A DNA stretch of 61,188 nucleotides from Patescibacteria group bacterium. GTDB taxonomy: Bacteria > Patescibacteriota > Minisyncoccia > Phycocordibacterales > SBAW01. A program made the position numbers and the translations under genes. Positions 1-61,188 of this stretch are shown here, one piece after another; position 1 is the first letter of the stretch; each line of letters starts with the position of its first letter. The notes under the pieces were generated by a model. That model was not told the DNA's origin and did no database searches. It saw only the letters and a list, made by a program, of their open reading frames with translations. The DNA is taken from positions 1 to 61,188 of the forward strand of contig JACOWS010000006.1 of NCBI GenBank assembly GCA_016176685.1, given 5' to 3'.

Positions 1-321
1 CACCAGAGCAGAGGCCGCAGATGCGACAATAGCGATGCCGCTTACCTTGAGTATGGTCACAAAGGAGCGGCGCATGAGCGCGGGGTTTGCCATAGAGACG
101 CCGAGCGAAAGCCCCAACATTGGGTAGAGGATGGGCGCGATGAGCATACTGCCTATGACCACCGTCTCACTCCCCAAGAGGAGCCCGAACGAGGACATAA
201 AGACCGCGAGGGTGATCATAAAGAAAAAGTCGAAGTCGGGCGTGGCCCGCTCTACCAGCGTTTTAACCGTCCTCAGCTTGTCTTCTTCCCCAACGGTTTG
301 GAACCGCGATACCAAGCTCAT
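1..321 (-). CDS. DUF389 family membrane protein (3' end outside window)
   Basis: Manual translation from ATG at 321: MSLVSRFQ...PDFDFFFMITLAVLMSSFGLLLGSETVVIGSMLIAPILYPMLG. The VIGxMLIAP motif is typical of DUF389. Not listed in the ORF track because it runs off the edge. Confidence 0.75.
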   Translation of the reverse strand, partial: MSLVSRFQTVGEEDKLRTVKTLVERATPDFDFFFMITLAVFMSSFGLLLGSETVVIGSMLIAPILYPMLGLSLGVSMANPALMRRSFVTILKVSGIAIVASAASALV

Positions 322-401
322 AGGGGTATAGTATAGCAAAAAATAAGGAGCAGCTGCTACATGGCAGCTGCTCAAAATTCTTGCAGTTTATGTCTACTTT
401 T

Positions 402-803
402 TTATTTTTGCCGAGAAAGAACCACCCTGTGAAAGGTAACGTCTTCGTGGAGCAGTACGCGACCCGGTGTCGCGCCCGGAGCAAACACCTTTTCTGAATA
501 CAGCCCGTGGCTTTGTTCGCTGGCGTTCTCTGTGTTGAAAAACGCATAGAGCAATCTGGGGTCGAAACCTTTCGGCCCCAGGTCAATCATATCTTTGTCT
601 CGGTATGCCGGATGATCCTTGACCCAGACACACCGCCCCCAAGTCGCCCAACGTGGGTCTCCAAACTCAACCTCTAGTTTTTCGAGTTGGTACCCCGTTG
701 AGAGGTATTGCTCGACGACGGTTCGTGTGAGATATTCTCCGCTCAGTTCTATCTCATCAACTTCAACGTCGACCTGGCGGGGGTGAACGTTTATTTTCTG
801 CAC
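402..803 (-). CDS. hypothetical protein, 133 aa
   Basis: ORF with a GTG start preceded by a strong SD (GGAGGTG); no recognisable family. Confidence 0.6.
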   Translation of the reverse strand: MQKINVHPRQVDVEVDEIELSGEYLTRTVVEQYLSTGYQLEKLEVEFGDPRWATWGRCVWVKDHPAYRDKDMIDLGPKGFDPRLLYAFFNTENASEQSHGLYSEKVFAPGATPGRVLLHEDVTFHRVVLSRQK

Positions 804-898
804 AGTTTCACCTCCATAAGTGCTAGAGTATGGATCTTGTCCGTCAAAATACTACAATGAAATCGAGAAAAAGTCTAGGTAATTCCGATTGCGAGTCC

Positions 899-1654
899 TT
901 AAGAACGCGCAAGCGCCCCGGGGTTTTGGCTGTTCCAGGCAAAGAGTGCCACGGCGGCTGCGGCGGCAACATTGAGCGACTCGCAGCGCGGGTTAAGCGG
1001 TATGGAAAGCGTGCTGTTGCACAGCGCCTGTATCGGCTTTGACAATCCGAGCGCTTCATTGCCGAACACAAACACTGCGGGCGCGTTGAAGGCCTCTTGC
1101 ATAAGCGGCCTGCCATTCCCCCCGGCAAAACCGTACACATTAAACCCCCTCTTTTTTAAATCACGCAACGTGTTTTCAATACTTTCTATGGGCACCAGCG
1201 GTATGCGCAAGGCCATGCCCGCAGAGGCCTTGACCACCGCGCCGGATACTTGCGCCTGGTGTTTGGTGGGTATGAGCACCGCCATGGCGCCAAAGCCCGC
1301 CGCAGAGCGTATGATAGCGCCAACATTGTGCGGATCTTCCACGCCGCACAAGAGCACCAGCATTGTTTCCTTGCGGGGCTCGAGCTTTTCCGCAAAGGTG
1401 TTGTATGGCACCAGCAGTTCGTGGAGCGAGAGCGAAGCCATAAGCCCTTGGTGTGCCGTGCCGCGCACCATGTCTGAGCGCGCCTGCCCTAGCGCAAGCG
1501 GCCCCGTAGGCACGCCGGCCTTGGCAATGAGCGACTGCACGCCCTTTTCAACCGTGCGAGTGTCTACATACACCTTAGTAACCGCTTTGGGCGCATGCGC
1601 GAGCGCCTCGGTTACCGCGTGTTTGCCGTATATATAAATTTTAGTTTGCTTCAT
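899..1654 (-). CDS. rlmB: TrmH/SpoU family RNA 2'-O-methyltransferase (RlmB-like)
   Basis: N-terminal IYGKHAVTEAL; motifs VEDPHNVGAIIRSA, VFGNEALG and ESLNVAAA. Confidence 0.9.
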   Translation of the reverse strand: MKQTKIYIYGKHAVTEALAHAPKAVTKVYVDTRTVEKGVQSLIAKAGVPTGPLALGQARSDMVRGTAHQGLMASLSLHELLVPYNTFAEKLEPRKETMLVLLCGVEDPHNVGAIIRSAAGFGAMAVLIPTKHQAQVSGAVVKASAGMALRIPLVPIESIENTLRDLKKRGFNVYGFAGGNGRPLMQEAFNAPAVFVFGNEALGLSKPIQALCNSTLSIPLNPRCESLNVAAAAAVALFAWNSQNPGALARS

Positions 1655-1686
1655 GATAGGTATGCAAATTGTACAACAAAATATCG

Positions 1687-1715
1687 AAAAAGAAAAGGCC
1701 GCCTATGTGGCGGCC
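1687..1715 (-). terminator. intrinsic terminator of the lycopene-cyclase-domain pair
   Basis: GGCCGCC/GGCGGCC stem (1697-1715) followed by a U-rich run on the minus strand. Confidence 0.7.
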
Positions 1716-1754
1716 GAGTTATCATTAGCGGCCCACCAAGAAAGATTGGCTGGC

Positions 1755-2099
1755 CTATTGTCTTTTCCTATCTTCACGCCGCGCGTAAAGAAGCGTCGCC
1801 AATGATACGACGAGCGAAACAAGCGCAATGAAGAGGTAATTTTCCACTTCGGCACCAAGAAATATGGTGTGGAATGTTCGTTCTGGGTTGTATGCCCAAG
1901 CGCGCCACGCGAGTGCAAACCGTTCGGCGATCGCCGTGTAAACGAGGCCTCCTAGCATAACAACCCAAATGATGCGCCAATATCGTTTTGGAAGTTCTGC
2001 ACTTCTCGGCTTCCTCAAGCGCATGACGAGGTACAACAGAATCGCCAAGCCTGTGAAGATAATTGTGGTGGCTGTGAATGCGAAGATACCGAGATTCAT
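1755..2099 (-). CDS. lycopene cyclase domain membrane protein (CrtYc/Yd-like)
   Basis: Small hydrophobic protein with AWxYNPE...LGAEVENYLF, a variant of the G-x-P-x-E-E-x-x-F motif; ATGA-coupled to the upstream paralog. Confidence 0.6.
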   Translation of the reverse strand: MNLGIFAFTATTIIFTGLAILLYLVMRLRKPRSAELPKRYWRIIWVVMLGGLVYTAIAERFALAWRAWAYNPERTFHTIFLGAEVENYLFIALVSLVVSLATLLYARREDRKRQ

Positions 2100-2425
2100 A
2101 TGCCGCCTCCATCTGCTTGCTCACGAAGCTCAAGCCGTCTTTTCAAGAGCAGGGTAACGGTTGATATCATCATCGTGACGAAAATAATAAACAGATACTC
2201 TTCCAGAGGTAGGCCCGCAATCCAAAGCCCGACATTCGTGTCGCTCGGGAAAAGCCAAATTTGTGTCCGAACAGCCCACACATCCCACGGAACGCTAAAA
2301 AGGAGTGCCCACCCGATGCAATACAGAACAGTGCGCTTGTATTGCAACAGGTATCCCCAATTCAATGCCCACATCAAAATGATAGGTAGCCACACGAACA
2401 GGAGCAGCCATGCTAGATAATTCAT
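2096..2425 (-). CDS. lycopene cyclase domain membrane protein (CrtYc/Yd-like)
   Basis: PWDVWAVRTQIWLF...GLWIAGLPLEEYLFIIF matches the lycopene-cyclase-domain signature; perfect SD AAAGGAGG upstream. Confidence 0.75.
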   Translation of the reverse strand: MNYLAWLLLFVWLPIILMWALNWGYLLQYKRTVLYCIGWALLFSVPWDVWAVRTQIWLFPSDTNVGLWIAGLPLEEYLFIIFVTMMISTVTLLLKRRLELREQADGGGI

Positions 2426-2549
2426 TATTGTCCTCCTTTGTGAAAGAGTACTGTGGAACTACCAGAGTGCAACTTGCTGGAGCTTCCGACATCCGAAAAG
2501 ACAATACAGTATGTATTTTAAAAAGTCGAATTGCGGCTCTTATAGCAAA

Positions 2550-2580
2550 AGAAAAGGCCGCCTAAAAGGCGGCCTTTTCT
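2550..2580. terminator. bidirectional intrinsic terminator downstream of the cold-shock gene
   Basis: AGAAAAGGCCGCCT-AAA-AGGCGGCCTTTTCT, a 14-bp perfect stem with A/T tails. Confidence 0.8.
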
Positions 2581-2596
2581 CTAACCGGTGCGTAAA

Positions 2597-2794
2597 TTAC
2601 GCGCGGGTTACATTGACGGCGCTCAACCCTTTCTGCCCCTCCTGAACTTCAAAGGAGACACTGTCGCCTTGTTTAAGTTCGTCGAAAGTGACACCGTTGA
2701 GATCTTTGGAGTGGAAGAAGAGGTCCTTCGTCTCGCCTTCGCGAGCGATGAAACCAAATCCCCTATCCGTCAGAGTCTTTATTGTTCCTGTCAT
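2597..2794 (-). CDS. cspA: cold-shock domain protein
   Basis: RNP motifs RGFGFI and DLFFH; C-terminal GQKGLSAVNV; 65 aa. Confidence 0.93.
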   Translation of the reverse strand: MTGTIKTLTDRGFGFIAREGETKDLFFHSKDLNGVTFDELKQGDSVSFEVQEGQKGLSAVNVTRA

Positions 2795-3032
2795 ATTTTT
2801 GTGTTTGCTTTTGCTTTTTTGCTGTTTGAGAAAACCGACCTCTTTTCTTTAGTCTCTAGGACCGCCTCTATAGTAACAGACTCCTACCCCGCTGTCCACA
2901 AGCCCTGTAAGAGCATTATTTACCGCCCTTTTTTGGTTTTTTCTTATCCTTTTTGTATGCGTTGTTTCCTTTCGCCATAAACTTAATGTTATTTGATATT
3001 CTAAAAGTATATCATCGCTCGCTAGCCCTCGG

Positions 3033-3596
3033 CTAAGGGCATGGTGCAAATTCGCAATTCGGGCCTACTCTGCCCACCGCGGAGCCGTCGGGGCATAGTT
3101 TTGCTTCCATGGTACAGGCAACAGGTGGCGGGTTATTACTTACACCGGTTCCGGCAAACACCACCGGGATCTCGAGCGCATCATCGTGTTCGGGCAGGCC
3201 CGACGGGTTGTCTTTTTTGAGGATAAGCGTCCCTCTATTGCTATAGATGTTTTCATCTACCGTGAAGGTGAGTGTCGCTTCAAATGGCACAAAATCAGTC
3301 GTCATCCACTCGCTCTTGGCCGTTGCAATGCCCTGCGCGACAATCCTCCCGTCCCAGTCGGTCAAAAACACCGGGAAGCTCGCCTCAAAAAACCAATTTC
3401 CCCGCGCCTCTCCCAGGATGGTGAGCGGGCTAATGACACTCTGGTTTGGGCGCGGAGAGTCTAAGCGGATGAGGTCGGCATGAGAGTTTACCGGTTCTGC
3501 GGCACGAGGATTGAAAAATAAATATATGCCGGCGGCAACAACCAGCAGAACCAGTATGCCAGCTGTTCTACCCGCAAAAAATCTTATTGGTTTCAT
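3033..3596 (-). CDS. membrane-anchored Gmad2 (Ig-like) domain protein with C-terminal Cys motif
   Basis: N-terminal TM helix; ISPLTILGEARGNWFFEASFPV...WMTTDFVPF (Gmad2-like); C-terminal CTMEAKLCPDGSAVGRVGPNCEFAPCP. Start moved to MKPIRF at 3596. Confidence 0.75.
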   Translation of the reverse strand: MKPIRFFAGRTAGILVLLVVAAGIYLFFNPRAAEPVNSHADLIRLDSPRPNQSVISPLTILGEARGNWFFEASFPVFLTDWDGRIVAQGIATAKSEWMTTDFVPFEATLTFTVDENIYSNRGTLILKKDNPSGLPEHDDALEIPVVFAGTGVSNNPPPVACTMEAKLCPDGSAVGRVGPNCEFAPCP

Positions 3597-3603
3597 AGAA
3601 AAA

Positions 3604-4089
3604 TTACAAATAACTATCGAACCAAATGGCGTGACAGGTATAGCCACCTTTGTTTTTCTGTAGATAATCCTGATGATATTCTTCGGCTCTATAAAATTTA
3701 GTTAACGGCTCAAGAGTAGTTACCACAGGATCCTTCCAGCGCTTCGATTTATTTACGATGGAGATAAAATCTTCTCCCTCTTTTTTCTCCTCCTCGTTTC
3801 CATAGAAAATAGCCGAACGATAGGAAGTTCCTCGATCGTTTCCTTGTTGATTTAGAGTTGTTGGATTATGAATCTGGAAGAAAAAGTCCAGAAGCTTTCG
3901 GTATGTTGTTTTCGATGGGTCGTACTCTATCTCTAGGGCTTCGGCATGGCCTGTATGATTCTCATACGTCGGGTTTGCATTTGTTCCGCCCGTATAACCA
4001 ACCTCGGTACTTATCACTCCAGACTGAGTTCTAAACAAATCCTCAAGTCCCCAGAAACATCCCCCGGCAAGTACAATTTTCTTATTCAT
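3604..4089 (-). CDS. msrA: peptide-methionine (S)-S-oxide reductase
   Basis: GGCFWG active site, GHAEA and AEEYHQDY; start at MNKKIV (4089). Confidence 0.95.
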
Positions 4090-4489
4090 AGTGTCTGGCT
4101 TTAAAGTCTGCAAAGCAAACGGAGTTTATGCAATACCTCTTTCCTGTCTTTGTAGGGCCGTCTTCAAACACATGTCCAAGATGTGAGTCACAAACCGCAC
4201 AGACTGTCTCTGTTCTTTTCACACCATGGGAAGTATCCTCAATATTTCTTACAGCACCGGGTAAGGCTTCATCAAAACTTGGCCAGCCCGTACCAGAATC
4301 AAATTTTGCCTCTGCTTTAAAAAGTGGATTTCCACATGCGGCACATTTGTAGAAACCATCTTTGTCCGGATGAATGAGTTTCCCAGAAAAAGGAGCTTCC
4401 GTACCTTTTTCTCGTAAAACTCTGTACTGTTCACTAGTTAATTTATTTTTAAATTCTTCATCCGTTTTAGGTGTGTTTTTATCGTTCAT
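4082..4489 (-). CDS. msrB: peptide-methionine (R)-S-oxide reductase
   Basis: [20 protein letters not shown] and RYCINS; CxxC zinc pairs. Confidence 0.95.
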
Positions 4490-4549
4490 ATGTTTTGGCC
4501 GACATTTTAGTCTATTCTATCATCTTATAAATTTAGCATATGCTTCAGT

Positions 4550-4843
4550 CTAGTACAGACCTATTAAAACAAGAGTTACAGCACTTGTGGCAAAGGCACC
4601 GAGTGTCTTAAGGAATAAGTTTACAGACTTTTTCTTTTCTCCTTCGAGAAAAAGCTGCAGCGGCTGATACAAAAAAATATAGCCCATGCACGCAGCAGAG
4701 AACACAAACAGCGACAACATCGCAATTGGTATAAAGATGCTTTCTTCCTTACCAAAAAATAGTGGAGCGTAATGCAATAACGAAACTACCAAAACTATAT
4801 ACAACAGTGCCGCAAGAGCATTGATGATAGGATTTTTTGTCAC
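4550..4843 (-). CDS. small multi-pass membrane protein
   Basis: 97-aa hydrophobic ORF with three predicted TM segments. Confidence 0.7.
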   Translation of the reverse strand: MTKNPIINALAALLYIVLVVSLLHYAPLFFGKEESIFIPIAMLSLFVFSAACMGYIFLYQPLQLFLEGEKKKSVNLFLKTLGAFATSAVTLVLIGLY

Positions 4844-5031
4844 ATTGTCTGTAACTTTTTAAAGGGTATAGAAGTTTCCTTTTTGCTTTCTTGGCAGACT
4901 CGACTTTTAGTCACGTTTTTTAATTATATCAAAATCGGCTGACCTCCTCGGATTCGGATAATTCTACCATCAAGCTCCACAAGGCTTTTTTGATGCTTTT
5001 TATTCTACCATTTTGACGCTCCTCGGACGAG

Positions 5032-5445
5032 CTAAATCCCGTTCTGCTTAGTGTAGTTACGTTGCATCATTCCCGCCGCTTTCTTCATGCCGAGATCTTC
5101 ATAAAATACCTGCAGTTCAGTGTCGCACAGGAGATCAATCATATAGAATTCTTTGAGCACCAACAGCATTCGAGTAACGAGCTCTTTACCAATCCCTCGC
5201 TTTTGATATTCAGGCAACACTTCGAGAAAAGGAATGTACGCCGCCAGATGCTTATCAGTTATAGCAGTGGCAAACCCGACAACTTTTTTGCTTTGTGGAT
5301 CTAATGCAAGCAGAACATAATCACTATCACGAAGCAACTCCAAATGGCGAGCGGGAGTGGGTGGATTCTGCCACCCCACAAAAAATCCCTGCAAGTCATT
5401 CTCTTTAACATTTTCCAACGATGAAATAAATTCGATGTTACCCAT
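5032..5445 (-). CDS. GNAT family N-acetyltransferase
   Basis: Acetyl-CoA binding motif VLPEYQKRGIGKELV and FYEDLG. Confidence 0.88.
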   Translation of the reverse strand: MGNIEFISSLENVKENDLQGFFVGWQNPPTPARHLELLRDSDYVLLALDPQSKKVVGFATAITDKHLAAYIPFLEVLPEYQKRGIGKELVTRMLLVLKEFYMIDLLCDTELQVFYEDLGMKKAAGMMQRNYTKQNGI

Positions 5446-5506
5446 GACATTTATTATCTCACAGACTAATCAATAAAAAACGATGCTCTTCGGACATCGA
5501 ACTCTG

Positions 5507-5746
5507 TTATTTGAAGAGTGCCAACTTCTTTTCTCTATCCCAATGCTTAATCTCGGCCTCGCGGTTGCGAGCCTCTGTGAGTGTACCGTAGGTCTCAGAG
5601 TATCTAAGAACCACCGGGCGACGAATCTTGGTGTAATGCGCTCCCGACTTTGCGCCATTATGTTGCATTAGTCTCTTCTCCAAGTCATTGGTGCATCCCA
5701 CATACAAAGAGGAGTCTACGCATTCGAGAATATATACGTATTGCAT
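5507..5746 (-). CDS. GIY-YIG nuclease family protein (UPF0213-like)
   Basis: YVYILEC...LYVGCTNDLEKRLMQHN...YT..RRPVVL...EA.NREAEIK. Confidence 0.9.
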   Translation of the reverse strand: MQYVYILECVDSSLYVGCTNDLEKRLMQHNGAKSGAHYTKIRRPVVLRYSETYGTLTEARNREAEIKHWDREKKLALFK

Positions 5747-5822
5747 AGTCGAAGTCCCCTCGTCTGCCTCGGGACGATTGAAAATCTAAGACGCCTTACA
5801 GGCGTTAAGATTTTCTAATCGG

Positions 5823-5893
5823 CTGGGGGACAGGGATTCGGACCCCGATTAACGGCTTCAAAGGCCGCTGTCCTACCATTAGACGATCCCCCA
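5823..5893 (-). tRNA. trnQ: tRNA-Gln(TTG)
   Basis: Cloverleaf TGGGGGA/TCCCCCA; anticodon loop CTTTGAA; T-loop TCCGAAT. Confidence 0.93.
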
Positions 5894-5983
5894 ATACGCT
5901 TTGAGAATAGCAGATTTTATACCTAGCCACAAAACCCCCAAACTCCTCACGCTCCCCTCCGAACCTCTCCCTCTCACCAACAC

Positions 5984-6003
5984 CCTTACAAACTTGAGAA
6001 TGT
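5984..6003 (+). repeat. 20-bp direct repeat, copy 1 (CCTTACAAACTTGAGAATGT), overlapping a TTGAGA -35
   Basis: Identical to 6320-6339; TTGAGA(5994)-N16-TATACT(6016) promoter for the HTH gene. Confidence 0.85.
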
Positions 6004-6028
6004 TGGTGTGTTGTGTATACTCCAGTGC

Positions 6029-6313
6029 ATGAAAAAATTAAAGACTGCTAGGCAAATGGAGCACCACTTAAAAGGCATCTCAAATCATTATCGGATAGAG
6101 ATATTACTGCTTATCGGGCGGCACGAGAGCATTACTCTTGAGACCATCGCTTCAACGCTGGAAGCGAACGAGAAGACCATAGGAGAACATACGAGGCGGC
6201 TTTACCAGGCGGGACTGATTTCCAAAAAATATAATGGCAAATATGTAGAACACCGGCTGTCGCCCTACGGCAAGAATTTTGTACGCTTTCTCAAATCCCT
6301 CCAAACTCTATAA
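6029..6313 (+). CDS. ArsR/SmtB-like winged-helix protein
   Basis: KGISNHYRIEILLLI...IASTLEANEKTIGEHTRRLYQAGLISKK; ATG at 6029 lies 7 nt after TATACT. Confidence 0.85.
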   Translation: MKKLKTARQMEHHLKGISNHYRIEILLLIGRHESITLETIASTLEANEKTIGEHTRRLYQAGLISKKYNGKYVEHRLSPYGKNFVRFLKSLQTL

Positions 6314-6319
6314 CATCAT

Positions 6320-6339
6320 CCTTACAAACTTGAGAATGT
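6320..6339 (+). repeat. 20-bp direct repeat, copy 2, inside a 10-bp stem hairpin
   Basis: CATCCTTACA-AACTTGAGAA-TGTAAGGATG (6317-6346), immediately after the HTH stop codon. Confidence 0.85.
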
Positions 6340-6406
6340 AAGGATGTTTTAGATGGGGTTGGGTATTGCAAGTTCTGTTGGCTATACAAGTGGATATGCA
6401 AGATGG

Positions 6407-7465
6407 CTACTCTTTAGTTCCAAACAAGCGGTAGAGCGCCAGCTCAAGCGGGAGCGCTGGCAGTGGGGCGCGCGGCGTTTCCACAAGCGCGGTAAGAAGC
6501 TCCGCGAGCATTGCGGAGTTTATTGCCGCCCCCGAAGCGCCGGCGAGTTTTTTTATCAGCACCATATCGTCTGTTCCAAACTGATACTCCAATTCCTTTT
6601 CCATCTTCGGCGCAAAGCGTGCAAGCAAAACCGCTCGCACTCGGGCAACCGCCACCAGCACAAACACGCGCGGCTCTGCCCCCTGCCTAAGCGCGGTATG
6701 GAAAGCGCTGACCGCCGCGGCGATGTCTTTCTCTGCCAGCGCCTGCAAAAAGGCGCCGACAAGCTTGGAAGGAGGTGCCCCCACCACCGCCGCCACCTCG
6801 TCTTCCGTCAGTGTCGCATCGGGAGAGATGGTGAGCACCTTTTGCAAAATCCCCAGCGTGTCGCGGAAGGAACCCTCCCCCATCATGGCAATAAGTTCCG
6901 CACCGGCCGGCGCCAAGCGTGTGCCTTCTTTTTTGGCAATGTCGAGCGCCAGTGTTTTGAGCACCTCGTGCGACGGTTTTTTAAAGTGGAATACCTGGCA
7001 GCGCGATTGCACCGTCTCCGGCACCTTCTCTAGCTCGGTTGTGGCCAGCACAAAAATAGCGTGTTCGGGCGGCTCTTCCAACGTTTTCAGCAGTGTATTG
7101 AAAGCGTCTTTGGTAAACATGTGCACCTCGTCGAGTATGTAAAATTTATAGGTTGAGGAAAATGGCAAGGTTGAGACACCCTCGCGCAGAGTGCGTGCGT
7201 CGTCTACCTGGCGGTTGGAGGCCGCGTCTATCTCGTAGACATCCTCGTCGTGAGTGCCGAGGGCGTGCGCCAAAATGCGCGCCATCGAGGTCTTGCCCGT
7301 GCCGCGCCCGCCGGCAAAGAGGTACGCATGGGCGACCTTTTTTTGTTTGACCGCCGCTTCCAATACCTTGGTGATATGCTCTTGCCCAAGCACCTCGGCA
7401 AAGTTTGCCGGCCTATAGGTGCGATACAGCGCCATCGGCGTACGCTCTGTTTCGACTTTTTTCAT
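6407..7465 (-). CDS. dnaX: DNA polymerase III subunit gamma/tau
   Basis: LYRTYRP; Walker A GGRGTGKT; ILDEVHM; AFNTLLKTLEEPP; TVQSRCQ. Confidence 0.96.
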   Translation of the reverse strand: MKKVETERTPMALYRTYRPANFAEVLGQEHITKVLEAAVKQKKVAHAYLFAGGRGTGKTSMARILAHALGTHDEDVYEIDAASNRQVDDARTLREGVSTLPFSSTYKFYILDEVHMFTKDAFNTLLKTLEEPPEHAIFVLATTELEKVPETVQSRCQVFHFKKPSHEVLKTLALDIAKKEGTRLAPAGAELIAMMGEGSFRDTLGILQKVLTISPDATLTEDEVAAVVGAPPSKLVGAFLQALAEKDIAAAVSAFHTALRQGAEPRVFVLVAVARVRAVLLARFAPKMEKELEYQFGTDDMVLIKKLAGASGAAINSAMLAELLTALVETPRAPLPALPLELALYRLFGTKE

Positions 7466-8577
7466 TGCTTACTTAGTATACCGTTTAGAAACCGCTCTAT
7501 CACCCGCTCTACCTCCCTTGCATTATTTGCCTCCATCAATGCTATACGCAACTCTTTGGCGCTGGGGCTAGCCACATACGCCTTAAAATGCTTTTTCATT
7601 ATGGCGAAATTTTTGATGTCGCCCAACAGCTCTTCAAAAAGCTTGGTGTGTTCTACTACTATTCGCAAACGCTCTTCAAGCGAAGGCAAAAAGCTTTGGA
7701 CAAATGGTCTGGCCCGAAGCCCGCCTGAAGGCGGACGAGGGAAACCCGAGGACCTTTGTCCAGAGCTTTTTGCTGAAGCTTCATCGAACAACCACGGCCG
7801 GCCAAAAATGGCGCGGCCGAGCATAATGCCGTCTGCGCCTGTTTCTTGCGCTTTGGCGCGAGCATCGTCAATGCTCAACATATCGCCATTGCCTATAATA
7901 AGCGTTTTGCTTTTCATTTCATCGCGGATCTCGACCGCCTTTTTTATCCGCTCCCAATGCGCGGGTACTTTTGACATTTCTTTGCGGGTACGCGCATGTA
8001 TCGCTATCGCGGCAGGTTCTGCCACAAGGAGCGCCGGTAGCCACTCTTCTAGTGTGTCTTTGTGGTAGCCAAGCCGCGTTTTGACCGAGACAGGCAAATG
8101 CCGCCCGCCGGGCAGACTCCGTCTGGAGACTCTGTCGGAACGAGCACTCTGGGCGGCGCCGCGTTTGGCCGCGGCTATAAGCTCTTGCGCGAGCTGTGGA
8201 TTAAGTATCAGCTTTGCCCCGGCACCCTGTTTTTCTACCACGCGGTCAGGGCAGCCCATATTGATGTCCACGCCGTCAAAACCGAGGCGCGCCGCCAGTA
8301 CCGCGGCTTTTTCCATATGCGCCGGAGTGGCGGTAAAAAACTGCGCCACTATCGGCCGTTCGGTTTCCGTATACAGTAGATCGCGCAAAAGTTTTTGCCT
8401 TCCCGCTTCCGGCGCGAGTGCCAGGCCGTCGGCCGAGACAAATTCCGTCCACAGCACTGCCGGGCCGGCGGGCTTGCTGTACTTTGCTATGATGCGACGA
8501 AAAGCCGCATCGGTGACGTTAGCCAGCGGCGCCAAACAAAAAAACGGCTTAGGTAGTGAGTCCCAAAAGCTTTGCAT
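7462..8577 (-). CDS. dusB: tRNA-dihydrouridine synthase with two in-frame hairpin insertions
   Basis: LAPLANVTD, DINMGCP, VSVKTRLG, AIHART, GNGD and GIMLGRA. Confidence 0.92.
   Translation of the reverse strand: MQSFWDSLPKPFFCLAPLANVTDAAFRRIIAKYSKPAGPAVLWTEFVSADGLALAPEAGRQKLLRDLLYTETERPIVAQFFTATPAHMEKAAVLAARLGFDGVDINMGCPDRVVEKQGAGAKLILNPQLAQELIAAAKRGAAQSARSDRVSRRSLPGGRHLPVSVKTRLGYHKDTLEEWLPALLVAEPAAIAIHARTRKEMSKVPAHWERIKKAVEIRDEMKSKTLIIGNGDMLSIDDARAKAQETGADGIMLGRAIFGRPWLFDEASAKSSGQRSSGFPRPPSGGLRARPFVQSFLPSLEERLRIVVEHTKLFEELLGDIKNFAIMKKHFKAYVASPSAKELRIALMEANNAREVERVIERFLNGILSKQ
7686..7773. repeat. in-frame hairpin element in dus (shares core with the parB element)
   Basis: 19-bp arms 7686-7704 and 7755-7773 (1 mismatch); core GTCTGGCCCGAAGC...GGGAAACCCGAGGAC. 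Confidence 0.85.
8103..8162. repeat. in-frame REP-like element in dus (shared with 37076-37108)
   Basis: GCCCGCCGGGCAGA (14/14) and GAGCACTCTGGGCGGCGCCGC (20/21) match 37076-37108. Confidence 0.75.
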
Positions 8578-8586
8578 GCCAGTACC

Positions 8587-9420
8587 CTACTGCCCTTTTA
8601 GCTTATAGTACAGTTTGTCGCCAAAGCGAAGGTCAAGGTACTCGAAGTCGGGCAAGGCGTGGGTGGTAAACGGCTCGGCGGTGAGTGCCAAGGTAAAGCG
8701 CTCGTATACGTCGGCACTGTTGTCGTCAATGGAAAAGATGAGCAAAAAATCTTGCTGGAAGTACACGCGCGCGTCGCCGCCTTCGTCTACCACTACTTGC
8801 CGCACCGGGTCTTCCGGTTGGGTTTTTCCAATAGCGGCAACCAGGGCAAAGAGGGCGCGATAATTTTTTTCTGTCAGATATTGCGCGGGCAGTGAACCTC
8901 CAGCCAAGAGCGGCGTCGCGGTACCAAAGTACCGCACATAGGCATCGCCGGAAAAGTCGGCTGCAGGCGCATACACCACCCCTCCCTCATCCATTAGCGC
9001 ACAGCCCGTAGAAGAGGCGCCCGCACCGCACCATAGCGCTTGAGGCGCGCGCTCTGCGACCACAACCGCAAGCGTGTCAAAGTTTTCCGCATGCACGATA
9101 GCACTTTTAAGCGCCGGGAATAGTTTAAGCAGGTTTTGCTCGATGGCGCGCTTGGGGTAAAAAAAGATGCTGTCTTTGGGGATAGCGTATAAGTATGCGC
9201 CGGAAATCGCATCGCGTATCGCCTCTCTAACCTGTGCCGTGGTGACACTTTCGGCACCGGAGATGTCGATTGCCGTCACGCGCACAAAAGGCGCATGTAA
9301 AAACCATATTGCTCCGCCACAGAGCACTAGTAAAAGCGCGCCCAACACAAGCGCTATACGCGCGCGGCGCCCTCGGCGCCGCGCGCGCACTTGAGACATT
9401 GGAAAAGAGACGCGAGCCAT
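8587..9420 (-). CDS. ftsQ: FtsQ/DivIB-like cell division protein (POTRA domain)
   Basis: Basic N-terminus, single TM, POTRA-like segment, C-terminal EYLDLRFGDKLYYK; start set at MARVSF. Confidence 0.75.
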   Translation of the reverse strand: MARVSFPMSQVRARRRGRRARIALVLGALLLVLCGGAIWFLHAPFVRVTAIDISGAESVTTAQVREAIRDAISGAYLYAIPKDSIFFYPKRAIEQNLLKLFPALKSAIVHAENFDTLAVVVAERAPQALWCGAGASSTGCALMDEGGVVYAPAADFSGDAYVRYFGTATPLLAGGSLPAQYLTEKNYRALFALVAAIGKTQPEDPVRQVVVDEGGDARVYFQQDFLLIFSIDDNSADVYERFTLALTAEPFTTHALPDFEYLDLRFGDKLYYKLKGQ

Positions 9421-9544
9421 ACCCTTATAGTATAAGCGAAGCAAAAAATAAGATAAAAGTGAGTCCGAGGCGCGTCGGCGCCGAGGCGAGGGAATTTATC
9501 AGCAGGAAATTCCCGCTCATTTTTATATTATTTTTTGCTTCGCC

Positions 9545-10834
9545 CTACAATTTCACCTTTTCTATTTTCTCTTTCCCCAGATACGCCTGGAGTGCTTTTG
9601 GCACTGCAACCGAGCCGTCCGCCTGCTGGTAGTTTTCAATAATAGCTATAAGGGTGCGGCCTATGGCTATGGCGGTCGCATCATTCATATGTACATGTTC
9701 GCTCGTACCATCAGTGCGTCTAACTTTTGTTCCAAGTCTCCTCGCCTGGAAGCCGCCCACATAGTCGGCGCTGTGCGTCTCGCGGTAGACATTCTGCCCC
9801 GGCATCCAGGTTTCTATATCTATCTGCCGCTGGTCGGGAAAGCCCATGTCGCCGGTGCAGACAATGATAGTTTGGTGCGGCAGCCCGAGCCCCCGCATCA
9901 GATGCTCTTGTATCGCCACCATAAAGTCCTGTTCGGCGATGCCGTCCTCCGGTTTGATAAAACTCTCCATCTCGAGCTTATCGAACTGGTGTTGGCGCAA
10001 AATACCCTTGGTGTCTTTGCCATAGCTGCCTGCCTCGCGGCGGAAAGCGGTCGAGTATCCTACGTAGCGTATAGGCAGGCGCGTCTCGTCCAACATCTCG
10101 TCCATATGCAAGGGCCCCAGCGTATGCTCGGCACTGCCTATCAAAACCAGGTCGTCCTTTTCGAAATAAAAGCGGTCTTCAATGGGGTTGAGGCGGGCCA
10201 TCCGGTTCATCACCTGGGAGCGCATAAAGGCCGGCGGGATAACCGGCACAAAAGGTTTTGGGTCTACAGAAAGATTCGCTTTTTTTGCTATTTTCGCCAA
10301 GGCCTCTCGCGAGGTTAAAACGCCAAGTGCAAATTGCAGGAGCGCAAACTGCATAAGCGCAAGGTCGCCCTTGAGGTAGGTAAAGCGCGCGCCGGAAATA
10401 TCGGCCGCTTTTTCGCTGTCGATGATGCCCAGCGTTTTGCCGATGTCCCAATGCGCCTTGGGTTCAAAATCAAACTTTGGTAGCTCTCCCCACTGCCTGA
10501 GCACCTTGTTGCCCGACTCGTCTTGCCCCACAGGCGTGTCTACCGACGGGATGTTGGGGATTTGTATAAGCAGTGATAGCAGCTCTTTTTCCAGCGTTTG
10601 GTATTGCTCCTCCAGTGCCTTGGCTTCTTCTTTTGACTTTTTACCGGCCTCTGCATCACGGTTATCAGCCGCCTCGTTGCGGCTGCGGTTTGCATCGGCA
10701 AGCTTTCCCGCCAAGACCTTGCGCAGGTCGGCAAGCGTAAGGATTTTGTCGAGGTCTATACCCTCTCTTTTTTTGTTTTTGATAGCCGCGCGCACCAGCT
10801 CCGGGTTCTCGCGTATAAAGGTGATGTCAAGCAT
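9545..10834 (-). CDS. serS: serine--tRNA ligase
   Basis: True start MLDITFIRENPEL at 10834; FRREAGSYGKDTKGILRQHQFDKLE; DIETWMP; RTLIAIIENYQ. Confidence 0.96.
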   Translation of the reverse strand: MLDITFIRENPELVRAAIKNKKREGIDLDKILTLADLRKVLAGKLADANRSRNEAADNRDAEAGKKSKEEAKALEEQYQTLEKELLSLLIQIPNIPSVDTPVGQDESGNKVLRQWGELPKFDFEPKAHWDIGKTLGIIDSEKAADISGARFTYLKGDLALMQFALLQFALGVLTSREALAKIAKKANLSVDPKPFVPVIPPAFMRSQVMNRMARLNPIEDRFYFEKDDLVLIGSAEHTLGPLHMDEMLDETRLPIRYVGYSTAFRREAGSYGKDTKGILRQHQFDKLEMESFIKPEDGIAEQDFMVAIQEHLMRGLGLPHQTIIVCTGDMGFPDQRQIDIETWMPGQNVYRETHSADYVGGFQARRLGTKVRRTDGTSEHVHMNDATAIAIGRTLIAIIENYQQADGSVAVPKALQAYLGKEKIEKVKL

Positions 10835-10861
10835 ATAACTATGGTATATGTGTATCCTACA

Positions 10862-11722
10862 ATGCCATTTCCTATACGACAAATACGGCCACGGGGTTTC
10901 CCCATACTGCTTAAAGAAGTTCCGGACAAGCCGGCGCAGCTCTACATGCGCGGGACACTGCCGCCACCGGAGCACCGGCTCCTGTGCGTGGTTGGCTCGC
11001 GCGCGTGCAGCGCCTATGGCCGTCGGCAGACCCAAAAACTCATCGCCGGACTTGCGCGGGAAAAGGTGGCTATTGTCTCGGGGCTCGCGCTTGGCATAGA
11101 CTCCGAGGCGCACAAAGCGGCGCTCGATGTCGGGCTGCCAACCGTGGCGGTGCTCCCCTCCTCTTGTGACGACGCATCGCTCTACCCCGCTACCAACGCA
11201 GTCCTTGCGGGGCGGATACTTAAGAGTGGCGGCGCCCTGCTTTCCGAGCGTACCGCCCCCTGGAAAGCGCATATACACGACTTTGCCGCTCGCAACCGCA
11301 TTATGGCCGGCATGTCGCAAGCAACTCTTATTATTGAGGCGGGAGAAAAGTCGGGCACGCTCATCACCGCGCGCCTGGCGCTCGACTACAACCGCGAGGT
11401 GCTGTGCATACCGCACGAGCTCGAGCGCATGGGCGGCGCCGGGGCCAACCGGCTTCTGCGGCAAGGGGCAACACTGGTGCAAAACAGTGCCGACATTTTA
11501 GAGGCGCTGGGTTTTACGGCAAGAGCCCCCGTGCAAGCGCCTCTCCCAACCGACCTCACCCCCGAGGAGACGTCGGTGCTCCACACCCTTGCCGAGCCCT
11601 TGGCAAACGACGAGATCATCGAGCGCTCGGGACTCTCGGCACAGGAAGCAAACGCAGCGCTCTCTTCTCTCCTTATCCGCGGGCTCATCGTGGAGCGCCT
11701 GGGTAAAATCGAGCGCCAGTAA
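10862..11722 (+). CDS. dprA: DNA-processing protein DprA/Smf
   Basis: VVGSR, IVSGLALGID, FAARNRIMAG, EAGEKSGTLITA and a C-terminal winged helix; start could be 10841. Confidence 0.94.
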   Translation: MPFPIRQIRPRGFPILLKEVPDKPAQLYMRGTLPPPEHRLLCVVGSRACSAYGRRQTQKLIAGLAREKVAIVSGLALGIDSEAHKAALDVGLPTVAVLPSSCDDASLYPATNAVLAGRILKSGGALLSERTAPWKAHIHDFAARNRIMAGMSQATLIIEAGEKSGTLITARLALDYNREVLCIPHELERMGGAGANRLLRQGATLVQNSADILEALGFTARAPVQAPLPTDLTPEETSVLHTLAEPLANDEIIERSGLSAQEANAALSSLLIRGLIVERLGKIERQ

Positions 11723-11782
11723 AAAAGTAATTCGCCCAACAAATAGTTGACAGGAAGGTTTATTTATAGTAATTAGTAGTAA

Positions 11783-13369
11783 ATGCAATTGAAGATTTCT
11801 GTAAACATTTTGACCTCGCGGGCCATTCAGGCCGGACTCTTGGTATGGCATAGCGCTCTGCGCGTGGGCTTCTGGAAGATAGGTGCCGCGGTGCTGGGCC
11901 TCTTGCTTGGTATAAACGCGGCCGGCCACCTGTTTGGTGCTACAAAAGCCGAACAAGCGGCCACCGACGTGCGCACCGTCTCGGTGCGCACGGTGGCCGA
12001 CCTCGTCAACGAAGGCGAGCCGCTCTCGGTCGCCGGCACGGTAAGTTCCAAGTCGGAAGCATCCGTGCTTGTGCAAAAAACGGGCGGCGTGGTCGGTGTG
12101 TACCATCAGCTCGGCGACTACGTTTCCGCCGGAAGCATTATTGCAGAAATCGACAGTGCGTCCGAGCGCGCGGCCTTGGCGCAGGCGCAGGGGTTGCTTG
12201 ATGCCGCGCGTGCCTCTGGCGGCATTTCGGACACATCTCTCGCCGCCGCGCAAAGTGGTGCCGTAAACACGCTCCTTGCCACCTACGCTATCGTCGACAA
12301 CGCCGTGCGCGGCGGCATAGACCCGATGTTTTCAAACCCAGAAACGGTATACCCGCAATTTAGCGTCCTAAGCTCAAACTCACAGGTAAAAATAGATATA
12401 GAGAACGGGCGCGTGGCACTTTCCCCCCTGCTCGCGCGCGAGCAGGCGCGGGCTACTACACTGGTAAATACCGACGAGCTTGCGGCGGAGCTTGCCGCGA
12501 CCGCAGGAGAGGTGCGTGTAGTGCGTGACTTTTTGGACCAGGTGATTATCACGCTCAACAACGGCATCCCGGCAAACAACATTAGTGCCGCCACCATTGC
12601 TTCGTACAAAGCAACCGCTTCTGCGGCTCGCAGTGCGGTCACCGCGGCGCTCTCCTCGCTCACCGGAGCACAGCAGACACTCACCACGGCAGAGCAAAAC
12701 GCCACCGGCGGGGCCGCCATGTCATCCTCGGCGGGCGCACTGCTTGCGCAAGCACAAGCGGGGCTCAAGGCGGCGGAGATAAATCTTGAAAAAACGCTGA
12801 TACGCGCATCTATTGCCGGCACTATCAACTCGCTTTCGCTCAAGCGGGGCGACTTTGTACAGGCATTTACACCGGCCGCCTCTATCGCCAATAACAATGC
12901 CCTGGAGGTGGTGCTGTATGTAACCGAGGGAGACTCTCGCAACATCCGCGTTGGCGCCAAAGCAATAGTACATGCAGGAAATGGAGCAACTCTTAACGGA
13001 ACGATAACGCGTATTGCGCCGGCACTAGACCCGCTGACAAAAAAAATAGAGGTGCGCGTCGCGGTGGCGGACGAGGCGCACCTGCTCATCAATGGACAGT
13101 CAGTGCTCCTTGCCATTGCCCGCACGCTTGCAACCCCTACGTCCGCGACCTCCCTACCCATCATCATACCCATTGCCGCACTTAAAATCGGCGCCGACGG
13201 CACCAAGATATTTACGGTGAGTGCGAGCTCTAGCGCGGTGGCGCACTCGGTTACGATTGGAGCGCTCCTGGGCGACAAAGTGACCATCAAGGAGGGCCTG
13301 ACTCTCGACATGGAAATAGTGACCGATGCGCGAGGCCTGCAAGACGGCGAGCGGGTATTGGTGCTCTAA
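11783..13369 (+). CDS. RND efflux periplasmic adaptor (HlyD/MFP family) with long helical insert
   Basis: Lipoyl half-motifs VGDYVSAGSIIAEI and IRASIAGTINSLSLKRGDFV; beta-barrel GTITRIAPALDPLTKKIEV; upstream of the AcrB-like gene. Confidence 0.88.
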   Translation: MQLKISVNILTSRAIQAGLLVWHSALRVGFWKIGAAVLGLLLGINAAGHLFGATKAEQAATDVRTVSVRTVADLVNEGEPLSVAGTVSSKSEASVLVQKTGGVVGVYHQLGDYVSAGSIIAEIDSASERAALAQAQGLLDAARASGGISDTSLAAAQSGAVNTLLATYAIVDNAVRGGIDPMFSNPETVYPQFSVLSSNSQVKIDIENGRVALSPLLAREQARATTLVNTDELAAELAATAGEVRVVRDFLDQVIITLNNGIPANNISAATIASYKATASAARSAVTAALSSLTGAQQTLTTAEQNATGGAAMSSSAGALLAQAQAGLKAAEINLEKTLIRASIAGTINSLSLKRGDFVQAFTPAASIANNNALEVVLYVTEGDSRNIRVGAKAIVHAGNGATLNGTITRIAPALDPLTKKIEVRVAVADEAHLLINGQSVLLAIARTLATPTSATSLPIIIPIAALKIGADGTKIFTVSASSSAVAHSVTIGALLGDKVTIKEGLTLDMEIVTDARGLQDGERVLVL

Positions 13370-13381
13370 CCTTCCCCGCCT

Positions 13382-16300
13382 ATGCTCCCCCTTTGGAAAT
13401 TTTTTATAGAAAAGAGGCAGTTCACCATACTGCTTATGTTGGTGCTCTTAGCGTGGGGCAGCGTCGCTACGATACGCATCACCAAAGAGTCTGCTCCGGA
13501 GGTGCAAATACCGGTTGGCATTGTTACCACCGCATTACCGGGTGCCTCCGCGGAAGACATAGAAAAGCTGGTCACCAACAAGCTTGAGCAGAACCTTACC
13601 AGTCTTACCAACCTGGAAAAGCTTACCTCCACCTCTCGCGACGGCGTCTCGGTTATTGTTGCCGAGTTTAGTGCCTCCGCAAACCTAAACCAGTCTATTC
13701 AAGACCTCAAGGACCAAGTAGACAAAGTAAGAGGCGACCTGCCCGCCGATGCCACCGACCCGTCGGTTACCGACGTCAACTTTGTCGACCAGCCGATACA
13801 AATTATCTCCATTACCGCTGACCTGCCATTTGCAAAGTTTGCGGAACTCGGGGAGGAGGTAAAAAATGAGCTGCAGACGGTCCGCGGCGTCTCCAAGGTA
13901 ACTGTTTCCGGCGTGCGCAACCGAGAGATAAACGTTGTGGTCAAAAAAGAGCAGATAGCGCGGTACGGCATTTCCCTTTCGCAGGTGGTTGCGGCCATCT
14001 CGTCCGCAAATGCCTCACTGCCCGTTGGTGCCATCACCGTTGGGAACATCTCCTACAACATTGCGTTTGAAGGAGGTCTCGACACCGTGAGCGCCTTCCA
14101 TAGCATCCCCCTCCTACTGGCCAGCAACCAGGTGGTGTATTTGCGCGACATTGCCGACGTGTCCGACGGAGTAGAAAAAGCGACCTCATACTCGCGGGTA
14201 GCCATAGGGAAAAATCCCAGCCGCCAAGCACTGACGCTTGCGGTGTTTAAAACACACGGGCAAGACGTAACCACTACTACAGGGGGCGTTAAACAAAAAC
14301 TGGACGAACTTACAAACACGCTCCTGCGAGGAAGCGAGATTGTTATTACCTATGACACCGGCGAGGAGGTGGCGAAAGACCTCTATGAACTTACCCGTAC
14401 CGGCATCATTACCATGACCCTGGTTATGCTCGTGCTCTTTGCCACACTCGGTTGGCGCGAGGCGCTGGTGGCGGGTATGTCAGTCCCTTTCTCTTTTCTT
14501 ATCGCGTTTGTGGGGCTCTGGTACTCCGGCAACACGTTTAATTTTGTTTCCCTCTTCTCTCTCATTCTTGCTATCGGCATTTTGGTTGACTCGGGCATCG
14601 TGGTGGTCGAGGCCATACACACCCGAGTTAGGATTTTTGGCGACAAAAAAAAGGCGGCCATACAAGCGCTCGAGGAGTACGCATGGCCACTTATCGGCGG
14701 CACGATGACAACCGTTGCGGTGTTTATACCGCTCTTTTTTATCTCTGGTATTGTAGGCAAATTTATCGCCTCCATCCCCTACACGGTTATCTTTGTGCTT
14801 ATGGCGAGCATCTTCGTGGCGCTGGGGTTTGTTCCTATGTGGGCGATGCTATGTACCTCCACCGGGCGCTCGCCGCTTACCGACCGGCAGGAGCAGTATA
14901 CGGAAAAAATGCGGGTGTGGTACACACAAAAACTCGGCTTATTTTTCAAAAACCGCGCCGCGCAAAACCGCTTTTTGGTCGCTATCTTTGCGAGCTTTAT
15001 ACTTGCGGTACTCCTCCCCATTACCGGCATCATAAAAGTAAACTTTTTTCCGCAGGACGACTCCGACTTTTTGTACGTCGATATCGAGCTCCCCGTCGGT
15101 ACAGAGCTTGAGACAAGCGACCTTTCGGCACGCCAGGTGGAAGAGGCGTTGTATGGCCTTGCGGATGCAGACTCAACCATCACCAGTGTGGGCAACACCA
15201 GTTCATTCGGCAACAACCCGCAAAGCGGCGCGCGGTACGCCAATGTAACCATCAATCTTGCGGCGGACCGCGCACACTCTTCAACCGACATACTCGCCGA
15301 GGTGCAGACTCGTCTCAAAAATATCCACAGCGCAACCATCCGCGCGGGGCAGCCCTCGGGCGGGCCGCCGGTCGGCGCACCCATACTCATACAATTTTTC
15401 GGGCAAGATAGAGACGCGCTTGACCAGGCGCTCTTAGAAGCACAAAGAGCACTGCAAAAAATTTCCGGAATCATCAACATCGACCCGTCAAACAAAAACG
15501 ACGGTACCGAGTTTATCCTCCGCATAAACCGCGACAAAGTGGCGGCGCTGGGGCTCACACCGCAAGCGGTTGCCTTGACCTTGCGCACGGCTATTGCCGG
15601 CTCCAAAGCAACCACGCTAGTGGGCGGCGAGCGCGATGTAAACCTCATGGTCTCACTCAACCTCAACCCTGTGTACACCGACCCGCACGACGCCTCGCGC
15701 GTGTCTCTAGATGCAATACACCAGATACCGATACAAACACCGTCCGGCGCAAGTGTGCTCCTTGGGTCGGTGCTGGAGTCGAGTATCGGGCGCAGTGATG
15801 CGGTTATCAACCACGAAAATCGCCAGCGCGTTGCTTCCATTTCTACCAACCTAGAGGCCCCGCTCACCACGGCAGAAGCCATTGAACAGTTCAACAAAAA
15901 TATGGCGGGCGTAGAGCTGCCGAAAGGGGTAACGATGAAAATCGGCGGAGAAAACGAACAGACTAACCGGTCGTTTGCAGAGATGGGTTTTGCTTTGGTC
16001 GCCGGGTTGGCGCTCATGTTTGTGATATTGGTGCTTGCCTTCAACTCCTTCCGATTTACCACTTACCTGCTTTCCGTCGTGCCGCTTTCGCTCATAGGAG
16101 TCTTTGGCGGGCTGGCGCTCACGGGCCAGGCACTTTCGTTTTCTTCTCTGCTTGGCATCATCGCACTGGCCGGGGTCATAATCAACCACGCCATTATTCT
16201 TATGGACGCTATCATCAAGCGCATGCGGGCAAGCGCCGGGTATGCCTTAAGCGACATCGTGGTTGACGCGGCAGTCTCTCGGCTGCGCCCTATTGTCCTT

Positions 16301-16492
16301 ACCACCGTCACTACCGTTATCGGCATGATTCCGCTCACGACAGTCTCCGCTCTGTGGGGGCCGCTGGCGTTCGCAATACTCTTTGGCCTTTCGTTTGCAA
16401 TGATACTCACACTCGTACTTATCCCCACACTGGTCTACCGCTGGCCTGGAAAATTACCGAGCAACGTTACGCGCGGGGAATACATTTTATAA
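13382..16492 (+). CDS. RND efflux permease (AcrB/AcrD/AcrF family)
   Basis: 1036 aa, 12-TM architecture; LAIGILVDSGIVVVE, GVIINHAIILMD and RLRPIVLTTVTT. Confidence 0.95.
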   Translation: MLPLWKFFIEKRQFTILLMLVLLAWGSVATIRITKESAPEVQIPVGIVTTALPGASAEDIEKLVTNKLEQNLTSLTNLEKLTSTSRDGVSVIVAEFSASANLNQSIQDLKDQVDKVRGDLPADATDPSVTDVNFVDQPIQIISITADLPFAKFAELGEEVKNELQTVRGVSKVTVSGVRNREINVVVKKEQIARYGISLSQVVAAISSANASLPVGAITVGNISYNIAFEGGLDTVSAFHSIPLLLASNQVVYLRDIADVSDGVEKATSYSRVAIGKNPSRQALTLAVFKTHGQDVTTTTGGVKQKLDELTNTLLRGSEIVITYDTGEEVAKDLYELTRTGIITMTLVMLVLFATLGWREALVAGMSVPFSFLIAFVGLWYSGNTFNFVSLFSLILAIGILVDSGIVVVEAIHTRVRIFGDKKKAAIQALEEYAWPLIGGTMTTVAVFIPLFFISGIVGKFIASIPYTVIFVLMASIFVALGFVPMWAMLCTSTGRSPLTDRQEQYTEKMRVWYTQKLGLFFKNRAAQNRFLVAIFASFILAVLLPITGIIKVNFFPQDDSDFLYVDIELPVGTELETSDLSARQVEEALYGLADADSTITSVGNTSSFGNNPQSGARYANVTINLAADRAHSSTDILAEVQTRLKNIHSATIRAGQPSGGPPVGAPILIQFFGQDRDALDQALLEAQRALQKISGIINIDPSNKNDGTEFILRINRDKVAALGLTPQAVALTLRTAIAGSKATTLVGGERDVNLMVSLNLNPVYTDPHDASRVSLDAIHQIPIQTPSGASVLLGSVLESSIGRSDAVINHENRQRVASISTNLEAPLTTAEAIEQFNKNMAGVELPKGVTMKIGGENEQTNRSFAEMGFALVAGLALMFVILVLAFNSFRFTTYLLSVVPLSLIGVFGGLALTGQALSFSSLLGIIALAGVIINHAIILMDAIIKRMRASAGYALSDIVVDAAVSRLRPIVLTTVTTVIGMIPLTTVSALWGPLAFAILFGLSFAMILTLVLIPTLVYRWPGKLPSNVTRGEYIL

Positions 16493-16536
16493 GTTGTGCT
16501 TTGCACATTTTTTGACTTCGGTGTATCAATAGCGAA

Positions 16537-18780
16537 ATGAAGTTGGTTATTGTTGAGTCGCCCGCAAAGGCAAAGACTATAGAAAAGTATCTTTCCCACA
16601 TCGACCAGAAGGGCGACTTTGTCGTGCGCGCCTCGGTGGGCCATGTGCGCGACCTGCCCAAGAGCAACAAAAAGGCGATAGATATTGAGGGTGGATTTGT
16701 CCCCCATTACGAGGTGGTGCCGGGAAAAGCGCGGGTTATCCACGAGCTTAGGGAGCTGGCACACAAAGCCGGCGAGGTTATACTGGCGACCGACCCAGAC
16801 CGCGAGGGCGAGGCGATTGCCTGGCACATACAAGAGGAACTGGGGCTTAAAAAACCAAAGAGAATCGTCTTTTACGAAATTACGGAGGAGGCCATAGCGG
16901 AGGCGCTGGCACACCCGCGTACCATTGACGACCACTTGCGGCTGGCACAAGAGGCGCGCCGCGTACTCGACCGGCTCGTGGGCTACGACCTTTCAGGACT
17001 TATATGGAAAAAGGTTCGCTACGGCCTTTCGGCCGGCCGTGTTCAAAGTCCGGCGCTCCGCATCATTATGGAGCGCGAGCGCGAGATACGCGCTTTTAAA
17101 CCGGAAACGTTTTATGTAATCACCGCACAGACAAAAACGCCTAAAAAAGAATCTCTGGTGTTGACCTGTTCTGAAGAGCCAAAAGAAAAGCGGGAATCGG
17201 AGCGCATCATAGCGGCGGTAAAAAAAGACGGGCTTATCGTTGCCGGTGTTACGGAAAGTGAGATGAAGCGCGCCGCCCGCGCACCTTTTACCACTTCAAC
17301 CCTGCAGCAAACGGCCTCAACCAGGCTGGGGTTCTCTCCTCAAAACACGATGCGTATCGCACAAAAGCTGTATGAGGCCGGGCATATTACCTACATGCGC
17401 ACCGACTCAACCAACCTCGGAGCCGCCGCGCAAAGCGCACTACTTGCCCAGGTGGAAAAAAAATACGGCAAAGAGTACGCAGCGGCCAACACCTTTGCCG
17501 CCAAGTCCAAAAACGCGCAGGAGGCGCACGAGGCGGTGCGTCCCACCCACGCGGACAAAGAGTCTATGGGCTCGACCCCCGAGCAGAAAAAACTCTACGA
17601 GCTTATCTGGCGGCGCGCCATCACTTCGCAAATGGCCGATGCAAAACTGCTTAAGACAAAAATCACCGCTCAAGTTCCAAGGGTCGCCCTTGGACATGTC
17701 CAAGGGCGACCCTTGGAACAAATTCCGGAATTTACCGCCAACGGCTCGCGCGTGGTATTTGACGGCTGGCTCCGCGCCGACCCGGCCGCACGCGGCGAAG
17801 ATGTCGAGCTTCCAAAAGTGGAGCAAAAAGAAGCGTTGGTTGTCGAAGAGGTCTCTTCCGAAGAAAAGCAGACCACCCCGCCGCCGCGCTACACCGAAGC
17901 GGGACTTATTAAAGAGTTGGAGAAGCGCGGCATCGGCCGCCCGTCCACTTACGCGAGCATTATGAAGACGCTTGCCGACCGCGGCTACGTGGTAAAAGAG
18001 GGTCGGAGTTTGCAGCCGACCGACACAGGCGACGTCGTTTCCACCTTTTTGGAAAAAAACTTTCCCTCCTACATCAGCGACACCTTTACCGCCGAGATGG
18101 AAGACGAGCTCGACGAAATAGCCGATGGCAAGCGCGAGTACGCAAAGACGCTCCGCGATTTTTATACCCCGTTTCGTAAAGAAGTAAAAATAAAAGACAA
18201 AGAGGCGGGGAAAATAACCGACCTCGGCCCCGCACCAAAAGAGTTTCCCTGTCCGGTATGCGGTGCCGGCATGGTGTTTAAACTCTCGCGCCAAGACACC
18301 TTTATGAGCTGCGCCCGCTTCCCCGACTGTTTGGGTGCGCGTACCGAGAAGGGAGAAGTACTTTTAAACGAGCCGCCAAAACCAATCGGTACGTATCCAG
18401 AAACAGGCGAGCCCATTTATGTGCTTAGCGGGCGCTTTGGCCCGTATGTCCAGGTTGGTGATACGCCGACCGGCAAAGGGTCAAGGTCGAAAAACAAGCC
18501 GCACCGCGCAAGCGTCCCAAAGGGAAAAGTGCCGGAAGAGGTGACTCTTAAAGATGCGTTAAAATATCTTTCGCTCCCGCGCGTGCTGGGCAACCATCCG
18601 GAAACTAATGAGCCCATTTCCGCAAACATCGGGCGCTTTGGCCCGTATGTCGTGCATCAAAAAGACTTCCGCTCGCTCAAAACAGACGATGTCTACACCA
18701 TAGAGCTTCAAAGAGCACTCGAAATTTTGAGAGAGGAAAAAAAGAAGCGCGGCTTCGCGCGCAAAAGTAAAAAGGAGTAG
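16537..18780 (+). CDS. topA: DNA topoisomerase I with an in-frame 46-bp palindrome
   Basis: VIVESPAKAKTI, ATDPDREGE, SAGRVQ, ITYMRTD, GIGRPSTY; Zn ribbon and Toprim C-terminal repeats. Confidence 0.97.
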   Translation: MKLVIVESPAKAKTIEKYLSHIDQKGDFVVRASVGHVRDLPKSNKKAIDIEGGFVPHYEVVPGKARVIHELRELAHKAGEVILATDPDREGEAIAWHIQEELGLKKPKRIVFYEITEEAIAEALAHPRTIDDHLRLAQEARRVLDRLVGYDLSGLIWKKVRYGLSAGRVQSPALRIIMEREREIRAFKPETFYVITAQTKTPKKESLVLTCSEEPKEKRESERIIAAVKKDGLIVAGVTESEMKRAARAPFTTSTLQQTASTRLGFSPQNTMRIAQKLYEAGHITYMRTDSTNLGAAAQSALLAQVEKKYGKEYAAANTFAAKSKNAQEAHEAVRPTHADKESMGSTPEQKKLYELIWRRAITSQMADAKLLKTKITAQVPRVALGHVQGRPLEQIPEFTANGSRVVFDGWLRADPAARGEDVELPKVEQKEALVVEEVSSEEKQTTPPPRYTEAGLIKELEKRGIGRPSTYASIMKTLADRGYVVKEGRSLQPTDTGDVVSTFLEKNFPSYISDTFTAEMEDELDEIADGKREYAKTLRDFYTPFRKEVKIKDKEAGKITDLGPAPKEFPCPVCGAGMVFKLSRQDTFMSCARFPDCLGARTEKGEVLLNEPPKPIGTYPETGEPIYVLSGRFGPYVQVGDTPTGKGSRSKNKPHRASVPKGKVPEEVTLKDALKYLSLPRVLGNHPETNEPISANIGRFGPYVVHQKDFRSLKTDDVYTIELQRALEILREEKKKRGFARKSKKE
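17674..17719. repeat. perfect 46-bp palindrome in topA (REP doublet)
   Basis: GTTCCAAGGGTCGCCCTTGGACATGTCCAAGGGCGACCCTTGGAAC is its own reverse complement. Confidence 0.95.
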
Positions 18781-18790
18781 TATAGGTGTA

Positions 18791-20341
18791 ATGCCTGCTA
18801 TCCCGACCGCACAAGACATTATTGCTCTTATGGGTGCGCCGAGTGCCGAGGACAAAACCTTGGTAGAGAAAGCGTATGCTTTCGCGGCCGATGCGCACAA
18901 AGACCACAAACGGCTCTCCGGCGAGCCATACCTTATTCACCCCGCCGAGACAGCCAAAGAGCTCGCCAAGCTCGGCATGGGGGCCAAAACAGTTGCGGCT
19001 GGGCTTTTGCACGACACGGTGGAGGATGTCGGCGTGGAGTCCGAAACAATTGAAAAAGAGTTTGGCAAAGAGGTACGCTTTTTGGTAGAGGGGGTAACCA
19101 AGCTCGGCCAGCTTAAGTATCGCGGCACCGGGCGCCATCGGGAGAGTTTGCGCAAATTGTTGGTGGCCACCGGCAAAGACGCTCGAGTTTTGATAATCAA
19201 GCTTATGGACCGGCTCCACAACATGCGCACTCTCGCCTATGTGCCCAAGGAAAAGCGCGAGCGCATTGCGCTGGAGACTCTTGAAATTTACGCGGCCATA
19301 GCACACCGGCTTGGTATGGGCGTGGTGCGCCGCGAGTTGGAGGACCTGGCTTTTGAGCATGCATACCCAAAGGAATTTGCACACACCAAAAAGCTTTTGA
19401 GCGAGAAGGCCAAAGAGGCACAGAAGCGACTCGAGGTAATGGCGCGTACTTTGCGCAAAAAACTTGCCGAGGGCGGTATTGTAAAGTTTGAGAGTGACCA
19501 TCGCGTCAAGGGTATTTGGAGTCTTCATCAAAAATTAAAACGTAAAGGTGGTGACATGAGCGAGATCCATGACATCGCGGCGCTACGCGTGGTGGTTGCG
19601 ACAGTGCCGGAGTGTTACCGTGCTCTGGGGATAGTCAACAACCTATGGCAACCTTTGATGGGCAAAATAAAAGACTACATAGCCTTCCCCAAACCAAACG
19701 GGTATCAGAGCCTGCACACCACGGTATTTACCGGCGATGGCAACATTGTAGAGATACAAATCCGCACCAAGGAAATGCACGATCGGGCAGAGTACGGTAT
19801 TGCCGCACATGTGATGTACAAAGAGCGTGGAGGTACCACTACCAGTCGCGCGTCAAGTTTTGACTGGATCAAAAGTCTTATACCAAAAATAGGTCGCAGT
19901 AGCGAAACAGACAATCCTAAGGTGGAAGAAAAAGTTGAGGAGCGCAGTCACCGCTATGGCGACCCGTCCGCGCCGGAGTGGCTCGCTCGGCTGGGAGAAG
20001 AAGGGGTTGACGACCCCGAGTTTGAGACAACACTTAAAACAGACATTTTTACCCACCGGGTGTTTGCCTTTACCCCCAAGGGCGACGTGGTAGACCTGCC
20101 GCTTAATGCAACTCCAGTCGACTTTGCCTTTGCCATACATTCCGATATCGGCAGTCGGATTTCGGGCGCCAGGGTCAACGGCAAGATGGTGCCTTTCGAC
20201 ACGGTACTACACAATGGCGACATTGTAGAGATAGAAACGCGCAAGTCTGCACGCCCCACAAAAAAATGGCTCAATTATGCGAAGACCACTCTCGCTCGCA
20301 GACACATCCGTAGCGCCCTTGGCCAAGATGAAAAAAGTTAG
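18791..20341 (+). CDS. rel: RelA/SpoT family (p)ppGpp synthetase/hydrolase (HD-SYNTH-TGS, no ACT domain)
   Basis: LLHDTVED, IKLMDRLHNMRT, KDYIAFPKPNGYQSLHT, EIQIRT and the TGS motif TPVDFAFAIHS. Confidence 0.92.
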   Translation: MPAIPTAQDIIALMGAPSAEDKTLVEKAYAFAADAHKDHKRLSGEPYLIHPAETAKELAKLGMGAKTVAAGLLHDTVEDVGVESETIEKEFGKEVRFLVEGVTKLGQLKYRGTGRHRESLRKLLVATGKDARVLIIKLMDRLHNMRTLAYVPKEKRERIALETLEIYAAIAHRLGMGVVRRELEDLAFEHAYPKEFAHTKKLLSEKAKEAQKRLEVMARTLRKKLAEGGIVKFESDHRVKGIWSLHQKLKRKGGDMSEIHDIAALRVVVATVPECYRALGIVNNLWQPLMGKIKDYIAFPKPNGYQSLHTTVFTGDGNIVEIQIRTKEMHDRAEYGIAAHVMYKERGGTTTSRASSFDWIKSLIPKIGRSSETDNPKVEEKVEERSHRYGDPSAPEWLARLGEEGVDDPEFETTLKTDIFTHRVFAFTPKGDVVDLPLNATPVDFAFAIHSDIGSRISGARVNGKMVPFDTVLHNGDIVEIETRKSARPTKKWLNYAKTTLARRHIRSALGQDEKS

Positions 20342-21387
20342 ATTGAGAAGTTTTTCGGGTCAAACGTGTTTTCGTCTATAGTTTTTTCCTCTTCCGAGCG
20401 GTCGTCGAGATACTCCGCAGAAATATCGCCGTCAGCAGAGGCGGCACTGTCCTGCAAAATAGTCTGGCCCGAAGCTCGCTCACCTAGGCGAGCTTCGGGA
20501 GACCCGAGGACTTTTTGCAGGACAGTGCCGCCGGCGTTCTCTTGTTTTATTGAGGTAGCTTTTGCAACCAGCGAGTTGAGCAGTCCGCGCAGGTCGTCCT
20601 CGGTCATAAAGTCTATAGAGACTTTGCCACCGTTCTCCTTTGGCTCTATGGCGACGCGGGTGCCCAATACCTCGGTAAGGTCGCGCTCCATTTGCAAAAT
20701 CTCCGGCGCATAGAGGTACTCTTTTTTGCGCACGCGGTCGGTGGCGATGCGGCGTGCGATAGCCTCTGTGTCGCGCACGGTCAAACGTTTGAGCATAATT
20801 TCTTTAAACAGCACTGCCTGCTCGGCCGGGCGCTCTATAAGCATCAAAAGCGGCCGGGTGTGCCCCTCGTTTATCTTGCCTTCCGCCAGTGCTTGGCGCA
20901 TCTCCTCCGGCAGCCCAAGTATCCGCAGAGAGTTGGAGACATACTCGCGGCTCTTGCCAATTTTGCTGGCAATTTCCGTGTGTTTAAATCCAAACTCTTT
21001 TACCAACTTTTCAAATGCTTGCGCGCGGTCTAAGGGGTTTAAGTCCTCGCGCTGGAGGTTTTCTATAATAGCCAATTCCAGTTTGGTTTTGTCGTCGTCA
21101 AAACCGGCACGGATAAGGACGGGCACTTGAGCTATACCGGCGATTTTTGCGGCGCGCAGGCGCCGCTCGCCGGCTATAAGCTCATACTCGGCAGCCAGCC
21201 CTCCCTCCGCCTTTTCCACCTCGCGGCGCGAGACGGTTAGCGGTTGCAAGACACCATACTGGCGTATGGAGCGCGCAAGGTCGGCCAACTTAGCCTCGTC
21301 AAACTCTTTGCGGGGCTGAAAGGGATTGGGTTTTATCTTGTCTACCTCTATCCAAAAAATCGCGTTGTTGAAAAACTCGGAAGCCAT
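20338..21387 (-). CDS. parB: ParB/Spo0J partition protein with an in-frame hairpin in the C-terminal tail
   Basis: IKPNPFQPRKEF, GVLQPLTV, AGERRLRA and IIENLQREDLNP. Confidence 0.93.
   Translation of the reverse strand: MASEFFNNAIFWIEVDKIKPNPFQPRKEFDEAKLADLARSIRQYGVLQPLTVSRREVEKAEGGLAAEYELIAGERRLRAAKIAGIAQVPVLIRAGFDDDKTKLELAIIENLQREDLNPLDRAQAFEKLVKEFGFKHTEIASKIGKSREYVSNSLRILGLPEEMRQALAEGKINEGHTRPLLMLIERPAEQAVLFKEIMLKRLTVRDTEAIARRIATDRVRKKEYLYAPEILQMERDLTEVLGTRVAIEPKENGGKVSIDFMTEDDLRGLLNSLVAKATSIKQENAGGTVLQKVLGSPEARLGERASGQTILQDSAASADGDISAEYLDDRSEEEKTIDENTFDPKNFSI
20440..20532. repeat. in-frame hairpin element in parB (shares core with dus 7686-7773)
   Basis: Perfect 20-bp arms 20440-20459 and 20513-20532; inner 12-bp stem CCCGAAGCTCGC/GCGAGCTTCGGG. 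Confidence 0.88.
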
Positions 21388-21435
21388 GCAGTGATTGTAT
21401 CACTTTTTTATATTCTGCTCACCAGTTCGCGATTG

Positions 21436-21516
21436 TGCCGGAGGTGGGACTCGAACCCACACCCCTTACGGGACACGATTTTGAGTCGTGCGCGGCTGCC
21501 ATTACGCCACTCCGGC
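21436..21516 (-). tRNA. trnL: tRNA-Leu(CAA)
   Basis: GCCGGAG acceptor; loop CTCAAAA; long variable arm; GGTTCGAGTCC. Confidence 0.94.
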
Positions 21517-21606
21517 AATACTACTCTACCCTACCACCCCCACTATTTTTGTGGTAGTGTGCTCTCGGCAGTTCACTACAAATCAATCTCGAAGAGGAGT
21601 GAGAGT

Positions 21607-22968
21607 ATGAAGTTAGAACCATTACCGGCATTGCGTATGCCGGTCCCGCAAGAAACATGGATCCCGCGGAAGATGCAGGGCGAGGTTGTTGCTTGGATGA
21701 TCGAAGCGGGCCTTATCAAACACGACAACTCCCGCAACCTGCCACTCAAAAAGGGCGGGTTCACGGATGTATACGTCAACCTACGCAACGCACGCAGCCA
21801 CCCCGATGCGCTAAGGACTCTTGCCGAGCTTTATGCCTACCCGCTGCGTTGGCTTGAGCCCGACCTCTTTGTCGAGGTCCCCGACGCGGTGTCCTGCTTC
21901 GCAGGGCCCTTGGCGGTGGAGCTTGGCATGCCCTACACCACGGTGCGAGCCCAGGCCAAGGAAAGCCGCGCCACCGATGCAAACATCATCGGCAGCTGTG
22001 AATCTGGCCAGAGCGTTGTCATTATCGACGACGTCATCACAAACGGCGCCTCCAAGGTACTGCCCTACCGGGCATGCCTCGACAAAAACCTCCAGGTGCA
22101 AGCTTTTGTGGTTTTGGTCGACCGGCAACAGGGCTGGCGGGAGGACTTCCGCGAGCTCGGCATCCGGATGCCCGTGTGGGCTGGGATGACGCTCCATGAC
22201 GTCCGCCGCGAGCTGGTACAGATGGGGGCCATGATGCGCTGTGACTACCGGGTGGAGGACAGCAACCCGATGGTCATCGCACTCGACGGCAAGTCGTGGG
22301 AGGAAATCTTGCCGCTGGTGGAGCAACTGCGGCCCACCGGCTGTATCCTTAAGGTCAACGACTTGCTGTTTGCCAAGGGGATCGAGCACCTCTTGCCGGA
22401 GCTCTCGACCTATGGGCGTGTTATGGCCGACTTGAAGTGCCACGATATACCCCAAACGGTCGAAAATGCCTGCAAGCACCTGCGTATCTGCCCGCCATGG
22501 GCGATGACGGTGCATGCATCCGGCAGTGGCGAGATGGTCAAGGCGGCAAAAAAAGGTCTTGCCCATTGCGGCACCAAAGTCCTCGCCATCACTGTCCTCA
22601 CCTCGCACAACAAGGAGTCGTGCGAGGAAGTGTACCGGCGGCGTCCGCTTGGCGCAGTCAAGCATCTGGCGCAAATCGCGTGGGATGCCGGTGCAGATGG
22701 GTTTGTCTGCTCTCCGGAGGAGGCGCCCCACTTGCGCAAGATGTTCCCCAATGCGCTCATCGTCACGCCTGGCGTGCGCTCGCCCGGCAAGGACACCCAC
22801 GACCAAAAGCGGGTGGCAACGCCTGCGGAGGCAATGAGGTGTGCCGACCACATTGTTATGGGTCGGCACATACTCGGGGCTGACGACCCGGTTGCCGAAG
22901 TGCGTCGCGTCTTGAGCGAAGAGCTCAAGATAGACGCGTTCTCACAAAGTTGGTGGCAACTATCTTAG
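21607..22968 (+). CDS. pyrE-pyrF: fused orotate phosphoribosyltransferase / OMP decarboxylase (PyrE-PyrF, UMP synthase-like)
   Basis: PRPP loop VVIIDDVITNGASK and LPLKKGG...YVNLR; PyrF motifs IALD, DLKCHDIPQTV, LIVTPGVR and VMGR; SD GAGGAG before ATG 21607. Confidence 0.88.
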   Translation: MKLEPLPALRMPVPQETWIPRKMQGEVVAWMIEAGLIKHDNSRNLPLKKGGFTDVYVNLRNARSHPDALRTLAELYAYPLRWLEPDLFVEVPDAVSCFAGPLAVELGMPYTTVRAQAKESRATDANIIGSCESGQSVVIIDDVITNGASKVLPYRACLDKNLQVQAFVVLVDRQQGWREDFRELGIRMPVWAGMTLHDVRRELVQMGAMMRCDYRVEDSNPMVIALDGKSWEEILPLVEQLRPTGCILKVNDLLFAKGIEHLLPELSTYGRVMADLKCHDIPQTVENACKHLRICPPWAMTVHASGSGEMVKAAKKGLAHCGTKVLAITVLTSHNKESCEEVYRRRPLGAVKHLAQIAWDAGADGFVCSPEEAPHLRKMFPNALIVTPGVRSPGKDTHDQKRVATPAEAMRCADHIVMGRHILGADDPVAEVRRVLSEELKIDAFSQSWWQLS

Positions 22969-22979
22969 ACTAGACCTGT

Positions 22980-23020
22980 GCACCCCGCCTTCCGTTTGGA
23001 GGCGGGGTGCTTTCTTTTTT
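22980..23020 (+). terminator. intrinsic terminator after pyrE-pyrF
   Basis: GCACCCCGCC/GGCGGGGTGC stem followed by TTTCTTTTTT. Confidence 0.85.
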
Positions 23021-23045
23021 ATGCAAAGCGCGGTACAAAAATGTC

Positions 23046-24011
23046 GTGGCAAAAAAGATTAGAATAATTGCGGTGGTGGGTCCTACCGCTTCTGGCAAGT
23101 CTTCGCTCGGGGTCTACCTTGCACAAAAGTGCGGGGGTGAAATCATTTCTGCCGACAGCCGGCAAGTATACCGCGGGCTTAACATCGGCAGCGGCAAGGT
23201 AACAAAAAAAGAAATGGCGGGTGTCCCCCACCACCTGCTTGATGTTGCCTCACCAAAAAAGCAATTTTCTGCCGACGACTTTGTAAAACATTCAGAAAGA
23301 GCGATAAAAGATATAACGGAAAGTGACTTGATATATCAAGTCACTTTCCGCGCGCAACTCCCCCCCGTGCCAATTGTGGTGGGCGGCACCGGGTTTTATA
23401 CAGACGCGCTTTTGGGGCGCATTACCCTGCCCCAGGTACCGCCAAACCAAAAACTGCGAGAACAACTGGAACAAAAAACAGTCGAGCAATTATTCAAACA
23501 ACTCAAAAAGCTCGATCCCAATCGTGCCAAAACTATAGAGCCATACCACAAGCGCCGGCTCATCAGAGCAATAGAAATAGCTAAATATCCCAACAAATTA
23601 TTGACTACTGGTAAAAATCATAGAGGCGATGCCTCTATGAAATATGATGTGCTTTGGCTTGGTCTTAAGCCCAATACAGAAAAGTTAAAGAAAAACATTC
23701 ATACTCGCCTGCTGGCTCGACTTAAACAAGGCATGGTCGCAGAGGCCAAGCGCCTGCATGCCAGGGGGCTTTCGTACAAACGGATGGAGGAGCTGGGGCT
23801 GGAGTATCGCTCGCTTGCAAAATTTTTACAGAAAAAAATAAGCAAAAAAGAGCTTGAGGAAGAAATAGAGCGTGGTAATTGGCTCTACGCCAAACGGCAA
23901 ATGCGCTGGTTTAAACGCAACCCCGACATCCACTGGGTCAAAAGCCCGCCTGACAGTCGGGCAGGCAAAACAGAGGCCCTGCGGTTGGCGCGAAAGTTTT
24001 TAAAAGATTAG
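23046..24011 (+). CDS. miaA: tRNA dimethylallyltransferase with three in-frame palindromes
   Basis: VVGPTASGKS, IISADSRQVYRG, VVGGTGFY, RRLIRAIE and YAKRQMRWF; GTG start inferred at 23046. Confidence 0.94.
   Translation: MAKKIRIIAVVGPTASGKSSLGVYLAQKCGGEIISADSRQVYRGLNIGSGKVTKKEMAGVPHHLLDVASPKKQFSADDFVKHSERAIKDITESDLIYQVTFRAQLPPVPIVVGGTGFYTDALLGRITLPQVPPNQKLREQLEQKTVEQLFKQLKKLDPNRAKTIEPYHKRRLIRAIEIAKYPNKLLTTGKNHRGDASMKYDVLWLGLKPNTEKLKKNIHTRLLARLKQGMVAEAKRLHARGLSYKRMEELGLEYRSLAKFLQKKISKKELEEEIERGNWLYAKRQMRWFKRNPDIHWVKSPPDSRAGKTEALRLARKFLKD
23317..23350. repeat. perfect 34-bp palindrome in miaA
   Basis: CGGAAAGTGACTTGATATATCAAGTCACTTTCCG. Confidence 0.92.
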
Positions 24012-24012
24012 G

Positions 24013-24084
24013 CGGGCCCACTCCGACTCGAACGGAGAACTCTTCTTTTGGAGAGAAGTGTTTTACCATTGAAACTATAGGCCC
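24013..24084 (-). tRNA. trnW: tRNA-Trp(CCA)
   Basis: GGGCCTA/TGGGCCC acceptor; loop CTCCAAA; CGTTCGAGTCG T-arm. Confidence 0.93.
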
Positions 24085-24740
24085 TTTTGCAGAAAAGCTC
24101 TTGCTATGGCATGTACTTGTCGAGCAATCCTTACATCATAGTACCGTACACTGGCGCACCCTGCATACCCCTTCCGTACATTGCGCCCGCCGTTCTGTTT
24201 TTGATACGGCTTGGTAAACTGCTCAAGTGGGATAGTGGTAACCTCCGACCAAAAAATCAGTTGTTTTTTAGGATTATGATAGTGGTGCAAGTGTATGCAA
24301 ACTCTGAACTTCTTCTCATCTATTGCATACCCTTTCCTGAGATTTCTCAAAAAAGTTTTTACCAACGTCGGGTCTGAATTAGTGAAGATAAGGGATTTGT
24401 CATTTTTTGATTTTTCTCCTTCACACCAGTAGAGCAATGCGCAAATTAGCCTAGCTTGATCGATGCTGTAGGAAATATTTCCGAGCACTTCTTTGGCAAA
24501 GGTATTAGCTTGCTCTAGGTTACGTCTTGTCTGACTCTGATGAGTAAGTGCCGACTTTTCATTGGCTTGCTTACGTTTGACAAGGATTGAGTTACGAGCT
24601 TTTAAAGACAGCTCGATACCGCGCGCCCAATTAGAAGCAGATGACTTTGAGACCCTGAGAATGCCACTAATCTCACTTAATGAGTGCCCTTCCCGGCGCA
24701 ATCGGCGTGCCTTCTCCCTTTCTAAACTTTTAACCCTCAT
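24075..24740 (-). CDS. HTH + LAGLIDADG-like putative endonuclease
   Basis: N-terminal HTH (LRREGHSLSEISGILRVSKSSASNW); LYWCEGEK...FTNSDP LAGLIDADG-like helix; the stop codon lies inside tRNA-Trp. Confidence 0.75.
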   Translation of the reverse strand: MRVKSLEREKARRLRREGHSLSEISGILRVSKSSASNWARGIELSLKARNSILVKRKQANEKSALTHQSQTRRNLEQANTFAKEVLGNISYSIDQARLICALLYWCEGEKSKNDKSLIFTNSDPTLVKTFLRNLRKGYAIDEKKFRVCIHLHHYHNPKKQLIFWSEVTTIPLEQFTKPYQKQNGGRNVRKGYAGCASVRYYDVRIARQVHAIARAFLQKGL

Positions 24741-24788
24741 CGAACCTATTATAACAGTTACATTACAGCAAGTACAAACACTGCTAAT

Positions 24789-24947
24789 CTACTTCTTGGC
24801 CTCTTTGTGGATGGTCCCCGCCCGGCACCACTTGCAGTACTTTTTAAGCTCTATTTTGCGCTCCACCAGCTTCTTGTTTTTGGAGCTCCAATAGTTAATG
24901 CGCTTGCACTTCTGGCATTGCAGTTTGATGAGTCTATCTTGTGACAT
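24789..24947 (-). CDS. rpmG: 50S ribosomal protein L33 (Zn-binding type)
   Basis: Manual translation MSQDRLIKLQCQKCKRINYWSSKNKKLVERKIELKKYCKWCRAGTIHKEAKK; absent from the ORF track (52 aa). Confidence 0.93.
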   Translation of the reverse strand: MSQDRLIKLQCQKCKRINYWSSKNKKLVERKIELKKYCKWCRAGTIHKEAKK

Positions 24948-24989
24948 AGGTCACAGAAATATACCCTAAATGACGTCTTTTAGCAACGG

Positions 24990-25598
24990 TTAGAGCACCG
25001 TGGCCCCAGGACAAAAACTAAAACCAAGGTTTTTACTGGAGTACAGAGGATTAACAGCGTAAGACACGCCCACCCAATAGGTAAGTAGACACATGGCGGT
25101 TTCGTCGATACCAAGAGTTTGCATAAGATACTGTTGCGCATTGAGCCGCGCTTCTCCTATAGGTTCTTGTGAAAGTCCTATGGTAAAACTTTGGTCAGAC
25201 CCGTTGTAAAGTATGTCATAGGGTGGAGAGTTTTCTGTCGGAGGGACCCCTCCAGCAAGAAAGTAGTTCCCGGGATTATTTTTATCCTCCATGGTGCTGG
25301 GTGCATTGATAAAATCGCGCACCGTGATAATCCCTCCATTTCTAGCGGAAACAACCATGGTAGGTTCTTCCCCGGCAGTGCCTTGAGTACCCGTAGTAAC
25401 GGGAACTTGCGAGGTGTTGGGTATACTTCCTCCAGGATACACCGTGGTGCCTCCGGGTTGGCTCGTACTTCCATCACCAAACCCTCTTAGCACAAGAACG
25501 AATATACCAAGCGCAACTATGAGTCCCGCGGTTACCATAATACCGACGGTCCACAATATTTTAGTAATGCGGTTGGAGTTGAGTGGTGAGGGAGGCAT
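24990..25598 (-). CDS. membrane-anchored hypothetical protein
   Basis: N-terminal TM, Thr/Gly-rich linker and a globular C-terminal domain with two Cys; downstream of the pilin fusion. Confidence 0.7.
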   Translation of the reverse strand: MPPSPLNSNRITKILWTVGIMVTAGLIVALGIFVLVLRGFGDGSTSQPGGTTVYPGGSIPNTSQVPVTTGTQGTAGEEPTMVVSARNGGIITVRDFINAPSTMEDKNNPGNYFLAGGVPPTENSPPYDILYNGSDQSFTIGLSQEPIGEARLNAQQYLMQTLGIDETAMCLLTYWVGVSYAVNPLYSSKNLGFSFCPGATVL

Positions 25599-25624
25599 AC
25601 TGTTGATATAGTACCACTATACCG

Positions 25625-27064
25625 TTAATTACAATTGCCGTATGCACCCCAAGCGGTAGGACCTTGGGTCTTTAAAATAGTCTGCGCCGCCTGCGTGTTG
25701 CATTGCACATTTAACGCCGCTTGTACGCATTGCCGGTACAATGATGGGTTAATAACGGTTACATTGTGTTTGTTCGCCGAATATTTTCCGGAGAATGCAT
25801 TTGTGCAATTTAGGACTTGGCCCTGGCAGGCAAAACTATTCTGCCAAGAAAGATTGATCTGATACAAACCAACAGATATTGCCTGTCCGGCCGGTGTTTT
25901 ATCGACACGACTGTAGTTGTTAGCGCCACATGCGCTTTCCCCTTGGGCGATACACGACATAAGGGCTGCTTGTGACCCCCAGGTTGATTGCAGACTAGCA
26001 GGAGAGCAGGTACCTACCCCTACCGCAGAAAGGGGCACGCTTATTGCGCCCAACGACGCACCCGTAGGGTCTATACAACTACCGCCTTGCAGCGTATAAC
26101 CCGCAGGACAACTCGCTACGCCTGTTGGATCCACGCACACCCCTTGCATAAAAGTACCGCCAGTTGACGCACAGGGGTCTATATAGGTCGTCGGCGTGTA
26201 GCTTGACAACCCCGGCAGTGTATTCAAGAAATCACCTACGGTTACCGTATAGTCAACGCCGGGGCGTTTCTGCCCCGAATCACACTGCAAATCGTTCCAA
26301 TGCCCGCCAATGTAGAAGTCTTGCTTAACCAAGACGCTCAAGACGGTTTGCACTACCAGCCAGCCGGTAAGCGCGAACAAAAAACCGATAAAGACATTTT
26401 TAAAAATACCTTTGGCCCTTGTTATATTTGTTTTATTAGCGGCAGAGGTAAAGTACAAGATGCCCGCCCAGGCAAACATAATGACCGCGATGGGGATAGA
26501 AAGACCGATTAAAAAGTTGATGATGTTTTGTATGAGCTGGCCCGCATCACACAAGTTGCAGTTGATACCATTACAAGTCACCAAACCGCCTGCGGGGGGG
26601 CCGCTTTGTGATGATCTGTTCAACTGCGGACTATAGATAGGTGTGGGGTTTGGTTGCGTCTCACTAAGTGAGTTGTTGCCGCCTCCGCCAGAAGGTGTTG
26701 GCGGATTTTCCATCAGGTAACCGCTTGAGCCAGGATAGATATAATTATTTTGTGCGGAAGCAACGGTCACTTTTGCAGAGCAGGTAGTTGTCCCTAAAGA
26801 TCCTACAAAGGTGCCGTTGTAGATAGTGGTGGTGTTTGGACTTACGGTCCTAGCGCCGGAGGTAGCAACATTGCCGAGCGTTGAGATGGTTCCACTGGCC
26901 ACATTGACACTATTCCAGACCAGCTGGGTTGAACCGCCCGGAGCTATGGTGCTTGGATTGGCCTTAATGAAACAACTGGGAAAAGAAAGCTCGGCGGCGT
27001 AGACGGGAGCAGAGACAAGCAGAAAAAAAACGCCGCTCATGAGCCACACAAACCATCGGTTCAT
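25625..27064 (-). CDS. secreted Ig-like + VirB2/TrbC-like pilin + Cys repeats + lysozyme/SLT-like fusion protein
   Basis: Signal peptide; Ig-like segment; pilin hairpin (IINFLIGLSIPIAVIMFAWAGILYFTSAAN...AKGIFKNVFIG); C-terminal CIAQGES...SVGLYQIN...AW. Confidence 0.7.
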   Translation of the reverse strand: MNRWFVWLMSGVFFLLVSAPVYAAELSFPSCFIKANPSTIAPGGSTQLVWNSVNVASGTISTLGNVATSGARTVSPNTTTIYNGTFVGSLGTTTCSAKVTVASAQNNYIYPGSSGYLMENPPTPSGGGGNNSLSETQPNPTPIYSPQLNRSSQSGPPAGGLVTCNGINCNLCDAGQLIQNIINFLIGLSIPIAVIMFAWAGILYFTSAANKTNITRAKGIFKNVFIGFLFALTGWLVVQTVLSVLVKQDFYIGGHWNDLQCDSGQKRPGVDYTVTVGDFLNTLPGLSSYTPTTYIDPCASTGGTFMQGVCVDPTGVASCPAGYTLQGGSCIDPTGASLGAISVPLSAVGVGTCSPASLQSTWGSQAALMSCIAQGESACGANNYSRVDKTPAGQAISVGLYQINLSWQNSFACQGQVLNCTNAFSGKYSANKHNVTVINPSLYRQCVQAALNVQCNTQAAQTILKTQGPTAWGAYGNCN

Positions 27065-27127
27065 ACTTTCTTATGATAGCACTTGTTTTTGCGCGCCTGC
27101 CCCCTTTGTTGTACTCTTTGTGGGTAT

Positions 27128-27213
27128 GCGTCGGTGGTAGAGTGGTCAATTACAACAGGCTGTAAACCTGTCGCCTTCGGGCTACGGAGGTTCGAATCCT
27201 CCCCGGCGCACCA
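27128..27213 (+). tRNA. trnY: tRNA-Tyr(GTA)
   Basis: Loop CTGTAAA, long variable arm, GGTTCGAATCC, encoded CCA. Confidence 0.95.
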
Positions 27214-27349
27214 TTTAGGAAATTGCAAGTCAGAGCTCGCCGCCGCGTAGGACGCGGCGGCTGGCGCATAGTGCGGTTTCGGGTCAAAAACAAATTTGAT
27301 TGGAAAAAAGAAAATTCTTTTGGCATTTAGAAACTAATCAAAACAAACT

Positions 27350-27535
27350 ATGAAGTACGTACTTTACGCTAGAAAGTCCACAGAGGAAGATGACCGCCAA
27401 GTATTGAGCATTGAAGCTCAGCTCGCTGAGCTGTCTTTGTATTCCGCCAAAGAAAAATTTGATATTGTCGCCTCCTTTGAGGAGGCGAAAACCGCCAAGG
27501 AGCCCGGAAAACCATCGGCCCGAACCATGTGTTGA
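27350..27535 (+). pseudogene. serine recombinase/resolvase N-terminal fragment
   Basis: YVLYARKSTEEDDRQVLSIEAQ catalytic motif (YxRxS...Q), truncated at 61 aa by a TGA inside a 31-bp repeat. Confidence 0.85.
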
Positions 27536-27623
27536 TTGGAAAAAAGAAAATTCTTTTGGCATACGCTCAATTGCGATAAATACGTTGGTACATATGGGTA
27601 GTTTTTGATGTCCACACAACCAC

Positions 27624-27653
27624 TTGACAGCTTCATACTTTAGGGTGTATAAT
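27624..27653 (+). promoter_or_regulatory. consensus sigma70 promoter
   Basis: TTGACA-N18-TATAAT, with exact consensus hexamers. Confidence 0.8.
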
Positions 27654-27726
27654 TACAGGGTCATTGGATTCTCTAATGACCCCTACCACGAGGGCTTCGT
27701 GGATGAAGCACCTTGAGGAGAGAAAC

Positions 27727-27951
27727 ATGGATAGCAAGCGCCAAGGCGAAATCGCCCTTGAGCTGGTGAAGACATACGCCAGCAAAAACGGCCTTCCGAG
27801 CGTCGACGAAGCAAAGCGTCGGTTCGGAAATATCGCCAAGGAAACTGGTATTTCGAAGGAAGAGTTGACGGCGTTCGCCGATGCAATTCTTCCCGACCTC
27901 ATCGGTCGGATCTTCGGATACAAGAGTGTCTCCATGGAAACGTCACGGTAA
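27727..27951 (+). CDS. small hypothetical protein (islet cargo), 74 aa
   Basis: SD GAGGAG before ATG 27727; MDSKRQGEIALELVK...; has its own promoter and terminator. Confidence 0.7.
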   Translation: MDSKRQGEIALELVKTYASKNGLPSVDEAKRRFGNIAKETGISKEELTAFADAILPDLIGRIFGYKSVSMETSR

Positions 27952-28068
27952 ATGACGGATAAGAACTTACCACAACACACAGGTTGAGATCCTCGGATCT
28001 CTTAAAGGGTAATGCTCACTATCCTGCGGGATAGAGAGCGAATAAGAACCTTCCTCGTGTTGGTTACT

Positions 28069-28098
28069 GAACCCCTTGCTTCGGCAAGGGGTTCTTTC
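28069..28098 (+). terminator. intrinsic terminator with UUCG loop
   Basis: GAACCCCTTGC-TTCG-GCAAGGGGTTC-TTTC. Confidence 0.85.
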
Positions 28099-28300
28099 TA
28101 TCCATTTGTAAAGAACCATTGTGTGGGCTTTGCCCACTCGAACCTTTTCCGCCAAAGAAAAATTTGATATTGTCAGCGGTGCGGCTTCGCCGCGCCGTTT
28201 TCCTGCGCGGGGTTTGCGCCGCCGCCCCCACCGGCGGCGCTGGTTCGAGCTATTGCAAGTATTTTGCACCATTTAGGAAATTGCAAGTATTTTGCACCAA

Positions 28301-28338
28301 CGTCAAAAAGTCCCAACTTTTGTTGGGACTTTTTGACG
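28301..28338. terminator. 17-bp perfect inverted repeat, probably the clpB terminator
   Basis: CGTCAAAAAGTCCCAAC-TTTT-GTTGGGACTTTTTGACG, 17 nt beyond the clpB stop. Confidence 0.7.
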
Positions 28339-28355
28339 CCCACCTTTGACTATAC

Positions 28356-31070
28356 TTAGGATAAACTTACTTTTTCTTCCCCCAGGATTTCTTGCGGGAG
28401 TTTGACGCGGCGGGTGCGGCCGGTTTTTTTTACCTCAAAAACAAACTCGCCGTCTTTAACATTGACCATTACGCTCCCGCCTTGGAGTACCCCGCGCGAC
28501 ACCATCAAGTTGGCCATTTTGGTTAAAATTTTGTCCTGTATGAGCCGGCGCAGTGGCCGCGCGCCATAGTGCGGGTTGTAACCCTCCTTAGCCAGGTAGT
28601 CGTACACCGCCGGCGCAAACCCGAGCGTAATGTCTTTGGCCGCCAGGCGCGCCACAATTTCTTTAATTGCCTCGGGGCTTAGAATATTGAAGATGATTAT
28701 CTCATCGATACGGTTGAGGAACTCCGGGCGGAAGTGCTCTTTGAGCGCCGCGCTTACCTTTTCCTTCGCCATTTTGTAGTTTTGCGCGTCGCTGGTGCCG
28801 CCGAAGGCAAAGCCGATTTGCTCCATCTTGTCTATGTACTGCGCGCCGATGTTGGAGGTCATAATGATGATAGTGTTGCGGAAGTTGACCCGCCGCCCCT
28901 TGGCATCGGTCAGGTAGCCGTTGTCCAGCACTTGGAGGAGTATGTTAAACACCTCCGGGTGCGCTTTTTCTATCTCGTCAAACAAGAGCACCGCGTAGGG
29001 CCGGTGGCGCACCACTTCGGTCAAGGCGCCGCCCTCTTCGTGTCCCACATAGCCTGGCGGCGCGCCGATAATTTTTGAAACCGAGTGCTTTTCCATATAC
29101 TCGGACATATCTACCCGTATGAGCGACTTTTCGTCGTCAAACATAAACTCCGCAAGCGCGCGCGTGAGCTCGGTCTTGCCCACCCCGGTGGGCCCCAAAA
29201 ACATAAACGAGGCGATAGGCCGGTTGGGGTCGGAGATGCCGGCGCGCGAGCGCTTCACCGCGTCGGACACTTTTCCAACCGCCTCGCTCTGCCCGACCAC
29301 GCGCTCTTTAAGCGACGCTTCGATTCGCATGAGTTTTTGCGCTTCTTCCTCGAGCATGCGCGAGACCGGCACGCCGGTCCATTTTGAAACGACCGAGGCA
29401 ATGTCGCTTTCCGTTATCTCCTCTTTGAGCAGGCGGCGCGAGGTCTGGAGTTTTTTGAGCCTCTTTTGTTTTTGCTCAAGCTCCTTCTCGAGGCTCGGTA
29501 TCTCGCCGTAGCGGATTTCCGCCGCGCGCGAAAGGTCTACCGCCGCCTCGGCGGTGTCCGCCTCCATGCGCAGAGACTCCAGCTCTTTTTTTATAGACTT
29601 AATATCCTGCAAAATCTGCTTTTCGTTCTTCCATCGAAGTTCCAACTCGCCGGTTTTTTCCTTGAGCTCCGCAATATCGCGCTCGATCTCTTTGACGCGC
29701 GCTCCCGCCTTGCCATGAGGCGTCGTGGCGCCTTTTTTGCCGGAAGCGGACTCCTTTTCCCCCTCGGCCTCTTTGCGCAGGGCCTCCTTTTCTACCTCGA
29801 GCCGCATTATTTTGCGGTGGGCATCCTCCAAAACCGGCGGCTTATTTTCCAAAGAGATGCGCAGAGAAGATGCCGCTTCGTCTATAAGGTCTATCGCCTT
29901 GTCGGGCAAAAACCGGTCCGGGATATACCTGGCGGAAAGCTCTACCGCGGTTACTATCGCATTGTCGGTGATGTGCACGCCATGGAAGAGTTCGTATTTT
30001 TCCTTCAGCCCGCGCAAAATAGCGGTCGCATCGTCTATAGACGGCTCAAGTACGTGCACCGGCTGGAAGCGGCGCTGGAACGCCGGGTCGCGCTCGATGT
30101 GTTTTTGATATTCCTTGAGCGTTGTCGCACCCACCACGTGCAGGTCGCCGCGCGCCAGAGCCGGTTTGAGCATATTGCTGGCGTCGAGCGCTCCCTCGGC
30201 GGCACCCGCACCTATCATAGTGTGTATCTCGTCTATAAAAAGGAGGATCTTGCCCTCGGAGCGCTCGATTTCTTTGACTATCGCTTTGAGCCGCTCTTCA
30301 AACTCGCCGCGATACTTGGTGCCGGCGATCAAAGACCCCAGGTCAAGCGAGACGAGCTCTTTGCCGCGCAGAGATTCCGGCACGTCGCCCGTGGCTATCC
30401 GCGAGGCGAGACCCTCGGCTATTGCGGTTTTACCGACTCCCGCCTCGCCTATCAAAATGGGGTTGTTTTTGGTGCGGCGAGAAAGTATTTGGATAACGCG
30501 GCTGATTTCTTCGTCGCGGCCGATAACCGGGTCGAGTTTGTTTTCGGCGGCCATCTTGGTGAGTGAGCGCGTGTATTTGGAAAGCGCTCGGTATTTTTTC
30601 TGCTCCGGGGCGGCCGACTTGCTGGAGCGCAGTTCCGATACCATGCGAACCAACCCGTCCCTGGTGATGCGAAAGCGGTTTAAGAGGTCGCGTGCGGCGC
30701 CGGGTATGTCGAGTAATGCCACAAAAAGATGTTCGGTCGAGACAAACTCGTCGTGGAGTTCGGTGGCCACCTTGGCCGAGCGCTCAAGCACCTGTACCAG
30801 GTCGGGAGTTAGGTACAGCTGGTAGGAAGGCGATAATACTGAAGATACCGAGCCGCTTCCCTCGAGCGCCTCGAGCACCGTGTCGGTGAGCAGTATCACG
30901 TCTATGTCGAGCCGCTCAAGGACGGTGGCAACCAAAGATTCTTCTTGCAGGAGCAGGGCGCCCAACAGATGTATCGGGCTCACTTGGTTTTGGCCGCGCT
31001 CAACGGCGAGCTCGTACGCTCTGCGGACCGCCTCTTTTGCCTTGGTGGTGAAGTGGTTAAATGGGGGCAT
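28356..31070 (-). CDS. clpB: ATP-dependent chaperone ClpB
   Basis: Two AAA+ modules ([16 protein letters not shown]), coiled-coil M-domain, IDLIDEA and GYVGHEEGG. Confidence 0.95.
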
Positions 31071-31085
31071 ATAGTTACTTATATA

Positions 31086-31913
31086 TTACGAACTGGTGGC
31101 TGGTTTTGTTTCAGTAGGGTTTACGGGGGCGGCGGGGGCGGCAGTTTGCGGTATGGAGTAGAAGTCGGAGCCACGCGCTGTCGACTCGGCGGTTATCATG
31201 CCCACCACCTCTCCAAAAAGCGTGATGATAATGGAACCCGGTGTTGCCGAGGACACACTTGCCTCAATCATGCTCGGCGCGGTACCTGGGGCGCCGGCCG
31301 GGATCATTGCAACCACTCCGGAGCCGACTGTGTCTGCACTGATACCGCCGATACGGATGACCGTTTGCCCTAGCGCCACTTTGCTGATGTCAACTATTTT
31401 TACCGGGGCAAAGCCGGTAGAGGTACCGACCGCAACCGCAATGGTTGCGAGCGGGGTCGAGGTTGCCTGCATCGAGGGGAGAGTAAGCGGGACGCGCTCG
31501 CCGCTTGCCAGAATCGCCTCAAAGTCTGTAGCTCCGGATGCCGAGAGTGCCGCACGGTCGGTTAGGCCCGCGCCCTCTTGGCTCATGATAATGCCGCGCG
31601 CCACCAACGTATCGCCCCCCCTTGCAACGATGCGGATAATCCCCTTTTGCACCGAGGCGATAGATTGTGCGATAAGGTCGTCATCTTTAACTACCACCGT
31701 CTTCTCGGTCACGGTTACTGCCGCGGCGCCCAGGTTTTGCGGCACTACTCTTTCTATAGTTTTCTCGACTATCTGATTAACGACCTTGGTGACCCCGGCT
31801 GGGGCTTGGTCCATGAGAGAAACGGTGACTATGCCGGTTGCTATAGACGTCACAAAACTCACCAAAAGCGTGAGTAAAATAATCTGATGCTTAGTGAGCT
31901 TTTCTATATCCAT
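31086..31913 (-). CDS. membrane-anchored trypsin/HtrA-like fold protein, catalytic residues not recognisable
   Basis: TM plus S1C-like layout (GIIMSQEG.GLTDRA, LGQTVI, GEVVGM) without the TNxH or GNSGG motifs. Confidence 0.6.
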   Translation of the reverse strand: MDIEKLTKHQIILLTLLVSFVTSIATGIVTVSLMDQAPAGVTKVVNQIVEKTIERVVPQNLGAAAVTVTEKTVVVKDDDLIAQSIASVQKGIIRIVARGGDTLVARGIIMSQEGAGLTDRAALSASGATDFEAILASGERVPLTLPSMQATSTPLATIAVAVGTSTGFAPVKIVDISKVALGQTVIRIGGISADTVGSGVVAMIPAGAPGTAPSMIEASVSSATPGSIIITLFGEVVGMITAESTARGSDFYSIPQTAAPAAPVNPTETKPATSS

Positions 31914-31937
31914 ACCACAATGTTTTTCTAAGCCGCA

Positions 31938-33266
31938 TTATAGCACATGACGGTACAGTGCGACAATACTTTCCAAGGCGCGGGCGATAGTACGCGCGTC
32001 GGCTCTTGTGGCGGTTGGCAAAAGGGTCAGCCGCAGTGAAGAGCGCGCCAACTCCGGAGAAACGCCGAGCGCCTCAAGCATGTGGCTGGGGTGGCCCGAG
32101 GAAGTGTCGCAGGCACTGCGGGTCGAGGCGGCGATGCCGCCCGCGTCGAGCGCTATAACCGCCATCTCACCGGAGAGACCGGGTATTATTAAATTAATAT
32201 TATTTGCAATCCGGCAGGCCGGAGAAAAGGGGGTAAGACTTGGCCTAGCGGCCCGGAGCGCACCCTTTTCCTGGCCTGCCGGATTGTTCCCACATGCCGG
32301 ACCGTTGAGTTTTGCACTCGGAATGCGCCGCTGTATTTCGCTCCATAAAAAGTCGCGCACAGCCGCCGTCTGCAGTGCGCGTGCTTCGCACCCTTTTGCC
32401 GCCTCCACAAGCGCCGCGGCAAACGCACCGGCCGCGGCGACATTTTCTGTCCCACTGCGCAAACCGGCCTCTTGCCCGCCGCCCCAAATAATCGGCTCAA
32501 CCAAAGTACCGCGGCGTACGTAGAGAGCTCCTATACCTTTTGGCCCGCCGACCTTTTGCGCATCCAGAGTCATCAAATCAACGCCAAGTTTTTCTACATT
32601 AAGCGGCAGCCACAGGGGCGCCTGCGACGCATCGGTGTGCAGGTAAAGCGGGGCAGAATCTCGCAAAGCGAGGGTAAGACTTGGGTCTTTAGCGGCCCGG
32701 AGCGCCCGAGTGTGCGGGATTCTGCCCCGCTTTATAAAACGCAGTTCTTTTGCAATCGCGCGGATGTCTTGCACCGCGCCCATTTCGCTGTTGACCATCT
32801 GCACCGACAAAAGCGCGGTGTCCTCGCCTACCGCTTCGCGCAACTGTTTTGGGTCTAGGAGTCCGTGTGCATCTACGGTAAGTTTTGTAACATACAAACC
32901 CTCGCGCTCAAGCGCGCGCAGGGGTTCCAATACCGAAGAATGTTCTATCGCGCTCGTGACTGCCCCCACCTCTCCACGATCTAAAAGAAGCGGCCGCAAT
33001 ACGCCTTGGAGCGCGAGGTTGTTTGCCTCGGTACCGCTGCCCACAAATATAATTTCGTCCGCGTGGGCGCCGATGGCGCCTGCAACTTTCGCGCGCGCGG
33101 CCTCAAGCTCTTTTTGTGCCGCAACCGCCTCCTGGTGGAGCGCGCTTGGATTGCCAAAAAGCCGCAAGAGCCGTGCAAGCTCTTTTCGTGCCGCGCGCGA
33201 GAGCGGCATCGCCGCCGCCGCGTCTGCATAGACCCGTTTACCCGGCCATCGTATCTGCCATTTCAT
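31938..33266 (-). CDS. iscS: cysteine desulfurase (IscS/NifS family) with two in-frame hairpin insertions
   Basis: GNPSALH, SGTEANN, HTDASQ, DAQKVGGPKGIG, RSGTEN and STRSAC (catalytic Cys). Confidence 0.92.
   Translation of the reverse strand: MKWQIRWPGKRVYADAAAAMPLSRAARKELARLLRLFGNPSALHQEAVAAQKELEAARAKVAGAIGAHADEIIFVGSGTEANNLALQGVLRPLLLDRGEVGAVTSAIEHSSVLEPLRALEREGLYVTKLTVDAHGLLDPKQLREAVGEDTALLSVQMVNSEMGAVQDIRAIAKELRFIKRGRIPHTRALRAAKDPSLTLALRDSAPLYLHTDASQAPLWLPLNVEKLGVDLMTLDAQKVGGPKGIGALYVRRGTLVEPIIWGGGQEAGLRSGTENVAAAGAFAAALVEAAKGCEARALQTAAVRDFLWSEIQRRIPSAKLNGPACGNNPAGQEKGALRAARPSLTPFSPACRIANNINLIIPGLSGEMAVIALDAGGIAASTRSACDTSSGHPSHMLEALGVSPELARSSLRLTLLPTATRADARTIARALESIVALYRHVL
32207..32286. 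repeat. in-frame hairpin element 1 in iscS
   Basis: 14-bp perfect arms CAATCCGGCAGGCC/GGCCTGCCGGATTG; core shared with 32644-32734. Confidence 0.88.
32644..32734. repeat. in-frame hairpin element 2 in iscS
   Basis: 22-bp arms (1 mismatch); core GGGTAAGACTTGG...TAGCGGCCCGGAGCGC. Confidence 0.88.
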
Positions 33267-33300
33267 ATTCGCTCCAATCTACTATATACTGTTTGTACGT

Positions 33301-34833
33301 ATGAGCGAAACGGCCGCGGATAAGGGGGTTCGGCCCCCGATTGTTGCCATTGTGGGACATATAGACCACGGCAAGTCCACCCTGCTCGACTATATTCGAA
33401 AGACCAATGTGGTAGAAGCGGAGGCGGGAGGTATCACCCAACACCTCTCCGCCTACGAAGCCGTGCACAAAAACACAACCGGAGAACATCGCATAACCTT
33501 CCTCGACACGCCGGGGCACGAGGCCTTTAAAGCGATGCGCTCGCGGGGGCTTGAGGTCGCCGACGTTGCTATTTTGGTAGTCTCTGCAGAGGATGGCGTA
33601 AAACCGCAAACGGTAGAGACGCTTAAACTTATTGCCGATACAAAAATTCCTTACATTGTTGCACTCACCAAAATAGACAAACCGGATGCCAATGTAGAAA
33701 AAGCAAAAATGTCTTTGCTCGAGCATGGCGTCTACCTTGAAGGGCTCGGCGGCAACATCCCCTATGTTGCCATTTCAAGCAAGACAGGCGCGGGAGTGCC
33801 GGAGCTGTTGGACCTCATTTTGCTTGCCGCAGAGCTCGAGGGTATCTCCGGAGACCCGGCCGCCCCGCCTAAGGGCGTGGTGCTAGATGCGTACGCCGAC
33901 AGCAAGCGCGGCACCACCGCCACGCTGCTGGTAAAAAACGGCACACTGGAGAGTGGCCAGTTTGTGGTTGCCGGTGATGCGTGGGCTCCGGTGCGGATTA
34001 TGGAAAACTTTTTGGGCAAATCCATACAGCTAGCACTCCCAGGGAGCCCTGCTCGAGTGGTGGGTTTTTCCGCTCTCCCGGCCGCGGGGAGATCGTTTAT
34101 GGTTGTGCATAGTAAAAAAGAGGCAGAGGCACAAGCGCTTGCCAACGCGCCCAAAAAAGCCGGCAGACCCATGCCGGCCGCCCTAGACGCCACCGAGGCA
34201 CAAAGCGAGGAACCGACGCCGCATCTGGTACTCCCTATTGTTATCAAAACAGATGTGGCCGGCATGGGCGATGCGGTTATGCACGAGCTTCGCAAGCTGC
34301 CCCAGAGCGAGCAGTTGGAAATACACCTGGCGCTCCAGGGCGTGGGCCCTATTTCCGAAAACGACGTCAAGCTGGTGGGCGGCGGCAAAACACCCGGGCT
34401 TATCATCGGCTTCAACGTCAAGGCGGATGCCGCGGTACGCGAGGCGGCAGAGCGGCACGGCGTGGTGATAGGTATGTTTGATGTCATCTACAAGCTCGGT
34501 GAGTGGCTCGGCAAAGAGTTTGAGGCGCGCCGGCCCAAAGTGCGCACGGAGGAGCGTACCGCCGCCGCCAAGGTTTTAAAATATTTTAGCGGCGGTAAGG
34601 GCAAGGTGGTCTTGGGCGGCCGAGTCGAGGAGGGCACTTTGGCGTTGGGCGAGGAAGTGTATTTTTTTAGACGCGACCTCAATCTTGGTTCCGGCACCAT
34701 CACCAACCTCCAGGCGCAGAAAAAAGAGGTGAAGCGGGTCGAGGCCGGGGCCGAGTTTGGCGCGCAGATAAAAACATCGGTGGAGCCGGCACCCGGCGAC
34801 AAGTTCGAGGCGCACGCTATCGTATTTAAATAA
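33301..34833 (+). CDS. infB: translation initiation factor IF-2 (short form, no N-terminal domain)
   Basis: [29 protein letters not shown] and IIGFNV; 510 aa. Confidence 0.95.
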
Positions 34834-35148
34834 ATGCACAATCGAGACGACAAAATGCGCGAGGCACTGCGCGAGGTTGCGGCAGAGTTTTTGTCGCGCG
34901 AGGCAAACCCCACCCCGCTTATCACGGTGACCCGCGCCGCACTAAGCGAGGACCACGCGCGCGGCGTGGTGTATATGACCGTGTTCCCCGAGTCGGGCGA
35001 GGCGGCTGCGGTTGCTTTTGCCAACCGCGCCGCTGGGGAGTTTGCAACGTTTTTTAAAAAGCGCATCCGCGGCATGTCGCCGCCGCGCGTTGTGTTTGAA
35101 ATTGATAAGGGAGAAAAAAGCCGCCAACGGCTCGACCAATTACTCTAG
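34834..35148 (+). CDS. rbfA: ribosome-binding factor A
   Basis: ITVTRAALSED...PRVVFEID; directly after infB. Confidence 0.85.
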   Translation: MHNRDDKMREALREVAAEFLSREANPTPLITVTRAALSEDHARGVVYMTVFPESGEAAAVAFANRAAGEFATFFKKRIRGMSPPRVVFEIDKGEKSRQRLDQLL

Positions 35149-35220
35149 AGGCCACGGCGGGAATCGCACCCGCGTATAAGGGTTTTGCAGACCCTTGCCT
35201 TACTACTTGGCTACGTGGCC
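35149..35220 (-). tRNA. trnC: tRNA-Cys(GCA)
   Basis: GGCCACG acceptor; loop CTGCAAA; T-loop TGCGATT. Confidence 0.92.
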
Positions 35221-35260
35221 GTGTTTGTTACTGTATCATTTGATGGTAAAAATAGTAAAC

Positions 35261-35342
35261 GCCCGGGTGGCGGAATTGGTATACGCGCTCGACTTAAGAT
35301 CGAGTTCCGTAAGGAATGTGAGTTCGAGTCTCACCCCGGGCA
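35261..35342 (+). tRNA. trnL: tRNA-Leu(TAA)
   Basis: GCCCGGG/CCCGGGC acceptor; loop CTTAAGA; variable arm; GTTCGAGTC. Confidence 0.93.
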
Positions 35343-35378
35343 CCTGTTAGTGAGAAAGACCAAAGACGCATAAATGCT

Positions 35379-35867
35379 ATGAAATTACTTACAGGGCAGG
35401 AAGAACAAGAAGCAAATAAGTGGTTTGGCGAGGCGGCACAGGTCGCGCGCAGAGCGCTCTGCCTACGTGCCAAGTGTGGAGCAGTTATTGTGAAAGACGG
35501 AGAGATAATTGGCGAAGGATACAATGCCCCGCCGCAAGATAATCCCGAATTCCGAACGTGTTTGAATGAATACGAATTGCCTAAAAATTATCGCCATGAC
35601 CACACCTGTTGCATGCATTCCGAATGGCGAGCCATACTCGACGCCAAAGAACGCAACCCCGCCAAACTCAAGGGCTCACGGCTATATTTTGTGCGAGTAA
35701 CGGATGCAGGCGAATGTAAGCGTTCAGGAAAACCTTATTGCACGGTATGTAGCAGACTCGCGCTTGATTCGAGGATAGCGGAGTTCGTCCTCTGGCAAGA
35801 GGAAGGTTTTGCCGTTTTTCCGACCGATGAATACAATCAGCTCTCGTTTCAAAATATAAAAGAGTAA
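35379..35867 (+). CDS. dCMP deaminase-like Zn-dependent deaminase
   Basis: CLRAKCGAVIV...GYNAPP; HSEWRAI (HxE); PYCTVC (PCxxC variant). Confidence 0.85.
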   Translation: MKLLTGQEEQEANKWFGEAAQVARRALCLRAKCGAVIVKDGEIIGEGYNAPPQDNPEFRTCLNEYELPKNYRHDHTCCMHSEWRAILDAKERNPAKLKGSRLYFVRVTDAGECKRSGKPYCTVCSRLALDSRIAEFVLWQEEGFAVFPTDEYNQLSFQNIKE

Positions 35868-35919
35868 TCCAGACCGAGGGACTTAAGTCTGCTATAGTAA
35901 AATCATCAATACGGTCTTT

Positions 35920-36807
35920 ATGGAATGTATTTACGGCCCGCTTGCGAAAGAATTGCCGGACGGTTTTGCCCCGCCGGAGATGTGGCCGGAGTACGGGCAT
36001 CTTGTCGACCCGGCAGCCATTTGCAAACGCGAAGCCATAAGTAGCGACCCCATGGGCATCCGCTGGAGTTTGTGGCCACTGACGTTTGAAGAGTACGTCG
36101 GCGACACGGTCCCCGATGTAGTGCAGGCAAGCACGGGCGCGCTTGCCTACAGCCGGCTTGCGGTGTGGTACCGGGTACGAAACAACAACAGCGTGGCTCC
36201 CGGTGGGTGGTGGCAGTGGTCCAAACAAACCTATCGCATAGACGGCTATCAGATTCTCTCTTTCCACGAGCACATAACGGCGCACTGGAACAAAAACGCG
36301 CGCAGAGAATTGCGGCTGTGGCAGGAGCGGCACATGGGGACAACGCACGCCGTGATAGAGTTGTCGTTGGAAAAATATACCGAAGCATATAAAAAAAGTT
36401 TGATATCCAAACGACAGGGCAATGACCGACTCTACGCCCTACAGAGAAGGTTGAGACTTCCGGAGGTGGCCGCACACACCACGCTGTGGGGTGTTGTTAA
36501 CAGGCACAACGGTGCCGTGGTAGCCGGCACGGCGATAATCTATTCCCCCACTTATAAAAGCTCGACGCATTTTGCACCATTTATCCTCAAGGAGGCGCGG
36601 CCCATATTTGCGGCCACGGCACTTATACACCATTGGTTTGCCGAGTCGCTACGGAAAGGGATGCCTAAAATAATAACCACCAACTTTTGGCACCAGGGCA
36701 AACCTAAAAGCTGGAAGGGGTTCTCCGAGTTTAAATCGCACTTTGGGTTTACCTACGTTGCATATCCGCCGACCTTGTACCGGTTTGTGGGCGGAAAGTT
36801 TTTTTAA
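35920..36807 (+). CDS. hypothetical protein with GNAT/FemAB-like C-terminal fold
   Basis: WNKNARREL, GAVVAGTAII, ATALIHHWF and GFSEFKSHFG resemble the FemABX-type pattern. Confidence 0.6.
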   Translation: MECIYGPLAKELPDGFAPPEMWPEYGHLVDPAAICKREAISSDPMGIRWSLWPLTFEEYVGDTVPDVVQASTGALAYSRLAVWYRVRNNNSVAPGGWWQWSKQTYRIDGYQILSFHEHITAHWNKNARRELRLWQERHMGTTHAVIELSLEKYTEAYKKSLISKRQGNDRLYALQRRLRLPEVAAHTTLWGVVNRHNGAVVAGTAIIYSPTYKSSTHFAPFILKEARPIFAATALIHHWFAESLRKGMPKIITTNFWHQGKPKSWKGFSEFKSHFGFTYVAYPPTLYRFVGGKFF

Positions 36808-36812
36808 AATAT

Positions 36813-37142
36813 ATGAAAGGGTATGTATACATTCTAAAGGTAAGAAATGGGAATAGATACATTGGATCTACAATAAATTTAGAGAAGAGGGTGCTTGAAC
36901 ATATGAGAGGAAAAGTTTTCTCGACTAAGAATAAGTTACCGGTTACTTTAATGGCTTATAGATTTTTTGAAGATGTAAAAGAAGCTTCACTCTGGGAAAA
37001 AAAGTATAAAAAGAGTCACGGACAGTTGGAAAGAGACATTAAAAAAGGTATATTACTTCTTACTCCAGATGGACTGCCCGCCGGGCAGAGCCCTCTGGGC
37101 GGCGCCGCCCATAGCTCAGTTGGTAGAGCAACTCCCTCTTAA
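36813..37142 (+). CDS. GIY-YIG nuclease whose ORF runs into tRNA-Lys
   Basis: GYVYILK...YIGSTINLEKRVLEH...EKKYKK; the tail derives from a REP-like element and the tRNA 5' half. Confidence 0.85.
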   Translation: MKGYVYILKVRNGNRYIGSTINLEKRVLEHMRGKVFSTKNKLPVTLMAYRFFEDVKEASLWEKKYKKSHGQLERDIKKGILLLTPDGLPAGQSPLGGAAHSSVGRATPS

Positions 37143-37177
37143 GGAGATGGTCCGAGGTTCGAATCCTCGTGGGCGGA
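37105..37177 (+). tRNA. trnK: tRNA-Lys(CTT)
   Basis: CCGCCCA/TGGGCGG acceptor; TAGCTCAGTTGGTAGAGC; loop CTCTTAA; GGTTCGAATCC. Confidence 0.93.
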
Positions 37178-37339
37178 CAAAAGACAATAAAACCTGCCCT
37201 GCGGCAGGTTTTTTGCTTTTGTCCGAGGCGCAGCTATGTCCCGCACTTGCGGGACAGCGAGCCGGGGTCGCGAGCGCACCGAGTGACGGCGAGGTGCGAC
37301 TTGTGACGACAAGGTATTATGATATAGCATGCAGAATAT

Positions 37340-37424
37340 GCTGGGGTGGCGAAATTGGTAGACGCACCTGCCTTAGGAGCAGGTGGGGCAACCCTTGGAG
37401 GTTCGAGTCCTCTCCCCAGCACCA
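37340..37424 (+). tRNA. trnL: tRNA-Leu(TAG)
   Basis: GCTGGGG acceptor; loop CTTAGGA; variable arm; encoded CCA. Confidence 0.94.
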
Positions 37425-37571
37425 GTTCGGAAATTGCAAGTCATTGAAAGTGCACCCGGCCAAAAATATCGATGCCCGAAGTCTAGTGTACTTGTTTATT
37501 ACTCACGACCGCGAGAGATAAACAAGTTACTTAAGGGTTTTTAAATCCGGTTTTTAAGGGGTTTTTGGGCC

Positions 37572-37601
37572 TTGACTTTTGGCCGTTTTGTATGATATAA
37601 T
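37572..37601 (+). promoter_or_regulatory. sigma70 promoter with extended -10
   Basis: TTGACT-N18-TATAAT with TGn; phased T5 tracts upstream (37538, 37551, 37562). Confidence 0.75.
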
Positions 37602-37667
37602 TTTTTATGGAAAGGCGACATGAGGTCGCCCGCAATCGCCACAGACCTTTGACTTGAGAGGTGCAAC

Positions 37668-38663
37668 ATGACAAGCACTACATCTACAACTCCGGAAGAG
37701 CCCCCGGCGTGGGTTCAGATGGAAGAAGAGGCAGCACAAGCTGCCATGAGTCAGATAAGCATCTTGGTAGGCGCAGTGTTCTCTCTGCTCCTAGCCCTGG
37801 TGCTCGACCTCCCAATGCGCCACCTGTTCGCTCTTATTGGGTTGGGTGACTCCCTACTCGTGAACGGCGTGTTCGTACTGACCGTCGGGAGCCTCTACTT
37901 CTTGTGGGGACTCGATAATATCCCCATAGGTTTTCGCGGCGTCGTCCTTTTTTTGGGAAGACGCTTGTTGCGAAACGGTAAGGGGCTCTCGGAAGGGTAC
38001 CAGTGGACCCCACAGCCAATCATGTTCATCAGGCAGGTCGACTGCAAGCCAAAATCGATTGACATAAGCGACGAGGAAGGAGCCTATACCTCTGACGGGG
38101 TCTTAATAGCCACCAATGGCATCCAAAGACTTCGGGTTGGCGGTCCTTACCGCTTCCTCGGTGTTGACGATGCTGTCCTATCGCTGGAGCGACTGGCTCG
38201 CCAGGCAGTCCGCATTGTCATGAAACAAAAAACAGCTGTTCAGGCCCGTAACGCGGACAAAAAAGACTTTTCCGACGAGGTTGCGAGAGTGCTCCACGCC
38301 CAGCTCTACTCCACAAACAACCCGAATGCGGTCATGTGGGGCCTCAATACGGGCACCACTATCATTGACGATATCTGGGCCGTGGACGAAAAGTTGGAAG
38401 CCGCCTGGGCCGCACAGGTACGGGAGCAGGCCGAGGGTGTGGCAGAGGCTGTTCAAACCGCTCGGCGCCGTGAGCAAGCGCAGCAATACATCAACATGGG
38501 GGCAAGCCCTGACTTGGCAGTTATTGCTGCACAAACCGACGTCGAGAAGCCTCATGCTAGCATCAGTGCCACTGCCTTGCCGGGGATACCCGGGGCCATC
38601 ACGGCGGCGGCAAATGCACTCGCTGAGGCCATCAAGGGCTGGTCTGGGAGTGGGAGGAAGTAA
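37668..38663 (+). CDS. SPFH (stomatin/prohibitin/band-7) domain membrane protein
   Basis: TM helices, then IPIGFRGVVLFLGRR...EGYQW, and a C-terminal coiled coil (REQAEGVAEAVQTARRREQ). Confidence 0.75.
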   Translation: MTSTTSTTPEEPPAWVQMEEEAAQAAMSQISILVGAVFSLLLALVLDLPMRHLFALIGLGDSLLVNGVFVLTVGSLYFLWGLDNIPIGFRGVVLFLGRRLLRNGKGLSEGYQWTPQPIMFIRQVDCKPKSIDISDEEGAYTSDGVLIATNGIQRLRVGGPYRFLGVDDAVLSLERLARQAVRIVMKQKTAVQARNADKKDFSDEVARVLHAQLYSTNNPNAVMWGLNTGTTIIDDIWAVDEKLEAAWAAQVREQAEGVAEAVQTARRREQAQQYINMGASPDLAVIAAQTDVEKPHASISATALPGIPGAITAAANALAEAIKGWSGSGRK

Positions 38664-38665
38664 AC

Positions 38666-39076
38666 ATGAACAAAACTCTCATTGCAAAATGGATTGCTGG
38701 TATTGGTTTTTCGCTGCTTGTTGTTGCCGGTATCTACAACTGGGCTACAAGCCCTGGTGTAGGACGGCACACCGCCACCCAGCAGTCGGCTGCTACCTCC
38801 GTACCGCTGGAGTACAAGCTGGTGACACTCGACGGAGTGAAGCGGGTCATAAACCCCACACTCCAGCAGGTGCGGACATCGGTAGAGTCCGAGGGCTGTA
38901 TTCTGCTCTACAATCGGGCTGGCCGTTATAACGGAAAGTCCTGTAGCGGCCCAAATCACGAAATAATTAATGGTCTTGGGTACTCGGCCAAGACCGAAAG
39001 CGGACAGAAGATGTTGGTCATGGTGACCATTTGTCCGCTTGGCAGCCCGGGGACGAACTCCGGCAGCTGCAATTAG
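38666..39076 (+). CDS. secreted/membrane-anchored hypothetical protein
   Basis: N-terminal hydrophobic segment, four Cys; co-oriented 2 nt after the SPFH gene. Confidence 0.65.
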   Translation: MNKTLIAKWIAGIGFSLLVVAGIYNWATSPGVGRHTATQQSAATSVPLEYKLVTLDGVKRVINPTLQQVRTSVESEGCILLYNRAGRYNGKSCSGPNHEIINGLGYSAKTESGQKMLVMVTICPLGSPGTNSGSCN

Positions 39077-39087
39077 AACACGACGTC

Positions 39088-39124
39088 GCGGCGGAACCTT
39101 TCGAGGTTCCGCCGCTTTATTTTT
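39088..39124. terminator. terminator between convergent genes
   Basis: GCGGCGGAACCT-TTCG-AGGTTCCGCCGC followed by TTTATTTTT. Confidence 0.85.
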
Positions 39125-39130
39125 ATGAAA

Positions 39131-39457
39131 TTAAATCCCGCCGCTGCACACGCCGCCAGGACCTGGTGGAAGGTCGCCGGGGCACAACGAGGCGGGTGCC
39201 CCCGGTAGCGGAAACGTATTTACTATAATCCCCACAATGGCATATGCCGCCACCATTACAAACATCCCCACCAGGCCCCAGAACATATGCTTGCGACCGC
39301 TGTCTATCCCGACGCTCTTGCCGCTTTTGTTAAGATTGAAAAGAAATTCGACTATGCCGAATATAAACACCAAAAGACCCACCGCAAAAAGCAGTAACAA
39401 AAGCGGGTTGATGAGCACGGTCGCTATGTTGTCGACCAAGCTACTTATAGAATCCAT
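39131..39457 (-). CDS. VirB2/TrbC-like pilin
   Basis: LINPLLLLLFAVGLLVFIFGIVEFL...GRKHMFWGLVGMFVMVAAYAIV two-helix pilin pattern. Confidence 0.75.
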   Translation of the reverse strand: MDSISSLVDNIATVLINPLLLLLFAVGLLVFIFGIVEFLFNLNKSGKSVGIDSGRKHMFWGLVGMFVMVAAYAIVGIIVNTFPLPGAPASLCPGDLPPGPGGVCSGGI

Positions 39458-39470
39458 ACGCTCTTAGCTT

Positions 39471-39818
39471 TTACCCGTGCGGGATAGCAGGGACAGTGGG
39501 GACGACATTACTGGGGACGCCAAGCGCACTCTGTAGTAGGGCGATAATCCCCCAAAGAGATACCATGATAAACAGCGCTGCTATGCCGGCGAACATTATC
39601 TTCTTTCCCTTTTCATTACCCTCCTTGCCGGATTTAAATATATACACCAAGAGCCCCCAGAAGAAGACTACCACCGCCGCCCCTATAAGGAGCGGCACCA
39701 GGGCAATAACAATACCGTTTAGCGCCGCTATGAGGTTGCGTATCGGGATGAGCGATTGGGCCAGAGCCAAAAGCGGCGTAAAGAAAAGCACAGACGAAAA
39801 TAGTGCGGTCTTTTTCAT
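39471..39818 (-). CDS. VirB2/TrbC-like pilin
   Basis: Signal peptide; LVPLLIGAAVVVFFWG...GKKIMFAGIAALFIMVSLWGII. Confidence 0.8.
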   Translation of the reverse strand: MKKTALFSSVLFFTPLLALAQSLIPIRNLIAALNGIVIALVPLLIGAAVVVFFWGLLVYIFKSGKEGNEKGKKIMFAGIAALFIMVSLWGIIALLQSALGVPSNVVPTVPAIPHG

Positions 39819-39902
39819 AGTAAAAAAGTGACAAATAATCTATAGCTGCACTTTTAAGTGTAACAAGCGAGCAGTGGGAGGCAAGCACCTAGTGTGGATA
39901 GG

Positions 39903-40205
39903 CTAGTAAATCGCGGGGAAGGTGCTGGTTTGACTCGCCGGCGCGGCTTGGTCAAGCAAAGAGGAGGTAAAAAAGCGCAGTATCCCCCAGACAGAGACAA
40001 GTACAAACAGCGCTACTATGCCCCATATAAGCATATCTTTGTCTTTGTTTTTGCCCTTGACGCTCTGCGCCCGCATGATAAAACGCACTCCTCCGTAGAG
40101 AAAGAGCACCAGCGCCGCGCCGGATAGTACCGGTATCACCAGGTTGATGAGCCCCACCAAGACCCCTACCAGGTCGCCAAAGTTTTGCGCAGCAGAAAAG
40201 TTCAT
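39903..40205 (-). CDS. VirB2/TrbC-like pilin
   Basis: VIPVLSGAALVLFLYGGVRFI...KDMLIWGIVALFVLVSVWGIL. Confidence 0.78.
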   Translation of the reverse strand: MNFSAAQNFGDLVGVLVGLINLVIPVLSGAALVLFLYGGVRFIMRAQSVKGKNKDKDMLIWGIVALFVLVSVWGILRFFTSSLLDQAAPASQTSTFPAIY

Positions 40206-40208
40206 AGG

Positions 40209-40655
40209 TTAAAAACAAGTGTTAAAGCCGCTGCCGCCCAGCTGCAGGAGCGTGTTGGCCACCACCTGCGCGAGGAACCACGCGCCGACAAACAGCGCGA
40301 TACCGACCATGGTGTAGTAGATATTTTTCTTTGCATTGCCGAGCTTTTTGGGGTTGCCGAGCGCCAGCACAAACTTGAGCCCCGCGATGACCATAAACAC
40401 CACCGCAATGGGTATCCCGAGCGTAAGGGTGACGCTAAACACCGCGTTTAAGAGCTCGCAAAGGGTGGAGCCGTGCGCCAGGGGGTTTTGGAGGGTGAAA
40501 GAATTTGAAGGCTGTTGTACAGTGTTGCTGGTAGGTTGAAAAGGATCGCTAGTCGGCTGTTGCACAGTCACGGCCTGGACACTGATGGGGAGAATAAAAA
40601 ATAATGCGACTGTAACCCCTACCACCTGCCGATGCTTCCAAAAAAAGTATTGCAT
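40209..40655 (-). CDS. VirB2/TrbC-like pilin
   Basis: LQNPL...LGIPIAVVFMVIAGLKFVLALGNPKKLGNAKKNIYYTMVG. Confidence 0.8.
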   Translation of the reverse strand: MQYFFWKHRQVVGVTVALFFILPISVQAVTVQQPTSDPFQPTSNTVQQPSNSFTLQNPLAHGSTLCELLNAVFSVTLTLGIPIAVVFMVIAGLKFVLALGNPKKLGNAKKNIYYTMVGIALFVGAWFLAQVVANTLLQLGGSGFNTCF

Positions 40656-40657
40656 AG

Positions 40658-41962
40658 TTAGTTTGGCAACAGCGCTTCAAACTCTTGAGCCGCCGCGGCA
40701 ACCGCGGCGGCGGGCTCATTTTTGCCGCTTATAACCGATTCTACCATGGTCTGGAATATGCGATTTGTCGCCTTGGGCGATGGGTCGAGCCACCCGCGCG
40801 CCAACAAAGCAGATTGCACAAACACCGCCATGGCCGCGTTGTTTGCGGTGTCGAGCACCACATCGCGCCGCACGGGCGGGAGCCCCGTGAGCGGCGCTAG
40901 AGCCCCGATACCTTTTTTGTCGGTTAGGCGTTGTGCCACGGTGAGCGCTCCTTGGGGATTATGGCTGCTGCGGGGTATAGCCAAGCTAACCAGCCGACCG
41001 TAGGTCGCCTTGACGCCGCCACCCTCTATCTGCGGCAGCACTGCCGCGCTAAAGCGCAAGTTGGGGTTGCGCTCTAAAAGTCCTGGATATTCGCTCGCGT
41101 AGCCAAAGTAGACGGCTACGTCACCCGCGACAAAAGCGTTGTCCGAGCGCGGGAGCGAGCGGTTCCACGAGTAGCTAGTTTTGGATGGGTTGCCAAACTC
41201 GGTGTAAAAGCGCAGGGCCGATTCCGACGGCGTACTTTGTGCGTTTGTCGGACGCCTGCCAAACACCGAGCCGGGTGTGCCGTCCTCGCCGCGTACCACA
41301 ATGCGGTCGCCTGCCTGCATAAACAGCGTGGCCAAAATGTCTTTGGCATGGAAAATATTTTCCCATTGCCCGAGCGCCACGGCGCTCTTTTTTACCGTCG
41401 CCCCCGCGTCAAGCGAGGTTACCTTTGGCGCGAGGTCAAAAAACTCGTTCCAATACTTGGGCGGCAAGGCAACCCCCGCACCGGCAAGCAGGTCGCGGTT
41501 CCAATACATTACCAGGGGGTCGATTATAAACGGCAGTGCCAAGGAGCCGTCCTGGGTTAAAAAGAGTTGCCCCTCGTCTATATACGAGCCGATAAAGCTG
41601 GCCTGCGACACCGCGCCGTAGGGTATGGTGAGCACTTTGTCGGCAAACGCCAACAACTCGTCTTGCGAAAGCATAATAAGGTCCGGGCCGGTGCCCGAGG
41701 CCATGGCGTTAATCAGCTCGGAGTCGTATGTTTCCGGCTTTTTTTGCACGTAGCTGACATTTTGAAACGTCTTGTCCTTTGGCCGCAACTCTCCAAACAC
41801 ACGCTGCAGCACATTGCTGTCTACAGTTCCCCACACCACCACCGAGCCGACCTCTTTCGAGCCGCCGAGGCCGCCGGACACCGCAAACACACCCACCCCC
41901 ACCAAAATAAGGGCGGCAAAAATCCCGAGTACGACTATTTGAAAGGTGGTGAGTTGGTGCAT
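40658..41962 (-). CDS. extracellular solute-binding protein (sugar-binding family 1-like), membrane-anchored
   Basis: N-terminal TM; GTGPDLIM, LPFIIDPLVMYWNRDLL, AFVAGDVAVYFGY. Confidence 0.85.
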   Translation of the reverse strand: MHQLTTFQIVVLGIFAALILVGVGVFAVSGGLGGSKEVGSVVVWGTVDSNVLQRVFGELRPKDKTFQNVSYVQKKPETYDSELINAMASGTGPDLIMLSQDELLAFADKVLTIPYGAVSQASFIGSYIDEGQLFLTQDGSLALPFIIDPLVMYWNRDLLAGAGVALPPKYWNEFFDLAPKVTSLDAGATVKKSAVALGQWENIFHAKDILATLFMQAGDRIVVRGEDGTPGSVFGRRPTNAQSTPSESALRFYTEFGNPSKTSYSWNRSLPRSDNAFVAGDVAVYFGYASEYPGLLERNPNLRFSAAVLPQIEGGGVKATYGRLVSLAIPRSSHNPQGALTVAQRLTDKKGIGALAPLTGLPPVRRDVVLDTANNAAMAVFVQSALLARGWLDPSPKATNRIFQTMVESVISGKNEPAAAVAAAAQEFEALLPN

Positions 41963-41974
41963 AGTTTGTTTGTA

Positions 41975-42532
41975 CTATTGTGCGCGCCCTCGCCGCGTTT
42001 TGCGAAAGAGTAATCCCCAATGGTACTCCCCTGCCGGCACTTGAGTGGGCGGCGCAAACCCTTGCGACTCAAACAATTTTTGCGCCTGGGCGGCAGAAAC
42101 CACGTGGTCTTGATGCGGCCCCAAGCCGCCAAACGACTCGCGCCAGTCTACCAAGAGAGCCCTGCCGCCCGGTTTAAGCACCCTATACGCCTCGGCGGCA
42201 AGCTCGCGCTTGTGCTCGACGGCAAAGAGTAGGTTGGCCACTACCACTGTGTCGAGCCCTTCTGCGGGGAGATTGCTGCCGCCGGCAACTTCAACGTCGC
42301 CGTAGACCACTTCCACATTGGCAAGACCTTCTGTCAGTGCCACACTTTTAATGTGCGGGAGTATGTCGCGATGGATGTCCACCGCCCACACGGCTCCTCC
42401 CTGCCCCACCAGGCGCGCGGCGGCGCGGGTAAAAAAGCCGGAGCCCGCGCCAAAGTCGGCGACCTGCATCCCTTCGTGGATACCTGCGGCGCGCGCAACC
42501 TTAAGCGGGTTTAAAAAAGAGCTCTCTGCCAT
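41975..42532 (-). CDS. class I SAM-dependent methyltransferase
   Basis: VADFGAGSGFFT motif I; AVDI; LKPGGRALLVDW. Confidence 0.88.
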   Translation of the reverse strand: MAESSFLNPLKVARAAGIHEGMQVADFGAGSGFFTRAAARLVGQGGAVWAVDIHRDILPHIKSVALTEGLANVEVVYGDVEVAGGSNLPAEGLDTVVVANLLFAVEHKRELAAEAYRVLKPGGRALLVDWRESFGGLGPHQDHVVSAAQAQKLFESQGFAPPTQVPAGEYHWGLLFRKTRRGRAQ

Positions 42533-42641
42533 TGCCTACAGTATATCACCGCCTTTGGCGGAATCCCGCTGTAAACGGTGATCGTATAAAAAACAAACCG
42601 CCGGCGTAAAACGCCGGCGGGCAGAGGTTTAGTGAACCATT

Positions 42642-42809
42642 TCAACTTGGGAAAAAATAAAGTAACACAGAAAGAAACAGTGTGCCAGCCGTGAGCATTA
42701 CGACTGTAATACCCAAAGCCTCGAAAAATACTTTCGGGTTTATTTTTTCCTCTTTGCGGTGGCGGTACCATTTCGTGCGGGTAGCACGCGCTCCCCAGAA
42801 CGCAGACAT
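42642..42809 (-). CDS. small membrane protein, 55 aa
   Basis: SD AAGGAG before ATG 42809; promoter TTGTCA-N17-TATACT (42877-42849); single C-terminal TM. Confidence 0.55.
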   Translation of the reverse strand: MSAFWGARATRTKWYRHRKEEKINPKVFFEALGITVVMLTAGTLFLSVLLYFFPS

Positions 42810-42923
42810 GGCAGTCTCCTTTTTCAAACAAGTTGACAACTATTCAATAGTATACTTTCTTGCTCCATTCCTGACAAGCCATATACAGTATATTATTTTT
42901 TAAAATTATAATATATCAAAATT

Positions 42924-42953
42924 TATTCCGGTATTCTGCAGAATACCGGAATA
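42924..42953. repeat. perfect 30-bp intergenic palindrome
   Basis: TATTCCGGTATTCTGCAGAATACCGGAATA. Confidence 0.9.
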
Positions 42954-43032
42954 CTTAGGAGACGGCTACTGACTTGCTATGGCAAGTCAATGGAATTCTA
43001 TTGTACCTTCTCAAAACTTTTGCGAGAGAATT

Positions 43033-45519
43033 TTACAAACACACAAAGGAGGCGATAGCATCGCCTTCGTGCAAGCGCATAATGCGCACCCCTTGGGTGG
43101 AACGCGAGAGCGAAGGGATCTCTTTGAGCTCGGTGCGTATCACCTGACCTTTTTTGGAGATGACCACAATCTCGTCTGCACCCACTCCCTCCTCTTTTGA
43201 AATAATATGTGCGGCAATGAGCGGGCCGGTCTTCGGCGTCACTTTTACCGTTTTGATGCCCGAGCCGCCGCGTTTTTGCGTTTTATACTCTTTTACCGGC
43301 GTGGTTTTGCCGTAGCCGTTGCGGGAGACCACCAGCACCTCTACCTCTTTAGCGCCCTTTGGCACCATGTCGGCCGCGACAATAGTGTCGCCCGCGCCCA
43401 ACTTCATCCCGCGCACACCGCCGGCCGTGCGGCCCATCGCGCGGACATCACCCTCTTTAAACTTGATAGACTGTCCCTTTGCGGTGGCAAGCAAAATGTC
43501 GTCGCCTTTTTCCACAAACAAAGCGGCAATGAGCTCGTCGCCCTTTTGGAGTTTTATGGCAATAAGCCCACTACGCCTTACGTCGTGGAAGGCGGTTGCA
43601 TCAACCTTTTTTGCAACGCCATGCTTGGTTATCATGTACAAAAACTTTTCGCCCGCCTTTTGACCCTTGCGCATGGGGAGTATGCCGGTAACCTGCTCGT
43701 CGCCCCCCACGGAAAGGAAGTTGACAATGGCCTTGCCCTTGGTCGAGCGTTTGCCCTCGGGCAGTTCATACATCTTTAGCTGATAGGCCTTGCCCGCGTT
43801 GGTAAAGAAGAGCAGGTCGCTGTGTGTCGAGGTGGTGAGGAAGGTGGTGACAAAGTCCTCCTCTTTGGTGTTGAGGTCTATTACCCCCACCCCGCCGCGC
43901 TTTTGCTTGCGAAATTCCTCCGGGTTGGTGCGCTTAACATAACCGCCCTGGGTGAGGGTCAGCACCTGCTCTTCGTCGGGCACCAAGTCCTCTATGTTTA
44001 TGACGCCGGCAGGGCCCTTCATCATTTTGGTTTTGCGGTCGTCGCCAAACCGTTTGGCGGTGTCCGCAATTTCCCCCTTGATGATGCCGAGCATTTTCTT
44101 TTCGCTCTTTAAGAGCTCGGTCAGCTCTCCCATTAGCGCTTGCACCTCTTTGAGCTCATCCTCAACCTTTTGGCGCTCGAGGTTGGCGAGCTTTTGCAGG
44201 CGCATTTCCAAAATGGCCGTTGTTTGCAGGGGCGAAAACTTAAACTTTTTTATCAAATTGGCGTGGGCGTCGGCCACGTCTTTGGAGGCGCGGATTGTTT
44301 TTATTATTTCGTCTATATGGTCGAGCGCCTTTTTAAGCCCGAGCAATATGTGTTCGCGCTCTGTGACGCGGGTCAGGTCAAACTGCGTGCGGCGGCGCAC
44401 CACCTCCTGCCGGTGCTTGATAAACTCCTGCAAAATTCCCTTGAGCGAGAGCGTTCTTGGCACGCCGTCTACCAGCACCACCATGTTGAAGTGGAAAGTG
44501 TCTTCAAGCGCGGTGTGTTTGTAGAGATAGTTTAAAACTTTTTGCGGATGTGCACCTTGCTTCAGGTCTATAGCAATGCGGATGTCGCGGGTGGACTCGT
44601 CGCGCAGCCCGCGGATGCCGTCTATTTTTTTGTCGCGCACCAAGTCGGCGATGCGCACGATGAGGTCTGCTTTGTTGACCCGATACGGGATGCTGGTGAC
44701 GATAATCTGGAAGTCGCCCTTTTTGCCTTCCACAATTTCGGCATTGCCGCGCACCACCACCCCGCCTTTGCCGGTGGAGTAGGCGTGAAGCAGGTCTTTT
44801 TTATTAAAAGCAACGGCGCCAACAGGAAAGTCGGGCCCCGTAACAAACTGCATCAAGTCCTCTACCGAGGCCCCGGGGTTGTCTATCAAATGTGCGAGTG
44901 CGTGGGAAAGCTCGTGCAGGTTGTGCGGCGGAATGTTGGTTGCCATGCCCACCGCAATGCCGAGTGTGCCGTTGAGCAAAATGTTTGGCACCGCCGCGGG
45001 CAGGACCTCGGGCTCTTTAAGCGAGCCGTCGTAGTTCCCCCGCCATTCGACCGTGTCTTTTTCCAAATCGTGCAAAAGTTCCATGGCGAGCGGGGACATC
45101 TTTGCCTCGGTGTAGCGCATGGCCGCCGCCGAGTCGCCGTCTATCGAGCCGAAGTTGCCTTGGCCGAGCACCAGCGGGTAGCGCATCACAAAGTCTTGCG
45201 CCATTTTGACCATTGCCTCATAGACCGCGGAGTCGCCGTGCGGGTGGTATTTGCCCAAAACATCGCCCACTACTGCCGCACTTTTGCGGAAGCGCGATTG
45301 CGGGGTCAACCCCATGCGATGCATCGTGTAGAGGATGCGCCGGTGCACGGGCTTAAGCCCGTCGCGCACATCGGGGAGAGCGCGCGAGGTAATGACCGAC
45401 ATTGCGTAGTCTAGGTATGCCTCGCGCATCTCTTGTGAAATGTTGCGCGACACAATACCCTGCTCCGCCGTTCGTTGTGGCACTTCGCCAGCCGGCGGTT
45501 TTTTTTCTCCCTTAGCCAT
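43033..45519 (-). CDS. gyrA: DNA gyrase subunit A
   Basis: [22 protein letters not shown]; GyrA-box QKRGGVG and beta-pinwheel repeats. Confidence 0.97.
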
Positions 45520-45520
45520 A

Positions 45521-45781
45521 TCAGTTGTTGAAAACGCTCGTGGTGGCCACTTCTAACCCGTTTGTTTGTGTTTGATAGTTCACCACTGCGGCGGTCTGTG
45601 TGCTGTCAGCGCCGCCTATAGCGCTGGGGTTGCCCGTGCCAGGGTTGGCAAGCCGCACGCCAAGAGACGCCGCCCAGGTGACAAAAAGCACTGTAGTGAG
45701 CGCGCCCGCCGCGCGCATGGCAAACTGCCGCCTCTCGTGCGGGGCCGTGTTTTCCTGCAGATGTTTAAAATATTTTTTCAT
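45521..45781 (-). CDS. small single-pass membrane protein
   Basis: 86 aa, one TM, in the operon upstream of gyrA. Confidence 0.65.
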
Positions 45782-45787
45782 CTTTCT

Positions 45788-46450
45788 CTATGCACTCAAC
45801 ACTATAACCTCGCCCTCTTTGCCCTCCAGATCTTTTTTCTTTACCGTCAGTTTGTCTATCGGTACTACCTCCTCTGCTCCGGCCTCTTTAAGAAACGCTT
45901 TAAGCGCGCCTGGCTCGCAGCGACCTGAAGGTAGGTCATAGCCCATAGGCACCACTGCCTTCGGCTCCAATTGTACCGCAAGCTTGTATGCCTCGCTCGC
46001 ATCAAGCATCCCCGAGCCCCCTATGGGGACAAAAAGTATGTCGATGTCGTCGAGCTCTTGGAGCGCCTCCTTGGAAAGGGCCAGGTTGCCCAAGGCGCCC
46101 AAAAAAACCAGGTTCATCCCTTCAAAAAGGATACTATATACAGTATTGAGTCCCCTTTCTCCACCCGCCTTGCCGGCAGAAAGGTCGTAGCTGGTTTCCG
46201 AGGCAAAACCGCGCACCGCCACTCCCTTGACTTCGTACTCGCCGGGGCCCTGTATGGCAAACGGTTCGCGCTCGCCGTACACGCAATTTTCTACCCCGTT
46301 AAAGTCCTCGTGGTTGTAGGAAACGAGCACAATGTCGGAGCCGAATTTTGGCGACTTAAGGTCGGAGTCTTTGGAGGGCGGGTTGAGAGCTATGGTGAGC
46401 TCCCCTTGCGATATCTTGAAGCACTCACCCCCCAAATAGGTTATCACCAT
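45788..46450 (-). CDS. MBL-fold protein (Lactamase_B_3-like), degenerate metal motif
   Basis: MVITYLGGECFKI; VSYNHEDFN in place of SHxHxDH; GPGEYEVKGV; DILFVPIGG; VVPMGY. Confidence 0.8.
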   Translation of the reverse strand: MVITYLGGECFKISQGELTIALNPPSKDSDLKSPKFGSDIVLVSYNHEDFNGVENCVYGEREPFAIQGPGEYEVKGVAVRGFASETSYDLSAGKAGGERGLNTVYSILFEGMNLVFLGALGNLALSKEALQELDDIDILFVPIGGSGMLDASEAYKLAVQLEPKAVVPMGYDLPSGRCEPGALKAFLKEAGAEEVVPIDKLTVKKKDLEGKEGEVIVLSA

Positions 46451-46534
46451 ATAACAATTATAGCATATGTTGCGCTGTTTTAAAAGCGTGCTAGGGTAAA
46501 TATTGCGCCTACCGCATGGGCCCTTTCTATATTT

Positions 46535-46543
46535 TGTGGATAA
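46535..46543 (-). promoter_or_regulatory. perfect DnaA box TTATCCACA
   Basis: Exact 9-mer on the minus strand, 5 nt upstream of a TTGACA. Confidence 0.6.
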
Positions 46544-46578
46544 GTGGTTTGACAAAAAACTATTTTGATATAGTATCT

Positions 46579-46898
46579 GAAGTGCCTTGGCTTGCTTTGG
46601 TAGCCGAGGCGATGCACTTCAAAATCGAAACTAGGGAGAATGATTATGGCTCATTTCCACGGACCCCCGATGAGTTCAATCAGCATCAATAACCGGGCCG
46701 TCATCCGCAACTGACCACTGGTGATCGGCCGCGCCATTAAGCAGGCGCAACAGGCTGATTTGGTCCTTTCAACAGGGAGTACGTTTCGCCATGAAGACCC
46801 TTCACGGCAGATTCACCCGGGCTGAGTAGTTTTCTCAGCCAGGTTTTCGATGTTCGTTCCCCGGGGTCCCGCTGCACTTCGCAGTCGGGGCCCTTTTT
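46579..46898 (+). other. self-contained ~320-nt transcription unit (sRNA or interrupted small ORF)
   Basis: TTGACA(46549)-N16-TAGTAT promoter, 5' hairpin, SD AGGGAG, ORF 46646-46825 with internal TGA at 46712, terminator 46864-46898. Confidence 0.5.
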
Positions 46899-46900
46899 AT

Positions 46901-46929
46901 TTGCACATATCACTCTGCCTTGCTATACT
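46901..46929 (+). promoter_or_regulatory. rpsA promoter
   Basis: TTGCAC-N17-TATACT with extended TGn. Confidence 0.7.
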
Positions 46930-47014
46930 GCCTGGCAATAAAGGGCTTGTCCTTTTATTAGAAAGCGCGAGAGTAACTCCCGACCTGGGACCCTCGCCTT
47001 ACAACCACATATAT

Positions 47015-48139
47015 ATGACAGCAAAAACACCGGCCGTATTGGATACGGTAACGTCTTTAGACGCAACCCAAGAGGCCCCCTCGCTTATGGCGGGGTTTGT
47101 TGAGCGCTCGGCGCAGCCGCCTAAAGAGGGCGACCTTGTCGAGGGCAAGGTTATAATGCTCGACCGCGCGCGGGTTTACATCGACCTGCCGCCCTTTGGC
47201 ACCGGCATCATTTATGGCCGCGAGTACCTTAACGCGCGCGAGGTTATCAAGCGCACCAACCCGGGCGACATCATTGCCGCCAAAGTGGTTGACGTTAACT
47301 CAAAAGAGGGATACATCGAACTATCGCTCAAAGAGGCGCGTCAGGCGCTCTTGTGGGGCGAGGCCGAAGAGGCGCTCAAAAACAAAACGCAGTTTGAACT
47401 GCCGGTCAAAGAGGCTAACAAAGGCGGACTCATTTTGGAGTGGCAAGGTATTGCCGGTTTCCTCCCCGCCTCGCAACTCAAAGCCGAGCACTACCCGCGC
47501 GTCTTGGACGGCGACAAAGACAAAATACTCGACGAGCTGCGCAAGCTGGTGGGCGAAAAGTTTACGGTTTCTATCATCTCGGCAACTCCGAAGGAAGGCA
47601 AACTTATTTTTTCTGAAAAAGGGCTGGATGACAAAGAAAAGCGCGACCTCATCGCCGGCTACCAGGTTGGCGCCGTTTTGGAGGGCGAGGTCACCGGCAT
47701 GGTGGACTTCGGCGCATTTGTAAAATTGGAAGAGGGGCTCGAGGGTTTGGTACACATTTCCGAAATCGACTGGGGCCTGGTAGACGACCCGCGGCACTTC
47801 TTTAAAGTCGGAGACAAAGTGACGGTCAAAATAATAGACATAAAAGAGGGCAAGGTCTCGCTTTCGGTCAAACAGCTCAAAGAAAATCCGTGGACCATTG
47901 CCGCCGACAAATACAAAAAAGGCGACAAGGTGGAGGGGGTGGTTATAAAGTACAACAAGCATGGCGCCCTGGCCTCTATAGAAGAAGGCATAGCCGGCCT
48001 GGTGCACGTGAGCGAGTTTGGCGGCGAGGAAAAGTTGCACCAAAATCTCGAACTTGGAAAGCGCTACCCATTTACTATTTCCCTCTTTGAGCCAAAAGAG
48101 ATGCGCATGGCGCTTGCCTTTTCCGGAGAAAAGAAATAG
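47015..48139 (+). CDS. rpsA: 30S ribosomal protein S1 (four S1 domains)
   Basis: Repeated S1 motifs (GFLPASQL, DFGAFVKL..GLEGLVHISEI, GLVHVSEF); start MTAKT at 47015. Confidence 0.92.
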   Translation: MTAKTPAVLDTVTSLDATQEAPSLMAGFVERSAQPPKEGDLVEGKVIMLDRARVYIDLPPFGTGIIYGREYLNAREVIKRTNPGDIIAAKVVDVNSKEGYIELSLKEARQALLWGEAEEALKNKTQFELPVKEANKGGLILEWQGIAGFLPASQLKAEHYPRVLDGDKDKILDELRKLVGEKFTVSIISATPKEGKLIFSEKGLDDKEKRDLIAGYQVGAVLEGEVTGMVDFGAFVKLEEGLEGLVHISEIDWGLVDDPRHFFKVGDKVTVKIIDIKEGKVSLSVKQLKENPWTIAADKYKKGDKVEGVVIKYNKHGALASIEEGIAGLVHVSEFGGEEKLHQNLELGKRYPFTISLFEPKEMRMALAFSGEKK

Positions 48140-48163
48140 GGAGTAAAAAATAAATAAAGATAT

Positions 48164-48198
48164 ACCCGCCTTAAGCTAGCTCAAGGCGGGTGCTTTTT
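48164..48198. terminator. terminator between rpsA and the response regulator
   Basis: ACCCGCCTT/AAGGCGGGT stem followed by GCTTTTT. Confidence 0.75.
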
Positions 48199-48217
48199 GC
48201 GTGTGGGCGGGACAATG

Positions 48218-48907
48218 CTATGCGGCGGTATGTTGTTGTTTTTTCTGACCGCGCAGTATGTACCCATAGCCCCAGACTGTCTCTGGGATAGTGGTTCCTC
48301 CGGCTTCGATAATTTTTTGCCGTATACGGAACACCAGCGTATCAAGCGCACGGGAGTCTGGCTCCCTTTCGCTGTTGTAGAGGTGTAGGAACACACCCGT
48401 CTTGGCGACCATCTCCCTCCTCAACATAAGCAGCCTGAGAAAAGAGTATTCTTTCGGACGTAGAGGCACCTCGGTGCCAAGTACCTTAAATGTTCTCGTT
48501 GTAAGGTTAATGGAAAGGTCTCCAACAACTACAAGCGGGGTTGCGTGACCATGAGCACGGCGTATCATCGCACGCAAACGCGCCATTAGCTCGTCCATGT
48601 CCGGAATGCGGTCCATACAATCGTCGGCTCCGCTGTCGAGAAACTCTTTCCGCTCCATTGGCCCGCCATCCACCAAAACAATTACCATAATAGATAACTT
48701 GCGTATGCGTGCGGTGCGTACCGTTTGGATGCTTGACAGATCAGCGGTAATGACACCGACTACCAACACATCAAACCCGCACAGCTTGGCGGCGCTGAGT
48801 GCATCCTCCCCGCTTTCCGTTATGTAGGAATACTCGCCATCCTCTCGAATAGAGTTACCGATGGCCTTAGCGACAGTTGGGTCGCTTTCTGCAACAATAA
48901 CGCGCAT
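48218..48907 (-). CDS. orphan OmpR-family, CtrA-like response regulator with degenerate receiver
   Basis: SD GGAGGT before MRVIVAESD; GADDC; RRAHGHA; HLYNSEREPD; ETVWGYGYILR; phospho-Asp position reads Gly. Confidence 0.82.
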   Translation of the reverse strand: MRVIVAESDPTVAKAIGNSIREDGEYSYITESGEDALSAAKLCGFDVLVVGVITADLSSIQTVRTARIRKLSIMVIVLVDGGPMERKEFLDSGADDCMDRIPDMDELMARLRAMIRRAHGHATPLVVVGDLSINLTTRTFKVLGTEVPLRPKEYSFLRLLMLRREMVAKTGVFLHLYNSEREPDSRALDTLVFRIRQKIIEAGGTTIPETVWGYGYILRGQKKQQHTAA

Positions 48908-48983
48908 TGCTCTACCTCCATGAGACAGTTTGAAGAACATAAACACTAATGCAGAAACTACCGCAAAACGCCTGGAGTTACAA

Positions 48984-49514
48984 CTACCGCGTATTGGTGG
49001 CGGTCATGGCAGGTGCCAGACCATCGGCCAGTAGCAGTGCGAGCGCTTCTTTGACCGTCTTTTTTACCTTTTTGAGTTTGTCGCGCTCTGCGGGTTTAAA
49101 TTGCCCGAGCACAAAGTCCACCACCTTTTTTGCGTCCGGCTTTTTGAGTTTGCCTCCCGGGGTGGTTGGACAAATCCCCACCCGCACGCGCACAAAGTCG
49201 CGCGTTTTTAATGCCTTTATTATAGACTCCACGCCGCGGTGGCCGCCGGAGCCGGAGCCAAACGAAAGTTTTACGCTCCCCAGCGGCAGGTCTAGGTCGT
49301 CATGGACCACCACCAGGCGCTCTGCGGCTTTTGGGGATGGCACCGCTTTTTTTATGGGGCCGCCAGAGTGGTTCATATAGACGTCAAGGTCCAATATTTT
49401 CGGTTTTCCGGGCAAGTCATTTGCCAGCGCATGCAAAAAGTCGCGCCCGACGTTGTGCCGGCTCCCTGTATACTCCTGCCCCGGGTTGCCGAGGCCCGCC
49501 AACATCCATTGCAT
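48984..49514 (-). CDS. pth: peptidyl-tRNA hydrolase
   Basis: GLGNPGQEYTGSRHNVG, YMNHSG, VVHDDLDL and GGHRGVES; start at 49514. Confidence 0.94.
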   Translation of the reverse strand: MQWMLAGLGNPGQEYTGSRHNVGRDFLHALANDLPGKPKILDLDVYMNHSGGPIKKAVPSPKAAERLVVVHDDLDLPLGSVKLSFGSGSGGHRGVESIIKALKTRDFVRVRVGICPTTPGGKLKKPDAKKVVDFVLGQFKPAERDKLKKVKKTVKEALALLLADGLAPAMTATNTR

Positions 49515-49571
49515 GTGTTGTACTGTAGCAAAAAACTTGCATAGGTGCACCAAGCCGGTACAATGGTGTGT

Positions 49572-50129
49572 ATGCAGGAAGAGTCTCGTGAGAATTTCTT
49601 TATCGAGCTCCTCAAATTTGCTCTCATCGCGGTTGTTATAGTCGTCCCGGTGCGGCTCTATGTTGCACAACCTTTTATTGTATCCGGCGCCTCTATGGAG
49701 CCGACCTTCGACAACGGACAATACCTTATTGTCGACGAGCTTTCCTACCGGCTGGAAGATCCGAGTCGCGGTGATGTCATAATTTTCCGTCCGCCCGGGC
49801 AATCCAATGGAACCTACTTTATAAAACGGGTCATCGGCTTGCCCGGCGAGACAGTACGCATTACCGACAGCGCGGTTTCTATCACCTCCATAGACGGCAT
49901 ACGGACAGAGCTCGACGAGTGGTACATAAAAAACATCGGCAACGGCAAAACGATGCAGGTTGCACTGGGGAAAGATGAATACTTTGTCATGGGTGACAAT
50001 CGGCCGGAAAGTTCCGACTCGCGCTACTGGGGAGTACTCCCGCGAGGAAACATTATCGGACGCGCACTATTTCGGCTCTTGCCGCTACAAAGTATCAGTA
50101 TCTTGCCCGGAAGTACGTCGTTTAAATAA
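49572..50129 (+). CDS. lepB: signal peptidase I
   Basis: SGASMEPTF (Ser), FIKRVIGLPGE (Lys) and GDNRPESSDSR. Confidence 0.95.
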   Translation: MQEESRENFFIELLKFALIAVVIVVPVRLYVAQPFIVSGASMEPTFDNGQYLIVDELSYRLEDPSRGDVIIFRPPGQSNGTYFIKRVIGLPGETVRITDSAVSITSIDGIRTELDEWYIKNIGNGKTMQVALGKDEYFVMGDNRPESSDSRYWGVLPRGNIIGRALFRLLPLQSISILPGSTSFK

Positions 50130-50146
50130 CGCTAAGTATTTCAATC

Positions 50147-51307
50147 ATGAGCCCTACACGAACCTCGCCCGTTTCCTTTTTAAAACTGTCGAGCGATGTT
50201 GCCTCTTTTTACGGGTTCCGCCCCATGCGCGAAGTTGAGCGTGCCTCGGCGGGAGCGTGGAAAAACCGCGAGCGTCCGCGCGCGCGCGCGACGCACACGT
50301 TCGACGCGGCTGCTGCAATGTGCGCGGCAAGCGCGTCGGTCTCCCAAGGCGAGCCGGTGCTCGCCTATTATGCAACTCCCTCCCCTTCGCCGCTTCCTCT
50401 CGGCTCCATAGTTCAAGAAGTCGGCGAGTTTGGACTCCAAGCGGTCGGCACGAGCGAGAGCGTCGGGGAAATTATTTTGCTCAAAACACTCTCTACCATT
50501 TTTGCCGAGTGGGGGACGCCGCCCACGCGCGTGCGGGTAAATGCGCTAGGCGACCGCGAGTCACAGCAACGGTTTGCCCGCGAGCTTTCCATACACGTGC
50601 GCAAGCATGCAAACCGCCTTCTCGCCGAGCACCGCGCCGCCATTATGGAAAACCCGATGCTTTTGTATCGTATAGAAGCGCCCGAACATCAGGAACTGCG
50701 CGCCGAAGCGCCGCACTCGCTCACCTACCTTTCCGAAAAGAGCCGCGCATACTTTCGCTCGATGCTCGAGCACTTGGAGGTTCTCGACATTCCGTGGGAG
50801 ATTGACGACTCGCTGGTGGGCGACCCGCGCGCGCCGCACGTTGCATTTGCACTCGACTTTGCCGAAGGAGACACCACTATTATCGCGGCCATGGGAGGGC
50901 GCTTCGACGACTACCTGCGCGAGCGCGCACAACGCAAAGACAGCACCGGGGTCGGCGCAAGTATTTTTTTTCGCAAAAAGGGCGCCTCGGCAAAAAACTT
51001 TGCAACATCCGTCGTAAAACAAAAACCAAAAATTTATTTTGCACAATTGGGAATCAAAGCCAAACTCCAGGGGCTTAAGGTGGTAGACCATCTGCGCAAG
51101 GCGCGCGTGCCGGTGATGCAGACATTCGAGGCCGCACACCTCTCCTCGCAGCTCACAACGGCGCGCGCGCTGGACGTGCAGTACCTGTTTATAATGGGCC
51201 AGCGCGAGGCCATCGACAGCACGGTGCTCGTGCGCTCAATGGACAACGGCGTCCAGGTGACTTTGTCCATACACGAGATTCCGCGGTTTTTGAGGACCTT
51301 GCGATAG
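50147..51307 (+). CDS. degenerate HisRS/HisZ-like protein with anticodon-binding domain
   Basis: GGRFDDY...GVGASI motif-3-like segment and C-terminal HGTP domain (YLFIMGQRE...VLVRSM); motifs 1 and 2 are eroded. Confidence 0.7.
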   Translation: MSPTRTSPVSFLKLSSDVASFYGFRPMREVERASAGAWKNRERPRARATHTFDAAAAMCAASASVSQGEPVLAYYATPSPSPLPLGSIVQEVGEFGLQAVGTSESVGEIILLKTLSTIFAEWGTPPTRVRVNALGDRESQQRFARELSIHVRKHANRLLAEHRAAIMENPMLLYRIEAPEHQELRAEAPHSLTYLSEKSRAYFRSMLEHLEVLDIPWEIDDSLVGDPRAPHVAFALDFAEGDTTIIAAMGGRFDDYLRERAQRKDSTGVGASIFFRKKGASAKNFATSVVKQKPKIYFAQLGIKAKLQGLKVVDHLRKARVPVMQTFEAAHLSSQLTTARALDVQYLFIMGQREAIDSTVLVRSMDNGVQVTLSIHEIPRFLRTLR

Positions 51308-51341
51308 GCACGATTCTTGTGCTACCATAGCCATATAACCT

Positions 51342-51599
51342 ATGGCGGTAAATGCGGAGGTCAGCAAAAATGATAACGAAACGGCGGTGAATTTAATACG
51401 CCGTTTTTCGCGTCGCGTGCAGGGCACCCGGCTTATACAGCAAGCGCGCGCGCGGCGCTACTACTCGCGCGACAAGTCGCGCATAGTAAAGCGCAAGCAC
51501 GCGCTTAAGGTACTCAAGCGGCGCGAGGAGGTGGCGGAGCTTATCAAACTGGGCAAAATGCTCGAGAAACCTCCGCACACCCGCGGCCGTCGCTCCTAG
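51342..51599 (+). CDS. rpsU: 30S ribosomal protein S21-like
   Basis: EV.K.DNE....LIRRFSRRVQ.TRLI..AR.RRYY pattern; highly basic. Confidence 0.75.
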   Translation: MAVNAEVSKNDNETAVNLIRRFSRRVQGTRLIQQARARRYYSRDKSRIVKRKHALKVLKRREEVAELIKLGKMLEKPPHTRGRRS

Positions 51600-51968
51600 A
51601 TGTCTACATTTTCTTTGGTTAACAAGACCCGCTTTACGGTAGGGAGTATTCCGTTTAAAAAGATAAAAGAATCTGTGCTCGGTACGGATTTCGACCTGTC
51701 GGTTGCGCTGGTCGGGCCCGCGGAGTCGCGCGCCATAACTCGCCAGACCAGACGGCAAGACCACGTGTCCAACGTACTCGCCTTCCTTCTTTCTAAAAAC
51801 TCGGGAGAAATCATTTTGTGTCCATCCGCGGCAAAAGAAGGTATCGGATACCTATTTATCCACGGACTCCTGCACAGTAAAGGACACGTCCATGGTGTTA
51901 CAATGGAGAAAGCGGAAGCGCGTCTGCAAAAGCAATTTCCTATATGCAAAAAACAGTCACCGGGATAG
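51600..51968 (+). CDS. ybeY: rRNA maturation endoribonuclease YbeY
   Basis: SNVLAF and IHGLLHSKGHVH Zn motif. Confidence 0.88.
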   Translation: MSTFSLVNKTRFTVGSIPFKKIKESVLGTDFDLSVALVGPAESRAITRQTRRQDHVSNVLAFLLSKNSGEIILCPSAAKEGIGYLFIHGLLHSKGHVHGVTMEKAEARLQKQFPICKKQSPG

Positions 51969-53122
51969 ACGTTGGCAGCTACCAGATAAAGGTGGTTATT
52001 GCCGCACCCGGAGACTCGCCGCGCGATACCCCGCGCATCCTCGGTACCGGCTACGCGGAGAGCCGCGGCCTTAAGCAGGGGTACATAGTTTCTATAGACG
52101 AGGTGGCTCGCTCTATAGTCGCCGCCGTTGCACAGGCCTCCAAGGCGGCGCGTGTAAAGGTCAAGCGCGTGTACCTGGGCGTTGGCGGCGTCGGGCTTGA
52201 AGAGGCCTTTTCCCGAGGAGAAACGGTGGTCGAGCGCGGCGACTCGGAAGTTACCGACCGAGATATCCCGCGCGCCATCGCGGCGAGTGAAACCGCGCTG
52301 GCACCGTCGATAATGCTCAACCGTAAAATTATACATACCATTCCACTGCACTATTTTGTCGACGGAGTGCGCGTGATGGGCAAAAGCCCCGTGGGGATGA
52401 AGGGTATGCGCCTTTCGGTGGAGGCGCTGTTTGTCACCTGCCTGGAGCGCCACCTCGACGACCTGGTCGAGGCGGTCGAGCGGGCTGGGTTGGAGGTTGA
52501 TGACGTAGCCGCCGCCCCGTTGGCGGCAAGTTTTGTCGCGCTCAACAACATGCAAAAACGGGTCGGGTGCGTGTTGGCAAACATCGGCTCGGAAACACTC
52601 TCCATTATTGTGTTTGAAGACGGCTTGCCGATATCTATAAAAGTATTTCCCACCGGAGCCGCCGACATCACCAACGACCTAGCGCTGGGCCTGCGCATAA
52701 GCCCCGAGGAGGCCGAGCAACTAAAACACGGCGCGGTGTTGGGAGCCCCTTTCTCCAAACGCAAAATTGACGACCTTATGTCGCGCAGGATGCAAGACAT
52801 GTTTAAGCTGGTGGAGTCGCACCTTAAAAAAATCGGCAAAGACGGTTTGCTTCCGGCGGGCATCATACTCACCGGTGGCGGCTCCTCCGTGCAAACAGTG
52901 TCCGACCTTGCCAAAGCGGTTTTGCGCCTGCCGGCTCGGACCGCGGCGCTTTCGGAAAGCGCCGGATCAAAAGTGCAGATGCGCGATGGTTCGTGGGCGG
53001 TTGCCTACGGGCTCACCATCTGGGGTTTTACCCAGGGCAATGGGCTTGAGGTATCCTCCCAGAGCGGTATGCATGACTTCATCGACATCTTTTGGCGTTT
53101 TATAAAAAAACTCTTGCCGTAG
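51944..53122 (+). CDS. ftsA: cell division protein FtsA
   Basis: GIDVGSYQIKV, ITNDLA, AEQLK and GIILTGGGS; upstream of ftsZ. Confidence 0.94.
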   Translation: MQKTVTGIDVGSYQIKVVIAAPGDSPRDTPRILGTGYAESRGLKQGYIVSIDEVARSIVAAVAQASKAARVKVKRVYLGVGGVGLEEAFSRGETVVERGDSEVTDRDIPRAIAASETALAPSIMLNRKIIHTIPLHYFVDGVRVMGKSPVGMKGMRLSVEALFVTCLERHLDDLVEAVERAGLEVDDVAAAPLAASFVALNNMQKRVGCVLANIGSETLSIIVFEDGLPISIKVFPTGAADITNDLALGLRISPEEAEQLKHGAVLGAPFSKRKIDDLMSRRMQDMFKLVESHLKKIGKDGLLPAGIILTGGGSSVQTVSDLAKAVLRLPARTAALSESAGSKVQMRDGSWAVAYGLTIWGFTQGNGLEVSSQSGMHDFIDIFWRFIKKLLP

Positions 53123-53247
53123 CGGTCAACGTAGACGGAACATAATTTTGTTTTGTCAAACCAGCCCTTAAAACAGGCGGGGTTTGCATTTCTGGCGAGA
53201 GTGGTATAGTGGTGAAGCTTATTCAGAAATTCATACCCTTACCATTT

Positions 53248-54426
53248 ATGCCGCAAGTACAACCGGAAGTAGAAGCATTCGCACGGATACGCGTTGTGGG
53301 AGTCGGCGGCTCGGGCTGTAATGCTATAAACCACATGGTCAACAGCAAAGTGCGCGGGGTAGACTTTATCGCCATCAACACCGACGCACAGGACCTGCAC
53401 CACTCGCTTGCCAAACGCAAGATCCACATCGGCAAAAACTTGACCCGCGGGCTCGGCACCGGTATGAACCCGGAGTTGGGCAAGCGCGCTGCGGAAGAAA
53501 CAAAGGAGGAAATCCAACAGACGCTTAAGGGCTCCGACATGGTATTTGTCGCGTGCGGCGAGGGCGGCGGCACGGGCACCGGCGCGGCGCCTATCGTGGC
53601 AAAGACCGCCAAGGAACTCGGCGCACTTACGGTCGCGGTGGTTACCCGGCCTTTCTCGTTTGAGGGTCTGCAGCGCCAACGCCTGGCAGAGCAAGGCATC
53701 GAAGAGTTGCGCAAAGAGGTAGATGCGCTCATTGTGGTCCCCAACGACCGACTGCTTGCCACCGTGCAAAAAGAAACGACGCTTAAAAGCGCTTTTGCCA
53801 TGTGCGATGACATACTCCTGCAGGCGGTTGAGGGTATCTCCGACCTTATAACCCACCCGGGCATTATCAATGTTGACTTTGCAGACGTGCGCGCGGTGAT
53901 GGAAAATTCCGGCTCGGCACTCATGGGCGTGGGGATCGCCTCGGGAGAAAACCGCGCTCAATCTGCGGCACAAATGGCCGTATCTTCTCCCCTGCTTGAG
54001 CTTTCTATAAACGGCGCCAAGGGAGTTTTGTTTGCCATCGCGGGCGGCGATGATCTGGGTATGATAGAGGTCCACGAGGCAGCCAAGATAATAACCGAGT
54101 CGGTCGACCCAAATGCCAAGATCATTTTTGGCGCCATCAAAGACGACAAACTCAAAAAGAGCGAGGTGCGCGTAACGGTTATCGCGACCGGCTTCCCGGC
54201 GGCCGGTATAAGCCCGCGCGGGACTCCGCTGTTTACCTTTGGACAGAGCGGCAAGGAAAAAGAGAACGAGAGCGACGCAGTGGGCCGCATATACCACACG
54301 CCGGTTCCGCAAAAAGGTAGGTCTGATGCCGATGAAAAACCGGCCGCTAAACCAAAACCGGAAGACAAAGAGGAGGACGAGTGGGGGGCGATACCAAGTT
54401 TCCTGCGCAGACCTAAGATTAAATAG
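53248..54426 (+). CDS. ftsZ: cell division protein FtsZ
   Basis: GGGTGTGAAP tubulin signature, INVDFADV and C-terminal IPSFLRR. Confidence 0.97.
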   Translation: MPQVQPEVEAFARIRVVGVGGSGCNAINHMVNSKVRGVDFIAINTDAQDLHHSLAKRKIHIGKNLTRGLGTGMNPELGKRAAEETKEEIQQTLKGSDMVFVACGEGGGTGTGAAPIVAKTAKELGALTVAVVTRPFSFEGLQRQRLAEQGIEELRKEVDALIVVPNDRLLATVQKETTLKSAFAMCDDILLQAVEGISDLITHPGIINVDFADVRAVMENSGSALMGVGIASGENRAQSAAQMAVSSPLLELSINGAKGVLFAIAGGDDLGMIEVHEAAKIITESVDPNAKIIFGAIKDDKLKKSEVRVTVIATGFPAAGISPRGTPLFTFGQSGKEKENESDAVGRIYHTPVPQKGRSDADEKPAAKPKPEDKEEDEWGAIPSFLRRPKIK

Positions 54427-54524
54427 ATTTCACGCACAAATTTAAAAAAGTCGGCGCTCCGGGCCGTTAAAGACACAAGTCTTACCGACTTTTTTAATTT
54501 TGTGCGCTCCTGTATACTGTTTCT

Positions 54525-55463
54525 ATGTACGACTTGGCGATAATCGGCGGAGGGCCCGCGGGGGTGTCGGCTGGCGTGTATGCGGCGCGCAAACGGCTCA
54601 ATACTATTTTTATAACCGAGACAATCGGCGGACAGAGCATGGACTCCGTCGAGATACAAAACTGGATAGGCACGCAAAAAATATCCGGGCTCGAACTTGC
54701 CAAGTCGCTCGAAGCTCACCTTAGGGCCTACGTAGCCGGCCTAGTAGATATCAAACAGGGTGTCCGCGTAGATAGGGTAGAGAAGACCGCTTCCGGTTTT
54801 ATGGTATACACCGACAAAAATACATTTGAAGCGCGAGCGGTGCTGGTTGCCACCGGCGGTGTGCGCCGCAAGCTCTCCGTGCCCGGCGCCAAGGAGTTTG
54901 AAAACAAGGGAGTTACCTACTGCGCCTCCTGCGACGGCCCGCTGTTTGCCGGCCAAGATGTCGCCGTGGTGGGCGGCGGCAACGCCGGGTTTGAAACTGC
55001 CGCTCAATTGCTTGCATACGCCAAGTCTGTCACGTTGGTGCACCGCAGTGGCGAGTTTAACAAAGCAGACAAATCAACCGTCGATGCGGTTATGGTTCAC
55101 CCAAATTTCAAAGCGCTCATCAACACCGAGCCCGTTGAGGTTAAAGGGGGTGGAGCCAATGGCAAAAACTTTGTAGGCGCTCTGGTTGTTAAAAACAACG
55201 CTACCGGGGTATTGCAGGATCTACCCGTTACCGGCGTGTTTGTGGAAGTAGGTATGCTCCCGGCCACCGACCTGGTAAAAGGCCTGGTGGAACTCGACCA
55301 ATTTAGTCGGATCATAGTCAACCCAAAAAATCAGCGCACATCTCAAGACGGCGTGTGGGCCGCGGGCGACTGCACCGATGAGCTGTATCATCAAAACAAC
55401 ATCGCCGCCGGCGACGGCGTCAAAGCGCTCGAGGACATCTACTTTTGGTTAAAACGGCAATAG
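54525..55463 (+). CDS. trxB: thioredoxin reductase / AhpF-like FAD oxidoreductase
   Basis: GGGPAG, YCASCDG, GGGNAG and WAAGD. Confidence 0.9.
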   Translation: MYDLAIIGGGPAGVSAGVYAARKRLNTIFITETIGGQSMDSVEIQNWIGTQKISGLELAKSLEAHLRAYVAGLVDIKQGVRVDRVEKTASGFMVYTDKNTFEARAVLVATGGVRRKLSVPGAKEFENKGVTYCASCDGPLFAGQDVAVVGGGNAGFETAAQLLAYAKSVTLVHRSGEFNKADKSTVDAVMVHPNFKALINTEPVEVKGGGANGKNFVGALVVKNNATGVLQDLPVTGVFVEVGMLPATDLVKGLVELDQFSRIIVNPKNQRTSQDGVWAAGDCTDELYHQNNIAAGDGVKALEDIYFWLKRQ

Positions 55464-55474
55464 CCGGGGCTGCA

Positions 55475-56809
55475 CTAGAGCGTCGGCGGATATAGGTTGC
55501 CTTCTGTGTACGAGCTGTTAGAAAGTAGGCGGCGATTTGCCTTTATTTTCCTGTAAAGTGTAATTAAGTCCTTTGCTATCTGGGCGCTAGTAAATTGAGT
55601 TGCAGTCTCTTTTGCTTTTAATGCCATGGTCAGGCGTAGCTCCTGGTTTCTAAGCAGCTCGCTCGCTCTGTCTACGGCCTGCTCTAAGGAAGTAACTATA
55701 AAACCGTTCACTCCGTCTTGTATAACTTCTTCAACCACACCGACCGGGTACGCCACCGGCACCAGCCCCTGCGACATACCCTCGATAAGACTCAGAGAAA
55801 AACCTTCGTAGCGCGACGGGAGAAACAGGATACCGCCATACAGGGGTGCCAAAGCGCCGGGGATGAGGTCTTTGCGCAAGTTGACATACATAGAGTGGAG
55901 CGGAAATGATACCTTAAGCCACTCTTTGAGCTTGCGGTTAGCGGTCATGCAGATAGTGGTTTTATGCACCTCGGGAAACGCGCGGTAAAACTCCACTAGA
56001 TGGTCTACTCCTTTGAGTTTGAGCGTAAAAATGTCACCACCCAATCGCCCCAAAAAAACAAGGTGCGGCGGTCGAGGAGTGTTGGGTATCTGTGCCGGAG
56101 TTTGGGTAAACCAATAATTTTCAATGGCATTGTGGATTATGTACACGCGCTCCGGTGCAACACCGGCTTTGACAAGTTCTACCTGCACTTTTTTTGACGT
56201 GGCGATGCAAGCATCCACGCGTGTGGCCACTATCTCTTCCATATCGGCGGTGTCGGTAAGAGGCCTAAATGTTTTAAAATCCAGTTCTGGTACAATGTCC
56301 AACTTATACAATTCCTTATAAAACTTTTTTGCTTTAGCGGGCAGTTTTGTAGTCATAGGCACCGAGTGTAAAAAGCCGCGGGCGGTCGAGCCAAAGTGGC
56401 TCACCGTCAACACATTGGGAAATGTGAGGAATGGGAGCGTGGTGTAAGTGGTTCCTTGAACGATGTCGTTTTTTAGTATCTCCTCTTTACGGTCAAGCAG
56501 TGAGTGAAAAAATAGGATGTTTGCAATGCCGCGCAAGTGCGCGGGCGTGTCGGTAAGCCGCACCCTGGGGTAGAAGTTGTGTATCTTTACTCCTTCTGCG
56601 GCGAGCGCCTCGGTCATCAGTTGGTTGATGTGGTGCGCGCCGGTGCTCAACTTGCGCTCGCCGTGGACAAACGCAACCTTTAGCCCGCTACCGAGGCCTT
56701 GTCTCGGGACTCTTTGCTTCTTGTCCTCCCTGGGTTTTAAAAGCCGTATAAGAGAGCGCGTGGCGCTATAGGCGCGGCGCTGCAACCCTGAGTTTTTTTT
56801 ATTTTCCAT
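55475..56809 (-). CDS. glycosyltransferase family 4 (GT-B)
   Basis: IIHNAI; LPSRYEGFSLSLIEGMSQG; VIQDGVNGFIV. Confidence 0.88.
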   Translation of the reverse strand: MENKKNSGLQRRAYSATRSLIRLLKPREDKKQRVPRQGLGSGLKVAFVHGERKLSTGAHHINQLMTEALAAEGVKIHNFYPRVRLTDTPAHLRGIANILFFHSLLDRKEEILKNDIVQGTTYTTLPFLTFPNVLTVSHFGSTARGFLHSVPMTTKLPAKAKKFYKELYKLDIVPELDFKTFRPLTDTADMEEIVATRVDACIATSKKVQVELVKAGVAPERVYIIHNAIENYWFTQTPAQIPNTPRPPHLVFLGRLGGDIFTLKLKGVDHLVEFYRAFPEVHKTTICMTANRKLKEWLKVSFPLHSMYVNLRKDLIPGALAPLYGGILFLPSRYEGFSLSLIEGMSQGLVPVAYPVGVVEEVIQDGVNGFIVTSLEQAVDRASELLRNQELRLTMALKAKETATQFTSAQIAKDLITLYRKIKANRRLLSNSSYTEGNLYPPTL

Positions 56810-56834
56810 TTTTCTTCAGCGGTTGCAGAATGCA

Positions 56835-57254
56835 CTAAAAAAGCTCTTTAGTCAAGTTTTTCGACTCCTTCGGAGTCCCTTTGAGCTCGTGCATGTCCTC
56901 TTCCATGTGGTCTATCTTTGCGAGTATTTGCTCGGCGGTCGACTTCCCCGCCTCGATTATTTCCTTCTCGCTCTTTTCCGCTATTTTTTTGTCGCGCTTA
57001 ATGCCGGAGAGGATTATAGTATCGCCGATAAAAAACGACACCATGAGCCCGGTCGCAAGCAAAATGAGTATCCCAAGAATGATAGAGGTCGGACCCCATA
57101 GCACCGGGTAAAACTCGGCTGTTTCCCACACACCCTTCCACACCAGGACAATACCCACCGCCCCAACAAGCGCGTACAAAATCGGGTAGTGGCTCAACTT
57201 TCCCCGCACCACGTCTTCAAACTTGTCGAAAAATCGTACAATCTTTTTAAACAT
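56835..57254 (-). CDS. membrane protein, two TM plus coiled-coil tail
   Basis: 139 aa; its 5' end is duplicated at 57984-58036. Confidence 0.75.
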   Translation of the reverse strand: MFKKIVRFFDKFEDVVRGKLSHYPILYALVGAVGIVLVWKGVWETAEFYPVLWGPTSIILGILILLATGLMVSFFIGDTIILSGIKRDKKIAEKSEKEIIEAGKSTAEQILAKIDHMEEDMHELKGTPKESKNLTKELF

Positions 57255-57330
57255 ACCCTCTTATTGTAGCAAATCCCTCTACAGACCACACTAATTGCAA
57301 AGCAATGCCACAAGTGTACAATACCCGTCA

Positions 57331-57858
57331 ATGAAAGGTAAAAATGTAGAAGAACGTCTTAAAGATTACGCCGATATACGCTCAAAGGCACTAAAAATTT
57401 ATAATACTTTTGGGAAAGTTAACTGTCCCGCCCTCGGTGGTTATGTCCACTTCACTTCAGAAGGGTTCAACCATCTAGTTTACGGAAGGGCTAAAAAAGA
57501 ACGGGATAAGAGGGCACAAATCGCTAGGTTTGATATGCTAGAGAAAGCAAAGTTCATTCTTGAAGAATCAACTACTTTTCAAGAATACGACGAAGCTATT
57601 GAGTATGTGAGGGTAAACCGACATGGCAAGTATGTTGGTATGAATGCCATAGTACGGTGTTGGGGGTTTGTCGCTATCGTAAGAAAATTTCGTCTAAAAG
57701 TGGTCGTGGTACAGGTTGGTAATGGAAAAATGGAATTTCAGAGCGTTAGACCTGCTTGGTTTATAAAACAATACAGAGACATAAAATTGGTGCAGACCTC
57801 AACAGGAGCAGGTCTTTTAGGTGACGATGATGATGAGGTACTAAAAAACACCACATAA
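57331..57858 (+). CDS. putative BECR-fold (LPD3/PBECR-like) ribonuclease
   Basis: VNCPALGGYVHFTSEGFNHL...R...STTFQEY...WGFVAIV...KVVV...GNG...F.SV.P; a spot count gave 33% GC. The family call is from pattern recall only. Confidence 0.6.
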   Translation: MKGKNVEERLKDYADIRSKALKIYNTFGKVNCPALGGYVHFTSEGFNHLVYGRAKKERDKRAQIARFDMLEKAKFILEESTTFQEYDEAIEYVRVNRHGKYVGMNAIVRCWGFVAIVRKFRLKVVVVQVGNGKMEFQSVRPAWFIKQYRDIKLVQTSTGAGLLGDDDDEVLKNTT

Positions 57859-57929
57859 GGTGGCGTTCTTTAGTGTGTCTGTCTCCAGCGCTTCACTTGG
57901 CCAGATAGGGCTGACGCCCCGCAGACACA
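57843..57929 (-). ncRNA. candidate ~87-nt sRNA convergent with the nuclease gene
   Basis: Promoter TTGCTT-N17-TATAAT (57963-57935); closing stem UGUGUCUG/CAGACACA; terminator ACGCCAC/GUGGUGU + U6 overlapping the ORF stop. Confidence 0.6.
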
Positions 57930-57983
57930 ATCCTATTATACTCAATCAATGTGCGACAAGCAAGTTTTTCCACACTTAAAATA

Positions 57984-58048
57984 TGGCTCAACTTACCCCG
58001 CACCACGTCTTCAAACTTGTCGAAAAGCCGTACAATTATTGTAGCAAA
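57984..58048. repeat. duplicated 5' end and promoter of the 56835-57254 gene
   Basis: 57984-58036 matches 57190-57242 at 50/53; TTATTGTAGCAAA is repeated at 57261 and 58036; the start codon is deleted. Confidence 0.88.
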
Positions 58049-58133
58049 CTAAACTGGTGAGGATATTCTAACCCGTCCGCGAACTCACTTCGCACGCGCG
58101 GAGCGCGTGGTGGCTTGAGATTCTTTCGTGCGC

Positions 58134-58200
58134 TCCGATTCCGTGCCAGTGCGGCGGGGGGTGCCGCGCTGTCCTCGCTTTGATTTTTGAGTGGGCGGCT
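58134..58200. repeat. left inverted repeat flanking lysS
   Basis: Reverse complement of 59707-59753 plus 59784-59806. Confidence 0.9.
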
Positions 58201-58250
58201 TTCAAGAAAAGTGCTAAAATATAAATACAGAGGATACTTCTCCAAAATAT

Positions 58251-59702
58251 ATGTCCGACGATATCCGCGCAGAGCGCGTAAAAAAATTAGAAACCCTAAA
58301 GGCGCACGGGATTGACCCCTATCCCGCAGAATCTCACCGTACGCATGAGAACGGAGCCTTTTTGAAAAGTTTCGACTCTTTTTTGCATTCACACGAGCAG
58401 ATTACTCTTGCTGGACGAATAATGTCCTTGAGAGACCAGGGTGGAATTATTTTCGTCGATTTATTTGATGGTACTGCTCGTGTTCAAGCACTAATTAAAA
58501 AGGACGAAGTTGGCGAAGATAGTTTCGAGCTCTTTATGGAGGCAGTCGGAATAAGCGATTTTGTGGAAGTAGCTGGCAGTGCGTTTACGACAAAGCGAGG
58601 TATGAATTCTCTGCTCGGCAAATCGTGGCGAATGTTGTCAAAAAGTTTGCGCCAAGTGCCCGATGAATGGTTCGGTTTGAAAGATGAGGACGAACGATAC
58701 CGAAAACGGTATCTCGATATTCTCCTGAACCCAGAGGTTGCAGAAATCATAAAAAAGCGCTCCACTTTTTGGAATGCCATTCGAGCGTTCATGCTTGAAC
58801 GCGATTTCCTTGAAGTTGAGACTCCTGTGCTAGAAACTAAAACTGGAGGTGCTGAGGCGCGACCATTTACTACACACCATAAAGCACTTGATATGGAAAC
58901 ATATCTGCGCATTTCCACGGAGCTGTGGCATAAGAAATTGATGGTGGGTGGCGTGCCGAAAGTTTTTGAAATCGGGAGAGTTTTTAGAAACGAAGGAATG
59001 TCGTTTGAGCATGCACAAGATTATACGCACTTTGAGTTTTATGAGGCGTATCAAGACGCTCGAAAAGGCGTGCCAATGATTATTGAACTCTATCGCACTG
59101 TCGCGGAAAAAACTTTCGGCACGCTACAATTCAAAATCGGCGATTTTGACGTTGACCTTGGGAAAGAATGGGGGTCGTACGATTTTAACGACCTCATGCA
59201 AAAACAATATGGTTTCGACCCGCGCGCTGTGGATTTGCAAACAGTTCGCGCACGGCTAGATATCGAGAATATTTCTTATGAGCCAAACGCTGATATTGGG
59301 CGCGGAGTCGATCTTCTGTGGAAGAAAATCAGAAAAACTATTGGTGGTCCGGCGATTTTGACGGGTATACCCGTATATTTGGAACCGCTCGCAAAGAAGT
59401 CTGCTAAAGACGCTCGCGTTGTTGACCGTTTTCAAATTTTGATTGGTGGAAGCGAATTGGGTAAGGCGTTCAACGAACTCAATAACCCGCTTGACCAACG
59501 CGAGCGCTTTGAAAAACAGCAGTCGCTTCGAGACGCTGGCGATGACGAAGCGCAGATGGCAGATTTTGAGTACGTAGAGGCAATGGAGTATGGAATGCCG
59601 CCCATATTTGGTTTCGGCGTCTCGGAGCGTCTATTCAGTTTTTTGCTAGGCAAGAGTATACGAGAAGCTCAACTTTTCCCACTGATGCGTCCAAAAGTAT
59701 AA
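58251..59702 (+). CDS. lysS: lysine--tRNA ligase (class II)
   Basis: AGRIMSLR, RYRKRYLD, GGAEARPFTTHH, FRNEG and GMPPIFGFGVSERL. Confidence 0.96.
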   Translation: MSDDIRAERVKKLETLKAHGIDPYPAESHRTHENGAFLKSFDSFLHSHEQITLAGRIMSLRDQGGIIFVDLFDGTARVQALIKKDEVGEDSFELFMEAVGISDFVEVAGSAFTTKRGMNSLLGKSWRMLSKSLRQVPDEWFGLKDEDERYRKRYLDILLNPEVAEIIKKRSTFWNAIRAFMLERDFLEVETPVLETKTGGAEARPFTTHHKALDMETYLRISTELWHKKLMVGGVPKVFEIGRVFRNEGMSFEHAQDYTHFEFYEAYQDARKGVPMIIELYRTVAEKTFGTLQFKIGDFDVDLGKEWGSYDFNDLMQKQYGFDPRAVDLQTVRARLDIENISYEPNADIGRGVDLLWKKIRKTIGGPAILTGIPVYLEPLAKKSAKDARVVDRFQILIGGSELGKAFNELNNPLDQRERFEKQQSLRDAGDDEAQMADFEYVEAMEYGMPPIFGFGVSERLFSFLLGKSIREAQLFPLMRPKV

Positions 59703-59706
59703 TTGT

Positions 59707-59806
59707 AGCCGCCCACTCAAAAATCAAAGCGAGGACAGCGCGGCACCCCCGCCTTGCAGCGCTGTCCCGCACTGCGTTTCCGACGCCGCACTGGCACGGA
59801 ATCGGA
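59707..59806. repeat. right inverted repeat flanking lysS
   Basis: Starts 4 nt after the lysS stop; carries a 30-nt insert relative to the left copy. Confidence 0.9.
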
Positions 59807-59937
59807 CTCAAAACCAATAATCCAGTTCCTCCAAGAGCTAAGCACTGCAGCCTCCAGATTCGCAAGCCTCCAAAATAAGGCTTTTCTAGCTAACAATTAG
59901 ATGCAGGTAATACTCCTATAATGAATTCAAAACCCAA

Positions 59938-60660
59938 CTATAACAACTTCGCCAAATAGCGAATTGATTCTACAGATAGTCTGTGGCGAAAAAGTGATTC
60001 ATCAGTTTCTGCAATACCTGGATGGGCGCCTTTGTCCGAAAGCATGCCGTAAAGCGCGTAGAGAGAATCTTTCTCGTTCTGCGTAAGAATGCCCACAGAA
60101 ACGAGTGTTTTAAGTCTCCCATTGGTGCTATCTGATGTCGAAGACTGATGTCTATTGGCAGCAAACTCTATCAGATATTCAAAAGCCTTTCTCAGTTGCG
60201 AGGACATGTCGTCCCATTTTTTCTCCCCAAAGTGGGTTTGTGCCGCTGTTAAATGGTGCCTCAGCACTTCCAAAGAATCTTTACTCATACCTTTTGCTCC
60301 CAGTGTGTTTAGCAGCTCGTGAATCTCGGTTGGGAAACTATTACCACCATTAGTTATATAGAAAATACTTAGATCGTCATTGACTCCTAAATTGAAAGAT
60401 CGCAAATGTTCGTTGACTAAGGCGAGATTAGATTTTGCGGTGTAACGATGCTCGCTGAACAGTAGATTGAAGAACGAATATAACTTTTGTGGATTGCTCG
60501 AATATTTCCTTATAATGTAATTTATGGCTTCGGCTTTTGAAGATATCCATTCATCATTAGAGCCAACCAGGTACTCCTTGAACAACTTGCTCCAACCAAC
60601 ATTGGCTTTTACTTTCCCAAAAATACTTCCAAGCGCTATCGCGTCAGTTTCTGGGTTCAT
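59938..60660 (-). CDS. low-GC hypothetical protein, Abi-C/HEPN-like C-terminal helical domain (putative defence)
   Basis: QLRKAFEYLIE...LYGMLSDKGAHPG resembles Abi_C-type domains; spot count 33% GC; next to tRNA-Glu. Confidence 0.55.
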   Translation of the reverse strand: MNPETDAIALGSIFGKVKANVGWSKLFKEYLVGSNDEWISSKAEAINYIIRKYSSNPQKLYSFFNLLFSEHRYTAKSNLALVNEHLRSFNLGVNDDLSIFYITNGGNSFPTEIHELLNTLGAKGMSKDSLEVLRHHLTAAQTHFGEKKWDDMSSQLRKAFEYLIEFAANRHQSSTSDSTNGRLKTLVSVGILTQNEKDSLYALYGMLSDKGAHPGIAETDESLFRHRLSVESIRYLAKLL

Positions 60661-60806
60661 ATGTGTTTATCTTTAGGTTTAAAATTTCATTAAGGGGCTT
60701 GAAATCCTCTTGGAACCGAGAATCTGGAATCCACAATTTTAAACCCAGATTCTACTGTGGAGTAAAGCAGTATTCCAGTCCAAAAACTGGGTACTGAATC
60801 GTTATG

Positions 60807-60878
60807 TGACCCCACCGGGAATCGAACCCGGATTTAGAGCTTGAAAAGCTCTCGTCCTAACCGTTAGACGATAGGGCC
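60807..60878 (-). tRNA. trnE: tRNA-Glu(TTC)
   Basis: GGCCCTA acceptor; loop TTTTCAA; GGTTCGATTCC. Confidence 0.93.
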
Positions 60879-60988
60879 CTAAAACATTGTTGCACAATGT
60901 TCGGGCGAACAATCGCTACGCGATTGTTTTAGCCACCCACAAAACTATAGCCGAAAATTGAAAAAAGTGCTATTTTGTGGTGGTAAAA

Positions 60989-61075
60989 GGAGAGGTGGCT
61001 GAGTGGTCGAAGGCACCGCACTCGAAATGCGGCGTGGGGGAAACCTCACCGTGAGTTCGAATCTCACCCTCTCCG
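60989..61075 (+). tRNA. trnS: tRNA-Ser(CGA)
   Basis: GGAGAGG/CCTCTCC acceptor; loop CTCGAAA; long variable arm. Confidence 0.94.
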
Positions 61076-61128
61076 CAGATGTCCAAGTTCGAACCGAGGT
61101 AGAATAAGGGTTCTTGGACAAAAGTAAT

Positions 61129-61188
61129 ATGCAAAAACGAACATTAATCCAAATTAAGAAAGCCCTTCAAGAACTCTCGAAAAAAGGG
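61129..61188 (+). CDS. 5' end of an unidentified CDS (runs off window)
   Basis: ATG 61129 opens MQKRTLIQIKKALQELSKKG with no stop before the edge. Confidence 0.4.
   Translation, partial: MQKRTLIQIKKALQELSKKG

Follow-up and report, generated by a model that had tools for sequence, protein, structure and literature searches.

A small cassette in Patescibacteria couples a basic LPD3-like protein to a convergent structured RNA

Results

The window is a 61,188-nt stretch of DNA from a Patescibacteria group bacterium (contig JACOWS010000006.1). It contains a 710-bp inserted cassette with two convergent genes. One encodes a 175-aa basic protein and the other a predicted 86-nt small RNA (sRNA). A related strain has the uninterrupted site, and the sRNA gene lies beside every intact homologue of the protein gene that was examined. 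Sequence comparisons indicate that the two genes form one co-inherited functional pair throughout the Patescibacteria. The most likely reading, to which we give an even chance, is that this module is a new RNA-antidote, toxin-antitoxin-like cassette. The sequence features that the sequence-only reading of this DNA had described are all present at the positions given there. The features of the locus are listed below, each with its basis.

56835-57254, minus strand: host gene, conserved 139-aa membrane protein, its 5' end duplicated by the insertion (open reading frame [ORF] list)
57190-57273: direct repeat copy 1, 84 nt, the functional copy (repeat comparison; single copy in L106)
57274-57983: inserted cassette, the whole module, 710 bp (absent from L106 at exactly these junctions; low GC)
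57295-57322, plus strand: predicted ORF promoter, TTGCAA-N16-TACAAT (promoter scan; conservation of the -10 box)
57331-57858, plus strand: 175-aa basic protein, putative distant stand-alone LPD3-like protein (ORF list, Pfam, family profile, AlphaFold model)
57843-57868, minus strand: intrinsic terminator of the sRNA, stem plus U6 (fold; common to the convergent ORF)
57844-57929, minus strand: predicted 86-nt sRNA (covariance-model score of 98.8 bits; conserved structure)
57935-57963, minus strand: predicted sRNA promoter, TTGCTT-N17-TATAAT (sequence; conserved position)
57984-58048: direct repeat copy 2, a 65-nt relic (repeat comparison; 19 nt missing)

Insertion site and direct repeats

The sequence-only reading of this DNA proposed an inserted cassette, and the corresponding empty site is present in the related strain L106. 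There, a single 84-nt segment runs directly into the sequence found after copy 2 in the window, and the outer flanks are the same. This uninterrupted, one-copy site makes the cassette a presence/absence polymorphism. The insert holds the ORF and the sRNA and no other gene, and the window contains one copy of the module.

The 53-bp direct repeats of the sequence-only reading are 50/53 identical (57190-57242 and 57984-58036), but their true extent is longer, at 84 nt for copy 1 and 65 nt for copy 2. Copy 1 consists of the first 65 nt of the membrane-protein gene and 19 nt upstream, in agreement with the earlier claim that the repeats duplicate the 5' end of the neighbouring gene. Copy 2 lacks the 19 nt equivalent to 57243-57261, which include the ATG of the membrane-protein gene. 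These 19 nt are retained in the corresponding copy 2 of L005-L007. The insertion point is immediately upstream of this gene and partly within its 5' end, and 84 bp of the target are duplicated. The membrane protein has 216 homologues in Paceibacteria-type genomes and no Pfam family.

The cassette is found at the same site in L005-L007 and in L103/L104, and the latter two share this insertion at about 88% identity. The same repeat also brackets an unrelated cassette in L005. This hot spot has different contents in L005, L105, L106 and the window. The two repeat copies differ by approximately 10%; the relic has a distinct allele (GAAAAGCCG), common to the window and L005-L007, and the functional copies have other alleles. 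An assembly artefact as the source of the repeat is rejected because independent assemblies (L005-L007, L103 and L104) show the same structure and because the copies differ to this extent. Joints that skip 778-780 bases (run X6) were dropped as evidence for the empty site, which L106 shows directly. They are ambiguous: their short sides fall within the repeat, and a copy 2 of the L005 type would look identical.

The small RNA

The sRNA forms a three-way junction, which is followed by a UAAAG linker and the terminator. The junction is made up of the closing stem P1 (UGUGUCUG/CAGACACA), the hairpin P2 (GGGGC-GUCA-GCCCU) and P3, which has a variable loop. The sequence-only reading had described an RNA of about 87 nt with a closing stem and the GUCA-loop hairpin; its length here is 86 nt and a third hairpin is added. 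The terminator with its U6 tract is where that reading had placed it, and its loop covers the ORF stop codon (TAA, 57856-57858). Several conserved G-U pairs are possible on the minus strand only. One is in the terminator, which pairs fully on that strand alone, as had been proposed.

The minus strand folds at -36.9 kcal/mol (z -4.39, with 0/200 shuffles as good) versus -26.9 kcal/mol (z -1.68) for the plus strand. A plus-strand 3' UTR element in place of a minus-strand RNA was rejected, given the folding energy, the G-U pairs and the conserved minus-strand promoter. In an alignment of 56 sequences, 26 of the 30 sRNA pairs have compensatory changes and 97.2% of cells are paired, compared with 57% or less for slid structures (98.1% and 59% or less were also computed).

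The minus-strand promoter noted earlier (57963-57935) is present, and its -10 box stops 5 nt short of the first RNA nucleotide. Among 57 homologous copies, the -35 box begins TTG(A/C) in all 57 and the -10 box reads TAnnnT in 54. Both boxes lie at the same distances while the spacers vary. Most copies have a promoter near consensus. The promoter in the window was missed by a consensus scanner because TTGCTT matches TTGACA at only 3/6 positions.

None of 4227 Rfam covariance models matches 57843-57965 at E ≤ 1. Tandem Repeats Finder returns 0 rows for 57150-58100, and the sRNA is not a tandem-repeat array.

The protein

The low-GC ORF of the sequence-only reading is confirmed, with a GC content of about 0.40 versus 0.48-0.58 in the flanks. 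Its predicted -10 box ends 8 nt ahead of the ATG, so the mRNA is predicted to be leaderless. Of 38 family loci, 27 have a TAnnnT hexamer that ends 4-12 nt upstream of the ATG, and only two have an SD-like motif.

The protein has a pI of 9.5, with an acidic C-terminal tail that is of low confidence in the AlphaFold model. The whole family is basic (median pI 9.67), which fits RNA binding. The family consists of about 450 protein clusters at 50% identity, and protein identity is 55-79% across many species. H48 and R58 do not vary among 58 diverse members.

At E ≤ 1, the only Pfam matches are LPD3 (PF18798) and a glycosyltransferase fragment; there is no match to BECR or PBECR. The LPD3 match of the window protein is limited to residues 11-84 and scores 25.0 bits against a cut-off of 27. 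LPD3 is matched by 19 of the 58 relatives, with a best E of 1.7e-6. The AlphaFold model (pLDDT 91) is a compact helix-and-sheet domain in which helices precede an antiparallel sheet. In a Foldseek search of the viral structure library BFVD with this model, the top four matches are all LPD3 proteins, and all are weak (E 0.04-0.18, TMq 0.33-0.42). These similarities suggest that the protein is a basic, distant, stand-alone relative of LPD3.

The sequence-only reading had assigned the ORF to the nucleases of the BECR fold, the Barnase/EndoU/colicin E5-D/RelE-like fold, and proposed a Foldseek check. In that search of the PDB, no match is found at E ≤ 0.001; the best row (E 0.27, TM ≤ 0.2) is not an RNase. 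The family profile has 0 matches among PDB chain sequences at E ≤ 10. The protein matches no solved fold, and the nuclease assignment is therefore unsupported; a BECR or any other nuclease fold was rejected on the Pfam, PDB profile and Foldseek results. PADLOC protein models give 0 families at E ≤ 1, and neither NCBIfam nor PHROG has a family for the protein. Family searches and Foldseek find no recombinase, transposase or nuclease signature.

Pairing of protein and RNA across relatives

In each of the 57 genome loci with an intact ORF, across protein identities of 24-99%, the sRNA is encoded opposite the ORF, at its stop codon. The genomic context varies from locus to locus. The sequence-only reading had proposed a two-part module and a search for a conserved reverse promoter and RNA structure in homologues. 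Both are conserved in the 57 loci, and the RNA, promoter, terminator and covarying structure accompany every intact homologue examined. Divergence of the protein and divergence of the RNA are correlated (Mantel r 0.79, with 0/2000 permutations as high), which indicates that the two evolve as one unit.

The overlap of ORF and sRNA is short (16 nt of coding sequence in the window) and is absent in many distant members. In other family loci, the 3' end of the sRNA lies about -35 to +14 nt from the ORF stop, so that the arrangement ranges from an overlap of about 35 nt to a gap of up to about 14 nt. Complementarity of the sRNA to the mRNA 5' end is not conserved (mean z -0.58, at inconsistent positions), and pairing of the par/Fst kind was dropped on this result.

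The distribution of the module is patchy, multi-copy and cassette-like. By tblastn, no relatives are found in 50,697 phage records, 72,556 plasmid records or IMG/VR contigs, and a phage or plasmid origin was set aside on this basis. The accessory character of the module is seen in two loci with two copies each (L018 and L049). One orphan RNA adjoins a mazEF-like pair and another adjoins a serine recombinase.

Orphan RNAs and broken ORFs

Among 38 loci fetched by the RNA alone, at least four are clear cases of an intact RNA (80-101 bits) with no trace of the ORF. Three further loci may contain orphan RNAs, but their flanks are short. The ORF of L089 is truncated at its 5' end beside an RNA of 104.6 bits. 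Single nonsense codons replace the invariant Y24 in L014 and a near-invariant W in L037, and both RNAs are intact. No intact ORF without an sRNA is found among the loci examined. This asymmetry is as expected of a toxin with an RNA antidote; it is suggestive only, because the ORF-anchored and RNA-anchored samples are not equivalent.

Discussion

A candidate RNA-antidote cassette

The 710-bp cassette is autonomous, with two convergent transcription units that have one terminator in common. The first unit is predicted to produce a leaderless mRNA for the LPD3-like protein and the second, strongly promoted, the three-way-junction sRNA. The most likely mode of action, we infer, is toxin-antitoxin-like. 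The protein would be the harmful or effector component, and the abundant sRNA would restrain it. The main route would be type III-like, with the sRNA binding the protein through its conserved junction. The 3' antisense overlap of sRNA and mRNA at their common terminator would provide a second, subordinate route, by analogy with convergent type I loci. The pair would stabilise itself after transfer (addiction) and could serve as an abortive-infection defence.

Several observations speak against this model. A search for RNA-seq runs that contain this DNA found none. The protein resembles no known toxin or nuclease in the sequence searches or by its predicted fold. LPD3 has no known function and is not among the LPD domains deemed potentially enzymatic by Iyer et al. 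2017 (PMC5512222). The RNA is neither a repeat array nor conserved in complementarity to the mRNA 5' end, and the short ORF/RNA overlap is missing in many distant members. Toxins often diverge fast, and this protein is unusually conserved. An RNA with an independent function, on which the protein merely relies, would leave orphan RNAs just as readily.

Comparison with known systems

The sequence-only reading had framed the module by analogy with type I and type III toxin-antitoxin systems. The two-part protein/RNA arrangement holds; the module falls outside the definitions of both types. In type III systems, the RNA is a tandem-repeat array upstream of the toxin, on the same strand, and is processed by the toxin (PMC8860590). 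A terminator lies between the two. The module resembles these systems (ToxIN, CptIN and TenpIN) in having a protein of about 150-200 aa with a structured noncoding RNA that would neutralise it by binding. It is likewise small, self-contained and horizontally mobile, with a possible role in abortive infection. Unlike type III RNAs, its RNA consists of one three-way junction and is encoded downstream and convergently, under a promoter of its own, at every ORF-linked locus. No solved protein, ToxN-like toxins included, resembles the module protein in sequence or fold.

Convergent type I loci with a bidirectional terminator or 3' overlap include par/Fst-RNA II of pAD1 and txpA/RatA and bsrG/SR4 of Bacillus subtilis. 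As in these loci, the mRNA and sRNA of the module are convergent and have separate promoters, and their 3' ends are predicted to overlap at a common terminator. Type I toxins are small hydrophobic peptides (PMC6563280), whereas the module protein has 175 aa and is predicted to be a soluble, basic, compact domain. The module also differs in that complementarity to the translation start is not conserved and in its covarying RNA junction, which would be superfluous for simple antisense action.

LPD3, which occurs as a domain in polyvalent proteins of phages and conjugative elements, is the sole family detected for the protein, below the Pfam cut-off. Here it would be a stand-alone chromosomal protein of Patescibacteria that is always coupled to an sRNA, and the phage, plasmid and viral-contig collections searched hold no relatives. 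Integron/CALIN cassettes and att islands are similar in that a single-gene-sized accessory unit occupies a hypervariable locus with direct repeats, and different cassettes are found at the same site in different strains. They differ in that the module has no integrase and its repeat is locus-specific, not a common attC or att. This repeat derives from the host target and is anywhere from 20 to 156 nt long, depending on the locus.

The module has no match in Rfam, PADLOC or the literature searched. It adds a new family of structured RNAs in strict association with a new family of stand-alone proteins, in bacteria whose genomes are tiny and whose accessory genes mostly lack an assigned function. 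Should the pair prove to be a toxin and its RNA antidote, the architecture would be new, with a single three-way-junction RNA convergent with the protein gene and an unprecedented toxin fold. It would also offer the first functional handle on the LPD3 domain of polyvalent proteins.

Other readings of the pair

The sRNA could instead be an obligatory cofactor, scaffold or substrate of the LPD3-like protein in a non-toxic ribonucleoprotein (RNP). Such an RNP might bind or modify RNA as an accessory factor, or act as an effector in defence or counter-defence. The strict linkage and co-divergence would be expected of it, the conserved three-way junction suits recognition by a protein, and the protein is basic, highly conserved and unlike any toxin. 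LPD3 domains also occur in phage polyvalent proteins that are believed to function at an early stage of invasion (PMC5512222). For RNP partners that are co-expressed, convergent genes with a promoter each would be an unusual arrangement. The protein has been repeatedly lost or knocked out while the RNA was kept, and the patchy, multi-copy, cassette-like distribution also counts against this reading, which we regard as rather unlikely.

It is very unlikely that the ORF encodes a BECR-fold RNase toxin, given the empty Pfam, PDB profile and Foldseek results above. The points for this assignment are the invariant H48 and R58, a pair typical of metal-independent RNases, the order of helices and antiparallel sheet, a size like that of type III toxins, and the presence of LPD3 together with PBECR domains in some polyvalent proteins of Helicobacter prophages (PMC5512222).

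Mode of arrival

Of 73 evaluable loci, 17 have direct repeats of 20-156 nt on either side of the module, with 85-100% identity between copies; the other 56 have no repeat. In about ten of the repeat loci, the period is 713-1021 bp, which is roughly the size of the module, and the targets are unrelated. There are no conserved terminal sequences or inverted repeats, no common repeat-boundary motif visible by eye and no conserved end upstream of the ORF. The insert lies outside the insertion sequences and transposons, as it has no transposase family and no conserved ends and its repeats are not fixed in length. RNA-guided choice of the target was rejected because matches between the sRNA core and the flanking-repeat targets are no longer than in shuffles.

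The pair may be functional but passive cargo that arrived by natural transformation and host recombination with DNA of a diverged relative, in which case the repeat is a scar. The route would be homology-facilitated illegitimate recombination, or excision of a circle between the repeats followed by its re-integration. This account concerns the mode of arrival only and is compatible with the RNA-antidote model; we place it a shade short of an even chance. It would explain the difference of approximately 10% between copies and the separate allele of the relic in the window and L005-L007. The copies in L059 share only 85% identity, and an in-frame stop interrupts the relic. The differing content of the hot spot points the same way. 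Passive arrival leaves unexplained the exact match of module and insert at many unrelated sites. The divergence of the copies may also be decay after an old insertion, as L103 and L104 share the insertion at about 88% identity.

Alternatively, the protein, with or without the RNA, could drive its own insertion near gene ends and produce the long duplications. The LPD3-like protein and three-way-junction sRNA would then be a minimal RNP mobile element with a mechanism unlike known transposases and integrases, and among the smallest autonomous mobile elements in bacteria. The recurrence of repeats with a module-sized period at unrelated targets, the polymorphism of the insert among strains and the absence of any additional gene inside it are consistent with this. 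The variable length and identity of the repeats are unlike the products of a fixed-stagger transposase. With the lack of conserved termini, boundary motif, RNA-target matching and recombinase, transposase or nuclease signature, and with 56/73 loci free of repeats, self-mobilisation is very improbable indeed. The repeat in L005 brackets an unrelated cassette, so the duplication is not specific to the protein/sRNA module.

The pair of filled and empty sites and the recurrent long gene-end duplications make this a tractable case of single-gene cassette gain and loss in uncultivated bacteria. The targets of the about ten repeats are often gene ends, a terminator or a site beside a tRNA.

Structure of the module

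The module consists of a plus-strand ORF and a convergent minus-strand sRNA, and lies in a 710-bp stretch (57274-57983) between two direct repeat copies. The GC content of this stretch is about 0.40, versus 0.48-0.58 in the flanks. The features are listed below.

Features of the module and its insertion site
56835-57254, minus: gene for a 139-aa membrane protein, 5' end duplicated
57190-57273: repeat copy 1, functional
57295-57322, plus: ORF promoter TTGCAA-N16-TACAAT, with the -10 box ending 8 nt before the ATG
57331-57858, plus: ORF of 175 aa, between the repeat copies
57868-57843, minus: terminator stem plus U6, overlapping the last codons of the ORF, with the ORF stop codon in its loop
about 57929-57844, minus: sRNA, recognised by its RNA-like fold
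57963-57935, minus: sRNA promoter TTGCTT-N17-TATAAT, recognised by sequence
57984-58048: repeat copy 2, relic

The low-GC ORF between repeats and the minus-strand promoter, RNA fold and terminator enclosing the ORF stop had all been described in a sequence-only reading, and all are present. Folding energies are -36.9 kcal/mol (z -4.39) for the minus strand and -26.9 (z -1.68) for the plus strand. No Shine-Dalgarno (SD) sequence is found ahead of the window ORF. Of 38 family loci, 27 have a TAnnnT hexamer whose end is 4-12 nt ahead of the ATG, and only 2 have an SD-like motif. The position of the -10 box and the scarcity of SD-like motifs suggest that the ORF mRNA is probably leaderless.

Conservation of the sRNA

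Both the downstream reverse promoter and the RNA structure are conserved in homologues. In 57 loci gathered from species-representative genomes, a covariance model built from 27 distinct RNA copies places the RNA opposite the ORF at its stop in practically all of them, even at protein identities as low as 24%. The sole apparent exception, locus L059, has an RNA that scores 29.5 bits once filters are off. Conservation is higher over the roughly 105 nt beyond the ORF than within it. The promoter boxes stand upstream of the RNA at fixed distances (TTG(A/C) in 57/57 copies, TAnnnT in 54/57), with variable spacer sequences.

The predicted fold is a three-way junction, followed by a UAAAG linker and the terminator. 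The P2 loop is GUCA in the close group and GNRA-type in distant members, and the P3 loop is variable. Pairing holds for 98.1% of cells in the 27-sequence alignment, versus at most 59% for slid structures. A 56-sequence alignment has compensatory changes in 26 of 30 pairs and 97.2% of cells paired, versus at most 57% for slid structures; this alignment was fitted to the model, so its figures are somewhat inflated, and the margin is large. Several pairs are mostly G-U when read on the minus strand and would be A-C on the plus strand. No Rfam family matches the sRNA.

The divergences of protein and RNA are tightly correlated (Mantel r 0.79, 0/2000 permutations), so the two genes evolve as one unit. 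The protein and sRNA are established as a co-inherited pair, each gene with its own promoter.

The protein family

Close relatives of the protein number 189 (57-99% identity), and every one comes from a Patescibacteria-type metagenome bin. The family comprises approximately 450 clusters at 50% identity, nearly all of them stand-alone proteins of 150-180 aa. Neighbour genes vary among the 57 species-representative loci. The family is uniformly basic (median pI 9.67), with H48 and R58 invariant. In the AlphaFold model, which is confident (pLDDT 91), helices and two short strands at the N terminus precede a long antiparallel sheet, and the chain closes with a low-confidence acidic tail.

The sequence-only reading had taken the module for a candidate two-part system of a BECR nuclease and an RNA. 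The pairing has strong comparative support, as does the RNA, while the nuclease identity is unsupported. Foldseek against the PDB returns nothing significant (best E 0.27, TM <= 0.2), the family profile has no match among PDB sequences, and PADLOC, NCBIfam and PHROGs have no match for the protein. The only family signal is LPD3 (PF18798), at 25 bits against a cut-off of 27, with matches in 19/58 relatives. In a viral structure library, the four best matches, each of them weak (E 0.04-0.18), are without exception LPD3 proteins. The function of LPD3 is not known, and Iyer et al. did not count it among the potentially enzymatic LPD domains (PMC5512222). As a guess, the protein may bind RNA and might be a metal-independent RNase.

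Module contigs L018, L022, L030, L032, L054, L058, L060 and L063 have been assigned to bins of Odoribacter, Syntrophobacteraceae, Thiocapsa, Gammaproteobacteria or Pseudomonadales. Either these contigs belong to Patescibacteria and were mis-binned, or the module has been transferred outside the phylum. Two contigs carry two modules each: in tandem and 85% alike over 449 nt in L018 (1856-3600), and as divergent copies in opposite orientation in L049 (1169-3516).

Orphan RNAs and a possible toxin-antitoxin relation

When metagenome contigs are searched with a pattern of 26 specified bases taken solely from the RNA, 38 loci are recovered. A full ORF is present in 27 of these, and two more have only a partial ORF match at a contig end. 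Locus L089 retains only the 3' half of the ORF with a perfect RNA. The ORF is absent from at least four loci with ample flanks (L072, L091, L093 and L094; RNA 80-101 bits), in which a six-frame profile search found no ORF trace. L070, L095 and L102 also show no trace, but over a flank of only 250-510 nt, and the 49-nt flank of L098 is too short to judge. Two otherwise intact ORFs contain single nonsense codons at conserved residues, Y24 (L014) and a near-invariant W (L037), and the RNA is intact in both. No intact ORF without the RNA is found among the 57 species-representative loci; the ORF-anchored and RNA-anchored samples were drawn differently.

Together, the orphan RNAs, the nonsense-coded ORFs with intact RNA and the lack of RNA-less intact ORFs point to a poison/antidote relation. 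Such an asymmetry would arise if the protein were harmful in the absence of the RNA, and also if the RNA had a function of its own. A toxin-antitoxin-like mechanism has about an even chance of being correct; it is rather unlikely that the protein and sRNA form a non-toxic ribonucleoprotein. In a toxin-antitoxin-like mechanism, the protein would recognise the sRNA through the junction, as in type III systems; the covariation of the junction argues for such recognition. At the shared terminator, the two transcripts would have a short cis-antisense overlap, a feature also of convergent type I loci. Between the sRNA and the mRNA 5' end, no conserved pairing was found. In its mode of action, the module may come closest to a type III or convergent type I pair, but it lacks the defining features of both; this comparison is provisional as to function. 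It is absent from PADLOC and Rfam, and a literature search found no description of it.

Three orphan sRNAs have distinctive neighbours. The copy in L094 (1190-1825; 80 bits), which lacks an LPD3-like ORF, occupies the interval between ftsA and ftsZ, and a mazE/mazF-like pair follows it immediately downstream on the same strand. In L091 (731-2505), a membrane-protein ORF of 92 aa comes after the sRNA (91 bits), and the gene for a large serine recombinase is about 425 bp away from the sRNA. In L093 (5653-6116), it is convergent with a 120-aa ORF, presumably DUF1801/YdhG-like, which stops 17 nt short of the 3' end of the RNA. Since this ORF is unrelated, the RNA terminator may serve whichever gene faces it.

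Insertion site and mode of arrival

The 53-nt direct repeat of the sequence-only reading (57190-57242 and 57984-58036, 50/53) is recovered by two methods. Comparison with related strains extends the duplicated segment to 84 nt in copy 1 and 65 nt in copy 2; it comprises the first 65 nt of the membrane gene plus 19 nt upstream. Copy 2 is without the 19 nt equivalent to 57243-57261, which include the start codon, and is therefore a dead relic. The membrane gene is conserved in the group (216 homologues).

Contigs of its closest relatives (91-92% protein identity) were fetched for an empty-site comparison. In one of these, L106, the 84-nt segment occurs only once. The sequence to its left is the same as in the window (AATCGGGTAG|TGGCTCAAC...), and on the right the single copy runs straight into the window sequence following copy 2 (...GTAGCAAA|CTAAACTGGTGAGGATATTC...). 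L106 is an empty site, which bears out the earlier description of an inserted cassette. The cassette is present at the same site in L005-L007 (95-97% identical) and L103/L104 (about 86-88%). Joints of 778-780 bases in metagenome run X6 were set aside as insertion evidence; their short sides fall within the repeat.

Direct repeats of at least 20 nt surround the module in 17/73 evaluable loci, and approximately 10 of these 17 have a period of 713-1021 bp, roughly module size. The repeat targets are unrelated and often gene ends: 5' ends (the window, L059 and L043), 3' ends (L038, L050 and L014), a terminator (L079) and, in L026, the position immediately following a tRNA. The repeats vary in length (20 to 156 nt) and identity (85 to 100%) and have no visible common motif at their boundaries, and the RNA does not match the targets; this is unlike a transposase footprint. 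The relic copy of the window has its own allele, common to L005-L007, and that of L059 is 15% diverged. In L005, the membrane-gene repeat also brackets an unrelated cassette. These observations favour arrival through host recombination with DNA from a diverged relative, either by homology-facilitated illegitimate recombination or by a circle that was excised between repeats and then re-integrated, as possible routes. Self-mobilisation of the module, with which the close fit of the inserted unit to the module agrees, is very improbable.

The region between the membrane gene and tRNA-Glu is a cassette hot spot, since the L005 strain (95% identical) has a second, unrelated cassette and a third repeat copy. 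There, the lysS region after the first cassette is replaced (829-2310) by a cassette encoding a 387-aa secreted-type protein (PG-binding/TIG-type), downstream of which come the third repeat of the membrane-gene 5' end and tRNA-Glu, in that order. In L105, a short segment of another kind is present in this region.

Directly after copy 2, the contig depth over 58041-58174 is 10-20 times the flanking level in four metagenomes, and many distinct loose ends occur there. The stretch resembles a short element that is multi-copy or widely shared; it has no Rfam match and is repeated within the window only as part of the lysS inverted repeat. Perfect inverted repeats (58134-58200 and 59707-59806; 44 + 23 nt, 100%) flank lysS (58251-59702). 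Metagenome runs X1 and X4 contain a contig variant with 33 extra letters between 58156 and 58157, the length of the spacer between the two right-hand repeat arms. The lysS segment could be invertible or imported, or this could be an assembly effect. Beside tRNA-Glu, a low-GC ORF of 240 aa (59938-60660, minus), with no match in Pfam or PADLOC and only chance-level matches in NCBIfam, may represent a further accessory cassette at this hot spot.
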